64,000 nt of DNA, taken from an uncultured Phycisphaerales bacterium. GTDB taxonomy: Bacteria > Planctomycetota > Phycisphaerae > Tepidisphaerales > Tepidisphaeraceae. The DNA is taken from assembly GCA_963758525.1 (NCBI GenBank), contig CAVWVQ010000003.1, positions 576,001-640,000 of the forward strand. Reading direction: 5' to 3'. The position numbers and the translations under genes were made by a program. Each line of letters starts with the position of its first letter. The stretch's first letter is position 1. This document shows positions 1 to 64,000 of this stretch, piece by piece. The notes below the pieces were generated by a model that was not told where the DNA came from, searched no databases, and worked only from the letters and a program-made list of their open reading frames with translations.

Positions 1-1923
1 CCGGTTGAAGCGGAGATAGAGTAACGGATACCGGCCGCGCGCGTTTCCGGCGTTTGCGACCGGCTCGACGAGCTGCCCGACGACAAAGAACATCATCCAG
101 ATTCCCAGACTGACTGCGCCCATGAAGATTGCCGTACGTCCCTTGCCAGATCTGTAGGAAGTAAAGCCAAGGCCGATTGCGAGGAGGGCCGTAATCAGCG
201 TCATCCAAATTGCGAATTGCTGGCCGCGGGGTGTGAGCCAGGGGAGGAACCAGGGAGCCATCCAATAGAAGATTGTGGGAATCACGCCGCTCATAATGGC
301 GCAGAAGAGGGCGACGCTGGCGAGCGTCGTGTTGGTGTGGTGGGCGCGAAACTTTGGAACCTCGACCGCCTGGCTGTCTCCGATCTTCACTTGAGGCGCT
401 GCCGCTCGCCATACCCAGCGGACAATCAAGACGTCGACGACAATGACGAGCGCGACCGCGAAGAGGATCGGAACGCGGCGATGGTCGGCGATAAAGTTCG
501 CGAATTCCGTCATGAGCGGCGGATGCACCTGCGGATTATCTGCATTGGAAGTGTTGGCGTAAAAGTCCGCGACGATGGTGGCAAGCTTGGAGATTAAGGC
601 CACAATCAGACCGTTCATCGCCAGCAGAGGGAAGATCAAACCATCGAACATTGCCAGCGCGCGTCCCCGAATCGCACCCGCCGATCGGCGGATCTGCGAC
701 AGAGCAATCCAGCCAAGGATCGTGGCGGCGAACAGAAGTCCGAAAGCAAACACTTGCGCCGCCTCGACCATCGCCATGCCGCGGCGGTCGTCATTCCGAA
801 CCGGACCGGTGATTGCCGGACCAAGCACCCCTATGGCGATGAACAGAAGAAGCAGCGCCGCCCCGACGATCGCCGTGCGCGAAAATCGCGCTCGGCCGAC
901 TCCCGGGCTGGCGTAATCCACCCCAACGCTTCCCATCACCGGCGGTCTGCTTGCAATCGTCTCGACCGCGGTTTTCATCATACTCGCCGCCGTATATCGC
1001 AGGCCCGGCTCGCGTTCCAGCGCCCGCAGCACTACTTCATCCAAACGCACATCCAGCACCAGTTTCCGGCTCGGCGGCTGGGCAGGGCGGGCCGGCAATT
1101 CACCGGTCAGCATCTGGTAGAAGACGACCCCCAATGCATAAATATCAGCGCGATGATCGACATTGCCAAAGCTCGCCTCCTGCTCCGGAGCCATGTATTG
1201 CGGCGTACCCACGATCTTCCCGGCCTCAGTCAGGGCGAGCCCGACGGTCGCGGAAGCTTGCGCGCCCGCCGGCTCCTCATGCCCGGTGATTTTCGCGAGG
1301 CCAAAGTCAGCAACCTTCACATTCCCGCGCCGGTCGAGCAGGATGTTTTCCGGCTTGATGTCGCGATGGACGATTCCCTTGTCGTGAGCGTACTGCAGCG
1401 CGTCGCAGACCTGCGGCACGATCGCCAGCGCCTCGCGCGGTGCGACTCTTCCGCCGTTCATCAGTTGTCGCAGATTGACCCCGTCGACATATTCCATCAG
1501 AAAGTAATAGAGACCGGTGCTGGTCCGGCCAAACTCGTAAAGCGTGACGACGTTTGGATGATTCAGTCGCGCCAGTGCCTTGGCTTCGCGGGCAAAGCGG
1601 TCGGCAAAGCCGGGATCCGCGGCAATGTCCGGCGGCAGCACTTTCAGCGCCACCACCCGGTCGAGTTGCGTCTGCAGCGCCTTGTAGACGGCTCCCATGC
1701 CGCCGCGACCCAGCAATTCCGTCACTTCCATGCCGGCAAACTGCCCAGCCAGATCCCCGGGCGTGGGTGGCTCCCATTGCCGCGCGGCAGCGCCATCAGT
1801 CGCTTCGAACCCCGCCGTCGGAGCTTCCATCCCGCGCTTGAGCAGGCAACGGACACACTGCCCCGTGGCCATGCCAGGAGTCAGCGGCCTTCCACAGGAT
1901 GAACAGAATGAGGCTTGCGGCAT
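1..1923 (-). CDS. Hanks-type Ser/Thr protein kinase with N-terminal Cys4 Zn-ribbon and C-terminal transmembrane region (runs off the window)
   Basis: Manual minus-strand translation from ATG 1923 (GGAGA RBS): CSSCG..CVRC, LGRGGMGAVY, VALK, HRDIKPEN, DFGLAK, GTPQYMAPE, then hydrophobic segments. Absent from the ORF track because the stop lies outside the window. Confidence 0.9.
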   Translation of the reverse strand, partial: MPQASFCSSCGRPLTPGMATGQCVRCLLKRGMEAPTAGFEATDGAAARQWEPPTPGDLAGQFAGMEVTELLGRGGMGAVYKALQTQLDRVVALKVLPPDIAADPGFADRFAREAKALARLNHPNVVTLYEFGRTSTGLYYFLMEYVDGVNLRQLMNGGRVAPREALAIVPQVCDALQYAHDKGIVHRDIKPENILLDRRGNVKVADFGLAKITGHEEPAGAQASATVGLALTEAGKIVGTPQYMAPEQEASFGNVDHRADIYALGVVFYQMLTGELPARPAQPPSRKLVLDVRLDEVVLRALEREPGLRYTAASMMKTAVETIASRPPVMGSVGVDYASPGVGRARFSRTAIVGAALLLLFIAIGVLGPAITGPVRNDDRRGMAMVEAAQVFAFGLLFAATILGWIALSQIRRSAGAIRGRALAMFDGLIFPLLAMNGLIVALISKLATIVADFYANTSNADNPQVHPPLMTEFANFIADHRRVPILFAVALVIVVDVLIVRWVWRAAAPQVKIGDSQAVEVPKFRAHHTNTTLASVALFCAIMSGVIPTIFYWMAPWFLPWLTPRGQQFAIWMTLITALLAIGLGFTSYRSGKGRTAIFMGAVSLGIWMMFFVVGQLVEPVANAGNARGRYPLLYLRFNR

Positions 1924-1977
1924 GCGGGCTTCTCCGTGTTGGTTTCCCGGCATGAAAGAAGCAAATCGCCGGAAAGC

Positions 1978-2715
1978 TTACAGCGAATTCAGAAGGTCCC
2001 GCAGTTCCTCGTCGACAAGGGATGGATCAGAAACGGTTTGCGCCACTTCTTGCCTCAGCAATTGACGGTAGCGTTTGCGCATGCGGTGCGCTGCAACCTG
2101 CAGCGCCCCCTCGGTTGTACCCAGCGCGCCCGCCAGCGTCGCGTAGCCCGATGTGATCTCGCCGGTCAGCGTTCCTTGAAGAGCGTCGAACAGGGATTTC
2201 TGATCGCGCCCGCGGTATTCGTCCTGGAGCCGGGCCACCACACGATTCAGAATAGTCACCGTCCACTTGCGGTTGAAGACCTGCTCGGGCGTCGCCGAGT
2301 CGATCGGTTCGAGGTGGTACCCAGACTCGGCCTCACTGGCGCTCAGGCTGAACGTCCTCACGTGGCCCCCGCGCTTTTGCGTGCGTTCCTTGTCTCGTTC
2401 ATTGGAGACGAAATGTTTCAGCGCCGCCAGGGCGAACGACCGGAACTTCCCCTTGGCTGAATCGACGGATCGAAGATCGTTTCGTTCGATCAGCCTGGCG
2501 AAGAACGCCTGCGTGAGATCCTCCGCCTGTTCCGGGGAGTGACCATTGCGACGAAGGTATGCATACAAAGGCGGCCAATAGACGCGCGCCAACTCCGCCA
2601 TCGCCGTGCCGTACCGGGAGCCGGCGGCGCCTTCTCCCGCGGCGGCGACAATGCTCCAACGCGTCTCGGCAAAGCCTTGGCGTGCGGCGCCCGATGATCG
2701 TTTCGTCCTCGTCAA
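1978..2715 (-). CDS. ECF sigma-70 factor of the kinase-associated type
   Basis: FAETRWSIV start motif, region 2 (YWPPLYAYLRR..AEDLTQAFF, GKFRSF) and region 4 HTH (LAGALGTTEGALQVAAHRMRKRY); directly upstream of the kinase. Confidence 0.85.
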   Translation of the reverse strand: MTRTKRSSGAARQGFAETRWSIVAAAGEGAAGSRYGTAMAELARVYWPPLYAYLRRNGHSPEQAEDLTQAFFARLIERNDLRSVDSAKGKFRSFALAALKHFVSNERDKERTQKRGGHVRTFSLSASEAESGYHLEPIDSATPEQVFNRKWTVTILNRVVARLQDEYRGRDQKSLFDALQGTLTGEITSGYATLAGALGTTEGALQVAAHRMRKRYRQLLRQEVAQTVSDPSLVDEELRDLLNSL

Positions 2716-2837
2716 GGACGACAGTTTACACTATTGATGGAATCGCGGTTGCCAGGTTTGCTGTACAGCGGTGCGCAGAGAAACGCGTCCGAGCGCGATC
2801 CGCCGCGCGGCGCGCTACACTTCGGGAGCCGGTGATT

Positions 2838-4019
2838 ATGGGTGCCGATTCAGACGACCCGTCCAGTCGCTCCATCTTCCATGTCGACATGGACGCGTTC
2901 TTCGCGTCCATCGAGCAGATGGATAATCCCAGCCTGCGCGGCAAGCCCGTCCTGGTCGGCTACGACGGACCGCGCGGAGTCGTTGCCGCCGCTTCTTACG
3001 AGGCGCGGCAGTTCGACTGCCACTCGGCAATGCCGATGGCGATTGCCAAACGACGATGCCCGCACGCTGTCATTGTTCCGGTTCGATTCTCCCGCTACCG
3101 GGAAATCTCCGGGCGGATGTTTGCGATCTTCGACGAGTTTTCCCCGCTGGTGGAACCGCTGAGCGTCGACGAGGCGTTTCTCGATCTGACCGGAACGCAA
3201 AAGCTGCTCGGCAAACCCGAAGATGTCGCACGGCGATTGAAAGAGCGGATCAGAAGCGCACTGGGCCTGACCGCGTCCATCGGCGTGGCGCCCAACAAGT
3301 TTCTCGCCAAACTCGCGTCAGACTTTAAAAAGCCCGACGGCCTGGTCGTCGTCCGGCCGGACCAGATCGATGCGCTGCTGGTCTCCCTGCCTGTGGACAA
3401 GCTCTGGGGGATCGGCCCGGTGACCGCCGCCAAACTGAAGGAAGTCGGCATTCACAAGATCGGCGATCTCCGCAAACGCTCCGCCGAAAGCGTCGAGCGG
3501 ATGTTCGGCCGCGACTCTGCCCGATTCTTGCGGCTGGCGCACGGAATCGATGATCGTCCCGTCGTCCCCGATCGGGAAGCCAAAAGCATCGGGCAGGAAC
3601 AGACATTCGGAGTTGACGCAGCCGTGCCCGACGATGTGCGGCGCGTGCTCTTTGAACAGGTCGAGCAGGTCGGCCAGCGACTTCGCAAGCATGGCCTTTG
3701 CGCCCGCACGGTCTCGCTCAAAATCCGCTACGGCGATTTTGAAACCATCACCAGATCGCTGACCTTGAAGGACGCCACCGACACCACCAGCGACCTCTGG
3801 AATGCCGCCAGCTCGCTCTTCGACAAATGGTGCCACAACGGCTTTCGCCCCGTCCGGCTGATCGGAGCCTCGGCGTCTCTACTGAGCCGCGGACCAGCAC
3901 AAATGAATCTCTTCGTCGATCCGCAACAAGAGCGCAAGAAGCAGCTGGACGGCGTGGCCGACCGGATCACCGCCAAGTTCGGAACCGGCGCGATTCGCCG
4001 CGGCGGAGGGCTCAGCTAA
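2838..4019 (+). CDS. dinB: DNA polymerase IV (Y-family)
   Basis: HVDMDAFFASIE, AASYEAR, SVDEAFLD, NKFLAKLASD..KPDG, LWGIG motifs and clamp-binding QMNLF; start set at ATG 2838. Confidence 0.95.
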   Translation: MGADSDDPSSRSIFHVDMDAFFASIEQMDNPSLRGKPVLVGYDGPRGVVAAASYEARQFDCHSAMPMAIAKRRCPHAVIVPVRFSRYREISGRMFAIFDEFSPLVEPLSVDEAFLDLTGTQKLLGKPEDVARRLKERIRSALGLTASIGVAPNKFLAKLASDFKKPDGLVVVRPDQIDALLVSLPVDKLWGIGPVTAAKLKEVGIHKIGDLRKRSAESVERMFGRDSARFLRLAHGIDDRPVVPDREAKSIGQEQTFGVDAAVPDDVRRVLFEQVEQVGQRLRKHGLCARTVSLKIRYGDFETITRSLTLKDATDTTSDLWNAASSLFDKWCHNGFRPVRLIGASASLLSRGPAQMNLFVDPQQERKKQLDGVADRITAKFGTGAIRRGGGLS

Positions 4020-4196
4020 AAGCCCATTTAGAATGCGGAGGCGGGGCTTACCTGTTGAATAGGAGTTTTCGCGATCACCGAGGAATTGCCAGAAGGTTGT
4101 TTTGCTTCCAAGCGACATCGCCCAAAGTTGTGTTTATGGCCGATGTTCGTACCATGCGTGGGCACTGTCTTTAAGAGCATGAAGGAAGGATCCGCG

Positions 4197-4448
4197 ATGT
4201 CAGAGCGCTGGTTACGATGCCTCGTTCGCAAGGGGATGTTCAGCGACGAGATGGTTGTGGTGATCAAGATCCTGTCGGGCGAGCCTGCCTCATTTTTCGT
4301 CCCACGGGAGTGGGTTACGGGGAAGGAAGGCCAGGAGGGGCAGGTGAAAGTTCGCGCATTTTCGGAACAGTCACGGGCTTGGGCGATCGTCCCCGACGAG
4401 AGCCAGACGATCCTGGCGGTGGATGAATCCCAGTTTGTCGCCGCATGA
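4197..4448 (+). CDS. Small beta-rich hypothetical protein coupled to dCTP deaminase
   Basis: 83 aa (MSERWLRCLVRKGMFSDEMVV...), AAGGAAGGA RBS; stop overlaps the dcd start (ATGA). Confidence 0.7.
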   Translation: MSERWLRCLVRKGMFSDEMVVVIKILSGEPASFFVPREWVTGKEGQEGQVKVRAFSEQSRAWAIVPDESQTILAVDESQFVAA

Positions 4449-5054
4449 TCCTCTCCAACGTCGATATCCACGATGCGCTGGATAAGGGGTGGCTGAAGAT
4501 CACTCCGGAACCGACCCCGCGCAAGCTGGGGGATTCGGCGGGAAAATGTCCATTTCAAACCAGCGCGGTCGATCTGCGGCTGGGGAGCGAGATCGCCTAT
4601 TTCAGGGAGGGCATCCCGGCGCAGATCGATCTCCGAAAGGGGGATTTCAACGCTCTCTTCGGGCCGATGTCCGAAACGCGGAATCTCACTGACGATCAGC
4701 CGTATGTTCTGCGCCCCAACAAGCTTGTCCTGGGAAAGACGCTGGAGAAAATCGAGCTGCCGTTGCTGCCAAGCGGCGTCCTCGCGGCCGCGTCGAAGGA
4801 AAAAGTCCCTCGCGGCCCGCGTCGAAGGAAAAAGCTCATATGCCCGCTGCGGCCTGCTGGTCCATTTCACTGCGCCGACGGTTCACGCCGGATTCTCCGG
4901 CACTATCACGCTCGAGCTGATTAACCTCGGTCCGCTGGATATCGCACTTTACCCGTCGATGCCGATCTGCCAGCTGATCATCGAGCAGGTATCGGGAATT
5001 CCTTTCCGCAACGACAGTCAATTCCAAAATCAGACGCGCCCCGGCGGGCGGTAA
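4445..5054 (+). CDS. dcd: dCTP deaminase (trimeric dUTPase-like fold), frame broken by a 28-nt tandem duplication
   Basis: MILSNVDI..SAVDLRLG..VLGKTLE in one frame and ARVEGKSSYARCGLLVHFTAPTVHAGFSGTITLEL..ICQL in another; duplicated segment at 4781-4808 versus 4809-4834. Confidence 0.85.
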
Positions 5055-5156
5055 CTCTGAGTGCATTCCCCTTGGCGGCCGTGTGCGCCGGTCGTGGCGT
5101 GGCGTCCGGCCGATCCTGTACAATTGGCACCATTCGCAACATGAAAGGATGACGCC

Positions 5157-6054
5157 ATGAGCGATGAAAACATGCTGACGCAAATCTCCGGGAAGCCCGG
5201 CTTCCTGGCGGCGCTGGACCAAAGCGGCGGATCGACGCCCGGCGCTCTGCGGCAATACGGCATTCCCGACAGCGCCTACAGCGGCGATGCCGAGATGTTC
5301 CAACGCATGCATGAAATGCGCAGTCCGCGTCATGACCGCGCCCTCCTTTCGCGGAGACAAAATTATCGGCGCGATTCTCTTCGAAGGCACCATGGACGGC
5401 CTGGCCAACGGGAAGCCGGTCCCGACCTATCTCTGGAAGGATCGCGGCGTCGTTCCTTTCCTCAAAGTCGACAAGGGTCTGGACGTGGAAAAGGACGGCG
5501 TGCGGCTCATGAAGCCGATGCCCACCCTCGACGCCCTGCTCGCTCGGGCCGTCGGGCTGGGTATCTTCGGCACCAAGATGCGCTCCGTCATCCATCTCCC
5601 GTCGACAACCGGGATTGCCGCGATCGTCGACCAACAGTTTGCCGCAGGCAGACAAATCATCAAACACGGGCTCGTGCCGATCCTGGAGCCCGAAGTCCTG
5701 ATCAACAGTCCGGGAAAGGCCGCCGCGGAAGCCATCCTGTTGGAACAACTGCATAAGGGGCTCGACGCTCTGCCGGTGGGACAGTCGGTGATGCTCAAAC
5801 TGACGATCCCCGAAACTCCCGACTTCTACGCGCCGCTGATCAGCCACGAGCGGGTGATCAGGGTCGTGGCCCTCTCCGGCGGCTACACCCTCGACGTTGC
5901 CTGCGAACGCCTCGCGAAGAATCACAACATGATCGCCAGCTTTTCCCGCGCCCTTCTGGACGGCCTGCGAAAGTCAATGAGCGATGCCGAGTTCGACGCC
6001 GAATTGGCGAGGGTCATCGACAAGATCTATCGAGCTTCCACTGTGAAGAGCTGA
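5157..6054 (+). CDS. Fructose-bisphosphate aldolase class I (+1 frameshift near 5322)
   Basis: GFLAALDQSGGSTP, GAILFE, VPFLKVDKGL, GTKMRSVI, VPILEPEV, VVALSGGY, IASFSRAL motifs split over two frames. Confidence 0.9.
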
Positions 6055-6062
6055 GATGGAGA

Positions 6063-6193
6063 CCCAACGGATGGCAATCCGTTGGCTTTCCCATTCCGTC
6101 CGTCGCGGCGCCGGGCGGTGCATTGAACCCGCCCGCGCTGGCGAACGCATTTTCCCGATTCCCAAAAAGCCAACGGATTGCCAATCCGTGGGG
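6063..6193. repeat. Inverted pair of palindromic units (CCCAACGGATGGCAATCCGTTGGCTTT family)
   Basis: Arms at 6063-6089 and 6166-6193; an exact reverse complement of the left arm is at 51002-51028. Confidence 0.85.
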
Positions 6194-6327
6194 CCTCTCT
6201 GGTCTTCCATTGCGATGCGATGGACCCATTGGATGACCACCCCCGTGTCATTGGATCACAGAAAACAAACGGAGCGGACTCCCCCTTTGACCGCAGTTCC
6301 GGCTGCCGGGGCTTTGGCGCCAATGGA

Positions 6328-6422
6328 CCTTTTAGCCGGTCTCGCTTGCGAGCCGTGCTCTGCTGTTTGGTGAGGACCGCGCAAAAAGAAACACCGGCTC
6401 GCAAGCGAGACCGGCTAAAAGG
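6328..6422. repeat. Perfect 28-bp inverted repeat (TTTAGCC-type palindromic element)
   Basis: CCTTTTAGCCGGTCTCGCTTGCGAGCCG (6328-6355) and its reverse complement (6395-6422). Confidence 0.9.
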
Positions 6423-6460
6423 GGACGGCGAACCGTTCCCGCGTCTCACTCCACCCTTCA

Positions 6461-6708
6461 CTCCGTCCCTTCGTCCCTTCGTCCCTTCGTCCCTTCGCCC
6501 CTCTGTCCCTCCGTCCCTATGTCCCTATCTCCCTTCGCCCCTCTGTCCCTCTGTCCCTCTGTCCCTCTGTCCCTCTGTCCCTCTGTCCCTCTGTCCCTCT
6601 GTCCCTCTGTCCCTCTGTCCCTCTGTCCCTCTGTCCCTCTGTCCCTCTGTCCCTCTGTCCCTCTGTCCCTCTGTCCCTCTGTCCCTCTGTCCCTTCGTCC
6701 CCTTGTCC
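6461..6708. repeat. 8-bp tandem repeat array, 31 in-phase units
   Basis: 19 perfect CTCTGTCC units (6541-6692) flanked by degenerate in-phase units (CTTCGTCC, CTCCGTCC, etc.). Confidence 0.97.
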
Positions 6709-6957
6709 CTTCCGCTCCTCAATCCACGACACCAATTCGTCAACATTATCCGTCCAGAGCAGAACGTCGTCCCCCTGGTACTCAGTCGCTTCGGCAATCT
6801 CGTATCGCCCCTCCTCCGCATCATCGTTAATGGTCAACCGGTAGATGACCGTCTGCCAGCCGAGGGCTGTTAATTCCCGGTGCCGGAACGGATCGATCAC
6901 GTATTCGTGCTCGCCGCCGTGGCTGGAGATGTGCCGCAGTGTTTCGTTGTCCACCAT
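6517..6957 (-). CDS. Small acidic hypothetical protein whose C-terminus reads through the 8-mer array
   Basis: MVDNETLRHISSHGGEHEYVIDPF..LVSWIEERKG looks protein-like and is followed by (GTEGQRDR)n; divergent from the 7037 gene. Confidence 0.5.
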   Translation of the reverse strand: MVDNETLRHISSHGGEHEYVIDPFRHRELTALGWQTVIYRLTINDDAEEGRYEIAEATEYQGDDVLLWTDNVDELVSWIEERKGQGDEGTEGQRDRGTEGQRDRGTEGQRDRGTEGQRDRGTEGQRDRGTEGQRDRGTEGRREIGT

Positions 6958-7036
6958 CGCCTGCAGGTCTCGGCGTTGTACCAGCAAATCGGCCCCACGA
7001 TCGAATGCCGAAGGTCGTCCTGATAGAATCGCGTTC

Positions 7037-7792
7037 ATGCCGATCGCGTGGAATATCACCGACGCCGAAGTCGCCAAAGTCAAGGCGTTTGTCGCTTCGC
7101 GCATGAACGACGGGCTGGTGAAGCATCGCATCAAATTCAATCTCACGAATCGGCCGACGTGCATTGACCGCGCCGACGTGTGGCACAACCAGATTTACTG
7201 CCTGATGTCGACGCAACAAAAGTCCGGGCCAGAAGCCTTCGTCACGAAGTTTGTGAACCTCGAGCCTTTTCCGTTGTCGCTTGAGAAATGTCGGGCGTCG
7301 TCTGACGTTCGCGAGCTGGTTGTCAGCGAGCTTACAAATTTTGGCGGCATCCGACGTGCGCCAACAATCGCTAGCGAAGCCAAAACAAACATCGAATGGT
7401 TTCACGACCAATGGTGGCCTGAAGTCGATGAAGTGCTACGCTCGCTCATCGGCGTTGACGATCCAAGGGCGGAACGCTTAGCTGCCCACTTCATCGACAA
7501 CGCGTTCAAAGGCTTCGGCCCAAAGCAAGCCAGGAACCTGCTACAAATGCTCGGGCTTACGCGCTACGAGATTCCGCTCGATAGCCGCGTCGCGAAATGG
7601 TTCAACGCCTTCGGCTTCGGCGTATCGATCGATGCGGCAGAGCTTCCTTGCATCGGTCCGTACGAACGATTGAGCGACAAGGTCATAGAGCTTTGCCGCC
7701 GCGCTGAAATTTATCCGTGCGTGCTGGACGCCGCCGCGTTTGCGAGCTTCGACGGCGACGGTTGGAATAGCGTTGACGGAATTATCGGGTAA
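7037..7792 (+). CDS. HhH-GPD superfamily DNA glycosylase-like protein
   Basis: FKGFGPKQARNLLQMLG (helix-hairpin-helix with Lys) followed by EIPLDSRV (catalytic Asp position), the layout seen in Ogg/Nth-type glycosylases. Confidence 0.6.
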   Translation: MPIAWNITDAEVAKVKAFVASRMNDGLVKHRIKFNLTNRPTCIDRADVWHNQIYCLMSTQQKSGPEAFVTKFVNLEPFPLSLEKCRASSDVRELVVSELTNFGGIRRAPTIASEAKTNIEWFHDQWWPEVDEVLRSLIGVDDPRAERLAAHFIDNAFKGFGPKQARNLLQMLGLTRYEIPLDSRVAKWFNAFGFGVSIDAAELPCIGPYERLSDKVIELCRRAEIYPCVLDAAAFASFDGDGWNSVDGIIG

Positions 7793-7990
7793 CGGCCGCG
7801 TCAGGAAATATGGGTCGGCCGCTCCAGACGTTGCTATCGCCGTCTCGAACGCCAGATCGGTACGCTTGAGCTACTCATGAAGTTTCAGCGGCAACCCGCT
7901 GCCGCGACTGACTCTCACCGGCGTACTTGGGGATAGGTTCAGCCCCGGATTGCTTAGCGCCTGGTCCAAGAGCAGTTACACTGCGGGGAG

Positions 7991-9973
7991 ATGCAACGGG
8001 CCTACTATCACGCCACAATCAGCGCCTTCCTAGAAACGAGCGACGACGTAGTTCTCGGCCAACTGGTGCGTAACTCGACTTTCAGCGTGGAGACGACGCA
8101 ACGGGATGCGTGGGTTGGGCAACTCCGAACTATGCGCGAGGTATTGCCCGAGTACCGAAATCGTGGATCGATCTATGTTGAGTACGCGATTCCGCGGCTT
8201 GGCAGGCGAGCAGACGTGATTGCATTGATTGATTCGGTGATTTTCGTGCTTGAATTCAAGGTAGGCGCACGCGCTTTTGCTGCTGGCGATGTCGATCAGG
8301 TCTATGACTATGCGCTCGATCTCAAGAATTTCCACGAAGCTAGCCATGGCTGCGTTATTGCGCCAGTGCTGATCGCGACTGCGGCGCGGCACGCTCAGTC
8401 AACCGTTGCAACCACACCATTCCAGGACGGTCTGCTTCAACCGATCATGAGCACGGTCGGCAGCCTCGGTGATGTAATTCGCAGTGTTCTCGACTTTTCC
8501 GATGCCGACAGGATTGATGTCACTGCGTGGGAACAGGGCCGATACTGCCCCACGCCAACGATTATAGAGGCGGCAACAGCCCTTTACGGCGGACACAAGG
8601 TCGAGGATATCTCAAAGAAGGACGCCGGGGCAGAGAACCTTGCTCTCACTTCCAACACGGTTGACGGCATCATTGAGTGGTCGAAGGCAAACGCGCGGAA
8701 GTCAATTTGCTTCGTTACGGGCGTGCCCGGAGCCGGCAAAACACTGGTTGGCTTAGATGTTGCAACGAGGCACATCGACGCGAAATCCGAACTTTATGCG
8801 GTTTTTCTGTCGGGCAATGGCCCGCTCGTAGCCGTGCTGCGCAAAGCGCTCGCGAAGGATAAGGTTCGACGGGAGAAGGAAAGAGGCAATCCATTCAAGA
8901 TCGGCGCCGCTCGTAGCGAGGTCAAGGCGTTTATCCAGAACGTACATAATTTCCGCGATGACTGTCTGGTCGATAAAAGCCGGGCGCCGATCGAGCATGT
9001 CGCTCTATTCGACGAGGCGCAGTGCGCTTGGAACTTGGAACAGACGGCCAAGTTCATGCTGCAGCAGAAAGAACTCGCCGACTTCGATATGTCCGAACCT
9101 GAGTTTTTAATTTCATGCCTTGATCGACATCCTGATTGGGCTGTGATTGTTTGCCTTGTTGGCGGCGGACAGGAGATCAACACCGGCGAAGCCGGGATCA
9201 GCGAATGGCTTGATTCCTTGATCCGGAGCTTTCCAAATTGGCAACTCCACATTTCCTCGCGCCTCACCGATGCCGAGTACGGCGCCGGGGAGTTGGTCGA
9301 ACGAGCCAAATCCCTGCCGAACGTCAGTTTTCGAGACGAGCTCCACCTTGGCGTGTCGATGCGATCGTTCCGGGCCGAGAATGTGTCGCTTCTCGTGAAG
9401 CAACTGCTCGATCTCGAAACTGATGCGGCAATAAAGACATTGCAGGAGCTACGCGATCGATATCCGATACTTCTGACGCGTGAACTCGGCAAGGCCAAAC
9501 AGTGGCTTCGGAGCAAGGCACGCGGCAATGAGCGGTACGGTCTCGTCGTTTCCTCACATGCTTATCGCCTGAAGCCGCACGCTATTGACGTGCGCCTTCA
9601 AGTTGACCCGGTTCACTGGTTTCTCGACGGTAAGGAGGACGTTCGATCCTCCTACTACCTCGAAGACGCCGCGACGGAGTATCGGGTTCAGGGGCTCGAA
9701 CTCGACTGGACTTGCGTGACCTGGGACGCGGATTTTCGATTGGGTGGCGCCGGGTGGGAGCATTGGTCGTTCGTCGGCGATCGCTGGAATCGCGTTCGAA
9801 AAGCCGAACGCCAAATGTATTTGAAGAACGCCTATCGCGTCCTGCTCACACGCGCCCGTCAAGGAATGGTCATTGTCGTGCCGAGTGGCGACGCAGACGA
9901 CCCGACACGCCAAGCCGAATACTATGACTACACGTTCGAGTATCTGAACCGGATCGGCTTTGACACCCTATAA
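7991..9973 (+). CDS. DUF2075 (Schlafen group 3-like) helicase with N-terminal PD-(D/E)XK-like domain
   Basis: [18 protein letters not shown] nuclease-like motif; Walker A GVPGAGKT; Walker [40 protein letters not shown]. Confidence 0.9.
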
Positions 9974-10041
9974 ATTTCATCGCTTGAACCGGGATGTTTG
10001 CAATTCGCTCTGTCCCGCCGTGGCCGGCACAGAGCTGGGTG

Positions 10042-10419
10042 ATGTCGAAGATCCGCAGGCGCGGGAACCGCTGGACTGAACTCGCGACGGTGGCGTTCTT
10101 CCGCAGACATCGGATCACTGGCTGGCGGCGGCATCAGGCGGTCTTCGGCAGGCCGGACTTTGTCTCTCCCAAAATTAAGCTGGCGGTCTTCGTCGACGGC
10201 TGCTTCTGGCACGCCTGCCCTTCCCACTCCAACATTCCCGTGCAGAATCGAAAGTTCTGGAAGTTGAAGTTGGATGCCAATCGAAGGCGTGACCGGCTGG
10301 TCCGCCGGACGCTCCAATCCCGCGGCTGGCGCGTGCTGCGGATCTGGGAACACGAGCTGTCGCGGCGGAACCACGGGCGCTTACTTGCGCGGGTGAAGCG
10401 AAGCATTGGTGAACGATGA
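10042..10419 (+). pseudogene. vsr: Vsr (very short patch repair) endonuclease, 5'-truncated copy 1
   Basis: GRPDF, VFVDGCFWHAC, FWKLKLDANRRRD, GWRVLRIWEHE; lacks the MPDVFTKEKRSE N-terminus present in copy 2. Confidence 0.8.
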
Positions 10420-10537
10420 TCGAAAGGCGCCAGCGGCGTTCTGCGTCGCGAAAGGTCTATCGGTGACGCGCCGCTCTTCACCTGCGTCACTCACCTGGGC
10501 GCGGTTGCGGTCGGGACGCCGATCTCCCATCTTCGTT

Positions 10538-10819
10538 CTATCGCAGCGCGAACTCGATTCTCTTACCTAGAATATGGGCTACCTTAGCCATCGTGTTCAG
10601 CGTGATCGACGTGTTCTGGGGGTCGAGCAGGCGGTCGATGCCCGTGCGGCTTGTTTTTAATCGCTTGGCCATTTCCCCCTTGGTGATCTTTTGCTGGTCC
10701 ATCGCTTTCCCAAGCTCATAAGAGAGCTTGAACTTGATGGCCGAGGCGCGACATTCTTCCAGAATGCCCTCTTCTTCCAGAAAATCCTCGAACCGCGAAC
10801 CCAAATGCTTCTGCTTCAT
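10538..10819 (-). CDS. HigA-like XRE/HTH antitoxin
   Basis: HLGSRFEDFLEEEG start and HTH (EMAKRLKTSRTGIDRLLDP..ITLNTM); follows the toxin gene. Confidence 0.85.
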   Translation of the reverse strand: MKQKHLGSRFEDFLEEEGILEECRASAIKFKLSYELGKAMDQQKITKGEMAKRLKTSRTGIDRLLDPQNTSITLNTMAKVAHILGKRIEFALR

Positions 10820-10827
10820 GTCATCAC

Positions 10828-11172
10828 CTACAGCAATTGCCTCTTGCGTTTCTTTGCCACGTCAAGCTCGTGTTTCGGCGTCTTTTGAGTCTTTTTGATG
10901 AATCCGTGCAACAACACCATCGCTCGTCCCTCAACGCAGAAAATCACCCGCGCGATCCGGTCACCAAGGTTGGACCGCACCTCCCACAGTCGGTCGCCAA
11001 GATTCGCCACCAGCGGTTTGCCAATCGGCCAGCAGTACTGAACCTTAAGAACATCATCGCCGATGATCTTCCGCTCGCTCCTTGTCAGCGAGAGCAGCCA
11101 CTCCCTGACCGGCTCGGTCGCTGCGTTCGTCCTGAAAAATACGGCATCAAGCTTTCGATCCCCTTCGCTCAT
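10828..11172 (-). CDS. RelE/HigB-family toxin (Gp49/DUF891-like)
   Basis: EPVREWL, WPIGKPLV, LWEVRS, ARVIF, LLHGFIKKTQKTP motifs; toxin-before-antitoxin order. Confidence 0.9.
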   Translation of the reverse strand: MSEGDRKLDAVFFRTNAATEPVREWLLSLTRSERKIIGDDVLKVQYCWPIGKPLVANLGDRLWEVRSNLGDRIARVIFCVEGRAMVLLHGFIKKTQKTPKHELDVAKKRKRQLL

Positions 11173-11175
11173 GTT

Positions 11176-11213
11176 GTACCAAAAATTGTACGTTTCGTTC
11201 GACTGATTTGCAA
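11176..11213 (-). promoter_or_regulatory. Sigma70 promoter and putative antitoxin operator of the TA operon
   Basis: Minus strand TTGCAA-17nt-TACAAT; imperfect palindrome GTACCAAAAATTGTAC (11176-11191) overlaps the -10 region. Confidence 0.65.
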
Positions 11214-11279
11214 GCTGGTCCCATTATGCGGCAATCAACCTCCGTCTGAAAGTCGCCGCTGCTTTCGGCGACATCGCCC

Positions 11280-11695
11280 ATGCCTGACGTCTTCACCAAA
11301 GAGAAGCGTTCCGAAGTGATGTCGAATATCCGCGGGCGCGGGAACCGCGGGACTGAACTCGCGACGGTGGCGTTCTTTCGCCGCCATGGGATCACCGGAT
11401 GGCGGCGGCATCAGGCGGTCTTCGGCAAGCCGGACTTTGTCTTTCCCAAAATCAAATTGCGGTCTTCGTGGACGGGTGCTTCTGGCACGCCTGCCCATCT
11501 CACTCGAACATTCCTGTGCAGAATCGAAGATTCTGGAAGACGAAATTGGATGCCAATCGCAGGCGTGACCGGCTGGTCCGCCGGACGCTCGAATCGCGCG
11601 GCTGGCGGGTCCTGCGGATATGGGAACATGAACTGTCGCGACGGAATCAGCGGCGGCTGCTTGCGCGGGTGAAGCGAAGCGTCGGTCAGGGCTGA
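11280..11695 (+). CDS. vsr: Vsr endonuclease, full-length copy 2 (-1 frameshift near 11458)
   Basis: MPDVFTKEKRSEVMSNIR..GKPDF then, in another frame, VFVDGCFWHAC..IWEHE; alignment to copy 1 shows one missing G. Confidence 0.85.
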
Positions 11696-11719
11696 TTGAT
11701 AACGGCCGGCCGCCGGCAA

Positions 11720-11850
11720 CAAGGCGAATGTCCAAGGCCCAATGGCCAACAAAGCCTCAAGCCCCAATGACCAAACGAATTCCTGAGGGAGTGCGCCTTG
11801 TGTATTGGGATTTGGTCCTTTGTTGGCCATTGGTCGTCGGTCATCACTCA
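11720..11850. repeat. Inverted short-tandem-repeat pair (CCAATGACCAA-like)
   Basis: CAATGGCCAACAAAG (11740-11754) pairs perfectly with 11818-11832, within degenerate short repeats. Confidence 0.65.
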
Positions 11851-11928
11851 CCGGCCACCGCCCCTGCCAAACCAATGCCGCTGCGCATTGTCTGATGAGA
11901 CGGATGATTCGCGGGATCGCGAGGCGGC

Positions 11929-12753
11929 ATGTCACGAAAAACGCAAACGGTTCCACTGATGGAGGCACTCGAGCCACGGCAGCTCTGTTCGGGCGGCGCG
12001 GCCGCGGCAATTGTGGTGACGGCGGTTGTTGCTCCCGCGACGCCGGTCGTGATCGGCGGTCACAGGGGGCATGGCATTGCCGCATCGGTGAAAGTGACCA
12101 ATGTGAGCGGTTCCGGCGCGACCGGTTCGCTGAGTGCGAAGTTTTACCTTTCCACGGATCAGGTTCTCGACGACCAGGATGTGCTGGCAGGACGCATCCC
12201 GGCGCGACGCATGACGCTGCAGCCATCACGGACGCGCGTGGTGCGGGGGGTTTTGAGTCCGCCTGCCGGTCTTCCCGCGGGGCACTATTTTTTGTTTGCG
12301 GTGATCACGCCGGGTGGCGGGCTCGGCAACGCCAATCCGCTTGATGACGTCGGCCTTGCCTCCAGGCGCGTCACCGTCGTTCACGGACGACGTCCGGATT
12401 CCGGAAGTGAAAGCGAGCCTGGCGCGGAAATCTGCTACACCGGAGCGGCGATCGACTGTTGCGGCGCCGGCGCAGCCGTCTTTGAAGGTGCAGTTGCAGG
12501 GCCGGAAGATTCGCCGCCGGCAGACACTGAGCCGGCGACTCAGCCGGTGGAGGAACAGCCGGCTGCGCCGCCGGCCGAAACCCAACCCACCACGCAGCCG
12601 GACGATACTCAGCCAGCCGATACGCAGCCAGTTGATACGCAGCCGGCGAGTCCTTCGCCCGGCGACGATTCCGGCGCGTCAGTTCCGCCGCCCGATGCGG
12701 ACCCGGCTCCCGACTCTGCGGGCGATAGTTCGTCGGGCTCGGACGACGACTGA
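11929..12753 (+). CDS. Planctomycete extracellular protein (LEPR-type motif, CARDB/Ig-like domain, acidic TQP-rich tail)
   Basis: EALEPRQL; VKVTN..FYLSTDQVLD..GHYFLFAVI; repeated DTQP. Confidence 0.7.
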   Translation: MSRKTQTVPLMEALEPRQLCSGGAAAAIVVTAVVAPATPVVIGGHRGHGIAASVKVTNVSGSGATGSLSAKFYLSTDQVLDDQDVLAGRIPARRMTLQPSRTRVVRGVLSPPAGLPAGHYFLFAVITPGGGLGNANPLDDVGLASRRVTVVHGRRPDSGSESEPGAEICYTGAAIDCCGAGAAVFEGAVAGPEDSPPADTEPATQPVEEQPAAPPAETQPTTQPDDTQPADTQPVDTQPASPSPGDDSGASVPPPDADPAPDSAGDSSSGSDDD

Positions 12754-12764
12754 GCTGAAGATCA

Positions 12765-12792
12765 AGAGCCGCCCGCAACGGCGGGCGGCTCT
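12765..12792 (+). terminator. Stem-loop after the 11929 gene
   Basis: Perfect 12-bp stem AGAGCCGCCCGC-AACG-GCGGGCGGCTCT; weak U-tract. Confidence 0.5.
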
Positions 12793-12887
12793 GATCGAAT
12801 GAAAAATCAGGCGTTGTGCGAACCTCTCCGCCGGGCTGTCGTTTTACTGCTGCGAATGGGGCTGTTTTGTTGCTTGAAAGGGAGAAG

Positions 12888-13106
12888 ATGAACCGATTGC
12901 TTCCCGGGCGATTCGACTTGATCGTCTTTGTGCTGATGGCACTGGCGTGCGGGCTGATCGTGCAGTTGAGCCCGAGCCGTGATTACATGCTGGGGGTGCT
13001 GGCGATGCCAATTTTCCTGATCGCGGCGTTGCGGGGGTTGAGCCGGAGCCGGTCGGTCGCGCCGATTGAATCGGAGATCGAATCGAGCGAGTCGGTGGCT
13101 GAGTAA
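12888..13106 (+). CDS. Small two-TM membrane protein
   Basis: GGAGAAG RBS, two hydrophobic segments, acidic tail. Confidence 0.6.
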   Translation: MNRLLPGRFDLIVFVLMALACGLIVQLSPSRDYMLGVLAMPIFLIAALRGLSRSRSVAPIESEIESSESVAE

Positions 13107-13174
13107 GCGAGGACCGTGGATGAACGCAGGGAAAGAGATTGAACCGCGGATAAACGCCGATGAACGCAGATTGA

Positions 13175-13336
13175 TCAGAGACTCCGCACGATGCGTTTAA
13201 CGTCCACTTGCGTTTCCCCGAAGTTGATCAAGAGGCCAATGTGAAGGCCAGTCGACTCCCAGCCGATTGGCGACATCTATGCGCAACCGATCATCTTCTC
13301 GGTGATTTCATTCAATCTGCGTTCATTTGCGTTCAT
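13175..13336 (-). pseudogene. Internally deleted GxxExxY-family gene inside a 34-bp inverted repeat
   Basis: Reads MNANERRLNEITEKMIGCA*, then DVANRLGV in a shifted frame, joined to TGLHIGLLINFGETQVDVKRIVRSL*. These match the N- and C-termini of GxxExxY proteins. Arms at 13141-13174 and 13312-13345 match at 30/34. Confidence 0.75.
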
Positions 13337-13555
13337 CTGCGGTTCCCTTTCTTCTGTTTGATAAAGCAGTCACCCCAGCAGCGGGCGTCTTCGTCTTTCC
13401 TTTTTGTGTTTTTGCGTTTTTTGTGGCCATTCTCTTACGGACCCGCGCTCCTGGACGCACAACCGATGCGGTAGTGGCTGGCTCCCTGGAAAGGGTCTCG
13501 CACACTTCGGGGAGCAGGCCGGGCATCTGGCTGACTCTCCGGTACAATCCCTTTG

Positions 13556-14398
13556 ATGTCTCCCCCCCTCGGATTGATCGCCGGTGAAGGCGTCTTCCCG
13601 GTTCTTGTCGCGCGCGGCGCACGCGCTGCGGGCCGGCGTGTCGTTTGCGCGGCGCTGTCGGGCCATGCGTGGCGTCAACTGGATGACGAATGCGACGAGA
13701 TCCGCTGGGTCGGCATCCTGCGCGTGGGGCAGTGGATCCGGCTGCTCAAACGAGCAGGCTGCACGGAAGCGATCATGGTCGGGCGGGTGGAAAAGTCGCA
13801 ACTGTACGACCGCTGGCGGTATCTGCGGTATATTCCCGACCTGCGAACGCTGCGGATTTTTTTCCGGGCGGTTCGCCGGGACAAACGACCCAACGTCATG
13901 CTCCAGACGCTCGTCGATGAGCTGGCATCGGCAGGAATTACCTTGATCGACTCCACGCAATTCACCACCGAGCATGTCGTCACGCCTGGCGTGATGACGC
14001 GCCGTCAGCCGACGTCGGGGCAATGGGCGGACATCCGGTTTGGGTATGAGATTTGTCAGTCGATCAGCAGGCTGGATATCGGGCAGTCGATTGCCGTGCT
14101 CGATCGGGATGTGATTGCGGTTGAGGCGCTGGAGGGAACCAACGCCATGATCGAGCGGGCCGGCTCGCTGTGCAAAGTCGGCGGGTGGACGCTGATCAAG
14201 GTGGCGAACAAGACGCAGGACATGCGCGTGGATGTGCCGACGATCGGGACGGTGACGATTGAAAAGCTCGCCGCCGCCCGGGCTGGGTGCATTGTGCTGG
14301 AGCCGGGAAAGACAGTGATGCTGGAGAAGCCGAAGGTGCTGGAGCTGGCGGATCGATACAAAATTGCGATTGTGGGGTATGAAGAAGGTTCAGCGTGA
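13556..14398 (+). CDS. lpxI: LpxI-family UDP-2,3-diacylglucosamine diphosphatase (DUF1009)
   Basis: LGLIAGEG, LDIGQS, AVEALEGTNAMIER, QDMRVDVPTIG motifs. Confidence 0.9.
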   Translation: MSPPLGLIAGEGVFPVLVARGARAAGRRVVCAALSGHAWRQLDDECDEIRWVGILRVGQWIRLLKRAGCTEAIMVGRVEKSQLYDRWRYLRYIPDLRTLRIFFRAVRRDKRPNVMLQTLVDELASAGITLIDSTQFTTEHVVTPGVMTRRQPTSGQWADIRFGYEICQSISRLDIGQSIAVLDRDVIAVEALEGTNAMIERAGSLCKVGGWTLIKVANKTQDMRVDVPTIGTVTIEKLAAARAGCIVLEPGKTVMLEKPKVLELADRYKIAIVGYEEGSA

Positions 14399-14404
14399 GC
14401 TTCC

Positions 14405-14571
14405 CAATTTGCAATTTTCATTTTGCAATTTGCAATCCTCAACTCGCAGTTCTGATCGCGTTCGTCTGATCGAGAGGCGGAAGCATTGAGGATTGCAAAT
14501 ATTGCAAATTGCAAATCGAAACGCGATGGACCACTGAACCCTGACACCCTGAACCCTGACACCCTGAACCC
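14405..14571. repeat. Inverted heptamer arrays (TTTGCAA / TTGCAAA) plus a CCCTGAA/CCCTGACA array
   Basis: ATTTGCAATCCTCAA (14428-14442) pairs with 14486-14500; 14486-14516 recurs at 20923-20953. Confidence 0.85.
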
Positions 14572-14583
14572 TCCTCCTCCGAC

Positions 14584-15540
14584 ATGGCAAAAGTGCGCAA
14601 AGCAGTCATCACCGCCGCGGGTCGCGGATCGCGTCAGTACCCGGCTTCGTCGGCGGTGCAGAAGGAGATGTTTCCGCTGGTCGATCGCGACGGGCTGACC
14701 AAGCCGGTTATTCAGATCATTGTCGAAGAGGCGGTCGACTCGGGCATCGAGGAGATCTGCATCATCACTCAGCCTGGCGAGGAGCCGCTGTATCGGAACT
14801 ATTTCAAACGGCTCGATCAGGAGTCGGCCGCGCGGTTTGCCGGCAAGGAGTGGGCGATTCGCGAGTCGCAGAAGCTGGGAGCATTGGGCGAACGGCTGCA
14901 TTTTGCCGAGCAGCATTCGCCCCAGGGCTTCGGCCATGCGGTCTATCAGGCCCGGGCGTTTGTCGGCGACGACCCGTTTCTGCTGTTGCTGGGAGATCAT
15001 GTTTACATCAGCAGCGTTGCCGATCGCTGCGCCCGGCAGCTCATGAACGTGTTCGAGACGCACGATCTCGATGCCGCCACGAGCGTGCAGCCGACGCCGG
15101 AAAGCGAGCTTCATCTTTTTGGGACGATTCGCGGCGTGCCGCTCGACCTGGCGATGGGCCTCTACAAGGCGGAGCTGATCATCGAGAAGCCGGCGATCGA
15201 GGTCGCGCGGCGGCAACTGTTCACGCCTGGGCTTCCTGCCGGCAAATATCTTTCGCACTTTGGCATTCACATCTTCAGTGCCCGCATCTTCGAGTCGCTC
15301 GAATATCTCATTGCCAACAACATTCGCGAGAACGGCGAGTTCCAGATGACCGCGGCCCAGGAACATCTCCGCCAGGCTGGCGGCAACTATGGCGCCGTCC
15401 TCGTCGAGGGACAGCGCTACGACACCGGCATCCCCTACGGCCTGGCGGAAACGCAGCTTGCACTGGCGATGAACGGCGTATTTCGCGCGGAGATCTGCGA
15501 CGCGTTCGACCGCATGCGCGAACTTCGATTCCCGCGCTGA
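14584..15540 (+). CDS. UTP-glucose-1-phosphate uridylyltransferase-like nucleotidyltransferase
   Basis: KAVITAAGRGSRQYP..KEMFP, QHSPQGFGHAV, LLLLGDH, IEKP, RYDTG (GalU-like). Confidence 0.85.
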   Translation: MAKVRKAVITAAGRGSRQYPASSAVQKEMFPLVDRDGLTKPVIQIIVEEAVDSGIEEICIITQPGEEPLYRNYFKRLDQESAARFAGKEWAIRESQKLGALGERLHFAEQHSPQGFGHAVYQARAFVGDDPFLLLLGDHVYISSVADRCARQLMNVFETHDLDAATSVQPTPESELHLFGTIRGVPLDLAMGLYKAELIIEKPAIEVARRQLFTPGLPAGKYLSHFGIHIFSARIFESLEYLIANNIRENGEFQMTAAQEHLRQAGGNYGAVLVEGQRYDTGIPYGLAETQLALAMNGVFRAEICDAFDRMRELRFPR

Positions 15541-15851
15541 CGGGCGGGTCCAGACCCTCTCCCGGAGTACCCGGAGAGGGGGCCAGAAAAAGCAAATCTG
15601 CTCCGTGAAGATTCGTGCGAAATTCGCGTCGATTCGTGTTTTGCATTTCTCGATGACTGGGGACTGAAAACCGGCGGAGCTGTTAGAGAAAAGTTCGCAT
15701 CACATCGCCATTGAGGGCAGCCTTCGCGGTTGAGCTCGCAATGCGCCGCTCGAAAATTCGTTGCATTTCGCGGGAATATGCCCGCAGCGGGCGATGTTTT
15801 CCCTGCGTTGTTTCATGCGTACCAAAATCTCTCGCTCCTTCTGGAGGTTCT

Positions 15852-16802
15852 ATGCTCGGCTCACTTCGTGATCGTTTCTCGCAGCTTCCGCAGAATGACG
15901 CTCGCCGTCGTTTCCTCAAAACCGCCGGCGCGATCAGTGCCGCGATGATCGGCAACGGATTGCTGGGAAGTCCCTCGCCCGTTGAAGCGGCGCAGGTGAC
16001 GCGCTTCGGAAAAAAGGGACACATGAAGCAGGTCACCGATGCCGACATTCTGAACTTCGCACTGAATCTGGAGTATCTCGAAGCGGAGTTCTATCTTCGC
16101 GCCACCACCGGCACCGGGCTGGCGGATGATGAAGTCACCGGTAAGGGCACGCTGGGCCAGGTCACCGGCGGGACAAAGGTTCCGTTTTCCGATTCGGTCA
16201 TCTCGCAATATGCGACCGAGATCGCAACCGACGAACATAATCACGTGCTGTTTCTCCGCGAGGCGCTGGGCAAGTCCGCCGTGGCCCGCCCGACCATCGA
16301 TTTGGACACAAGCTTCACCAATGCCGCCATCGCGGCCGGCATCATCACTTCGGGACAGACGTTCAGCCCGTATACGAGCGACGCCAACTTTCTACTCGGC
16401 GCGTTTGTCTTCGAGGACGTGGGCGTGACCGCGTACCATGGCGCGGCGCCTTACATCAATCATTCGGCCTATCTCTCGGCGGCGGCCGGAATTCTCGCGG
16501 TCGAGGCGTATCACGCCAGCGAGGTCCGCACGCTGCTGTTCGGAATGGGCCAGACTAGCCCGGACTTGATCACCATCGCCGACAAGATTTCCGCCCTTCG
16601 CGCTGCCGCCGACGGCAGCGGAGGAGACGGGCACGATCAGCCGTTGGTTGATTCGAACGGCAACGCCAACATCGTTCCCACCGACGACAACAGCATCGCG
16701 TTCGCCCGCACGTTCGACGAGGTGCTGGCGATCGTTTACCTCGGATCGGCCACGACGCCAGGCGGGTTCTTCCCCAACGGGACCAATGGCTTGATCTCCT
16801 GA
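15852..16802 (+). CDS. Tat-exported ferritin-like (desiccation-related PCC13-62-like) protein
   Basis: RRRFLK twin-arginine signal; ILNFALNLEYLEAEFY, DEHNHV, FEDVGVTAY, AVEAYHA diiron-type motifs. Confidence 0.9.
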   Translation: MLGSLRDRFSQLPQNDARRRFLKTAGAISAAMIGNGLLGSPSPVEAAQVTRFGKKGHMKQVTDADILNFALNLEYLEAEFYLRATTGTGLADDEVTGKGTLGQVTGGTKVPFSDSVISQYATEIATDEHNHVLFLREALGKSAVARPTIDLDTSFTNAAIAAGIITSGQTFSPYTSDANFLLGAFVFEDVGVTAYHGAAPYINHSAYLSAAAGILAVEAYHASEVRTLLFGMGQTSPDLITIADKISALRAAADGSGGDGHDQPLVDSNGNANIVPTDDNSIAFARTFDEVLAIVYLGSATTPGGFFPNGTNGLIS

Positions 16803-16835
16803 GGTTCGCCACGGCGGTGTCTTCCGGAAGAGAGA

Positions 16836-16869
16836 CGGGCTCGGCGCAAGCCGGGCCCGCTCTGTTTTT
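16836..16869 (+). terminator. Rho-independent terminator
   Basis: CGGGCTCGGC-GCAA-GCCGGGCCCG hairpin followed by CTCTGTTTTT. Confidence 0.6.
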
Positions 16870-17076
16870 GCGCGATCGCTGCGTGCCTGCGCTATGCCGG
16901 TTCGATGATGAAGCAAGAGCGGGTCTATCCGATTCCCGCCTGAGCCGATGCTGAGTTTGTTGCATGGACGCTTTCCTCGTGACGGTTCTCTCACAGCCAT
17001 TCGACTGGCCCGGCCACTTGACCTTAGCACGCGAAGGGTCACTCCGTGTCGTACCCCTGCCTTGACCGTATCGTCC

Positions 17077-17219
17077 GGGTGTAACTTTTATTTGTGGCGA
17101 TTGCAGATTTTGCGATCGTAGGGCGGGATTCATCCCGCCGTTTTCTCAGCCGGCCAACAAATCGGCGGGATGAATCCCGCCCTACTCGGAGCCGATCGCC
17201 ACTTTCGAGCGCCACACCG
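17077..17219 (+). mobile_element. 143-bp MITE copy 1 carrying a REP doublet; 8-bp TSD TATCGTCC
   Basis: Reverse-complement match to 51033-51175 (identical except the terminal base); direct repeats at 17069-17076 and 17220-17227. Confidence 0.9.
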
Positions 17220-17245
17220 TATCGTCCCATCCATCGAAGGCCAGC

Positions 17246-17290
17246 TTGACTTCTTCGTTCATAATGGTACAATATTGAACCATTATGAAC
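17246..17290 (+). promoter_or_regulatory. marR promoter with a 34-bp palindromic operator
   Basis: TTGACT-16nt-TACAAT; GTTCATAATGGT-ACAATATTGA-ACCATTATGAAC (17257-17290) covers the -10 and the start codon. Confidence 0.8.
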
Positions 17291-17782
17291 TCCCAAGCAA
17301 TCCTTTCGCCCGATCCGGCAAGCCTGCCCCTGTCGCATCCGTTTCAGGAGGATGCGGCCTTTCAGGCTTGGCGACAGCTTTTCCTGACATTCGTGAAGCT
17401 GCAGCGCCGCTGCGAAGCCATGCTCGCACCATACGGCCTGGTGATGTCCCAATTCGAGGCGATGTTCAAGGTCGGACTGAACCCCGGCCAGTCGCAGCAG
17501 GACTTGTGTGCGGCTTTGCTCCTGACGAAGGGGAATATAGGAGCTTTGGTGGACCGTCTGGAAGGGATGGGGATGATTCAGCGCCGACCAGACGACAAGG
17601 ACCGGCGGGTCAACCGGTTGTATCTTACTGCGGTCGGTCGCGAGCGCGTTGCGGAGATCTTTACGCATCACCGGCTGCTGGTGCATGAGATGATGGAGCC
17701 GCTCAGTCACTCGCAGTTGGGGCAGCTTCGCTCACTTCTGCAGTTGATCGAGCCGGAGACGGCCTCGTGCTCCTCAAGGTAG
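17285..17782 (+). CDS. MarR-family transcriptional regulator
   Basis: SQQDLC..TKGNIGALVDRLE..DKDRRVNRLYLT winged-helix; upstream of EmrAB. Confidence 0.92.
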   Translation: MNSQAILSPDPASLPLSHPFQEDAAFQAWRQLFLTFVKLQRRCEAMLAPYGLVMSQFEAMFKVGLNPGQSQQDLCAALLLTKGNIGALVDRLEGMGMIQRRPDDKDRRVNRLYLTAVGRERVAEIFTHHRLLVHEMMEPLSHSQLGQLRSLLQLIEPETASCSSR

Positions 17783-17862
17783 CGTTTATCGCCGATATAG
17801 TCTGATAAGAGACAGTCTGACGAAAGACTTCTAATTTCCCGCTCAGCGGTGACGAGTTAACC

Positions 17863-19008
17863 ATGCCACAAGCAATCCTCGAAAGAACTGCCCCCGAACG
17901 TGTTGCGATCAAACCGGCTGCGCAGCCTCTGGTTCCCGATGCCGCTGCGGTCGAGGCCCTCCCGGTGCCCGCGCCGCGCAAATCGCTGCATCGACGTCCT
18001 CTGTTCATGATCGTGGTGCTTGCGCTGGCCGTGGCTGGCGCCATCGCGGGGATTCGATTTTGGATTCACGGACAGCATTACGAATCGACGGATGATGCGA
18101 CGCTGGAAGGGCACGTGATTCCGATCAGCGCTCAAGTGCCGGCGCGCGTCCTGGCCGTTCATGTGGAAGATAACCAGCTTGTGAAGCGCGGAGATGTGCT
18201 GGTGGACCTGGATCCCCTGGATTACCAGGTCGCGATCGATCAGGCCAAAGGAAGCCTGGCGGCGATGCAGGGAAAGCTGCGCGAGGCCGAGGCACAGGTT
18301 CCCGCCACCGAGGCCCAGCGCGATGAGGCCAAGGCAGCGCTCGATGCGGCGCAGACCAACTTCGAGAATGCAGATCGTGATTTGAAACGCTTCGAGTCGC
18401 TCGACGAGCGCGCGGTGTCGCGGCAGCAGTTGGATACCTCCACTGCAACGCAGAAATCGGACCTCGCCGCTGTCGAGCAGGCCAAGGCGAAGTTGACCAG
18501 CGCCGAAAGTCAGATCACCACCGCCCAGGCGGTGGTCATCGCCGCCAAGGGCGACGTCGAGAAGGCGACGGCAGATCTGCAGCGTGCCGAGGTGAATCTC
18601 GGCTACTGCCAGATCAAGGCAACGGAAGATGGGCGCGTCACGCGCAAGGATGTCGAGCCGGGCGCGTACGTGACGCCCGGGCAGGCGCTGCTCGCGCTGG
18701 TTCCGCCGCAGGTGTGGGTGGTGGCGAACTTCAAGGAGACGCAACTGAACTACATGCGCCCGGCCAGCCCGTGACGATTCATCTCGACGCCTATCCGGGG
18801 CACGATTTCACCGGTCATGTCGACAGCATTCAATCCGGCACCGGAGCCCGCTTCAGCATGCTGCCGGCGGAAAACGCGACGGGGAATTATGTGAAGATCG
18901 TCCAGCGTGTGCCGGTCAAGGTCATCATCGATCAGGATCAGAGCGACGATGCAAGCCTGCGCGCTGGTTCCCGGGATGTCCGTCGAGGCTGAAGTGAAAG
19001 TGCGTTAA
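17863..19008 (+). CDS. EmrA/HlyD-family efflux adaptor (frameshifts near 18760 and 18960)
   Basis: STDDATLEG, VEDNQLVKRGDVL, WVVANFKETQL, GTGARFSMLPAENATGNYVKIVQRVPVK, PGMSVEAEVKVR* across three frames. Confidence 0.88.
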
Positions 19009-19051
19009 GGTGCGGGATTCTGCATCGAGCGCCGATGGCGCGGATTCCTGT

Positions 19052-19156
19052 TTAGCCGCGACGCGCAGCGGAGCGCGTCCAGCAGCGCTGATTGCACATG
19101 TAATGTCATTTGCAGGATACGCAGCGAAAACGCGCTCCGCTGCGCGTCGCGGCTAA
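19052..19156. repeat. Perfect 27-bp inverted repeat (TTAGCCGCGACGCGCAGCGGAGCGCGT family)
   Basis: Arms at 19052-19078 and 19130-19156; a single arm recurs at about 45549-45575. Confidence 0.9.
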
Positions 19157-19204
19157 CCCGGGTATCCGGACAAACTCTCGTCACTCAACACTTTTGTTGC
19201 CTCC

Positions 19205-20824
19205 ATGTCCGCAGCAGCCGCTCCCATTCTCCCTCCCGTCGCGCTGGCCGAGTCGCGGCCGGCGCACAATCCGTGGCTGGTGGCGATCGTCGTCTCGATG
19301 GCGACGTTCATGGAGGTGCTGGACACGAGCATCGCCAACGTTTCGCTGCATCACATTGCCGGCAATCTTGGCGCGGGATCATCGGAAGCGACGTGGGTGC
19401 TGACCAGCTATCTCGTCTCCAATGCCATCATTCTTCCGGTCAGCGGCTGGCTCTCCAATGTGATGGGGCGCAAGCGTTTTTACATGACCTGCGTGGCCCT
19501 CTTCACCGTCAGCTCGCTGCTCTGCGGGATGGCGCCTTCGCTGGGCTGGCTGCTGGTTTTCCGCGTTTTGCAGGGAGCGGGAGGCGGAGGACTCGCTCCA
19601 AGCGAGCAGTCGATCCTGGCCGATACGTTCGAGCCGCGCAAACGGGGGATGGCCTTTGCCGTGTACGGACTTGCCGTGGTCTTTGCGCCCGCGATCGGTC
19701 CGACGCTGGGCGGGTGGATCACCGATAATTTCTCCTGGCGCTGGATCTTCTACATCAACGTGCCGGTCGGAATTCTCTCGCTGATTCTCAGCTATCGGAT
19801 GGTGCATGACTCCCCCGCCGCCAAGGCCCAGACCGCCGAGACGTGGAAGCATGGACTTCGGATCGACTACATGGGATTCGGCCTGGTCGCGCTGGGGCTT
19901 GGGTGCCTGCAGGTCGTGCTCGACAAAGGACAGGAGGACGACTGGTTCAGCTCGCGCTTCATCGTGATCTTCACCACGCTCTGCGCGATTGGCATCGTCG
20001 GCGCCATCATCTGGGAAGTTTGGATCGCCGAGGACCCCGTGGTCGATCTCACGCTGCTGAAGCGATCGCGATTCGCATTCACCAATCTGCTGATGTTCAT
20101 CGTCGGGTTCATTCTCAATTCGACGACGGTGCTGATTCCGCAATTCGCCCAGCAGTTGCTCGGATACAACGCCACCCAGGCGGGAATGCTGCTGATGGGA
20201 GGCGGGATCGCCCTGATGGTGATGATGCCGGTGTCCGGGATCCTCACCAGCAAGATTCAGCCAAAATATCTGATGGTCTACGGCATCGCGGTGACCTCGC
20301 TGGCGATGTGGCACATGTCCACGTTCAATCTGCAGGTGACCTTCAGCCAGCTCTTCTGGGCGCGGGTTTACCAGGCGATGGCGCTGCCCTTCTTTTTCAT
20401 TCCCATCAACACGGTCGCCTATTCAGATCTTCCGCCGGGGCGATCCAATCATGCATCGGCGCTGATCAACCTGATGCGCAACCTGGGCGGATCGACCGGA
20501 ATAGCGATCGCCGTCCTGCTGCTGGAACGCCGCACCGAGTTCCATCACGCCCGGCTCGTCGAGCATCTCACGCCTTACGATCCCGCCTTCATGAGCGCGT
20601 TTCACACGATGACCCACATGTTCAGCAGCGGCAGCGGAGCCGGCGGTCTGATTGCTCCCGCCACCCGGGCCCTGGCCATGCTTGACGCCAGCGTGCTGGC
20701 CCAGGCGACGATGCTCGCATATTTGGACGTCTTCAAGATCATGGCCGTCGGCTGTGCTCCGGTGATCGTCCTGTGCCTGCTGCTGAAGAAGATGAAGAGT
20801 CATGGGGCGCAGATGGGGCATTGA
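19205..20824 (+). CDS. EmrB/QacA (DHA2) MFS efflux permease
   Basis: FMEVLDTSIANV, WVLTSYL, FRVLQG, APAIGPTLGG, WRWIFYINVPVG, RNLGGS motifs. Confidence 0.95.
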   Translation: MSAAAAPILPPVALAESRPAHNPWLVAIVVSMATFMEVLDTSIANVSLHHIAGNLGAGSSEATWVLTSYLVSNAIILPVSGWLSNVMGRKRFYMTCVALFTVSSLLCGMAPSLGWLLVFRVLQGAGGGGLAPSEQSILADTFEPRKRGMAFAVYGLAVVFAPAIGPTLGGWITDNFSWRWIFYINVPVGILSLILSYRMVHDSPAAKAQTAETWKHGLRIDYMGFGLVALGLGCLQVVLDKGQEDDWFSSRFIVIFTTLCAIGIVGAIIWEVWIAEDPVVDLTLLKRSRFAFTNLLMFIVGFILNSTTVLIPQFAQQLLGYNATQAGMLLMGGGIALMVMMPVSGILTSKIQPKYLMVYGIAVTSLAMWHMSTFNLQVTFSQLFWARVYQAMALPFFFIPINTVAYSDLPPGRSNHASALINLMRNLGGSTGIAIAVLLLERRTEFHHARLVEHLTPYDPAFMSAFHTMTHMFSSGSGAGGLIAPATRALAMLDASVLAQATMLAYLDVFKIMAVGCAPVIVLCLLLKKMKSHGAQMGH

Positions 20825-20832
20825 TTTGGGAA

Positions 20833-21092
20833 GGCACGGAGGCACGAAGGCACGGAGGCACGAAGGGGGGAAAAGGCCGAAGGGAGAAGCGGACAGGGAC
20901 GAAGAGGGGAGGCGATTGCAAATTGAGGATTGCAAATATTGCAAATTGCAAATTGCAAATTTGAAGACGGGGCCCCGTTGCTCGCGCTGGTATTTTCTCC
21001 CGGTTTTGCAAATTTGCAATTTGCAATTTGCAATCCCCAACTCTCCGTATTCGCTTCCCCTTCGTGCCTCCGTGCCTTCGTGCCTTCGTGCC
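20833..21092. repeat. Nested inverted arrays: outer 8-mer (GGCACGGA/GGCACGAA) arms, inner TTGCAAA heptamer arms
   Basis: 20833-20864 versus 21061-21092; 20916-20960 versus 21005-21034. Confidence 0.85.
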
Positions 21093-21228
21093 TCTCTTCT
21101 ACTACGTCCGATAACGCTGCAGCTCCGAGAATAGTCCACTTCTGCGCGTCTATTCGCCGATAAAGTTCCAAACGGGCGCGTTTGGATGGCGGCTCTTCGC
21201 CCGCCATCGCTCCATTGAAGGGATTCAA

Positions 21229-21762
21229 ATGTCGGCAATTTCCGGATCAACTTCGCTTCAAACTCTCTTTGCCAATCTGCAGCAAGCGACGGCTTCATCA
21301 GCAACGTCCTCGAACTCCGCGACCAATGCGTCGACGTCAAGCACGGCGTCGCCTCCCACGGTTCATGGCCGGCATCATCACGGTGGCGGGAAGGGGCTGC
21401 GGAGCCAGATCGAGTCGGCCGTCGAGAATGCGCTCTCCAGCGCTACGGCAGGAAGCGACGTCGATCAGACGATTCAGACTGCGATCGAGGGCGTGCTCAA
21501 GCAGGCTCAATCGCCCTCAGGCGCGACGAGCAGCTCATCGGGTTCGAGCACAACGGTTTCCGCCGCCACGACGGCTCCCAATGCTCAAGTAACGCAGCCG
21601 ACTTTCGAGTCATTTCTCCAGGCGCACGGCGTCAATGCGCAACAATTCGCCAGCGATCTGAAGGCCGCGTTCACCAGCGCGTGGAGTACCGGACAAACGC
21701 CAGATCTCTCCAGGCTCTTCTCCCAACTGCCAGCCGGATCGGAAGTCGACGTCCAGGCTTGA
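21229..21762 (+). CDS. Ser/Thr-rich hypothetical protein with a His stretch
   Basis: AAGGGA RBS; low-complexity ORF ending GSEVDVQA. Confidence 0.65.
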   Translation: MSAISGSTSLQTLFANLQQATASSATSSNSATNASTSSTASPPTVHGRHHHGGGKGLRSQIESAVENALSSATAGSDVDQTIQTAIEGVLKQAQSPSGATSSSSGSSTTVSAATTAPNAQVTQPTFESFLQAHGVNAQQFASDLKAAFTSAWSTGQTPDLSRLFSQLPAGSEVDVQA

Positions 21763-21771
21763 GCGGAGGAC

Positions 21772-21812
21772 GGGTTCAGGGTTCAGGGTTCAGGGTTCAG
21801 GGGACAGGGGAC
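21772..21812. repeat. GGGTTCA heptamer tandem array
   Basis: Four GGGTTCA units then GGGGACA variants; reverse complement of the array at 14534-14571. Confidence 0.85.
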
Positions 21813-21900
21813 AGTCGGGAACCCACAGAACTGTCATGCGCTGGCCGGTTTGTTCCTGCTCCACGTCTGGGACGTTAGACTGCGAACAACAGGAGGGCCC

Positions 21901-22584
21901 TTGACTGAGAATCAGCAACCTGCCGACGTTCCGTTTGCGGCGATTGGGCCGCGGGAACGGCCGACTTCCGTCACCGTCATCGCGATCCTGGCCATCGTCT
22001 TTGGTTCTTGTGGCGTTGTGATGGTCCTCTTCTCCGCCGTGAGCTTGACGATTCAACATAACGCCGCAAGCGTTGCCGGCCCCGGGCCGAACTTCACGAC
22101 GACTGTGACGAGCAGTTCGACCACCAGCAACGGCACTACGATCACCACGAATGTGAACACGGTTTCTCCCTTTTCCGCCGCATACCTGCGTGACCCGGCG
22201 TTCATCGCCTACTCGGTCGTCAACGACTCGTGCTGGCTGGTGCTGGCGGTCATCGCGATCACCGCGGGAATCGGATTATTGAGTCTCAAGGCCGCAGCCC
22301 GCGTCTGGATCATCCGCTATGCCATTGCCGACATCATCATTGGAACCCTGGGGCTCACTTTTTATATTCTGGTGATTCAGCCAAAAATTGCGGCTGCAGT
22401 GCAGTCGATGGTGCTGCAAAACAGCGGCCCAAGCCCGATGCCGAACATGGCGCCAATGATGGGTGTGATGATGTATGTCGGCGACTTCTTCTCCGCCACG
22501 GTGCTTTGCTGGCCGGTGGTGGTTTTGTACATCATGAGCCGGCCGCACGTGAAAGATGCGTTCGGAGTGCCGCCGCGCAGTTAA
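21901..22584 (+). CDS. Four-TM membrane protein
   Basis: TTG start after AGGAGG; RPTSVTVIAILAIVFG start and IMSRPHVKDAF end. Confidence 0.75.
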   Translation: MTENQQPADVPFAAIGPRERPTSVTVIAILAIVFGSCGVVMVLFSAVSLTIQHNAASVAGPGPNFTTTVTSSSTTSNGTTITTNVNTVSPFSAAYLRDPAFIAYSVVNDSCWLVLAVIAITAGIGLLSLKAAARVWIIRYAIADIIIGTLGLTFYILVIQPKIAAAVQSMVLQNSGPSPMPNMAPMMGVMMYVGDFFSATVLCWPVVVLYIMSRPHVKDAFGVPPRS

Positions 22585-22638
22585 AGGACCTTTCGATATA
22601 AACCGATTCGGTTTCGGATACGATGCAGACATCTCCTC

Positions 22639-22938
22639 ATGCCCGGGGCCACTCAAGCCATCACGTTGCTTCTCATCGGAACAGGCATCTGTGCCTACGG
22701 GTACGAGTCATCGCAACGAGGCACCGCCTACGATGGCGACGACGCGACAGCCTCCACGCAGCCCTCTTCCGGCTATCACACGTACTACGGCGGCAGCCAT
22801 CACTGGTACAACTCGTTCTACCACTCGGGCGGCTCTACCTCTTCGTCATCTTTCGGCTCATCCTCGTCGCATTCGTCCTCGACCGCGCGCGGCGGATTTG
22901 GATCGACAGCCCACGCACACGCCTCTGCTTCCAGTTGA
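22639..22938 (+). CDS. YgiB/DUF1190-like small exported protein
   Basis: Hydrophobic N-terminus, Ser-rich region, TARGGFGSTA C-terminal motif; precedes the YgiC-like gene. Confidence 0.65.
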   Translation: MPGATQAITLLLIGTGICAYGYESSQRGTAYDGDDATASTQPSSGYHTYYGGSHHWYNSFYHSGGSTSSSSFGSSSSHSSSTARGGFGSTAHAHASASS

Positions 22939-22948
22939 CGGAGCCGCA

Positions 22949-24136
22949 ATGCAACGTTTGGCTATAACGCCCCGCGAGGACTGGCAGAAAATCGTCGAGT
23001 CGCAGGGGCTTCTCTATCACACACCGATCGACGAAGAGGAGCAGCCCAGCGCCTGGTGGGATGAATCGGCGTATTACCGATTCAGCAGCGGCGAAGTCGA
23101 TCTGCTCGAATCGGCGACGTACGAGCTGGACAAGATGTGCCTGGCTGCAGTCGAGCATGTCATCGCCGACAATCAGTTTGAACGCCTGCACATTCCCGCG
23201 GCCTATGTTCCGTTCATCAAGCAAAGCTGGGATGCGGATGAGATCACGATCTACGGCCGGTTCGATCTGGCCTATCCTGGCGGGGACGCGCCGCCAAAGC
23301 TGCTCGAATACAATGCCGACACCCCCACCGCTTTGCTCGAAGCTGCCGTCGTGCAATGGTTCTGGCTCAAAGACGTGCAAAAGAACTGGCCGAATCAAGC
23401 CGAATCAAAACGGCTCGACCAGTTTACGACCATCCATGACCGACTGATCGAAGTCTGGAAGAGACTGCGCGAAGAGCGATCCTCCCCGCGCGTGCTCTTC
23501 ACTTGTTTCATGCAGGATCAGGAAGACGCCACAACCCTGCTCTATCTGCGGGACACCGCAATGCAGGCCGGGCTGCAAACCGAGCAGATCGACATCGAGC
23601 AGCTCGGCTGGAATCGCGATCGCCGGCAGTTCGTCGATGCCGCGGAACTGGCGATCGACCATCTCTTCAAACTCTACCCCTGGGAATGGATGCTGCAGGA
23701 AGCCTTCGGCCCGCGCCTTCTCGAATCGAGCGTCCGCTGGCTCGAGCCGCCGTGGAAGATGATCCTGAGCAACAAAGCGATATTGCCGATCCTCTGGGAG
23801 TTATACCCCGACAGCCCGTACCTGCTTCCCGCGCAGTTTGAGCCGATGCATGGCGTCGCGCACGTGCGCAAGCCGTTCCTGGGCCGGGAAGGGGCGAACG
23901 TCGCGATCGTCAGCCAGGATAATCGGATCGCCTTCCAGACCGACGGCGCCTATCCCGGCCCATTTGTCTATCAGGCGCTGGCTCCGCCCGCCCGCTTCGG
24001 CGAACATCATGCCGTGATCGGAAGCTGGATGATCAACGGCTACGCCGCCGGCATCGGGGTGCGCGAAGAGAACGTTCCCATCGTGGGCCGACGCAGTCGT
24101 TTCGTCCCGCACCTGTTTGTCAGCTCCAACCAATAA
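22949..24136 (+). CDS. Glutathionylspermidine synthase-like ATP-grasp ligase (YgiC/YjfC family)
   Basis: WDESAYY, YGRFDL, LLEYNADTPT, FKLYPWEW, EPPWKMILSNKA, GREGANV, FVPH. Confidence 0.93.
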   Translation: MQRLAITPREDWQKIVESQGLLYHTPIDEEEQPSAWWDESAYYRFSSGEVDLLESATYELDKMCLAAVEHVIADNQFERLHIPAAYVPFIKQSWDADEITIYGRFDLAYPGGDAPPKLLEYNADTPTALLEAAVVQWFWLKDVQKNWPNQAESKRLDQFTTIHDRLIEVWKRLREERSSPRVLFTCFMQDQEDATTLLYLRDTAMQAGLQTEQIDIEQLGWNRDRRQFVDAAELAIDHLFKLYPWEWMLQEAFGPRLLESSVRWLEPPWKMILSNKAILPILWELYPDSPYLLPAQFEPMHGVAHVRKPFLGREGANVAIVSQDNRIAFQTDGAYPGPFVYQALAPPARFGEHHAVIGSWMINGYAAGIGVREENVPIVGRRSRFVPHLFVSSNQ

Positions 24137-24158
24137 CCTCAAAGAAGGGAATCCATTC

Positions 24159-24398
24159 ATGCCCGAAATGTCCCATTGGCCCCCCAATACGTTCTTCGGA
24201 GCGATTCTGTCGACGATCGTCTTCGGCCTGATCGGCATCCTGCTGACGGTGCTCGGGCTGAAGCTTTTCGATTGGATTACGCCGAGCATCAACATCGAAA
24301 AGGAGCTGGCCCAAAACCACAACATCGCGGTTGCGATTGTCACCGCTGCGATGATCATTGGAGCCGCGATCGTGATCGCCGCGGCGCTGGTTGGGTAG
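24159..24398 (+). CDS. DUF350 (YjfL-like) membrane protein
   Basis: FDWITP..EKEL..NIAVAI motif between two TM helices. Confidence 0.85.
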   Translation: MPEMSHWPPNTFFGAILSTIVFGLIGILLTVLGLKLFDWITPSINIEKELAQNHNIAVAIVTAAMIIGAAIVIAAALVG

Positions 24399-24541
24399 AG
24401 CTGAACCGTCGTACATTCGTCACTGAATGACGAGACTTCTTACAGCTTTTAATCGTTTTAAGTCAGAACACGCGTTTTGTAATCGAAAAAAATGAATCCT
24501 AATCGTTTTTGAGCCCGCGGCGGCGGCCCGAATGCCGCGCC

Positions 24542-24937
24542 TCACACCGACAGCGCGTGAATGATCAGATGGCCCTTCTCATCGACGGAACTGGGCAGCA
24601 CCGGCAGATTCTGAGTAGCCGGGCCGTCCGTGACTTTGCCGCTGGCGTCGTAATCGGAGCCGTGACATTTGCAGTGGAACGAATGGTCCTCTTCCGCATT
24701 GACCACGCAATGACGATGCGTGCAGATGGAAGAGAGAACGAACAACTTTCCGCCCTGGCGAACCACGAAATAGCCGTCCTTGCGATTCTTGTCGTACACG
24801 CCATCCGAGGCGTAGCCGCTGACCGGCCCGGCGTCGACCTCGACATTCTCCAGACGGACCGGCGCGTTCTCACCGGCACATCCCGCGACCACCAGCCCTG
24901 CCGTCAACGCCACAAATTCCCGCCGGTTGAATTCCAT
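24542..24937 (-). CDS. Tat-exported Rieske [2Fe-2S] lipoprotein
   Basis: NRREF twin-arginine signal, VAGC lipobox, CTHRHC and CKCHGSDY Rieske boxes. Confidence 0.9.
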   Translation of the reverse strand: MEFNRREFVALTAGLVVAGCAGENAPVRLENVEVDAGPVSGYASDGVYDKNRKDGYFVVRQGGKLFVLSSICTHRHCVVNAEEDHSFHCKCHGSDYDASGKVTDGPATQNLPVLPSSVDEKGHLIIHALSV

Positions 24938-25078
24938 CTCGATCCTTTCGTGTTGGGGACGCTTCAAAGATAGCAGACCCAGCCAGATCTCGAAACGGCC
25001 GAAGCCGCGTAAAGGAGTCAGGGCGAGTCAGGATAGCGCGGGTTTGCGAAATCCGAATAACGAAGCTGAAACCTCGAA

Positions 25079-26035
25079 TCAATACTCAAACACCAGGCTC
25101 GTATAAATCCCCCAACGCAGGTCCTCGCGAGCGCCTGCATCCATCGGGAATACATATCCCACGCCAAGGCGTGGCTGGAACGTGCCGAGCGAACGGAGAT
25201 TCGCGCGAATGGCGGCGTTGCCGAGGAGGGCGTTATGACCGGCGTCGTCATGGTTCAGCGCGGTTTCGCCGGACATCTCAAAGACAGGGATCAGCGACTC
25301 GATGCCGGGGAGGGGAAGATCCTGGCGATCGATGGTGTATCCGAAATCAAAGCCGTACTCGAACGTGTGCGATCCGCCATCGTCGCCGGAGCCGTAGAGG
25401 ATGGAGTAACCGAAAATGCTCTGAATCGTGATGTGCTCTCCCAGCCGGGTGTCGTTGAAAATCTTGGGAACCAACTCGGCATTCTTGCTCACCGGCGAGT
25501 TCGTGGGAACACCCACCTCGACCGCCGCGCCGAAGGTCGTGTCGAGCCAGCCGTTGCTGGAGACGAATTGATAGAATGGAGCCCGCGCGCCCAGATCGAC
25601 GTTGTCGAATCCGTGAATCCGATCGCGTCCGGTTCTTCCCGTCCCAGGGTTAAAGAAGCTGGACTCGTCGGATTCATAAGGCACCTCGACTTCGAGCGTG
25701 ATCAGGCCGAACCCCTTTTCAATCTCGGCGGTGCCGCTGTCGGAAACAGTCCCCTTCCCTTCGGCGTGAAACCAGTCGAGCCGAAGCTCATTCACTTCAG
25801 CGTCTGAATCGTCCACCAGGAAAGGCTCAGGGAAGACGCCAACGCCATAGGTGCTGCGGGAATCGAGCAAGTTCAAGGGACCCGTTCGGGTGCTGGTGAC
25901 ACCAGACGGCAATGCCTCCGCTGCGGCCGAGAAGCGCGGCCGTGCCAGCAGCATGACAGCGATAACGAGCGCAAACACCTGAAAAATATTGGCTTGCAGC
26001 AATCGGTTCCTTGACAGTTTTTGAATCACGAACAT
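25079..26035 (-). CDS. Putative outer-membrane beta-barrel protein
   Basis: AAGGAGG RBS at ATG 26035, signal peptide, alternating beta-strand pattern, aromatic C-terminus (SLVFEY). Confidence 0.7.
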   Translation of the reverse strand: MFVIQKLSRNRLLQANIFQVFALVIAVMLLARPRFSAAAEALPSGVTSTRTGPLNLLDSRSTYGVGVFPEPFLVDDSDAEVNELRLDWFHAEGKGTVSDSGTAEIEKGFGLITLEVEVPYESDESSFFNPGTGRTGRDRIHGFDNVDLGARAPFYQFVSSNGWLDTTFGAAVEVGVPTNSPVSKNAELVPKIFNDTRLGEHITIQSIFGYSILYGSGDDGGSHTFEYGFDFGYTIDRQDLPLPGIESLIPVFEMSGETALNHDDAGHNALLGNAAIRANLRSLGTFQPRLGVGYVFPMDAGAREDLRWGIYTSLVFEY

Positions 26036-26057
26036 TGGCCTCCTTGGAAAGAGGCGA

Positions 26058-26105
26058 AACATAGCAAGTTCAGAAATGCTGTCAAGCAACTGCGACTCAG
26101 TCTCA
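26058..26105 (-). promoter_or_regulatory. Sigma70 promoter with an adjacent 7-1-7 Fur-family-like box
   Basis: Minus strand TTGACA-16nt-TATGTT with extended TG; TGCGACT-C-AGTCTCA at 26091-26105. Confidence 0.6.
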
Positions 26106-26231
26106 GCACAAAGCCGCGGATGTACATCCGCGGCTACGAGGGGTGTTTCACGGTGCTTGGAACAAGGTTGCTCTTGGACGGTATGTTAAATGCTCAGCAG
26201 CAGTCAGTCGTGAGTCCTTACCGTTGTCGCT

Positions 26232-29200
26232 TCACACCGGCAGCGGCATCGGATGACCCTGCTCGCTGAACCCGCCTCGCAAGCGCAGGAACCAGAGCCT
26301 CAGGCGGTCGAGATACAGATAAATCACTGGCGTCGTATACAGCGTCAGCACCTGGCTGAAAATCAACCCGCCGACGATCGCCACGCCCAGCGGGCGGCGC
26401 AGCTCGGCGCCGCTGCCGACGCCGATCGCCAACGGCAAAGCGCCGAACAGCGCGGCCATCGTGGTCATCAGAATGGGGCGGAAACGCAGAAGACACGCCT
26501 GGAAGATCGCTTCGTCGGGGGGAATCCCTTTATTCCTTTCGGCTTCCAGCGCAAAGTCGATCATCATGATGGCGTTCTTCTTCACGATGCCGATGAGAAG
26601 AATAATCCCGATCAGGCCGATGACGTTCAGTTCCATGCCGCAGAGCAGCAGCGCCAGCAGGGCGCCGACGCCCGCCGAGGGAATGGTGGAGAGAATCGTG
26701 ATGGGGTGAACGTAGCTCTCGTAGAGAATTCCCAGCACGATGTAGACGGCCAGGAGCGCCGCGGCGACGAGATAGATCTCGCCGGAGCGCAGATCCTGCG
26801 AGGCCTGCGCGGTTCCGGAAAAGCTGCCGTGCACGGTGGCGGGGACGCGCAAGGCGCGCTCGCACTGCTCGATTTCGGTGAACGCGGTGCCCAGCGCCAC
26901 GCCGGGCCGGAGATTGAACGAGATGGTGATCGACGGGAATTGCCCGGAGTGATTCACCTGCAGCGGGGTGGTGTCGGTCGCGTAGTGTGAGAACACATTC
27001 AACGGAATCTGCGCGCCATTCTTTCCCTTCACATAGATGTAGCGCAGGCCGTCGGGATTTTGCGTGAATGCGGGGGCGGCCTCCATGATCGTGTGATATT
27101 GGTTGAGCTGCTCGTACATGGTCGAAACCTGCCGCTGGCCAAAGGCGTCGTACAGCGTGTTGTCGATCGCGGACTGAGTGATGCCCAGCCTCGCGGCGGT
27201 GTCGCGATCGACCGCCAGGCGCGCTTCAAGCCCGGCGTTTTGCTGATCGCTGGTGACATCGACAAGGCCCGGGAGCTTGGAGAATGCCCTAACGAGCTTG
27301 GGCGCCCATTCGTTGAGATCGGTCACCGCGTCGGCTTGCAATGTGAACTGATATTGCGTCGCCGTCGGCCGTCCGCCGATGCGCAGGTCCTGCACGGATT
27401 GGAGAAGCAGCAGCCCGCCCGCAACGCGCGACGTTGCCTTGCGGATGCGCCCGAGGATCTGGTCGGCGGTGAGCGTTCGTTTCCCGACGGGATTGAGCGA
27501 GACGAACATTCTTCCGGTATTGGTTCCGCCCCCGCCGCCGGTAAACGCAATGGTGTTTGCCACGTCGGGGTCCTTGCTGACAATCGCGGCGTACTTCCGC
27601 AGGAGGGGCTCCATCGCCTGAAACGACGTATCCTGGTCGGCCATGATCGTTCCGGTCAGGCGGCCCGTGTCCTGCTGCGGGAAAAAGCCCGACGGCACGT
27701 TGACGTAGAGATACCCGGTGAACGCGATCGTGCCGATGGTGACAAAGAGCATCAGCAATGGATGCCGCAGCACGCCCGCCAGCGTCAGCTCGTACCCGCG
27801 CAGAATCGTGTTGAAGACGTATTCGCTTCCGCGATAGAAGCGGCCGTGCGTCTCCTGGTCGTGCGACTTGAGCAATTTGGCGCACATCATGGGGGTCGTG
27901 GTCAATGAGACGACCATCGATACCGCGACCGCGACTGAAAGCGTGACGGCAAACTCGCGGAAAAGCCGACCGACAATTCCGCTCATCAGCAGAATGGGAA
28001 TGAAGACCGCGATCAGCGAGATGCTGATTGAAACGACCGTGAATCCGATCTCCTGCGCACCGAGGAGCGCCGCCGCCATCGGCTTCATCCCCTGCTCGAG
28101 ATGGCGCGTGATATTCTCGATGACGACGATCGCATCATCCACGACGAAACCCGTCGCGATGGTCAGAGCCATCAGCGAAAGGTTGTCGATGCTGTAGCCG
28201 CACAGATACATGACGCCGAAAGTGCCGATCAGTGAGATGGGGACCGCGACGCTGGGAATGAGCGTGGCGCGCACGTTGCGAAGGAAAAGAAAGACGACCA
28301 GGATCACCAGGCTGATTGAAATCAGCAGGGTGAATTCGACATCATGCACCGACGATTCCACCGGAGCCGCGCGATCCATGACCACCTGCAGCTTCATCGC
28401 CGGCGGAATCGCGGCGCTGAGGCGCGGCAGGACGGCGCGGACGCGCTTGACGGCGTCGATGATGTTGGCGCCGGGTTGACGGAAAATGATGATGACGATC
28501 GATGGGTCGGTGTTGAACAGCCCGAGCGTATGAACGTCTTCGACGGAATCATCCACGCTCGCGACGTCGGAGAGCCGCACCGCCGCGCCGTTCTTATACT
28601 GGACGATCAGCGGACGATATTCTTTGGCGCGCAGCAGTTGATCCGTGGCGGCGATTTGCCAGGTGCGGGTCCCGTCGCTGAATTCTCCCTTGGGGGCGTT
28701 GGCGTTGGCGTTTCCGAGCGTGGTGCGCAAGTCCTCCAGGTTGAGCCCCAGCGCGTTGAGCCGGGTGGGATTCGCCTCGACGCGCACCGCCGGAAGCGCG
28801 CCGCCGCCGACGGTCACCTGCCCGACGCCCTGGATCTGTGAAAGCTTCTGCTCGAGGATCGACGCGGCAATGTCATACATTTTCCCGCGGTCATAGACCG
28901 TGGAGGTCATGGACAGCAGCATGATCGGCGCGTCGGCGGGATTGATCTTGCGATACGTGGGCTTCCCCGGCAGGTTCGAGGGGAGGTTCCCGGCGGCGGC
29001 ATTGATCGCCGCCTGCACGTCCCGGCCGGCGGCGTCGATGCTCCGGCTCAGATCGAACTGCATGGTGATGCTGGTGTTCCCCAGCGAGCTGGTGGACGTC
29101 ATTTCCATGATCCCGGCGATGCGTCCGAACTGCCGTTCCAGCGGCGTGGCGACGGCGGACGCCATCGTGTCGGGACTGGCGCCGGGGAGATTGGCCGAAA

Positions 29201-29339
29201 CCTGGATCGTGGGAAATTCGACTTGAGGAAGCGGAGAAACCGGCAGGCTGAAATACGCGATCGCGCCGGCGAGACCGACGGCGATGGTCAGCAGCGTCGT
29301 CGCCACGGGGCGGTGAATGAACGGGGTGGAAATGTTCAT
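26232..29339 (-). CDS. mdtC: RND multidrug efflux permease MdtC
   Basis: 1035 aa; [48 protein letters not shown]. Confidence 0.93.
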
Positions 29340-32300
29340 GCCAATCCGGCGACACCCTGGTCAGGCAGATGTTCCTCCGCCTCGGCGGGCTTGCGGAAGT
29401 GCCGGGCGATGCTGTCAAAGGCGAGATAAATCACCGGCGTGGTGTAGAGCGTGAGCACCTGGCTGAAGATCAATCCGCCGACGATGGCAATTCCCAGCGG
29501 CCGGCGTAGCTCCGAGCCGGTTCCCGTTCCCAGCGCCAGCGGCACACCGCCCAGCAGCGCCGCCATCGTCGTCATCATGATCGGGCGGAAGCGCAGCATC
29601 GAGGCTTCAAAGATCGCGTCCAACGGCTTCTTCCCTTCCTTGCGCTCGGCTTCGAGCGCAAAGTCGATCATCATGATCGCATTCTTCTTGACGATGCCGA
29701 TCAGCAGGATGATGCCGATCAAAGCGATCACGCTGAAGTCCTCCCCGCAGATCAGCAGCGCCAGCAACGCGCCGACGCCGGCCGAGGGGAGTGTCGAAAG
29801 AATCGTGATCGGATGGATGTAACTTTCGTAGAGCACGCCGAGCACGACATACACCGTCACCAACGCCGCCAGCACCAGCAACGGCTCATTCTGCAATGAC
29901 GCCTGGAACGCCTGCGCGGTCCCCTGGAATGCCGCCTCGATGCTGGGAGGCATGTTCAGCTCCGTCTCGGCGGCTTTGATCGCCTTGACGGCGTCTCCCA
30001 GCGAGGCGCCGGGCGCGAGGTTGAAGCTGATGGTCACCACGGGAAACTGTCCCTGGTGGTTGACGGTCAACGGCACGCTGCTCTGCTCGAAATGTGCGAT
30101 GGCGCTCAACGGCACCGCCGCCCCGCCGCCGGGGTTCACGAAAATATGCCGAAGATCCTGCGGCTTTTGTTGAAACTCGTCCGGCACTCCCAGCACGACC
30201 TTGTATTGATTCAACTGCGTGTACATCGTCGATATCTGCCGTTGCCCGTAGGCGTCGTACAGCGCATCGTCGATCATCTGAATGCTGATGTTCAGGCGCG
30301 ACGCGGTATCGCGATCGATCACCAGCTTCGTCTCCAGCGCCAGGTTCTGCTGATCGCTGGCGACGTCGCGCAGCTGCGGTATTGCCGCAAGCTTGGTGAG
30401 CAACTTGGGCGTCCACGTCGCCAGTTCGTTGGCGTCGGGGTCTTCCAGCGTGTATTGAAATTGCGTGCGGCTCACGCGGTCTTCGACCGTCAGATCCTGC
30501 ACCGGCTGCATGAACAGCGTGATGCCCGCGACCGTCGCAAGCTTTGGCTGCAGCCGGCGGATGATGTCGCTGGCGCTGGTTCTCCGATCCTCCAGCGGCT
30601 TGAGATTGATTTGAATGCGGCCGTTGTTGATCGTGGTGTTGGTGCCGTCAACTCCAATGAACGACGAAAGGCTCTCCACCGCGGGGTCCTGCAGAATGAT
30701 GGCCGCCATCTGCTGTTGCCGTTTGGACATCGCGTCAAACGACACATCCTGCGGCGCTTCAGAAACGCCCAGAATGACCCCTGTATCCTGCACCGGAAAA
30801 AAGCCCTTGGGTATGTAGATGTACAGCAGAATCGTGAGCACCAGCGTCGCGGCCGCCACCAGGAGCGTCATCGTCTGGTGACCGAGCACCCACTTGAGGG
30901 TTCGCCCGTAAAACGCGATGGTCGACTCGAAGACGTGTTCCGATGCCTTGTAGAATCGGCCCTGTTTCGCCTCGGGCTGATGTTTCAGCAGGCGGGCGGC
31001 CATCATCGGGGTGAGCGTCAGCGAAACAATGGCGGAAACCACGATGGTGACGCTCAGCGTCACGGCAAACTCTCGAAAGAGCCGGCCGACAATATCGGGC
31101 ATGAAGAGCAGCGGGATCAGCACCGCGATAAGGGAGATGCTCAACGAAAGGATCGTGAAGCCGATCTGCTCGGAGCCTTTCAGCGCCGCCTGGAGCGGTG
31201 GCTCGCCGTCCTCGATCAGGCGGTGAATGTTCTCCACCATGACAATCGCGTCATCGACCACAAATCCGGTGGAGATGGTCAGCGCCATCAGCGTCAGGTT
31301 GTTGAGGCTGTATCCCAGCAGATACATCACTGCAAACGTGCCGACGATGGAGAGCGGCACCGCGACGCTGGGGATAATGGTGGCGGCGACGTTCCGCAAA
31401 AACAGGAACATGACCATCACGACCAATGCCACGGTCAGTCCCAGCTCAAACTCCACGTCCTTCACCGACGCGCGGATGGTCGCGGTCCGGTCGGTGAGGA
31501 TTTGAATCTCGATCGACGCGGGAATGCCCGCTGCAGTTGCGGCAGAAGCTTCTTCACGCGATCGACCACGTCGATGATATTGGCGCCGGGCTGGCGCTGG
31601 ATGTTGACGATGACCGCCGGCGTGCTGCCCATCCACGCCGCCTGTTTCACGTTCTCCGCGCCGTCGGTAACGCTGGCAACGTCGGAGAGGAGCACCGCCG
31701 AACCATTGTGATACGCCACCACCAGCGGCTTATACTGCGCGCTGGAAAGAAGCTGATCGTTGGCGGCAATCGTGTAGGCCTGCTGGCGGCCGTCGAGGTT
31801 CCCCTTCGCCTGGTTCACATTGGCGGCCGCAACCACGGTGCGGACGTCGTCAAGGTTCAAGCCCATCGACGCCAAGGCCGTTGGATTGGCGGCGATCCGT
31901 ACCGCCGGCTTCTGGCCGCCGCTGATGCTGACAAGGCCCACGCCGCGCTGCTGGGCGATCTTCTGCGCAAGGCGCGTGTCGGCAAGATCCTCCACCTGCG
32001 AGAGGGGCAGCGTTTTGGACGTCAGCCCGAGCGTCAGAATCGGCGCGTCGGCCGGATTGGTCTTGCTGTAGATCGGCGGGTTGGGCAGGTCCTTGGGCAG
32101 ATACGTCGCGGCGGCATTGATGGCGGCCTGCACTTCCTGCTCCGCCACATCGATGTTCAAGTCGAGCGTGAACTGCAGCGTGACTACCGAACTCCCCTGC
32201 GAGCTCGTCGAAGTCATCTGGCTCAGGCCCGGGACCTGCCCAAACTGCCGCTCCAGCGGCGCGGTCACCGACGTGGCCATCACATCCGGGCTCGCTCCGG

Positions 32301-32454
32301 GATAAAACGTGAGCACTTCGATCGTGGGGTAATCCACCTCGGGCAGCGCGGACACGGGCAACTGCAGATAGGCGACGACGCCGACCATCACGATCGCCGC
32401 CATAAACAGCGCCGTGGCAACCGGACGAAGAATAAAGGGCCGGGATGGGCTCAT
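29336..32454 (-). CDS. mdtB: RND multidrug efflux permease MdtB (frameshift near 31530)
   Basis: [15 protein letters not shown]-terminal ORF and the C-terminal ORF join if one G is restored near 31530. Confidence 0.9.
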
Positions 32455-33806
32455 TGCTGCGGCTTACCACCGTGGCCGTGGGCATGGCCCGAAGAAGGCG
32501 CCGTGGAAGGCCCGCCGCCGTGTGCCTGCGCCATTTCGACTGTCACTTTCGATCCCTGCAGCAGCTTGTCGACACCGTCCGTCACAACCACTTCGCCCTG
32601 CTGCAGGCCCTTGGCAATCAGCGTCTCGTCCCCTTCGGTGGGGCCGGCGGTGATATCGCGCGTATCGACGGTGTCGTCGGATTTGACGACGTACACAAAC
32701 GTAGACGTCGGACTGCGCTGCACCGCCGCCGCCGGCACGATGATCGCGTCGTGCCGCACGTCAACGAGCAGCCGCGCGTTCACAAACTGGCTCGGGTAGA
32801 GCAGGCTTTCGGTGTTGGGGAACTCACCCTTGAAGCGCACGGTTCCGGTGGTCGGATCGACCTGGTTGTCGATCGCCAGCAGCGTGCCGCTGGTGATCCT
32901 GGTCGTCGCATCGCGGCTGAACGCGTCAACCGGCATCGCACCGCCTTTCCCCGCCGCCTTGAGCACCTGCTGCAGATTGTCTTCCGCAAGCGTAAAGACC
33001 ACCGTGATCGGCTGAAGCTGCGTGATGACCGCCAGCGGATTGGTATCAGCCGCGTGAATGATGTTTCCCGGATCGACCAGACGGAAACCGATCTTTCCGG
33101 TGATCGGCGCCGTCACCTTGCAGTAGATGAGGTTCAACTGCGCCGAATCGATCGCGCCCTGGTCGGTCTTGAGCGCCCCCTCCGCCTGGCTGAGGGTCGC
33201 CTGCTGTGTATCAATTTGTTGCTGTGTGAAGGAACCAGGCGCGGACTGATAGCGCTGCAGATCCAGTTGCGCGTTCTTCAGCGCGGCCTGGTCCTTAAGC
33301 AACTGCCCCTGTGCCTGCTCGAGCTGCACCTGAAACGGCCGGGGATCGATCTCGGCCAGCACGTCCCCCTGATGAACCATCGCCCCCTCGGTAAAATTCA
33401 CCTTGTCCACCTGCCCGTCGACGCGCGTATGAATGGAGACCGTGTTGAGGGGCGTGACCGAGCCCAGGCCGGTCAGATAAATGTTCATGTCCCCTTTTCG
33501 CGCGACGGCGGCCACCACGGGAATGGTGACCGGCCCGCGCGGCGCTTTGGCGCTGGCCGCCTGGTTTGCCAGAATGTGATGAACAACCCAGAACAGACCG
33601 GCAGCTGCCGCCAGCAGGAGCACGCTGAGAACGATGAGATATCCCATGCCCGTTTTGCGGGCGGGCGCGTAGCGCAATTCCTCGGCGTGATCTCGCCCGC
33701 CGTTTGACTGCGAGATACCGTCGTCTCCCCTCAGGGGCGGCGTGCGCGGTGTCCCGGGCCGATAGGCGGGAGGCGTCTCGACTTGCGTCTGAGTCTTCGT
33801 ATCCAT
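32451..33806 (-). CDS. mdtA: RND periplasmic adaptor MdtA
   Basis: TM anchor; [46 protein letters not shown]. Confidence 0.92.
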
Positions 33807-33842
33807 TACAGCATCACTCCAGAGCCCCACCGGTGAAAATTA

Positions 33843-34361
33843 TCATTGGTCCGCCGGCCGGTATAGGTGAAAAACTGCTTCGGGGACGGGCAGCACTTCG
33901 AGCGACTGCGCCGCGCCGGGCCGGGTGTCGTCCGCCATGAAGACACACCAACGCTGCCCGTCGTGAGCAGGAGTCGGGTCAAAAACAATTATTCTTTTCC
34001 TGCGGCCCTCAAGGACCAGGCCCGCGGGAGCATATCCATACGGTTTACCGGACGCAGGGCAGCTCAATTGCAGCGGCTCGCCCGCGTCCGCGAACGCCTT
34101 GACGTCGTCCAATTTGTCGGGAAGCCGCTTATTGAGAGCAAAGTATTGCAATAGCGCGCCGCTGATGTCATGCAGCCGCATGGCGCACGGATCAGTGGCG
34201 ACCGCCTCATCCGGAGTGAGCCGCCCGGATGGGTGACCCGACGGCTGCGCCGGGTCGGCATGCATGGTCGCCACGCCCACTTTCGTGGTCTGCGTTTCGC
34301 ACCCGCATAACGCGAGCGCTGCCGCCAGCACAAAGCATCCGCCATGGTTCCATCGACGCAT
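33843..34361 (-). CDS. Hypothetical lipoprotein downstream of the secretin
   Basis: LALCGC lipobox; CAMRLHDISGALLQY..LPDKL..CPASGKPYGY resembles a pseudopilin-like globular domain. Confidence 0.65.
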   Translation of the reverse strand: MRRWNHGGCFVLAAALALCGCETQTTKVGVATMHADPAQPSGHPSGRLTPDEAVATDPCAMRLHDISGALLQYFALNKRLPDKLDDVKAFADAGEPLQLSCPASGKPYGYAPAGLVLEGRRKRIIVFDPTPAHDGQRWCVFMADDTRPGAAQSLEVLPVPEAVFHLYRPADQ

Positions 34362-34370
34362 TCCGGGTCC

Positions 34371-36956
34371 TCAATGATTGTCCCCAGGCAGCGGGGGCTC
34401 GGGCAGCCGGCTCCCGGGCGGCGGCGCGGCTGGTGCTTCGGGGGGTTTGGGCTCGGTCGGCGGGGGGACTTGCGTCGGCTGTGTCGTCAGCCCGCCGCGG
34501 TCCATCCCGCGCATCTGTTCCTGAAACGCGCCCGGCTCAACCGCGTTCGGCGTTACCTTCATTCCCTTCATCTCATCCTGCGACATCGGCTTGAGCATGC
34601 TCGCCTGCGCCGCGACGTGCGGAGTCAGGAAGATCAGCAACTCCGTTTTGGTCTTGTCTGTCTGATTGCGCTGGAAGAGTAATCCCAACCCGGGAATATC
34701 TCCCAGAATCGGCACCTTGCTGAGCGTCTGCGTCTTCTGGTCCTGCATCAAACCGCCGATGACGATCGTGTCGCCGTCGTGAATTCCCACGCGACTCTGT
34801 GCCGAGCGATTATCGAAGATCGGCGCGTTGACGTTGCTGGAAATCGGGACGGTGGAATCGGAAATAGCGGAAATTTGCGGCGCCACGTCCATGATCACCA
34901 GGCCGTCGGGATTAATGTGCGGAGTCACGTTCAAAATGATTCCTATCGACTGATAGGAGATGTTGTTGATGATATTTCCAGTATCTGTCGTCTGGGAGTT
35001 GGTGATGATAGGCACCTCCTGCCCGACGAGGATGGACGCCTGCTGATTGTCGCTGGCGAGAATGTACGGGCGCGACAAAACGTCCACCTTCCCCACGGTG
35101 GCGAGCGCGCGGATGGTGGCAGTCAAGTTATCTTCCATGAGGCTGACGATCAGGCCGCCCGCGCCGGTGCTCTTGGCGGCGGTGGCAGCAAGCGCGTTGC
35201 CGAAGATCGTTCCGCCCGATTGCCCGTTGCCGCTCTTGCGGAGATTCAGGATCGAGAAATCGATGCCGGTATCCTCGGCGTTATCATGAGTGACTTCGGC
35301 GATGAGGACCTTGATCAGCACCTGCGGCACCGGCCGGTCGAGTTCCTTGAGAATGTCGCGAACCTGCTTGTCGAATTTGGAACTGGTGGCAACGAGCAGG
35401 GAATTGGTGTCGGTGTCCGCAACGACGTAAACCTGGCCCTTCAACTCGGAAATCGCCGAGACAGGGCCGTTGGTTTGGCTGCTGAAAATTCCCCCGCCTC
35501 CACCGCCGCCGAATGTTCCGCCGCGATTGGAACTGCCGGTGTTGGTGCCGCTGGACCCGAATGAGCCAAGGCCGCTTCCGCCGGCGCTGGAGCCGAATCC
35601 GCCCGAAGAGCCTCCGCCACGTGAGCCGCCGAACGCGGAATTGCTGCTGCTGCTTCCGAACGTGGAACCGGTGCCGAAAGCGTTGTTGGTCGAGTTGTTG
35701 TTGCTCGACGTCGCGCCGGTGCTGCCGTTGCCGAACAGATTGTTCAACGTCGCCTGAATGTCGGCTGCCTGTCCGTTGCGGACCGGGTAAATGAAGAAAT
35801 CCTGGTCGGCCGCGGGATTTGCATCGAGCTGGTCGAGCATCTGATCGATGACTTTCAAGGTATCGGTCGGGCCGGTGACGACGATCGTGTTCGTGCGCGT
35901 GTCGGCTGACGCGGTCACCTTCCCGGTCTGTCCCTTCTCCGATCCTTGCGAATCGCCTCCGCCCGGGCCGCCTCCCCCGCCTGGCCCGCCGCCCCCTCGC
36001 ATGGCGCGGAAAAACGCGCCGGGACCGCCGGCAAAGGGATTGGCGTTCGCCGCGTTGCCGCTGGATGAATCGGTCTTGAAGATATCTGTCACGAGCTTCG
36101 CCGCCGCTGTTGCGTCGGCATATTTCAGTTGCCGCACCTTGATCGTGTTCTCGAGAGTGTCCCGTTTATCGAGATTCGAGACGATCTGAACGATCCGGCG
36201 GATGTTCGCCTTCGTGTCGGTCATGATCAGGGAATTGCTCGACGCATTGCTCGTCAGATCGGCGTTAACGGGAATCAGCGGCTGCAGATCGGTCTTCAGC
36301 TTCACCGCATCGACATTGCGCAGGGGGATCACCTGCGTGACCAGCTCATCGGTGGGCTCGATCTGGTCGGGGTCGGCTCCGAAATTCACCGGAATCCCGC
36401 CCTTGCGGGCAATTTCCACGGAGGTGATCTTGAGAATCCGCCCCATCTGGATCACGGTCAGATCATTGGCCATCAGCACCGTGTTCAGCAGCGTCACAGC
36501 TTCGGCCGGCGTCACCGGTTGCGTGCTGCGCACCGTCACGCGCCCCGGGATCGGCTTGGAGTCGGGCTTGAGAATGACAAATCCCGCTTCGTCAGAAAGG
36601 CGTTCGAGCACGGTGTCGATCGGGGCGTCCTGGAAGTTCAGGCTGATCTGCGTGGTCGGGCCCGACGAAGGCGCAGATCCCGGCGGTCTGGTAACCAGGA
36701 CCGGGCCCGCGTCCCTGGACGGCGGCGCGATGGGCGGCTGTGGCGCATCCTGCGCATGCAGCGCGATCGGGGCCAGCGCCAAAGCGACCGCGGAGCTGAG
36801 ACGAATCGTATCTCGCCGTGCTGACGCGATGCGCGACAGTGCGCGTCTGTACAGGCAAAGCTCGTGCGGGTGGAGCGCACCGCGTCGGGCGGCCGCTAAA
36901 AGTGCGGGAGTGGATGGGACAGCGCGTATCCGCGCGGGGTCATTAAGCATATTCAT
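34371..36956 (-). CDS. gspD: Type II secretion secretin
   Basis: LNFQDAPI, TQVIPLRNVDA, DTRTNTIVV, LDRPVPQVLIKVLIAEV, ILVGQEVP, IVIGGL, KVPILGDIPGLGLLF, ELLIFLTP; ATGA overlap with the upstream gene. Confidence 0.92.
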   Translation of the reverse strand: MNMLNDPARIRAVPSTPALLAAARRGALHPHELCLYRRALSRIASARRDTIRLSSAVALALAPIALHAQDAPQPPIAPPSRDAGPVLVTRPPGSAPSSGPTTQISLNFQDAPIDTVLERLSDEAGFVILKPDSKPIPGRVTVRSTQPVTPAEAVTLLNTVLMANDLTVIQMGRILKITSVEIARKGGIPVNFGADPDQIEPTDELVTQVIPLRNVDAVKLKTDLQPLIPVNADLTSNASSNSLIMTDTKANIRRIVQIVSNLDKRDTLENTIKVRQLKYADATAAAKLVTDIFKTDSSSGNAANANPFAGGPGAFFRAMRGGGGPGGGGGPGGGDSQGSEKGQTGKVTASADTRTNTIVVTGPTDTLKVIDQMLDQLDANPAADQDFFIYPVRNGQAADIQATLNNLFGNGSTGATSSNNNSTNNAFGTGSTFGSSSSNSAFGGSRGGGSSGGFGSSAGGSGLGSFGSSGTNTGSSNRGGTFGGGGGGGIFSSQTNGPVSAISELKGQVYVVADTDTNSLLVATSSKFDKQVRDILKELDRPVPQVLIKVLIAEVTHDNAEDTGIDFSILNLRKSGNGQSGGTIFGNALAATAAKSTGAGGLIVSLMEDNLTATIRALATVGKVDVLSRPYILASDNQQASILVGQEVPIITNSQTTDTGNIINNISYQSIGIILNVTPHINPDGLVIMDVAPQISAISDSTVPISSNVNAPIFDNRSAQSRVGIHDGDTIVIGGLMQDQKTQTLSKVPILGDIPGLGLLFQRNQTDKTKTELLIFLTPHVAAQASMLKPMSQDEMKGMKVTPNAVEPGAFQEQMRGMDRGGLTTQPTQVPPPTEPKPPEAPAAPPPGSRLPEPPLPGDNH

Positions 36957-38153
36957 TTCCCTTGCAGTTCTGCCTGGCGTCTGCGTCGCAGACGTTCGAG
37001 GACGTCGTTGCCGCCGCCCGTTGCCGATCCACCCGCGGGTGGTGTCGAAGCGCCCCGGCTGGCGTCGTGCCCGCCGACGGCGCCGTTGTTGATCCCGTCG
37101 ATCCCGTTGATGCCGTCTCATCCGAAGACGGGGGCGCGGCGGCTTCGCCGCGCAGGTTTTGTCCCACCAGCACGCGCACGGTCTTTCCGTCGACCGCGTA
37201 ATCGAGCGTGTCGAGCGTGATGGCCGCGACTTTCCCGCGCACGATTGCGTCGCCGTCCTGAAGAATCAGCACTTTCGACGCATTGCGATCTTCGACAAAT
37301 GCCAGAAAGCGATCGCCCGTCTGCGTCGCTCCATCAAATACCAGCGATTCCTCGGCCGAGGCCGATTTTGCCGGTGCCGACGGCGCGGTGGCGCCAGGCG
37401 GGGCCGCGGGAGTCGGCACTCGGACTCTGTCGACCACCCGCGTCACATGGCTTCCCTTCTGAAAGATGCTTCGCTCGGCCAGGATGGAGAACTCCTGCGG
37501 AAGGATGCGCGGAACGGTGATGTAACGCGAGCCATTCAAATCCGCGCTAACAGCCGCTGGCGCGGTCGTCGGCGCCGGCAAACTCGTCGGCCCCGTTGTC
37601 GCGAGTGGCAAAGTCGTTGGTCCCGTTGTGGCGATGGGCAAACTCGTCGGTCCGGTTGTCGCGAGTGGCAAAGTCGTCGGCGCGGTTGCCGCGACGGGCA
37701 AACTCGTCGGTCCCGTTGCGGCGACTGGCAAGCTCGTCGGTCCGGTTGTCGCGACCGGCGCAGTGGCCGGCTGCGTGAACGGAGCCGTCGCGGGGACGGC
37801 CAACACGTCGACGGGCGCCGTGGCGGCCGCCTGCGTTGCGGGGCGCTTGCCGCTCCTTGAGATGCCGGCTGCGTCGCCTGCTCGGTCGCCGGTTGCGTGG
37901 CAGCAGTCTCAGCGCCGAGCGTTCCTGAAACGTTCAGCGCGCCAACGATGAACAACGCCAACGCGTGCCTGATGAACGTCGTCGAAAGGCGAATCACTCC
38001 TGCTTGCAACGAGCGCGCTCTGGTCCCCTCTCCCGGTACGCCGGGAGAGGGATAGGGTGAGGGTGATTTCGAGAACCAACGGCGCTCGAGGTTCCAAATC
38101 ACCCTCACCCCAACCCTCTCCCGAAGTACTAAATGAACGTTCCATTGCCTCAC
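36953..38153 (-). CDS. GspC-position exported protein with Pro/Thr repeats (frameshifts near 37840 and 37050)
   Basis: GTG overlaps the gspM-like stop; signal-like segment; ERSIF motif; corrected C-terminus NDVLERLRRRRQAELQGK*. Confidence 0.65.
37577..37756 (-). repeat. Six 30-nt coding tandem repeats (PVAATGPTSL-like)
   Basis: GGCAA-starting 30-nt units repeated six times in phase. Confidence 0.9.
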
Positions 38154-38710
38154 GAGCGTGCCGCCTTTCCGGCGGTCTTGTCGGGCGCCAGCAGGCAAAT
38201 CGTGGAGAAGCTGAGGTGAATTTTCAGATCGTCAGTCCCTTCCCGAAGCGGAAGAATCTGCACCTCGGTGACATGCAGCGGAATCGACCCCGACTCCATC
38301 AGATAGACCAGTTGCGAAATCTGGCGCATCGATCCGTTGCCATCCACCGAAAAACCGGTCACCTGGAAGCTGCCCTCGGTGGTGGGCCGCTCGGTCTTGA
38401 GGCTGATGTTGGTTACGCCCGCCTGGCCTGCCATCTTGTAGGCGGCATTCTCCGCCTGGCTCTCGGCCAGCGACGCGTCGGACTGCAGCCCCGCGCCGAG
38501 CATCGCCTTCCAGACCTTCTGCAGCCTCGCCTGCTTATCAAACACCAGTTGCGCGTCGTTCCTTTGCTGATCCACGTCCTGCTGTCCCTTTTTGAGAGCA
38601 TCCCAACTGTCCAGCAGCGGAGACAGAATGACGAAATACAGCAGGAGGCTGCCGACTGTCGCGCCGGCGCCGATGGCAAGATTTCGTTCACGTTTGGAGA
38701 GAGACATCAT
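38150..38710 (-). CDS. GspM/PilO-like T2SS protein
   Basis: LSKRERNL plus TM helix, coiled coil, ferredoxin-like C-terminus; position after the GspL-like gene. Confidence 0.75.
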   Translation of the reverse strand: MMSLSKRERNLAIGAGATVGSLLLYFVILSPLLDSWDALKKGQQDVDQQRNDAQLVFDKQARLQKVWKAMLGAGLQSDASLAESQAENAAYKMAGQAGVTNISLKTERPTTEGSFQVTGFSVDGNGSMRQISQLVYLMESGSIPLHVTEVQILPLREGTDDLKIHLSFSTICLLAPDKTAGKAARS

Positions 38711-38727
38711 GAAAACTCCGCCATTGC

Positions 38728-40202
38728 CTAACGGGTCGCCGCCGGCTGTTTGAAGTTGAACGTGATCGAGAACGACACTTCGCGCAGGCGATCGGCGTTG
38801 CTGGTGCTCAGCAGTTTGACGTCCGTGAAACCCGGGGTGGCATGCAGGCGCGATTGCAATTTGCTCCAGCCATTGGGGTCCGACGCTTTTCCATTGATCT
38901 GGCCGAACAGGTCGCCTGACGGCGGAGGCTTTTCGCCACTGACCGTCGCGCCGGCGGCGGCGCCGACCCGCGCACTCTCCCGCAGTACTACATTCGTCGC
39001 GTAGGTCTGATCGTCGTCCGCCAGCGCCACCGTGAGCCCGCGAAGACACGTCAGATAGCGCGGATCGCGCTTCTGCCAGCCCGTCGCAAACGACACCCGC
39101 GCGACAAAGGCGTTGGCCGAGTCGAGGCTCGGCTTCATTCCGTCAACTTCACGCCTTGCCGTGGCAAGAGCCGTCTGTTGCTGACCGAGGGAAATATAGG
39201 AGTAGATGCACAGACCGAGGAGCAGCACGCCCAGGGCGATTGCCAGGATAGTCCATCGCGGCATGCGCTTTCGTCGCGGGGCGCACGGCGCGAATGGATA
39301 AAATCCACTGCCGGGCGGGATGAACCCAGCGCGCACATCGCCAGCGCCACCGCCGGGGCAAATCGACTCGCGGTGCCGTTGAGGGTCGGGACGGCGACGT
39401 CCACTCCCAACGACGAGAGTTCTCCGCCCCGGACCACCATGCCCAGTTGCCCTCCCAGGGCGGCGGCGTCCAAACCTGTCTGATCCCACAGAACGATCGC
39501 GCGGTCTTCGGAGGATGCCGGCAACGTCGATACCGCCCGCCGGACGGCACTGACGAACGGGGCCGGTTGCTCGGGCCCGCGCAGATAGCGAACGGCGCTC
39601 GGCGCACCGTTGCGCTGCGCCGTGAGTTCCGCTCCGCCCGCGCTGACGGCAAGAACGAGCGCGCCGGAGCCGGCAGACTTTCCCGTCGCCTCCGCCAGCA
39701 CCAGCGCAGAGGAAGTGATTGCGATCGGCGAGAGCTTTGCCGTTGCGCACGCGGCTTCCACCGTCTCGATGTATTTTCCCGGCGTCGCCACCAGCAGCAC
39801 CGACTTGCCTGCGACCGATTCCTGCGAGACGACAAAGTCGTACGCCAGGTCCTTCAGTTCGGACGAGAATTCCGCCTCGGCTCCGGTTCGGAGCAGATCG
39901 GCCAGCGTGGCATCGTCGGTCTGGGGAACTTCCTTCTGTTTGACGACGATCCACTTGGCCGGCAATCCAACCACCGTCGTCCGCGCGCCAAATCCATGTT
40001 CCTTGCGAAACTCCGCCAGCGCCGCGCCGAACTGCGCCGTGTCGGCCGGCGTCACGCCCGCGGGATACTGCAACTCGGCGACGCGCTGCACGATCGGCCG
40101 ATCGCCCATCGTCACTTCCGCGGCCATCAGCGAACGCTCGCCAATCGCAAGGCCCAACACCGTCTTGTAACGCACACTTTTCACGCGGCTCCAATTTTCC
40201 AT
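38728..40202 (-). CDS. GspL/PilM-PilN-like T2SS protein (frameshift near 39280)
   Basis: Actin-like N-terminus (LGLAIGERSL..VVGLPAKW), then a TM helix and PilN-like domain in the next frame. Confidence 0.75.
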
Positions 40203-40204
40203 GA

Positions 40205-41704
40205 TCACTGCGGCAACCCGTTCACCTGACTGTTGCCCGGCGTCGCAAACAAGCCGGTCACCACGCCGTGCCCGGCGCACATCGAATCCTGAATTTCCGG
40301 CGGAAGCGGCCAGCCATACGAAGTGAGATCACGGCGATATTTGATCGTTGCCGGCAGCTTCTGGGCATCCACCACAATCCGCACGCGCTTAAATGCCCGC
40401 CCGTCTCCGCTCACCGCGACGATGTCCGCGGAATAGACATAGGAACGCAGCGTGATCGCGCTGAGAATCCCGTTCGCCTTGGAGGCGGAGAGCGCGCTGA
40501 ACACCCAGCCGATTCCCGGGTTGGTGCTGGCCGTCGATTGCGATGCGATCAGGGTGTCGGCGTCCGATTCGGTCAGCCCTGGAAGACACTCGAGCACTTC
40601 CTTGGGGGCGGTGTTGACGTTAACGAGTCCTGGCAGTGTCTTGGCCGTGGTCGTCGTCAGATAATCGTACACTTTCGCGAACTCATCGGTCGTCAGCCCC
40701 GCCTGAACGTAAAACGATCCCAGGCTGGCGAACGTGTTGCCCGGCTTGGCTCGCAGCAGCGGAGTAATCCGCTTGATGATCTGCGTCGCCCGCGCCGCGG
40801 AGAGTTGCTTGGTCAGCACATTTTTCAGCGCGCCGGTGGTGGCGGCATTGACGTTGGCGCGAGCCGTTCCATCGCTGGCGGTGTTCGGCTCCGAGGAATA
40901 GCAGGTCAACCAGTTGAATATGCCGCGGCTGTTGCCGTTGGCGTTTTCAAACGCCGTCACATTGCCGGCATTGGCCAATTCGTTCTGATCGACCACGCCA
41001 TCCCGATTGACGTCGTAGCCGAAAAGCAGGCTGCTGTCCCACCCGTTCACGAGCATCAATTCCTCAACGGTCTCAAACGACGCGTTTTTCGCGTCGTATG
41101 GCTCAGCGAGCTGCTCGTAAAATTCGCTTTCGGCGCCGTTCGGCTGCGGGGTGCTGTCGGCGTCCCTCCAATCGATGATCGAATCGGCCGCGGTCGGCGT
41201 CATCCCCGGAAGATCCTGCAGCTTTGCCGACGAGGCAACGTTGATATTCAGCTTGCTCGACTCATCGACGATCCCTGCCATGTACGCCTGGTCCGTCGTC
41301 GGGTTGGGATGCAGCAGCCAGAAGTAGCCGTCACCCACCTGCAACGCTTCGGCTGGAATCTGCGTGATCGTCAGCGCGTCGTTCTGGTACGTCCCCACCT
41401 GTGCCAGCACCCATTGTTCCGCCCCCTGCTCGACCGCATCCGCCTTGGCAGCAGAAAGACGATTGGCCGACGCCAGCGATTCCGTCCGCATGTTGCGGGC
41501 AAAGACCAGCACCATGCTCGTGAGCACCACGGTGACGCCAAGCGCCAGCACGTAGATCGTACCGTGACGCGGGCGTCGTCCAAGCCGTCCCTCGTAGGGT
41601 CCGCTGGAGGGCGCGCAGTTGGATAGTTCTGATGAGAATCGTCGTCGCCCTGCTGCGGACCGTTCGGTGATCGAGGGATGGTCCGGATCTCGTGTGGTGT
41701 TCAT
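40205..41704 (-). CDS. gspK: Minor pseudopilin GspK
   Basis: G-TIYVLAL prepilin site, DESSKLNIN, IIDWRD, FETVEELMLV, VNVNTAP..LPG. Confidence 0.88.
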   Translation of the reverse strand: MNTTRDPDHPSITERSAAGRRRFSSELSNCAPSSGPYEGRLGRRPRHGTIYVLALGVTVVLTSMVLVFARNMRTESLASANRLSAAKADAVEQGAEQWVLAQVGTYQNDALTITQIPAEALQVGDGYFWLLHPNPTTDQAYMAGIVDESSKLNINVASSAKLQDLPGMTPTAADSIIDWRDADSTPQPNGAESEFYEQLAEPYDAKNASFETVEELMLVNGWDSSLLFGYDVNRDGVVDQNELANAGNVTAFENANGNSRGIFNWLTCYSSEPNTASDGTARANVNAATTGALKNVLTKQLSAARATQIIKRITPLLRAKPGNTFASLGSFYVQAGLTTDEFAKVYDYLTTTTAKTLPGLVNVNTAPKEVLECLPGLTESDADTLIASQSTASTNPGIGWVFSALSASKANGILSAITLRSYVYSADIVAVSGDGRAFKRVRIVVDAQKLPATIKYRRDLTSYGWPLPPEIQDSMCAGHGVVTGLFATPGNSQVNGLPQ

Positions 41705-42405
41705 TGCGGCGTGCTCCCGTTCACATTGGAATCCTGCGCCGCCGTTGAGCATGCGAGGGGGAACACCCGCACAACCGAAACAGGCTGATTCTGCGAACTC
41801 GCATCCGCGCCTTGCCGCTGCAACTGCAATGTCACCTCGACGGCCGCGGGGATCGTGTTGTCCTCCTGCGTCGAATCCCACGTAGTGACCCAATCGGAGC
41901 CGGTGTAATAGCGCAGGCTGAAGCCCAACACATTGCGGCACACCGTCTCCTCGTCAGGCGTGACTCCCTGCTCCGAGAGAAGATTACCCGAAACCCGCCG
42001 CACGAGATCCTGCTGGCCGTTCTGGCGGGATTCGACGGTCAACTCCACTTCCTTGATCTCGCCGTTGCCGTCGGGGTGATCGGGAGCGTACGTGTTCGTG
42101 TAGAAGACCAGATCGGCGGCGGGATTTCCGCGGCCGTCAGTGTTGGAGGTTCCTTCAAACGTTCCCGCCAGCACGCTGGCGCTGCCCGGCTGCATGGTGT
42201 TTGATAGATCGTTGCCAAGCAGATCCATCGCCAGCGCCGCCGTCCGCGATGCCTCCAGGCTGTTGGTGGCCGCGCTCTGCGCCTTGAAGGCGGCGCGCAA
42301 GCTCTGGTAAAGGACGCCGGAGAGAACGGCGGCCATCGCCATCGCCACCAGCAGCTCCACCACCGTGAAGCCGGGTCGCGCCGAATTGTGCGTGCTCCTG
42401 TTCAT
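41701..42405 (-). CDS. gspJ: Minor pseudopilin GspJ
   Basis: GFTVVELLVA; W..TWDS..IPAAVEVTL C-terminal pattern. Confidence 0.85.
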   Translation of the reverse strand: MNRSTHNSARPGFTVVELLVAMAMAAVLSGVLYQSLRAAFKAQSAATNSLEASRTAALAMDLLGNDLSNTMQPGSASVLAGTFEGTSNTDGRGNPAADLVFYTNTYAPDHPDGNGEIKEVELTVESRQNGQQDLVRRVSGNLLSEQGVTPDEETVCRNVLGFSLRYYTGSDWVTTWDSTQEDNTIPAAVEVTLQLQRQGADASSQNQPVSVVRVFPLACSTAAQDSNVNGSTPQ

Positions 42406-43214
42406 TGAGTTGCGGTGGTGGATGTCTGATTAGGGTAAATGACGGTTGAGAGCGCGATCGATTCCTGCCGGTTGCGATCGAGCCAGCTGACGCGAAGATC
42501 GAGCTGCTGCAAACCCGCGCCGGTGGTATCAGCGGCCCACGGCTGCACGGTTGCCTGCCACTGATACTGCGGCCAATCCGGGCTGAAATCGCCAGAGAGA
42601 CTCCCGCTTTGCCATTCCCCGGTCGCGACCAGCTCCGAGAGCTTTCCCTGGGCCAGCGAGGTGGCTTCGTTGCGATGGCGCGCCGCGGTCGCGGAACGGG
42701 TCGCGACCGCGACACCCTCCATGATCGAAGGGAGGACAATCGCAATCAGCAGCGTTGCCGCCAGGACTTCGACGAGAGTAAAGCCGCCGCGCATTCGCCG
42801 GCGCGGTTTCCACCCCAACCCGTCCTCCGAGCATGTAGGAGGCAAGCAAGAAAGGCTCCCCCCTGGCACGGGCATCTTGCCCGTGTTGGGGGCGTGGTGC
42901 TGAAGAGAATCTGCGATATCAAATCTTGCTTTCGTTCCAAGTCGCCCGCACGGGCTGGAAGCCCGTGCCACGGGAACACTTCCCCCAAAAACAAGCCGCC
43001 CAGCACGCAGGGCGGGATTCATCCCGCCGATTGACTCGGCAACCGCAGAACGCGGCGGGATAAATCCCGCCCTACAAGCGCTGCCGCACGTGGTAAAAGT
43101 GCGGGCAAGGCTGCGCTTGCAACCTTTGTGGTGGACGCTTCCCCGTGGCACGGGCATCTTGCCCGTGCTGGGTGCGCTCGATTGAAGAGCAGCTCGGACA
43201 TCAATTCGATTCAT
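42402..43214 (-). CDS. gspI: Minor pseudopilin GspI with a REP-derived 140-aa N-terminal extension (alternative start 42794)
   Basis: GFTLVEVLAA preceded by an open frame from an ATG overlapping the gspH stop; the extension contains five REP-type palindromes. Confidence 0.8.
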   Translation of the reverse strand: MNRIDVRAALQSSAPSTGKMPVPRGSVHHKGCKRSLARTFTTCGSACRAGFIPPRSAVAESIGGMNPALRAGRLVFGGSVPVARASSPCGRLGTKARFDIADSLQHHAPNTGKMPVPGGSLSCLPPTCSEDGLGWKPRRRMRGGFTLVEVLAATLLIAIVLPSIMEGVAVATRSATAARHRNEATSLAQGKLSELVATGEWQSGSLSGDFSPDWPQYQWQATVQPWAADTTGAGLQQLDLRVSWLDRNRQESIALSTVIYPNQTSTTATQ

Positions 43215-43708
43215 TTCGACACCTCCGCCGTCGGGACGATGTGAAACGCTTCCGCCGATGCTTCGCAGGCGACTTCCACCGTGCGGTCATAGCTGTCGGT
43301 GAGCCAGATCTTCGCCGGCTCGGTTCGGCCGCTGGATTGGAACTCGACGTACTGGCCGTCGGTGCGCTGAACAATGTCGGTGGTCATCTGCGACCCGCTG
43401 GCGATGGGAAACTGCTCGCCGTAGTCGTTGGAAAGCTCAGTGAAAATGCCGGCGCTGCCCGATGTCAGCCAGACCAGCTTCTTTGCCGGATCGACATTGA
43501 GGCGATACGTGCGTCCCTGCGATACGGCCTGCGTCCGCGCGTACCCGGCGAGGCTGAGGATCAGCGTCGCCGAGTCGTTGTTGGCGCGGCCCGCCTGGAA
43601 AGCGATCAGCGACGGCGCAACCAGAGCCGCGCCGATGGCCATGATGACCATCACGAAGATCAGTTCGATCAGCGTAAAACCGCGAGATTGAGTGATGGGT
43701 CCGCGCAC
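43211..43708 (-). CDS. gspH: Minor pseudopilin GspH/FimT
   Basis: GFTLIELIFV, YARTQAV, VEFQSSG. Confidence 0.85.
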   Translation of the reverse strand: MRGPITQSRGFTLIELIFVMVIMAIGAALVAPSLIAFQAGRANNDSATLILSLAGYARTQAVSQGRTYRLNVDPAKKLVWLTSGSAGIFTELSNDYGEQFPIASGSQMTTDIVQRTDGQYVEFQSSGRTEPAKIWLTDSYDRTVEVACEASAEAFHIVPTAEVSK

Positions 43709-43713
43709 GAGTG

Positions 43714-44211
43714 TTATTTGATGTCGTCGTCGCCGCCCTCATGGCCGTCGGGACCGCAGGAAAACAGATCGAAATCGGCTCCGTTGCTCCCCGGGCAGCG
43801 ATAGACGTAGGGGTTGCCCCACGGATCCTTCAGCGAATTGTCATCGATGTAAGCGTGCTTCCAGTTGGGCAGATTCCCCGGATTGCTCTGCAGCGCGGCG
43901 AGATTCTCTTCGGTGGTCGGCAGTCGCTCGTTGTCGATCTCGAATTGGCTGAGGGAGCTCTTGAGCGTCGAGATCGTCGCCTTGGCGGCGGCAATTTTCG
44001 CCTGCTGGGTTCGGCCGACCACTTTCATCGCAACCACCGACGTCAGGATCGCCAGAATCACGAGCACCAGCAACAGCTCGATGAGCGTAAAGCCGGAGCG
44101 CTCTGGCCGGCGATGTCGCGCACTTGCTCGGTGCTGCAGGCGCACCAGTCCGCCACGACTGGCCGCAAGTGGCACCAACCTGCGTTCTGCGGTTGCGTTC
44201 GTACTTTCCAT
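43714..44211 (-). CDS. gspG: Major pseudopilin GspG
   Basis: GFTLIELLLV, LPTTEENLAAL, DPWGNPYVY..PG, SCGPDG..DDDI. Confidence 0.93.
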   Translation of the reverse strand: MESTNATAERRLVPLAASRGGLVRLQHRASARHRRPERSGFTLIELLLVLVILAILTSVVAMKVVGRTQQAKIAAAKATISTLKSSLSQFEIDNERLPTTEENLAALQSNPGNLPNWKHAYIDDNSLKDPWGNPYVYRCPGSNGADFDLFSCGPDGHEGGDDDIK

Positions 44212-44243
44212 GTTGAATATCCTTTCTAAGAGAACATCTGGCT

Positions 44244-45485
44244 TTAGTGAATGACGTCGCCGAGGTTGAGCACCGGCAGCAGCACTCCGATCACGATCGT
44301 TCCGATCAGCCCGGCCATGATGAACAGCATCATTGGCTCGGCGATTGCGACGAGCATGCGAAGCTGCCGATCGAGGTCGGACTCATATGAAGTGGCCATC
44401 CGCAGCAGCTCCTTGTCGAGCCGACCGGTTTCCTCGGCTACCGCCACCATCTCTACCACTGACGGCGGAAAGAGTTTCGGGCTCTCCGCCAAACTCTTGG
44501 ACAGCGCCTGGCCGCGCTGGACTTCCTCAATGGCCCGCGAGACGGTGTCGGCAAGGGTCTGATTTCCAATCGCCTGGCGGGCGACGCGCAAGGAAGCCAC
44601 CAGCGGCACGCCCGCTCCCACCAGCGTTCCGAGCATCCGCGCAAACCGCACCAGCGCAAAGTGCGCGATCACTTGTCCCAGCAGGGGCGTGGAAAGCAGC
44701 GCCATCTCGATTCGCCGTCTTCCGGTCTCAGTTGATTTGGCATATCGGAGGGCAAAAAACAGCAGGATCGCCGCGCCCAGCACCCAAAATCCATAGTTCC
44801 TGATCACGTTGCTGGCCGCGACGATGAACTGCGTGAGCGCCGGCAGATTTGAGCCGAACTGAGCGAAGATCTCCTTGAATCTCGGAATGAAAAACGTCAG
44901 GAGAAAGATCACGACGCCGGTGGCGACGATGCCGAGAATCAGCGGGTAAATCATCGCCGCCTTGACCTTGCCCTTGAGGTCGGCCTCGCGGGTGCGGAAA
45001 TCGGCAATCTGCCCCAGAACGGTGTCGAGAAATCCCCCGGCTTCGCCCGCCTGCACCATCGCGACGTAGACGCTGGAGAACGACTTGGGCCATTTTGCCA
45101 GCGCCTCGTTGAGCGGCATGCCTCCGACCACGTCTTCATGCACGTCGCTCCACAACTGCTTGGAGGCTGGCGTCGACGCTTCGCGGCGCAGCAGCGCCAG
45201 CGCCCGGCTCAGCGGAATGCCCGCGGCTAGAAGGTTGGCAAGCTCGCGCGTGAACGACTCGATTGCCCGCTGCGAAACGCGCCCGCGTTGCGGACCGGCA
45301 GACGCCGCCCGCAATGCCGCCGCCTTCTTCGCCGCCAATTCCCCGTCGCGGGCTTCGTCGATGCTGATCGCGTGAAGCCCCTGCTTGCCAATTTGCGCAA
45401 CCGCCGCGGCGCACGAGTCGGCTGTCAGCGTACCGGCGCTGCGCCGTCCGTCCTTCGCCAGAGCTACATATGCGTAAACTGACAT
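44244..45485 (-). CDS. gspF: T2SS inner-membrane platform protein GspF
   Basis: FTRELANLLAAGIPL, MVQAGEAGG, AMIYP, AEETGRL, EPMML. Confidence 0.93.
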   Translation of the reverse strand: MSVYAYVALAKDGRRSAGTLTADSCAAAVAQIGKQGLHAISIDEARDGELAAKKAAALRAASAGPQRGRVSQRAIESFTRELANLLAAGIPLSRALALLRREASTPASKQLWSDVHEDVVGGMPLNEALAKWPKSFSSVYVAMVQAGEAGGFLDTVLGQIADFRTREADLKGKVKAAMIYPLILGIVATGVVIFLLTFFIPRFKEIFAQFGSNLPALTQFIVAASNVIRNYGFWVLGAAILLFFALRYAKSTETGRRRIEMALLSTPLLGQVIAHFALVRFARMLGTLVGAGVPLVASLRVARQAIGNQTLADTVSRAIEEVQRGQALSKSLAESPKLFPPSVVEMVAVAEETGRLDKELLRMATSYESDLDRQLRMLVAIAEPMMLFIMAGLIGTIVIGVLLPVLNLGDVIH

Positions 45486-45631
45486 ACGTTTTCACTGCCT
45501 CGATACACGTTCAATGCGCCACGGGCGACTTGCGAAACGCGCCGCTGGACGCGCTCCGCTGCGCGTCGCGGCTAACCGGGGTCCTGAACCCTGCCCGAAA
45601 AGGACTTCGATCCGAATCGTCGCGATAGTGT

Positions 45632-47369
45632 TCATTTTGCGCCCGCAAGCTCTTCGGCGCCGACCACCGCATTCTCGTCCTTGGTCATCCGCAGCACTTC
45701 TTCCGGTGTCGTTCGCCCTTCGCGGATCAATCGCCAGCCGTCTTCACGCAGGCTGTGCATTTCCTGCTGAATCGCCATCTTCCGGATCTCGCGCGAGCTG
45801 GATCGCTCCAAAATCAGCGAGCGAATTTCATCCGTGATCGGCATCATTTCAAAAACGCCCTGACGGCCGCGATAGCCGGTGCCCTGGCAACTGCGGCAGC
45901 CTGCGCCGCGATACAGCACCTCCGGCACCTCGTCGCCGAACTGCGCCCGCAGCTTCTCCACTTCATCGCGCGGCGCTTCCTTCCTGCAATGTTTGCAAAT
46001 CAGCCGCACCAACCGCTGCGCCACCACCGCTTCCAGCGATGACGCCACCAGATACGGCTCGACTCCCATGTCGATCAGCCGTGTCGTTGCGCCCGGCGCG
46101 TCGTTGGTGTGGAGCGTGCTGAAAACGAGGTGGCCCGTGAGTGACGCCTGCACCGCGATCTCCGCCGTTTCCTTGTCGCGGATTTCGCCGATCAGCACAA
46201 CGTCCGGATCGTGACGCAAAATGGATCGCAAACCCGCCCCGAAGCTCAGCCCGGATTTGGTATTCACCTGAATCTGATTGATCCCGCTCATCTGGTATTC
46301 AACCGGATCTTCGATCGTGATGATCTTCAGATCTGCGTTGTTGATCTTCGACAGCGCGGCATACAGCGTTGTCGTCTTGCCCGAGCCGGTCGGCCCGGTG
46401 ACCAGGATGATTCCATGCGGCAGATCCAGAACGCGGTCCCACGCGTTGCGATCCCGCGACGCCATCCCCAGATGTTCCAAACCGAGCAGCGCGTCGCCGC
46501 GATCGAGAATGCGCAGCACCACCGCTTCACCGTGAATCATTGGAATCACGCTCACGCGCAGGTCGATCTCGCGCCCCGCCACTTTCAAGCGAATGCGCCC
46601 GTCCTGCGGCAGCCGTTTCTCAGCGATGTCGAGATGGCTGAGAATCTTCAGGCGCGAGACGATCGCCGCATGGTACTTGCGGACCTGCGGCGGAATGTTC
46701 GCTTCGACCAACACGCCGTCGATTCGATACCGCACGCGCAACTGATGCTCGAACGGCTCGACGTGCACGTCGGTCGCCCGCGACTCGAGCGCCTCGGCCA
46801 TCACCTGATTCACGAACTTGACGATCGACGCATCCTGGGCGGCGCTGGACAGATCGAGGTCGTCCTCGTTCTGCTCTTCCAGCACTTTGACGCCGTCATC
46901 CTCCTCGTTCATCCCCATCGACTGCAGCGTGTCGGCTCCGACGCCCAGGTACTTCTTGATGTACTGATCGATCTCATTCGACGGCGCGATGGCCGGATGC
47001 ACATCCAGCCCCGTGGCGACGCGAAGCTCGTCGAGTCCCGATGTGTCGAAAATCCGCGACGTGAGGACAGTGACGCCGTCCCCATTTTGCGAAAGCGGCA
47101 TCAGCCGGCGTTCCAGCAGGATGCTGGCGGGAAATTTCGCCAGAAACTCCTTGGGCGGGGCGAGGCGCTCCCCGTCCTTTTCCAGATCGACGTAGGGAAC
47201 ATCAAAATGCACCGACAGGAACCGGAGGATCTTTTCCTCATTGGCCCCGGCCGCGCCGCGCAGGCGCATCATCCAGCGTTTTGCCAGTGGCGTGTGCGCT
47301 GCGCACCTGCTCGGCGCCCTCCGCGCTGAGCAGCCCTTCTTCGATCAATCGTGAAACGATGTCTTCCAT
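45632..47369 (-). CDS. gspE: T2SS ATPase GspE (frameshift near 47270)
   Basis: RATDVHVEP, LDIAEKRLPQDG, GPTGSGKTT, IEDPVE, LRHDPD, TGHLVFSTLH and CxxC pairs; N-terminus MEDIVSRLIEEG in another frame. Confidence 0.93.
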
Positions 47370-47434
47370 GAATGGTGTCAGTCTTTGGTTTTTCGGTTTT
47401 CAGCGTCAGTTCTTGGTTCAGTCGTCAGTCATTC

Positions 47435-47546
47435 GAGCAATTTTCGGTTGAGGCGGCATTGTGGTGCAGGCTTCCAGCCTGCCTCTGAGGAACAAGCTGG
47501 AAACCCGCACCACAATGGCCGCCCCACCTCAATCTGAAAACTGTTC
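47435..47546. mobile_element. Second MITE-like element with imperfect TIRs enclosing a GTGG-REP doublet
   Basis: Ends GAGCAATTTTCGG / CTGAAAACTGTTC; internal TGTGGTGCAGGCTTCCAGC..GCTGGAAACCCGCACCACA; partial relative at 60179-60254. Confidence 0.55.
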
Positions 47547-47597
47547 CAAATTCGCCAACTGAAAACTGCACACTGCAAACCGAAACCCACCGCCGGG

Positions 47598-48185
47598 TTA
47601 ATTCAACATTCCCGTCATCACCAGCAGGGCTTCCTGCCGTTGCGTGAGGACGCTTTCCAGATCCTTCTGTGCCGCGGTCAGATCTTCCTTGGCCTTGGCC
47701 TTGGCGTCGCGGAAGGCATCGAGCTTCGCCTTGATTTCGTCGGGCTTGGCATCCTTGTTATCAAGCGTGCTCTGGAGATCCGCCGAGGCCTTTTGCACAG
47801 CCGATTGCTCAGCGCCGCCCGCGGGAGCAGCCGGCGGGGTTCCACCCGCGCCGCCATTTGCGCCGCCGCGGTTGCGCCGGCCGCCCTGGCCGCCGCCGCC
47901 AAACATGGCGCGCATTCCGCCGCCGTTGGCGTCGCGCTGCAACTGCATCACTTTTTCGAGCTTCGGCTGGATCGCCGCGAATTCATCGTCTGAGGCTCCG
48001 AGCCGTTCCTTGAGCGTGTCAAGCATCCGCTGGCGAAACTGCGAAGGATCGAAGTTGCGCCGTCCGCCATTATCCCCGGGAGCCGGCTGCGTCGCCGGAG
48101 CCGGATTATTTTGCGCCAGCACCGGCATCGCCAGTGCTCCGCTCATCATCATTGCCGCCAATAGTCCGATCTTCTTTCCCGTCAT
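47598..48185 (-). CDS. Secreted helical protein (Spy/CpxP-like, planctomycete type)
   Basis: AGGAG RBS, signal peptide, Gly-rich loop, C-terminal VLTQRQEALL. Confidence 0.7.
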   Translation of the reverse strand: MTGKKIGLLAAMMMSGALAMPVLAQNNPAPATQPAPGDNGGRRNFDPSQFRQRMLDTLKERLGASDDEFAAIQPKLEKVMQLQRDANGGGMRAMFGGGGQGGRRNRGGANGGAGGTPPAAPAGGAEQSAVQKASADLQSTLDNKDAKPDEIKAKLDAFRDAKAKAKEDLTAAQKDLESVLTQRQEALLVMTGMLN

Positions 48186-48222
48186 TGCAATTCTCCTTTC
48201 AAGAGAGTTTGAGTTCCCCGGG

Positions 48223-48730
48223 TCATCCGGGCTGTGTTGCCGGATGTGTGTCAGGTGATGCGCCCGGCCGATGCGGCCCGTGGCGTGCATGCATTTCTTT
48301 TGTCAGCTCGTCCCATTTGCTTTGCTGCGACGCGTCCAACAGCGCACGACTGCGGCTCTCGGCATCATGAATCAGCGCTTCCCGCTGTTTGTCAGCGTCG
48401 GCGCGCTGCGCGATAAACAGTCATGATCTTCTCAAACTCCGCCCGCTGCTGATCGCTCAGCAGGGCCTGAATTTCCGCGTCGCGCTGCTTGTCGATCTGA
48501 TGGCGGCGCTCACCCGCCTGTTCAATCTTTTGCCGCGTCTCCGCCCAGACCGCGTCCATTTGCTGCTTCTGCTGCGCGCTGAGATTCAACTGATCGGCGA
48601 TCCACGACGGGCCCCCGCCACGCGCTGGCGCGGTTGCCGCCGGGACGCGAGTCGTCAGCCGGCCGACCACCACGCCGGCGCAGAGCACCAGTGCGGTGGT
48701 TGTTAAAAAAGCGAATTGTCGCCGCGACAT
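48223..48730 (-). CDS. Membrane-anchored Spy/CpxP-like (LTxxQ) protein (frameshift near 48405)
   Basis: TM helix; LNLSAQQK and LLSDQQR motifs; continuation LLDASQQSKW..PATQPG* in another frame. Confidence 0.7.
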
Positions 48731-48742
48731 GTCCTCGCTCCG

Positions 48743-49225
48743 TCAGGGCAGTTCATCTGAAGTGCTGGCGCTGCTTGCCAGGTACCATTCCGCCGCGGGC
48801 GTGGCCGGCTCGCGCTGGCTCTGCCCGATATCGCTCGCGTACGCGACGCCAACCCAGGGCGGCGGCGCCGCCGCCAGAGGCGCTGCGTGATCCTCGGCGT
48901 GCATCAGCCAGACCGACCCGATCAGCAACACGCTGGCGGCCAATCCGCTCAACGTCCAGGCCAGCCGCACAAATCCGCCGTCCAATACTGCGTCCATGCG
49001 TCGATAGAGCCGCGCTTTTGCAATCTGCGAGAGCTGTTGATTCCGCGATGCACCAAAGAGCCGGGAGATTTCTATCAACTGCGCCAAGACATCGCGGCAA
49101 GCCGCGCAAGCCGCGAGATGCACCGCCACCTCTGCGCGCACATCCGGCGGCAACTCGCCGTCCTGATACCTGCTCAATTCCTGCCCGCCTGGGCAATGAT
49201 CGATGGCCATTTCCGCTCCCATCAC
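48743..49225 (-). CDS. Zinc-finger (zf-HC2) anti-sigma factor
   Basis: LSRYQDGEL..HLAACAAC followed by a TM helix; overlaps the ECF stop. Confidence 0.88.
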   Translation of the reverse strand: MMGAEMAIDHCPGGQELSRYQDGELPPDVRAEVAVHLAACAACRDVLAQLIEISRLFGASRNQQLSQIAKARLYRRMDAVLDGGFVRLAWTLSGLAASVLLIGSVWLMHAEDHAAPLAAAPPPWVGVAYASDIGQSQREPATPAAEWYLASSASTSDELP

Positions 49226-49827
49226 GCACTATAATCGCGAAGCACCGCTCTCAATTCCGCTCGCGCCCGAAACAGCCGCGACTCGACGGTTCCCACCGGC
49301 AATTCCAGCACTGCCGCAATCTGCTCATACGAAAGTCTTTCCAGCTCCCGCAGCGCCAACACCTCGCGGTGCTCGGCCGTCAGCCTGTGCAAAGCGGCAT
49401 GCAGATCGATCTTCGCGTCCACTGCCGCCGCGGATCCCGGATCGACCAGCTTGTTCCGAGCCGCATCATTCTGCCGCAGTCGCCGGCGTTTTCGCTCCCG
49501 ATGAAACAATGCCGACTGCGTCAGCACAATCCGCGTCAGCCATGTCTTGACTGAAGATCGGCCCTGAAACTTGCCAGCGCCGCGGAACGCGCCGGTCAAC
49601 GATTCCTGCAAAACATCCTCCGCGTCAGCCGCATTCCCCACCAGCGAAGCCGCCAGGCGGAACATGCGGTCGACATGGCGATCCATCAGCACCCGGAACG
49701 CCGAGGCGTCGCCCCGCGCGCTGCGAGCCAGCAGCTCCGCGTCCGCCGGCCCGGGTTGAGCAGAATCACCGCCCTTTAGCGGCTCTTCCGCGTCCGAATC
49801 GGCCTCATCGCTTGTTTTTCCGTGCAT
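49222..49827 (-). CDS. ECF sigma-70 factor
   Basis: DAEDVLQE, FQGRSSVKTWLTRI, LSYEQIAAVLELPVGTVESRLFRAR. Confidence 0.93.
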   Translation of the reverse strand: MHGKTSDEADSDAEEPLKGGDSAQPGPADAELLARSARGDASAFRVLMDRHVDRMFRLAASLVGNAADAEDVLQESLTGAFRGAGKFQGRSSVKTWLTRIVLTQSALFHRERKRRRLRQNDAARNKLVDPGSAAAVDAKIDLHAALHRLTAEHREVLALRELERLSYEQIAAVLELPVGTVESRLFRARAELRAVLRDYSA

Positions 49828-50125
49828 TAGTTGCGCCGACGTGTGATTTTCTTCCCCCCGGCAAAAATAAAACCTACGGGTTTGGAAACCGGCAATATTG
49901 TCGCCTTTTACGGGCGAAGACACCATCGACAATTGCATCCTTCAATCTTGCGTCAGGCTGAGGCAGACTAAGGCGCGGGATCGGCGAGTGCGGTGGAATC
50001 GCAACATATCTTTGGCTACTCTAACGGAGGCGCGGCAGGCGAAATACCAGGTTCCTTCACCTTCGGGAGCACATGCCGACCACCGTCGAAACCTATCCCG
50101 AAGACGCGGCAGAGAGTCAAAAGGC

Positions 50126-50455
50126 GTGCGAGATCACAAATTGATCGACGAGAGAAGCCTGGCGATGGCGCGCGCCATCGCCCAGCGGCTGCGGTCCGAC
50201 CCGGGACTGGTGGAACTGGCACGCGCCAACATCGAACGATGGACCAAGTCATGTTCACCTCGCGGGAGAGCCGCTTTGCGGGAATGGCTCGCCGTCCTGG
50301 ATGGCCCGATCGACGGCGTGATTGCGCTGCTGTGCGGCGAAGACGAACGGGCCGTGCGCCTTCGGCAGTCCAACCCATTTGCCGGAGCGTTGACACAAAA
50401 AGTAAGGAACGAAATTCTTCTGAGATTCGAGGCTCGTGACAAGGCAGCAACTTGA
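50126..50455 (+). CDS. Small helical protein, putative partner/antitoxin of the downstream nucleotidyltransferase
   Basis: DERSLAMARAIA..ARANIERW..LRQSNPFAG; 20-nt overlap with the next gene. Confidence 0.7.
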   Translation: MRDHKLIDERSLAMARAIAQRLRSDPGLVELARANIERWTKSCSPRGRAALREWLAVLDGPIDGVIALLCGEDERAVRLRQSNPFAGALTQKVRNEILLRFEARDKAAT

Positions 50456-50990
50456 GCACATCATCCGGGCCGCCGCAGGCACCGCTGACGTCCGCGACAT
50501 TGTTGTGATCGGCAGTCAGGCCATTCTCGGGGCTTTCCCCGACGCTCCGGCCGAGCTGACCGAATCGATGGAGGCAGACGTTTTTCCCAGAGATGCGCCG
50601 GAACGGTCCATCGTCATCGATGGGGCCATCGGCGAAGAGTCGCTGTTTCACCAAACTTTTGGCTATTACGCGCACGGCGTTGACGAATCCACGGCAATCC
50701 TGCCCGACGGATGGCACGACCGCCTCGTCAAGGTCGAGAATGGCGCGACAGTGGGCGCAGTGGGATGGTGTCTTGAAGTCCACGACCTGGCTGCGAGTAA
50801 GCTCGCGGCCGGCAGGGAGAAAGACCTGCACTTCGTTCGAACGATGATTCAAACGAATCTCGCTTCTCCCCAAACTTTACAGCGCAGGCTTCATTGCACC
50901 CCGCGCTTGTCCCCAGAACTTCTGGCGCTTGCTTTGGCGCGCCTCAGCCACGCTTCAAAGGTTACTTCGACTCTGCCGCCATCTCCCTGA
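50436..50990 (+). CDS. DUF6036-like Pol-beta superfamily nucleotidyltransferase
   Basis: LEHIIRAA..VVIGSQAILG..SMEADV, DLAASKLAAGREKD. Confidence 0.75.
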   Translation: MTRQQLEHIIRAAAGTADVRDIVVIGSQAILGAFPDAPAELTESMEADVFPRDAPERSIVIDGAIGEESLFHQTFGYYAHGVDESTAILPDGWHDRLVKVENGATVGAVGWCLEVHDLAASKLAAGREKDLHFVRTMIQTNLASPQTLQRRLHCTPRLSPELLALALARLSHASKVTSTLPPSP

Positions 50991-51032
50991 AAGCGTAAAG
51001 GAAAGCCAACGGATTGCCATCCGTTGGGCATT

Positions 51033-51175
51033 GGGTGTGGCGCTCGAAAGTGGCGATCGGCTCCGAGTAGGGCGGGATTCATCCCGCCGATTTGTTGGCC
51101 GGCTGAGAAAACGGCGGGATGAATCCCGCCCTACGATCGCAAAATCTGCAATCGCCACAAATAAAAGTTACACCC
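51033..51175 (-). mobile_element. 143-bp MITE copy 2; 8-bp TSD TGGGCATT
   Basis: Direct repeats at 51025-51032 and 51176-51183; reverse complement of 17077-17219. Confidence 0.9.
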
Positions 51176-51324
51176 TGGGCATTTCATTTTCTTCAGTAAC
51201 CCGGATGGTTCCTCCCAGTTCCAATCCGCACCGATTTTATAGGCATCCGCCGCAAACCAGATTAGCCACTGACTGTCTGGGGGGTAGGCCGCTACCATCT
51301 GATGCAGCGGCAGGAGACTCCCCC

Positions 51325-52623
51325 ATGCAAAAAAACTTTGTACCGAAGGCCGTCATGACCGCGGCCTTCCTCATTGGCGGGATTGTCCCCGTCGTGGCGA
51401 TGGCTCAAGCGCAGCCGCCGGCAGCGCCCGCGTATCAGCCGTTCAGCGATCAGCAGTTGGACGACCTGACGGCGCGTGTCGCGCTCTATCCCGATGCGAT
51501 TCTCTCCGAGATTTTCGTCGCGGCGACCTATCCGCTGGAAGTCGTCGAAGCTGCCCAGTGGCTTGCGGCGGGGAACAACCCAGCCAGCGTGGATCAGCAG
51601 CCGTGGGATGACAGCGTAAAGGGTCTGACCCGGTTTCCGGCGGTGCTGAACCAAATGGCTGCCGATGCGGCCTGGACGAACGACCTCGGAGCTGCATTTC
51701 TCAATCAGCAGGCGAGCGTCTTCGCCTCGGTCCAGCGACTTCGCGCCCAGGCCATTGCGGCTGGCACGCTCTACTCCACGCCACAGCAGCAGGTGGTGCA
51801 GGATGCCGGGGTCATTCAGATCATCCCCGCCGATCCGGGGACGATATATGTGCCGACCTATGATCCTGCCACGGTCTATACCGGGCAGGATGTGCCAGTC
51901 GGAACGGACGTGACACCGCCGGTCACGTTTGTCTACAGCGCCCCGGTGGGCCCCTGGCTGGCGTTTGACTGCGATTGGGACGACCACCGGATTTACATCG
52001 GTGACTGGGGACGCGATCGGCCATGGTGGCATTGGCACGATCGCGACTGGCACTACGACAACTTCCGCCCGGGTCACTTCACCGCCCCCGCTCACGCGAA
52101 TTGGCAGCCACGGGAGTGGAGCCACGACGCGAAGCGAGGGCTGCCCCGCTTCGAGCCGCTTCCAGCCGCCCGACCGGACCGGCATGGCGCGCTGGCCAGG
52201 CCGGAGCCCATTCCGGAAATTGATCGCGGCGTGCGCGCTGCCCAGGACGCGCAGCGCGGTCGGCAGGAGCGGGAACGGGAACGCAACGCAGCCCCTCCAA
52301 GGAACGCGCCGCCGGTGAGGGAACCTCCGCAACGAGCAGCGCCGCCGGTTCGGGAGGCGCCGCATGAAGCGCAGCCCGTCCACGAAGCGCCTCCCGTTCA
52401 TGAAAGGCCCCCTGTTCGCGAAGCACCACCGGTTCGCGAAGCGCCGCCTGTCCGTGAGCCGGGCCCTGCGTTCAACGACAATCAGCGCGGCGAAGACGTT
52501 GCTCGCGACAGCCAGCGCGGCAGCGAAAGCCGCGGAGGCGCGGGAGCCGCGCCAGCGCGAAGTGGCGGCGCAGGCGCACCAGGCGGCGGCGGCGGCGGGG
52601 GCCGCGGCGGCGGTCGTCGATAA
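51325..52623 (+). CDS. DUF3300 domain exported protein
   Basis: LDDLTARVALYPD..AATYPLEVV, WDDSVKGL, LGAAFL, IYVPTYDP; Pro/Arg-rich tail. Confidence 0.88.
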   Translation: MQKNFVPKAVMTAAFLIGGIVPVVAMAQAQPPAAPAYQPFSDQQLDDLTARVALYPDAILSEIFVAATYPLEVVEAAQWLAAGNNPASVDQQPWDDSVKGLTRFPAVLNQMAADAAWTNDLGAAFLNQQASVFASVQRLRAQAIAAGTLYSTPQQQVVQDAGVIQIIPADPGTIYVPTYDPATVYTGQDVPVGTDVTPPVTFVYSAPVGPWLAFDCDWDDHRIYIGDWGRDRPWWHWHDRDWHYDNFRPGHFTAPAHANWQPREWSHDAKRGLPRFEPLPAARPDRHGALARPEPIPEIDRGVRAAQDAQRGRQERERERNAAPPRNAPPVREPPQRAAPPVREAPHEAQPVHEAPPVHERPPVREAPPVREAPPVREPGPAFNDNQRGEDVARDSQRGSESRGGAGAAPARSGGAGAPGGGGGGGRGGGRR

Positions 52624-52675
52624 ATCTGTCAATCGAAACGCGATAAGCCATGAACGTTACACAGAGGAGTTTCCC

Positions 52676-53682
52676 GTGATTCGACTCAATCTGCATCCCA
52701 ACATCCGTCGCGCCGCCCTGCCGATCTTGCTTGCGGGCGCGGTCGGGTGCCATTGTTGCGGCACCCATCCCGCCACCGCACCAGCAACTGCGGTGTCCGA
52801 AAACACCGCCCCCGCCGCGGTCGCCACCGCTCCGGCTCAGGAGACTTTCGCCTCTCCCGAGGAAGCAGCCTCCGCGCTGAAGCAAGCCGTCCGCGAACGC
52901 GACCGGGCGGCGCTGCTGCAGATCTTCGGGCCTGACGGCCAGCCGCTGATCTTCTCCGGCGATCCCGTCCAGGATGACAACCGGATGGCATCCTTCGAGC
53001 AGCACATGAGCGAGCAACTGCGCGTCGACCATCCGACTCCCGACAAAGCCATCCTCTACATCGGCGCACAAACTGGCCCTTCCCCATCCCGATCGTCAAC
53101 AACAATGGACAATGGTCGTTCGACACCGCCGCAGGAAGGGACGAAATCCTCAATCGCCGGATCGGACGCAACGAGTTGAGCACGATCGACGTCTGCCAGG
53201 CGTACGTCCGCGCGCAGCAGGAATACGCCCGCAAGCCTCACGACGACGCGAAGATGACCCAGTACGCCTGCCGGTTCCGCAGTTCCGCGGGGAAGCACGA
53301 CGGCCTTTATTGGGAACCGACGTCGGCGGATGACTTCAGCCCAATGAGCGATCTGGTCGCCGAGGCCGAAGCCGAGGGATATACCAAGACGCCGCTCAAG
53401 TCACACCGCCAGCCCTACCACGGGTACTTCTTCCACATTCTCACCGCCCAGGGCCCCGATGCCCCCGGCGGAAAAATGGATTACCTCGTGGACGGTCACC
53501 TCACCAAAGGCTTCGGCCTGGTCGCCTACCCGGCGGAGTGGGGAAACTCCGGCGTGATGACTTTCATCGTCAACCAGGACGGCAAGGTGTTTCAGAAGGA
53601 TCTTGGGCCGCAAACTTCCGACGAGGCCTCTAAAATGACCGAATACGATCCCGACCCGACGTGGGAGCAAGTGAAGGAGTGA
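52676..53682 (+). CDS. DUF2950 family protein (frameshift near 53070)
   Basis: FASPEEAA, WPFPIP, RRIGRNE, GKHDGLYW, PYHGYFF, AYPAEWGNSGVMTFIV, KDLG across two frames. Confidence 0.88.
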
Positions 53683-53694
53683 ACGCGGATTGCT

Positions 53695-54702
53695 TCAGAG
53701 TTTTCGCAAGACATAACGCCCGGTTTTCCTGCTGCCCGTCCGTTCAACAACTCCCGCGGCGAGGAGCGGATGCAGCAAGTCCATCGTCCCCTGGCGCGAT
53801 ACGCCTAACGCTTCCCAGATTTCGCCAGGCGTCATGCTGCCGTGATCGCGAAGCAGATTGAGCAGTTGTTCCTGCCTGGGGCGCAGCGTCAGCTTGTGCG
53901 GGGCCTTCACCTGCAATAGCTGGATGCGCAGCCACGCCTGTTCCAGCGTCAGTCTTAAGCCCTCAGCAGAATACTCCAGCCAACCTGTGAGATCCTCACC
54001 GGCCTGTTGTACATTATTCAACGCCGCATAGTACCGCGGCCTGTTTTCCCAGTAATATTCATCGACAGCGAATATGTGATGTGTGTCAAAACCGCGGCGG
54101 TAAAGCTCCCATAGCGCCAGTGCTCGCCCCGTTCGCCCGTTTCCATCAGCGAAAGGATGGATGGCTTCAAACCGGTAATGGAGGATCGCCGAACTCAAGA
54201 CAGGCGAAAGGGTGGCTGCCTGCGCGTTCCACCATTCCAGCAGTTCAAACATCAGTCCCGACACCACATCAGGCGGTGGCGGAAAGTGCGATCCAACCCG
54301 TACCGAAATGACCCGGTATTTCCCGGCCTCGCCCTGATCCATCACCGCCCCCGCGAGGATACGATGAAGCGAAAGGATATCCTCGTGACGAACCGTCTTT
54401 TTGAGCGCGTGCTTTTCGATGTACCTTAGGCCGGCAAAGTAGTTGAGCACCTCGCGCTGCGGTCGCGTTCCTGAAGCTGACAGTTCTCTGCCTTCCTCCA
54501 GGGCGCGTACCTGTTCGAGAGTCAATGGATTGCCTTCGATTGCGGTCGACGCATGCACGTTGCGAGTGCGGGTGTCTTTCTGAAGGGCGGGGATCCACGG
54601 GAGTTCTATCAGAGCGCCCTGTATCCGCTCCCGCAACGCAGCCACCTGCTCGACGCGGGCAAGCAGACTCGGCGTGATCGTAAAGCTGGGGATGTATGGC
54701 AC
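53695..54702 (-). CDS. Fic family protein with C-terminal HTH
   Basis: STAIEGN inhibitory-helix motif and canonical HPFADGNGRTGR. Confidence 0.93.
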   Translation of the reverse strand: MPYIPSFTITPSLLARVEQVAALRERIQGALIELPWIPALQKDTRTRNVHASTAIEGNPLTLEQVRALEEGRELSASGTRPQREVLNYFAGLRYIEKHALKKTVRHEDILSLHRILAGAVMDQGEAGKYRVISVRVGSHFPPPPDVVSGLMFELLEWWNAQAATLSPVLSSAILHYRFEAIHPFADGNGRTGRALALWELYRRGFDTHHIFAVDEYYWENRPRYYAALNNVQQAGEDLTGWLEYSAEGLRLTLEQAWLRIQLLQVKAPHKLTLRPRQEQLLNLLRDHGSMTPGEIWEALGVSRQGTMDLLHPLLAAGVVERTGSRKTGRYVLRKL

Positions 54703-54835
54703 GGAAGAAACGGTAAGAATAAGTCAAGTATCAGTCAAGTGATCAGTCAAGTGATAGCAAGTTCGCCGGGCTGTCACGCCACCCCCTTTCTGCTCTCGCT
54801 GGAGGGGGTTGTGACACTTTCTGCGCGCTCTCTTT

Positions 54836-55028
54836 CCCCCTCCCCTGGTACTTTCCGGGGGAGGGTTGGGTGGAGGCTTGCTCGCAATAGCAGGAAATGG
54901 TTACGGAAGCGGGTTCTACTTCCTGCCCCCAACTCGTTTCTCCGCCCGGAAGCGAGTAGGAGGTAGGAAAAGCAGCTCCGCCCGCCCCCCCCACCACAGC
55001 CCTCCCCCGTCGTACCAGGCGAGGGGGA
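54836..55028. repeat. CCCTCCCC..GGGGAGGG palindromic repeat pair
   Basis: Related to copies at 15555-15581 and 38024-38129. Confidence 0.65.
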
Positions 55029-55161
55029 AGTAATTGCAGCAGCCAAAGTTATACGCTCTCGGAAAAACGGGCAGGCCCCGGCGGTGCGCGCCAGGAGCGG
55101 CCCCGTTGCAAAACCACCAGTCGCTCGGGTAGGTTATGCGCGGTGGGGCTGGAGGCGTCCG

Positions 55162-55494
55162 ATGCCGCTGGAAAAATGGTCGGATGAGGTCGTGGTCGTT
55201 CACCTGGCGGACGATCCGCAGTTCAGCGACGATCTGGAGTCGCTCGAGCTTGCGATCTCCCAAGCAACCGTTGACGCCGTGCTGGAGTTCGGCGGCGTTC
55301 ACTTCATCAATTCGTCCAACATCGCCAAGTTGCTGAAGATCCGAAAGCAGATGGCCGGCAGCGGTTCGCGTTTGCTGCTCTGCAACATCAGCACCCAGGT
55401 GTGGGGAGCGTTTCTGATCACCGGCCTCGATAAGATTTTCGAGCTGAGCGACAACGTCCCAACCGCGTTAGCTACCCTTCAAATCGCGAGATAA
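55162..55494 (+). CDS. STAS-domain anti-sigma factor antagonist
   Basis: GGAGG RBS; VHFINSSNIAKLL and ITGLDKIF motifs. Confidence 0.88.
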   Translation: MPLEKWSDEVVVVHLADDPQFSDDLESLELAISQATVDAVLEFGGVHFINSSNIAKLLKIRKQMAGSGSRLLLCNISTQVWGAFLITGLDKIFELSDNVPTALATLQIAR

Positions 55495-55523
55495 GCGGGA
55501 GTTTTTAGAGGGCGGGTTTTCCC

Positions 55524-55581
55524 CGTAGCACGGCCGTCCCGGCTGTGATCCGAAAGCCACAGCCGAGACGGCTGTGCTACG
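55524..55581. repeat. GTAG-type REP doublet between convergent genes
   Basis: CGTAGCACGGCCGTCCCGGCTGTG ... CACAGCCGAGACGGCTGTGCTACG. Confidence 0.8.
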
Positions 55582-55686
55582 AGATTGCGTTCCTGGTCAA
55601 GCTATTCGCACGCCGGGTGCGGCCTGGAGATCGATGATCGCAGCGCGACGGGAAGGGCGCAAGCTATTCGCGCGGGGCGCGGCAAC

Positions 55687-57960
55687 TTACAACGCCGCTC
55701 CGTTGATCTTCAACCGCAGAATAAGCAACGCCGCCGAGAGCTGGGGATCTACCGAGAGAAGATCCTTCTTCACCACGGCGACAGATGTTTTGGCCGGCGC
55801 GGTTGTCGGAGTCGCGGCCTGATCAGGAAGCTTCAGCGCTTGCGCCTGCGGTTCCGACGGAGCGGTCGTGGGAGCCTCGCTCTGCGGAACGTCGAGCGCC
55901 TGGCGGGCATCGATTGCGGCGCGCATCTGCTCGGGCGTCATTTCCACGGTCACATCCGGATCGACGCCCCATTCCGTGGAGTTTTCCTCGCGGTGGATGC
56001 ATCGGCCGCTGGGGAGGTAGTAATGACTGGTGGTGAGCTTGAGATAGGCCGACTTATCGGCCAGCGGGAAGAGCATCTGCACGCTTCCCTTTCCGAAGGT
56101 CCGCTCGCCCACGAGAATCGCCCGCTTCTGATCCTTCAACGCGCCGGAGACGATTTCGCTGGCGCTGGCGGAGTACTGATTGACGAGAATCACCAGCGGG
56201 AGGTCGACATCATTATCGTCCGGCTTGGCGACGGCGACCGTTGGCGGGTTGCCGGTATCCCGGTCGGGGCGGGTGCTGACGATCACGCCATCGTGAAGGA
56301 AGCGGTCGGCGATTTCGGTCGCGGAAGTCAGCAAACCGCCCGGATCGAAGCGCAAATCGAGGATAATGCCGCGAGCGCCGCCGGCTTTCATCTGATCGAT
56401 CGCGTCATTGAGTTCCTTGGGGGTATTGCTCGCGAAATTCGTCAGCCGCATGTAGCCGATCTTCTGCTGGGGATCGACGAAGTAATCCCATCCGCCGGAG
56501 TTGGTGGGTTTCCACCCTTTGATGCTGGCGACGGTGATCACCTGCCGGGTGAGTGTGTAATCGTGGACGGCTCCGTCGAGACTGCGCACGGTGAGTACGA
56601 CGGTCGTGCCGACCGGTCCGGTGATGGTCTTCACCGCCTGCGTGGTCGTGATTCCCTTGGCGCTTTTGCCATCGATGCGGGTGATGACGTCGCCCGGCTT
56701 GATGCCGGCCTTGATCGCAGGGCTGTCGGTCAGGGGTTGAACCACTTTCAGGGAGCCGTCGGGGTCGCTTTGGATCTGAATGCCGACTCCGCTGAACTCG
56801 CCCTGCGTGGTGCGCTTGAAATCGTCCAGATCACTGGGCCAGAGCATGCTGCTGAACGGATCGAGCTCGCCAAATGCGCCGTCGGCAAATTCGCTGATCA
56901 GCACCTCCTGGGGAAGCGCGACGGTTGCCTGATTGGCTTCTTCGAGCTTCTGCAGGTTGTCGTGAAGGGTGCTCTGTTCCTGAATTCCCGCGGCCTCTTT
57001 GGTGCTCGCAACGCATTGATCGATGGTCCCCAGGAAGCTCTGGCGCGCCTTCTCGTCGGCAAGCTGCGGAAAGGACTTGTCCAAACCCTTGGTCTCCACC
57101 ACCACCCGAAGGCCGTTGAGACCGCCAAGCGCCAGCGTCTTGTACGTGACGTCGCGGTACCAGTTGTTGCGGGCGTAGACCAAAGCGTCCCACAGCATTT
57201 CCGGCTTGATGCCGTGCAGCGTGTCATGCCAGTCTACTTTGAAGGCGTCGTTCTCCGCCGCCGCGTCGGGCTTGGTTGTCGGCTGCGTCGTGGGATGAAT
57301 GACCGCATCCGCCGCGTCGCGCAGCTTCGAATCCGCGTCGATCATCTGGCGGAACACCGTGGGCGTGTAGAGCGCCAGCAGCCGCTCGCGGCGCATCGAC
57401 AGCTTCAGCTTGTCCTTCCACATCGGAACGGCCGGCTCGATCAAGCCCAGGTTCTGATAGATGCGCTGCGACTGGATCCACTGCTCATTTTTGTCGAAAT
57501 CATCCGCCCGACTCTCTTCGGTGGTGACCAGATCGTCGACATCCTTCTCTTCGCGAAACGCTTTCTTATCATCGGTCAGAAGATAGGCCCCCGCGGCGCG
57601 ATCGAGCGCGTCTTCCGGCTTGTCGTTCTTGAGCAGCAGGCGCATTTCATCGGCCCGCTTTTCGAACTGCTGATGCCGTTCGGTCGCGAATTCCTGCCGC
57701 TGCGTTTCAAAACCGCTGGTCCACGCAGCCATTTGCACCACCAGCGGATCGTGGGACATCGCCGCCGCCTGGGCAAGAAGCTCATTGCTGCGGTCGAAAT
57801 GCCCGTCGCGAATCTGCTTGAATGCCTCGCTCTTCAACTGCTCGACCGACGCGACCTGCACCACCGGAGTTTCCGCCCGGACCGCGGCCCCCGCCGCCAG
57901 CAGCAGCGCCATCGAACTCACCGCGACGCGACCAACAATCTTTCGCTTCATATCAAGCAT
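55687..57960 (-). CDS. S41 family carboxyl-terminal processing protease (CtpA/Prc-like)
   Basis: Signal peptide, PDZ (GVGIQI..SPA..GIKPGD), ILDLRFDPGG, SASASEI, TFGKGSVQ. Confidence 0.93.
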   Translation of the reverse strand: MLDMKRKIVGRVAVSSMALLLAAGAAVRAETPVVQVASVEQLKSEAFKQIRDGHFDRSNELLAQAAAMSHDPLVVQMAAWTSGFETQRQEFATERHQQFEKRADEMRLLLKNDKPEDALDRAAGAYLLTDDKKAFREEKDVDDLVTTEESRADDFDKNEQWIQSQRIYQNLGLIEPAVPMWKDKLKLSMRRERLLALYTPTVFRQMIDADSKLRDAADAVIHPTTQPTTKPDAAAENDAFKVDWHDTLHGIKPEMLWDALVYARNNWYRDVTYKTLALGGLNGLRVVVETKGLDKSFPQLADEKARQSFLGTIDQCVASTKEAAGIQEQSTLHDNLQKLEEANQATVALPQEVLISEFADGAFGELDPFSSMLWPSDLDDFKRTTQGEFSGVGIQIQSDPDGSLKVVQPLTDSPAIKAGIKPGDVITRIDGKSAKGITTTQAVKTITGPVGTTVVLTVRSLDGAVHDYTLTRQVITVASIKGWKPTNSGGWDYFVDPQQKIGYMRLTNFASNTPKELNDAIDQMKAGGARGIILDLRFDPGGLLTSATEIADRFLHDGVIVSTRPDRDTGNPPTVAVAKPDDNDVDLPLVILVNQYSASASEIVSGALKDQKRAILVGERTFGKGSVQMLFPLADKSAYLKLTTSHYYLPSGRCIHREENSTEWGVDPDVTVEMTPEQMRAAIDARQALDVPQSEAPTTAPSEPQAQALKLPDQAATPTTAPAKTSVAVVKKDLLSVDPQLSAALLILRLKINGAAL

Positions 57961-58197
57961 CCTTACACGCAATGAGCCAACCAACGCCCGGCGAAAACCA
58001 TAGTCGCGCGCCATATCCCGGTCAAACGCCCCGGGAATGTCTCTTGCTTCCGAAAACGACTATTCGCGCATCCTTGTTAAACGAGCCGATCGCTCACGAG
58101 GTTCATACCATCCTCGACCCAACCCCGTTGGCTGGGTCGCCTTCCGCCTGTAGCATGCGCGGCGGCAGAAGAGGTTTCGGCAGCCCCGGTTTCTCCC

Positions 58198-60174
58198 ATG
58201 AATTCGATTCAGCATCAGCTTCAGCAGGCATTTCGCACCGCAATCAGGTCGGCGTTCGGAATTGACGCCGATCCGCTGGTGGGCGTCTCGCAAAACGAGA
58301 AGTTCGGCGACTATCAGTCCAACGCCGCGATGGGATTGTCCCGGCAGATCTCCGAAAAGACCGGGGAAAAGACGAACCCCCGCGCAGTTGCAGAGCAGAT
58401 CAAGTCCGCACTTCAGCTCGGTCCGATGGCGGCTGAAATCTCCATTGCCGGCCCGGGGTTCATCAACATCCGTCTTGATCCGAATTGGCTGGCCGGGCAA
58501 CTCAATAAGGTGGTCGGCGACCAGCGCCTTGGCATCGATGCAGTCGAATCGCCACAAACCGTTGTCGTCGATTACTCCGGCCCCAACGTCGCCAAGCAGA
58601 TGCACGTCGGGCATCTTCGCAGCACGATCATCGGCGACGCCATCAGCCGCCTGCTTGAGTTCGAAGGGAACCGGGTCATCCGCCAGAATCACATCGGTGA
58701 CTGGGGCACGCAGTTTGGCCGAGTCGTTCTGGCGATGTGGTACGAAGCGGCGTTTCATGCGACCGACCCCCACCTCCTCGCCAGCCTCATCGAACGGCAG
58801 CAGTCGGCCGCCCGTGCCTTTGCCCAGGATCAGGACAAGCCGAGGTTTGAAGCCGCCGTTGCCGCGATCGTGCGGGAGATCGCGCCGCTCCATCAACGCC
58901 TCATCGAGCAAGATCCCGATGGCGAACGCTACTTCATCCCGTATCTCACCACCGGCACGCTCGCGCTCGACGAACTCGAACGCGCCTACGTCTTCGTCTC
59001 CACGCTCACTGACAACCCGCAGGCCGCCAAGACCATCATCAACCATCCGCGCCACGGTCCGCGCCCGCTCGGCGACCTGCCGCGCCTTACCACGACGTTC
59101 ATCCAGAATCCCAACGACCCCGCCAATCGGCAGGAACTCCTCGCCTGGCAGAAGTCGCGCATGATTACGCTGGAAGCCTGCGATGAGGTCTACCAGCGAC
59201 TCAACGTGAAACTGCTTCCCGACGACGAGCGCGGCGAATCATTCTATAACGCGATGCTGCCGGATGTCGTGAAAGACCTTCTCGCGGCCAACGTCGCGAC
59301 TGAAAGCGAAGGAGCCATCGCGATTTTCAACGACGGCGCCGCAACTCCGTTGATCGTTCAAAAGAGCGGCGGCGGGTACCTGTACGGCACCACGGATCTT
59401 GCCGCATTGCGCTATCGCGTGCAGGCGCTGCACGCCAACCGGATCATCTACACGCACGACAGCCGCCAAGCCCTGCACTTCTCGCAGGTATTCGCCGCCG
59501 CGCGAAAAGCCGGCTGGGCGACGAATGTCGAGCTTGACTATGCCCCCTTCGGCACCATGCTCGGCGCCGACGGCCGGCCCTTCAAAACCCGCTCAGGCGA
59601 CACCGTCAAGCTCAAGGATCTGCTCGACGAAGCCGAAGAACGCGCGTTTGCCGTCGTGACGGAAAAAAATCCCGACCTGCCCGAATCGCAACGTCATGCA
59701 ATCGCCCATTCCATCGGCATCGGGGCCATCAAATACGCCGATCTCTCGAAGGACCGCATCAGCGACTACGTCTTCTCCTGGGACAGCATGCTCGCGCTTG
59801 ACGGCAACACCGCCCCATACCTGCAGTATGCGCACGCTCGCGTCCATTCGATCCTGCGCAAAGGAGAAACGGCGCTGGAGAACGCGTCGGCGGGGAACAT
59901 TGCGCTCGAATCCCCGTACGAGCTCGCGCTGGCAAAGCAGATTCTCCGCCTCGGCGACGTCATCGAAACCGTCTCGCGCGAATTAAAGCCCCATCATCTG
60001 TGCGCATACCTCTACGAGCTGGCCGGCCGATTCAGCGGCTTCTTCGAAAACTGCCCGGTCCTCAAAAGCGAAGAGCCCACCCGCTCCAGCCGGCTCGCAT
60101 TGTGCGCCGCCACCGCCAAAACCCTCGCCATCGGCCTCGACCTGCTCGGCATCGAGCATCCGACGCAGATGTAA
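58198..60174 (+). CDS. argS: Arginine--tRNA ligase
   Basis: GDYQSN, GPGFIN, SGPNVAKQMHVGHLRS, NHIGDWGTQFG, PFKTRSG, GNTAPYLQYAHAR. Confidence 0.97.
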   Translation: MNSIQHQLQQAFRTAIRSAFGIDADPLVGVSQNEKFGDYQSNAAMGLSRQISEKTGEKTNPRAVAEQIKSALQLGPMAAEISIAGPGFINIRLDPNWLAGQLNKVVGDQRLGIDAVESPQTVVVDYSGPNVAKQMHVGHLRSTIIGDAISRLLEFEGNRVIRQNHIGDWGTQFGRVVLAMWYEAAFHATDPHLLASLIERQQSAARAFAQDQDKPRFEAAVAAIVREIAPLHQRLIEQDPDGERYFIPYLTTGTLALDELERAYVFVSTLTDNPQAAKTIINHPRHGPRPLGDLPRLTTTFIQNPNDPANRQELLAWQKSRMITLEACDEVYQRLNVKLLPDDERGESFYNAMLPDVVKDLLAANVATESEGAIAIFNDGAATPLIVQKSGGGYLYGTTDLAALRYRVQALHANRIIYTHDSRQALHFSQVFAAARKAGWATNVELDYAPFGTMLGADGRPFKTRSGDTVKLKDLLDEAEERAFAVVTEKNPDLPESQRHAIAHSIGIGAIKYADLSKDRISDYVFSWDSMLALDGNTAPYLQYAHARVHSILRKGETALENASAGNIALESPYELALAKQILRLGDVIETVSRELKPHHLCAYLYELAGRFSGFFENCPVLKSEEPTRSSRLALCAATAKTLAIGLDLLGIEHPTQM

Positions 60175-60253
60175 TTCAGAGCAGTTTTCAGGTTGGACTA
60201 GCGGCCATTGTGGTGCGGGCTTCCAGCCTGCTCCCCGGAGGCAGACTGGAAGC

Positions 60254-61235
60254 CTAGGTGCCGGCGTTCAAATCAGCAACGTACGTCGCCAGATCGTTTT
60301 GGAACTGAGTATTTGCCGCGGCGAGCGCGGCCTGATCGTTCGTCAACTGGGTCTGCGCCGCGGTAACGCCCGGATCGGCGGCAATGGCAGCCTGCAGGGC
60401 AGTCTCGGCGGCCTGGACCGGCGCCTCATCCGTCTGCAATTGCGTCTTGGCGGCGGCGAGCGCAGCCTGATCGTTCGTCAGCGGGGTCTGCGCCGCAGCG
60501 ACACCAGGGTCGGCGGCGATTGCTGCCTGCAATGCTGTCTCGGCGGTCTGGACTGGCGCTTCGTCAGTGGTCAATTGCGCCTTGGGAGCCGTCAGGTCGG
60601 TGGTAAGTTGATTCTGCGCAGTAGTCGAGCGCGGCCTGATCCGCAGTGATCACGGAACTCAGCGCGCCGCTGCGGGTGTCATATCGAAGCTGGTATCGGG
60701 CAGACTGAATCGCCGGCTCGTCAGCCACGTAGACCGCCCTGATGGCGGACCAATCAGCCTGAATCAGCGGCTGTTGGGTTGTCCAGGCGGCGGTGACAGC
60801 CGACTGGGCGGCGATCACCGGAGCGGTGGTCGAGGCTGCCTGCTCAGCGGTCCACAACGCCTGGTAATCGTTCCATACAGCGGTCCGGTCTGTCTGAATG
60901 TTGCTGCGGTCGGTTTGGGTCAAGGGGCCGGCCGTTGTCTGGGCAGACGTGAGTGCCGACTGAGCGGCAATCACCGGGGCGGTGGTCAGTGCGGCCTGTC
61001 TAGCGGTCTCCAGTGCTTGGAAATCGTTCGAAACCGCAGTCTGGTCATTTGACACGGTGGTTTGATCGCCGGTTACCGCCGCGAAGTTCGACGTGTCCAA
61101 CGCGGTCGGGGAAGAAGGCAGAGGGGGAATATACGATTCATGACCATGACCGAAAAAACCAAAGCCATGGAACGAGGCGGACATCAATTTCCGAGATTCC
61201 AAGGTATCGACGAAACGACGAAGTGTCTCATTCAT
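60254..61235 (-). CDS. Planctomycete extracellular coiled-coil repeat protein (frameshifted near 60570-60625)
   Basis: DTLESRKLMS (LEPR-like); duplicated TAPVIAAQSA and DEAPVQxAETALQAAIAADPGV..LTNDQAALAAA blocks. Confidence 0.65.
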
Positions 61236-61454
61236 ATTGCATTCTCCCTGTGGAAAGCGAGGCATGATTGCCGGAACGACAATCGCCGCAGTTCTGTTTT
61301 TGAAGAAACCACCTTCGGGGAAGCCCGAATTTTCGCATCCGCTGTACCGCTGAGATCGGTAATTTACCGACCGTCTGTCGTATTACCAGCGCTAAATATA
61401 ATTTATTTTGCGTTCCGTTGGATGCGTTACCCTGTGTGAAGAATGCGCTTGGAT

Positions 61455-63986
61455 CTACTTGCCCTGCGGCAGCAAGTCCGTTGCCACGAACTCGTAGGAG
61501 CCGGGAGTGATATCCAGCTCGAACGACTGGCCGACCTTGGAAATGTTGAGCAGACCGTCGATGCCCGGATTGGCCGCCTGACCGTGGTTCCAAACCACCT
61601 TGCCCCCAGAGGCGAGTTTCGGCGCCGATGCGGCGCCGATCGGCAGCGCGACGGTCGCCCGCGTTCCTGGCGGAATCGTCACCTTCAGGGTGAGTTGCCC
61701 CGGCTGCCGCCGCCAGTCGACAACGATGTCGCCATGAGGGCTGGGCACGACGCCGCGGGCAAAATCCAGATTGCATAGCGTGGGCCGGATCGCCAGCGTG
61801 GCAAAGCCGGGCGCCGTCGGCGTTACGCCCAGAATCTTGCTCGACATCTGGTAGGTGGGCGAGGCGATCCACCCATGGCTGTAGTCACCTCTTGTTGCGC
61901 CCATTTCCCGAACGGTCTGCGTTTCAGGCACCACCTGATACTCGTGCATTTTCGCAACGCCATATTTTCCAAAGAGTCCGGCATGGGCAAACGCATCGAA
62001 AACAAAATGCATGTAATAGGGCGTCACGTCCCAGTTTTTATTCTGGACCATCGTGTCGATGATTGCGGCTTGCCGATCCTCTGGAGCAAGATCATGTAAA
62101 ACGGCGATCGCGTTGTTCTGCACGCTGAAGCTTTCCATCCGTACGTCGGCCGGGAGCCACTTTCCCGGTCGGACTGACGTGACGAACGGCTTCCCGTCCC
62201 GGTACTGTTGCCGGTCCGGGTTCCACAGCTCTTTTTGGTAGGCCTCGGCAATCTGCCGGCGAAGCATCCCGTATTTCTCCGCATCGGCTGGATGGTTGGT
62301 CAGCTTCGCGACACGGATGGCATCGGCCAGCGCTCGATAAAAAAGCGCCGTCATGTACCCCTGCCCGATCACCGCCGGAGGATGATGACAATTGAACTGG
62401 ATCCTGGGGTCTTTGTCGTCATGCACGCTCGCCCAATCCATAAACATATAGTTTGGCGCTTCCGAGATGATCCCATTTTTGCCCAGATACGAGTTGAATT
62501 GATCAATCACCGCGTGGACATTGGGCGCCAGCTCCTCCACCATGCGCTGATCGCCGGTGTAGTCATAGTAATTCAGCAGCGACTGCAGCCAGTAGAAAAT
62601 GTAGCTGGTGTGGAACGTGTGATATTTGGCATTCTCCATCACCCACGACCACTTGCGCAGATCCTGCCGCGCCAGGGAGAAATTGGTGCCCATGGCGTTG
62701 TAATTCACCAGGTCGGCGATGAGATAATCCCCGTAATCGCTGATCGGTTCCTGATGCTGCGGCGAATCGAGATGATGCGTAATCATGCAGATCTGCGTCG
62801 ACCACCGGCCGCTTTTCCACAGCGTGTTGAGCGCTTCGTCGCTGCACGTGAACGATCCGCGATATTCGACCGGCTGCGACAGGAAATCGGCGCTGACATC
62901 CATGATCTCGATCGGGCTGGTCGCGTTTTTCACCAGGACGTTGATCGTGCCCAGCGCGTAATAGTCCCGGCTCTCAAAGTATTGAATGCCATCCCGCAAC
63001 TGCAACTGATAGACGCGACCGCCCCATGTATTGGTTTCGTTCGAAAGCAGATAGATCCGCGCGCCGTTGCAACCCTTGACGGCAATCCCGCATCGCCCTG
63101 CCATGATCTTGTTGAAATGAACCGCAAATTCACCCTCTCCCTTCACCACGATCGGGTGGCCCTTCTCGAAAGGCTTATCGGGGACGGTGACGCCGCCCGC
63201 GACGCGCGAAATCTCGAAGTAGGGATAGCGGGCCTCCATCAGCGGAGGGAGCTCACTGGTCACCAGGGTAGCGGAGGGCGGATCGCCGGGCGTGCAGGCA
63301 GGCCACGCCGAGTCGTCAAACCCAGGGAGCAGCCAGCCCGCAGGCTCCGCCGCGGCATCAAACAACGGGCGCTTGCCCTTGCCGAGCTTCTTCTCAAGTC
63401 CTGCCGGAATTTCGACGCTCTTCAGGTAAGCCGAGGAAGTCGCCTTCCATGACCCATCGGTCCGGATTGTCAGCGTCTGACCGTCCGCGTATTCGACCCG
63501 TGCCTCAAACTGAAAACCATTGCACCCGATCAATTCCGCCGCAACGGCGTTCTTACCCTGGCTGAAAAGAGGTGTCAGGTCGCGGCAATCGCAGAACCGT
63601 CGCCCGCTTGGGGTTCCAGTAAAGTCATGCCCCGCGTCCGCCGGCCCACGGGCCGCTGGCTTGCCGTTGATGTAGAGCAGGTAATTATCCGAGGTGATCC
63701 ACGCCGTCACCCTGGTCGGCTTTTGGGGCAACACGACTTCCGTGCGCATACAGGTGGCGGCGGAGTCACGCACGCGTGGCGACGAGGAAACGATCCACTT
63801 TGCCGACCAAGCCTCCTTCGACTCGGGCTGAACCCACACATAACCGGGCGCTTGCACCCCGTCCTGGTCCACCTTGACGGTCATCCCGGCATTTTGAATG
63901 GGCCCGCGCGTGTCGACCAGGCCGGCTGGCTCATCGGCTTGCGCTGCTGCCGCTGCGGTAAGTGCTAAAAAGATTCCGCAGATCAT
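61455..63986 (-). CDS. GH78-like alpha-L-rhamnosidase (true start possibly just beyond the window)
   Basis: Signal peptide, DNYLLYING, FTCSDEALN, MFMDW, TVREM..DYSHGWIASP, LGVTP..PGF, VPSPHGDI. Confidence 0.85.
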   Translation of the reverse strand: MICGIFLALTAAAAAQADEPAGLVDTRGPIQNAGMTVKVDQDGVQAPGYVWVQPESKEAWSAKWIVSSSPRVRDSAATCMRTEVVLPQKPTRVTAWITSDNYLLYINGKPAARGPADAGHDFTGTPSGRRFCDCRDLTPLFSQGKNAVAAELIGCNGFQFEARVEYADGQTLTIRTDGSWKATSSAYLKSVEIPAGLEKKLGKGKRPLFDAAAEPAGWLLPGFDDSAWPACTPGDPPSATLVTSELPPLMEARYPYFEISRVAGGVTVPDKPFEKGHPIVVKGEGEFAVHFNKIMAGRCGIAVKGCNGARIYLLSNETNTWGGRVYQLQLRDGIQYFESRDYYALGTINVLVKNATSPIEIMDVSADFLSQPVEYRGSFTCSDEALNTLWKSGRWSTQICMITHHLDSPQHQEPISDYGDYLIADLVNYNAMGTNFSLARQDLRKWSWVMENAKYHTFHTSYIFYWLQSLLNYYDYTGDQRMVEELAPNVHAVIDQFNSYLGKNGIISEAPNYMFMDWASVHDDKDPRIQFNCHHPPAVIGQGYMTALFYRALADAIRVAKLTNHPADAEKYGMLRRQIAEAYQKELWNPDRQQYRDGKPFVTSVRPGKWLPADVRMESFSVQNNAIAVLHDLAPEDRQAAIIDTMVQNKNWDVTPYYMHFVFDAFAHAGLFGKYGVAKMHEYQVVPETQTVREMGATRGDYSHGWIASPTYQMSSKILGVTPTAPGFATLAIRPTLCNLDFARGVVPSPHGDIVVDWRRQPGQLTLKVTIPPGTRATVALPIGAASAPKLASGGKVVWNHGQAANPGIDGLLNISKVGQSFELDITPGSYEFVATDLLPQGK

Positions 63987-64000
63987 TTCTCGTAGCTTCA

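Follow-up and report, generated by a model that had tools for sequence, protein, structure and literature searches.

Palindromic repeats that probably persist in frame within putatively translated, cleavable leaders of overlap-coupled type II secretion genes

Repeats and cleaved leaders in described systems

GTAG/CGTC REPs are found singly, as dimers or in clusters, chiefly in intergenic DNA, with some lying within ORFs, N-termini included (Di Nocera et al. 2013, PMC3733652). They are tied to Y1 transposases and are known from Planctomycetes and Opitutus; in a table of the same paper, N-terminal REPs are listed for a GspE and for two periplasmic proteins, no pilin being among its entries, and the term "signal peptide" does not occur in the part of its text covered here (PMC3733652). 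The RPE is palindromic mobile DNA of ~150 bp, which inserts in frame, is roughly neutral and stays in the product, as described in the available sections of PMC10969869 and PMC2229807. In Yersinia, the YPAL/RU-2 MITE forms part of the predicted signal peptide of YPO1552 (PMC2229807). Unusually long cleaved N-terminal regions are described for the signal peptides of autotransporters (PMC2805444).

The window analysed here is a 64,000-nt stretch of contig CAVWVQ010000003.1 from an uncultured Phycisphaerales bacterium, and it contains a type II secretion system (T2SS) operon with short palindromes in the N-terminal leaders of several genes. Known prepilin leaders have about 5–30 residues. We consider it very probable that REP-type palindromes and short tandem repeats, lying in frame between a conserved stop–start overlap and the predicted cleavage site, persist because translation from the overlap start makes them part of a leader that is likely removed later. 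Since the repeats lie in frame in DNA that is likely read as a leader and discarded afterwards, throw-away leaders are likely a safe haven for selfish DNA.

The gsp operon and its repeat-bearing leaders

Gene calls were judged by Pfam matches; coordinates are those of the window, and the whole gsp cluster lies on the minus strand. E, F, G, H, J, K, M and D have Pfam backing (T2SSE, T2SSF, T2SSG, GspH, T2SSJ, T2SSK, T2SSM, Secretin and gspD_N0). An N_methyl match is found in GspG, GspH, GspI and GspJ, and for GspI this motif is the sole Pfam evidence. L is named from its position only. The name gspC is likewise positional, since Pfam gave zero matches for the C-position protein; the C-position gene of relatives opens with a signal-peptide-like N-terminus. 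The ATPase E, the platform components F/L/M, the pseudopilins G–K and the secretin D are thus found together, in a gene order shared with 20 relatives. The pseudopilins have predicted cleavage sites between G and F or between G and T, with a basic leader and a hydrophobic N-terminal helix, and the genome carries an intact A24 prepilin peptidase gene. An Rfam search over 34000–48500 returned zero matches. The features are as follows, L132 being the closest relative.

34371–36956, minus: gspD secretin (Pfam)
36753–36956, minus: predicted Sec signal region of gspD, 68 aa, ATGA overlap start
36860–36900: repeat arm in the gspD leader, low-copy and weak
37911–38153, minus: predicted Sec signal region of the C-position gene, 81 aa, GTGA overlap start
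37971–38147, minus: stretch missing in L132, 177 nt (59 codons), holding CCCTCTCCC-type repeats at 38021–38129
38150–38710, minus: gspM (T2SSM)
38728–40199, minus: gspL-like gene, its frame broken once against L132, near 39279, likely by an assembly error
40205–41704, minus: gspK, overlap start, 48-aa leader 41704–41561 with no internal ATG
41593–41664: decayed repeat element in the gspK leader, 6 hits at E<0.01, folding z −2.8
41701–42405, minus: gspJ, overlap start, ordinary 12-aa leader
42402–43214, minus: gspI, 270 aa counted from the overlap start
42783–43214, minus: predicted prepilin leader of GspI, 144 aa up to the site between G and F
42792–42794, minus: internal ATG of gspI, four codons ahead of the cleavage site, weak anti-SD pairing
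42860–42885: REP 5 of the gspI leader, family 18
42948–42974: REP 4 of the gspI leader, families 5/18
43007–43035: REP 3 of the gspI leader, family 0, inverted partner of REP 2
43047–43075: REP 2 of the gspI leader, family 0
43142–43167: REP 1 of the gspI leader, family 18
43211–43708, minus: gspH, whose 3′ end holds the ATGA overlap with gspI and, for ribosome binding, a GGAGG-type motif
43714–44211, minus: gspG, own ATG, 40-aa leader 44211–44092 with no detectable repeat
44244–45485, minus: gspF (T2SSF), starting at its own ATG and expected to lack a cleaved leader
45492–45635, minus: 47-aa ORF beginning on the gspE stop, outside GspF, negative control
45546–45577: REP in the gspE–gspF gap, family 3

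In gspI, gspK, the C-position gene and gspD, an ATGA or GTGA start lies on the upstream stop and the frame is stop-free to the predicted cleavage site. The gspI extension holds the five REPs that the initial annotation had reported there, and gspI starts at 43214 with an ATG that shares bases with the gspH stop (ATGA). Over the 420 nt down to 42795 the gspI frame has 0 stops, the two alternative frames have 2 and 3, and 2.5% of shuffles remain open. The resulting leader is the longest of the 317 coupled leaders measured. Two of its units belong to the family that also forms larger elements at 17082–17219 and 51002–51170. Blast against the genome gives 504 hits at E<0.01 for the leader region (coding controls, 0 and 1), and its folding z is −7.6. 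The ATG at 42794 is a possible alternative start, giving a 4-residue leader. In the close relatives L137 and L134 the matching codon is not ATG, and the anti-SD pairing is −9.4 at 43214 against −3.9 at 42794.

For gspK, the ATGA start at 41704, the 48-aa leader and the decayed element are as first described, and the 3′ arm of the element is common to L132 and L137. The C-position gene does read through repeats from its GTGA start at 38153; this region has 265 hits at E<0.01 and a folding z of −7.1, and L132, whose leader is shorter by the 177 nt listed above, provides an empty site. The claim for gspD holds in part: the overlap start and open frame are there, the overlap frame being borrowed from L132 because of a frame break in the gene upstream, but the repeat arm is weak (4 hits at E<0.01, z +0.7, ordinary folding). 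The gspD gene of L132 carries a repeat leader of its own, 308 nt long. A nested palindrome proposed for gspG was rejected, as it has 0 genomic copies at E<0.01 and, with a z of +1.2, folds worse than most shuffles.

The repeat units are 20–45 bp long and lie ahead of the predicted cleavage site, and the peptides they encode differ by frame and family. Families 0, 3, 4, 5, 9 and 18 each have about 100–460 profile hits in the genome and are thus dispersed short palindromes; genome-wide there are 1,932 repeat clusters, and inverted dimers or clusters are present (pairs I1, I2, I3 and I15, plus folds). Among the 23 Y1_Tnp matches of the genome, one gene has repeats of family 5 on either side, a family also present in the gspI leader. 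No library repeat is found near 15 of the 23, and families 4/9 adjoin DUF559 genes instead.

The gspE–gspF gap (160 genomic hits at E<0.01) serves as the negative control. The 47-aa ORF is in the gspF frame, ends 6 nt ahead of its ATG and contains a repeat, as the initial annotation stated; its frame match looks like chance, because of 13 comparable E–F gaps no other is in frame, and the ORF is probably incidental. Of 13 E–F overlap ORFs, 3 finish within 6 nt of the gspF ATG. A ribosome relay to gspF was rejected, the genome-wide count being 11/173, with control frames giving 8 and 7 (p 0.24). In the relatives, 0 of the 27 gaps of at least 60 nt before gspF are coupled.

Reading frames in related operons and across the genome

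The overlap starts at H–I, I–J and J–K are conserved across related operons, with leaders of 5–144 residues, and the junctions are both coupled and open in 93/116, 104/121 and 126/138 cases, respectively. One cultured relative, Fontivita pretiosa B-254, has coupled leaders of about 34–39 aa in which no library repeat was hit. Fifty gaps at these junctions are at least 120 nt long and have the overlap-start motif on the upstream stop; 49 of them are in frame and 47 open, the outcome expected from the initial proposal. Of all 61 gaps of at least 120 nt, 55 can be read without a stop in the frame of the gene, compared with 12 and 19 in its two alternative frames; 6 are closed and 11 have no overlap start. 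Repeat-bearing junctions are open in 41/44 cases, against 0/12 before gspF; with one locus per 65%-identity GspJ cluster, the figures are 35/38 and 1/11. At M–C, the sole repeat-bearing junction among 100 scored is closed, the case of the source genome having been left out because of its frame break. A basic residue is retained in the last 8 aa of 38/39 repeat leaders. Selection at the protein level was considered and rejected, since hydrophobicity (p 0.24) and charge (p 0.15) of the peptides from 50 leaders do not differ from those of the off-frames. The long forms of GspI and GspK are single-member clusters in the protein collection, which reflects only the gene caller's choice. By sequence comparison, the pattern extends beyond the source genome to many related genomes.

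Could the repeats be extragenic, with starts lying downstream and the long open frames being a by-product of GC-rich, stop-poor palindromes? The internal ATG of gspI would suit this explanation, as would the shift of some relatives to a downstream start of their own and the openness of repeat clusters alone, which often have all three frames open (about 60% in the no-signal class). Most N-terminal REPs may be misannotated starts, according to the portion consulted of Di Nocera et al. 2013 (PMC3733652). However, a by-product of this kind cannot yield 55 open frames versus 12 and 19, nor 49 of 50 in frame, and all 12 repeat-bearing gaps before gspF are closed. No internal ATG exists in 23 of 50 long coupled leaders, and gspK of the source genome has none. 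In 31/50, there is no ATG, GTG or TTG after the last repeat within the last 30 codons. Internal start codons with anti-SD pairing of −4 or below are found in 18/50, in a test that discriminates poorly, only 8/27 true gspF starts passing it; the gspK overlap row and two internal rows of the C-position gene were left out of the anti-SD table. We regard extragenic repeats as very improbable.

The initial annotation had also suggested that the hairpins tune subunit stoichiometry. Selected regulators of subunit ratios, acting by ribosome slowing or by protection of upstream mRNA, would agree with the very stable folding in the gspI and C-position leaders, with the transcript-level action proposed for REPs in the accessible part of PMC3733652, and with the one gspK element arm shared with L132 (GspK identity about 77%). 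Tuning is nevertheless unsupported, because 61/109 operons are repeat-free in all three leaders (I, J and K) and just 2 have repeats in all three. Repeat presence, family, junction and length shift even among the closest relatives, in which other families fill the gspI leader, and the major pseudopilin gene gspG has no repeat. Such a role appears very improbable. That the operon is decaying or misassembled, with gene-breaking repeats that left frames open by chance, is barely credible: it would fit that gspL and the C-position gene have broken frames when compared with L132, as the 5′ end of gspE apparently does too, but breaks also occur outside the operon (4 among 17,818 aligned codons), the mature proteins are 65–92% identical to those of the closest relatives, and the same pattern is seen in many independent assemblies.

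Translated, cleavable leaders also fit the genome-wide counts. With export signals assigned by an in-house hydrophobicity rule, overlap-start repeat read-through is found in 15/57 junctions before predicted export signals versus 7/180 others (odds ratio 8.8), so that 7 of the 22 cases are classed as lacking a signal. Among junctions of the export-signal class, those with an in-frame overlap motif are open more often (14/27 vs 20/91, p 0.007), whereas in the no-signal class the motif makes no difference (7/66 vs 42/398). Same-strand junctions carry repeats in 622/2,074 cases, with overlap-start read-through in only 22, and 169 of the 3,805 called genes have a repeat profile hit deep inside, as counted without one-by-one inspection. 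Further read-through cases include ZnuA, LolA, LptE, NMT1 and BamB-like proteins. Outside the operon, coupling is seen in only 4/20 ortholog loci, the upstream gene being matched in 9; the ZnuA case had 0 matches in 5 genomes with the query used, and the matches for LolA were too distant to place the gene upstream. Together with the 49/50 long gaps in frame and the 0/27 coupled gaps before gspF, this enrichment supports the initial idea of a safe haven with kept coupling. The observations on gspI, gspK, the C-position gene and the gspE–gspF gap thus stand, the gspD repeat is weak, and the gspG palindrome and the tuning find no support.

Proposed persistence of the repeats and comparison with known systems

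Insertions are likely tolerated where they pass selection for an open frame, and prepilin or signal peptidase likely takes the leader off; both translation from the overlap starts and cleavage are read from sequence. Repeats would multiply and settle near gene junctions throughout the genome, moved probably by Y1 transposases and possibly by DUF559 nucleases. Overlap-coupled genes, as their sequence shows, have no intergenic space, and therefore DNA landing immediately past the upstream stop enters the leader of the next gene. Retained inserts tend to keep the frame, the absence of stops, the basic residues and the cleavage motif, a statistical pattern that selection may explain, and their encoded content appears irrelevant. 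From what is known of these families, the leaders of GspI, J and K would be removed by prepilin peptidase, and GspD, the C-position protein and other exported proteins trimmed by signal peptidase; as the peptidase would remove the junk leader, the mature protein would be unchanged. Ahead of gspF and other genes that lack a cleaved leader, repeats occur only where the gene has a downstream start of its own.

If so, an annotation nuisance becomes a testable rule, namely that where a gene is overlap-locked and its leader cleaved, N-termini encoded by repeats are probably genuine, which runs against the usual view of them as miscalled starts. It also predicts that prepilin peptidase is indifferent to leader length and content, at least up to 144 residues, several times the lengths of known prepilin leaders. 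The uptake of insertions by repeat-rich genomes within tightly packed operons would be accounted for, and a conserved operon offers dozens of separate insertions with gspF as an inbuilt negative control. A further reading, which we consider unlikely, combines a lineage-wide palindrome reservoir (Tepidisphaerales, other Planctomycetota, some Verrucomicrobiota) with a prepilin peptidase routinely stripping up to 144 junk residues, so that hairpins could act as a fast-mutable, strain-specific dose dial for minor pseudopilins or other exported proteins.

In-frame REPs are already known, and the niche in cleaved leaders appears to be the new part: repeats in cleaved leaders of coupled genes were not found in a literature search that covered subscription papers thinly. 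Like the repeats here, GTAG/CGTC REPs are short palindromes with some at ORF N-termini, but the consulted part of that paper deems the N-terminal cases probably misannotated, whereas here overlap starts and frame statistics favour translation in cleaved leaders (PMC3733652). In-frame insertion into protein genes, the hallmark shared with RPE, is seen in the 177-nt empty site and the frame statistics. The ~150-bp element with a conserved, retained peptide, by which RPE is described, is absent; the present units are of 20–45 bp, of many families, and would leave with the leader. As in the available account of YPAL/RU-2 (PMC2229807), a mobile repeat lies within a predicted signal peptide; there it supplies the signal part of a putative new gene, while here repeats lengthen the front of existing signals in conserved operon genes. 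Long autotransporter signal peptides, as far as described in the part seen of PMC2805444, and prepilin leaders share with these leaders a longer-than-usual cleaved N-terminus. Compared with known prepilin leaders, 56 of the 317 coupled leaders here have at least 40 aa, reaching 144, and the long ones are not conserved.

Leaders of the gsp genes in the window

The source genome (6.47 Mb, 61% GC) carries, on the minus strand of the window in contig CAVWVQ010000003.1 (C3), a type II secretion operon in the order E-F-G-H-I-J-K-L-M-(C)-D, gspL and the gspC-position gene being named from their position. Its synteny is kept in 20 of 20 relative regions retrieved, some of which end at contig edges, and the best GspK relatives bear the titles Tepidisphaeraceae, Tepidisphaerales or Phycisphaerae. 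Apparent frame breaks lie at the following window positions:

39279, minus strand, in gspL (placed to a single base, the sole break so resolved)
about 37830 and about 37040, minus strand, in the C-position gene
about 47275, minus strand, at the 5' end of gspE

Set beside a background outside the operon of 4 per 17,818 aligned codons, these breaks are likely to stem from sequencing error. One locus used as a query for that background is from G004, an unpublished genome, and neither the breaks listed nor the junction counts below depend on it.

From its start on the gspH stop, gspI stays open for 144 codons to the G/F site, through five repeat units, which bears out the repeat-filled, in-frame extension proposed in the initial annotation. 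The C-position gene and gspK, as also proposed, have an overlap start (a start codon on the upstream stop) and read through repeats, of families other than those of gspI. The arm assigned to gspD is indeed a repeat, albeit a weak and low-copy one, and the palindrome claimed for gspG was dropped, having no repeat copies and no unusual folding. A 47-aa ORF before gspF, considered as a relay, failed its test and was rejected.

A frame of 140 codons stays open in 2.5% of shuffles; a lone frame of this length is modest evidence only, and the case was therefore built on comparison. At an internal ATG of gspI (42794) the generic anti-SD pairing is weak, -3.9 versus -9.4 at the overlap start (43214). 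The corresponding position holds no ATG in the relatives L137 and L134, and the two starts may be in mixed use.

Other repeats were observed in the window. An inverted REP pair of family 19 (47446-47528) lies directly upstream of gspE in noncoding DNA, and larger elements at 17082-17219 and 51002-51170 belong to families 0, 6 and 8, family 0 being common to the gspI leader. Within the C-position gene, five to seven 30-nt tandem copies (37552-37770) form a low-complexity Thr/Pro/Ala linker, less regular in L132, the closest relative. Two short adjacent ORFs at 50134-50990 (about 50455-49898 region; 50990-50436) resemble a nucleotidyltransferase-type toxin-antitoxin pair.

Coupled junctions among relatives

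The 20 retrieved regions, 159 loci and the window were pooled, excluding junctions with a missing gene, no prepilin motif or a sequence that exactly repeats an earlier entry. A small number of rows have negative gaps and are mis-anchored. At H>I (93/116), I>J (104/121), J>K (126/138) and M>C (90/100) the usual arrangement is an overlap start followed by an open frame to the predicted cleavage site. Leader length is unconstrained: among 317 leaders the medians are 14-19 aa, 56 leaders have at least 40 aa and the maximum is 144. When the gap is at least 120 nt (n = 61), the gene's frame is open in 55 and the other frames in 12 and 19. The overlap motif is in frame in 49 of the 50 such gaps that carry it at the upstream stop, and 47 of the 50 are open. 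The closed long junctions (6 of 61) show lineages that have switched to the gene's own start. Among the 50 long coupled leaders, an internal ATG is absent in 23, and in 31 the final 30 codons hold no ATG, GTG or TTG past the last detected repeat.

Repeats were identified with a library built de novo from the source genome, which misses families private to relatives; from 110 profiles, 23 palindromic and 25 short-tandem families were kept by eye, those resembling IS, CRISPR or coding repeats being excluded. Of the 44 junctions in which the library detects a repeat, 41 are open, against 0 of 12 before gspF, the comparison gene that has no cleaved leader. Coupling is found in 0 of 27 E>F gaps of at least 60 nt, although the short E>F junctions include 28 coupled ones. 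When each GspJ cluster (65%) contributes a single locus, 35/38 are open versus 1/11 at E>F, K>L and L>M (Fisher p 4e-7, overstated because related loci are not independent). Prepilin genes that are not coupled show the same tendency: at F>G and G>H, 29 of 43 gaps of at least 120 nt are open versus 9 and 12 off-frame.

Filled and empty sites look like repeated separate insertions. In L132 (77% GspK identity), the GTGA overlap of the C-position gene is followed at once by a short signal, the source genome having 177 nt extra; L132 in turn carries a repeat leader of 308 nt in gspD and one of 206 nt in gspJ, versus 32 nt in the source genome. In L137 and L134 the gspI leader is occupied by a repeat family different from that of the source genome.

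L112, L117, L121 and L124, titled Bifidobacterium sp., have the same operon type alongside Verrucomicrobiota records, and the titles may be wrong; the gspJ leader of L121 is open over 308 nt.

Read-through across the source genome

The repeat load is very high (1,932 clusters, among them many 7-nt tandem families), and profiles 16 and 45 were judged by eye to be CRISPR-like. Genes were called with a purpose-made caller and the leader-bearing class was assigned by a hydrophobicity rule. Repeats occur in 622 of 2,074 same-strand junctions, 237 of those with an overlap motif, and 22 read through. An enrichment before predicted export signals was found, with read-through in 15 of 57 predicted leader-bearing genes versus 7 of 180 others (15/76 versus 7/161 at a looser hydrophobicity cut-off). 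The in-frame overlap motif has an effect only in the leader-bearing class; with the coupling requirement removed, the counts are 35/169 versus 51/777.

Pfam searches of 13 of the 22 read-through genes gave ZnuA, LolA, LptE, NMT1, two BamB-like, M48, GDSL and a prenyltransferase fold, and no family for four. Among 20 ortholog loci of five such genes, the upstream gene was matched in nine and coupling is visible in four of these, two of which have long leaders of their own. In L237 and L238, same-genus genomes, about 190 membrane-protein-like codons precede an LptE-like gene in frame, either as a fusion or as an extended N-terminus.

Leaders as a probable niche for repeats

In-frame repeats in leaders of coupled genes are a real phenomenon. 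Directly seen are the position and frame of the repeats, the conserved overlap start, the basic residues before the predicted cleavage site (retained in 38 of 39) and an A24 peptidase gene in the source genome. The leader would be translated from the overlap start and then cleaved, with selection acting as a filter on insertions. The leader peptides resemble off-frame readings in hydrophobicity and charge, and their mean hydropathy over 15 residues never exceeds 1.6, which fits neutral filler; the insertions are probably neutral. The overlap and frame statistics support the idea of cleavable leaders as a safe haven that keeps coupling, with translation and cleavage as its presumed steps. Nothing supports the suggestion that hairpins tune subunit stoichiometry, since the repeats are missing from most operons.

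Two kinds of gene are candidates for moving the repeats, Y1 transposases (23 matches, one of them with family 5 on its flanks) and DUF559 genes:

C3 1103306-1103629, DUF559 nuclease gene, with families 4 and 9 (CCCTCTCCC/CCCTCACCC) either side
C3 1210856-1211138, split copy of a DUF559 nuclease gene, with families 4 and 9 (CCCTCTCCC/CCCTCACCC) either side, between two prepilin genes

Families 4 and 9 are the commonest in relatives' leaders, and the DUF559 nuclease is possibly their mover; a literature search gave no description of DUF559 genes flanked by such repeats. A second pilin cluster (C3 1201184-1213300, minus strand) lies behind genes resembling PilB, PilT and PilC in sequence. Repeat DNA separates several of its prepilin genes or forms their front part, and one of these genes has an ATG 2 nt past the upstream stop and a tandem-repeat leader of about 65 codons.

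What appears new here is that cleaved leaders of coupled genes may systematically serve as a niche for repeats, of which the literature searched gave no description. In-frame palindromes inside genes are themselves already known (PMC3733652, PMC10969869, PMC2229807). In PMC3733652 the translation of N-terminal repeat cases is doubted, and in PMC2229807 a MITE is described that makes up part of a signal peptide.
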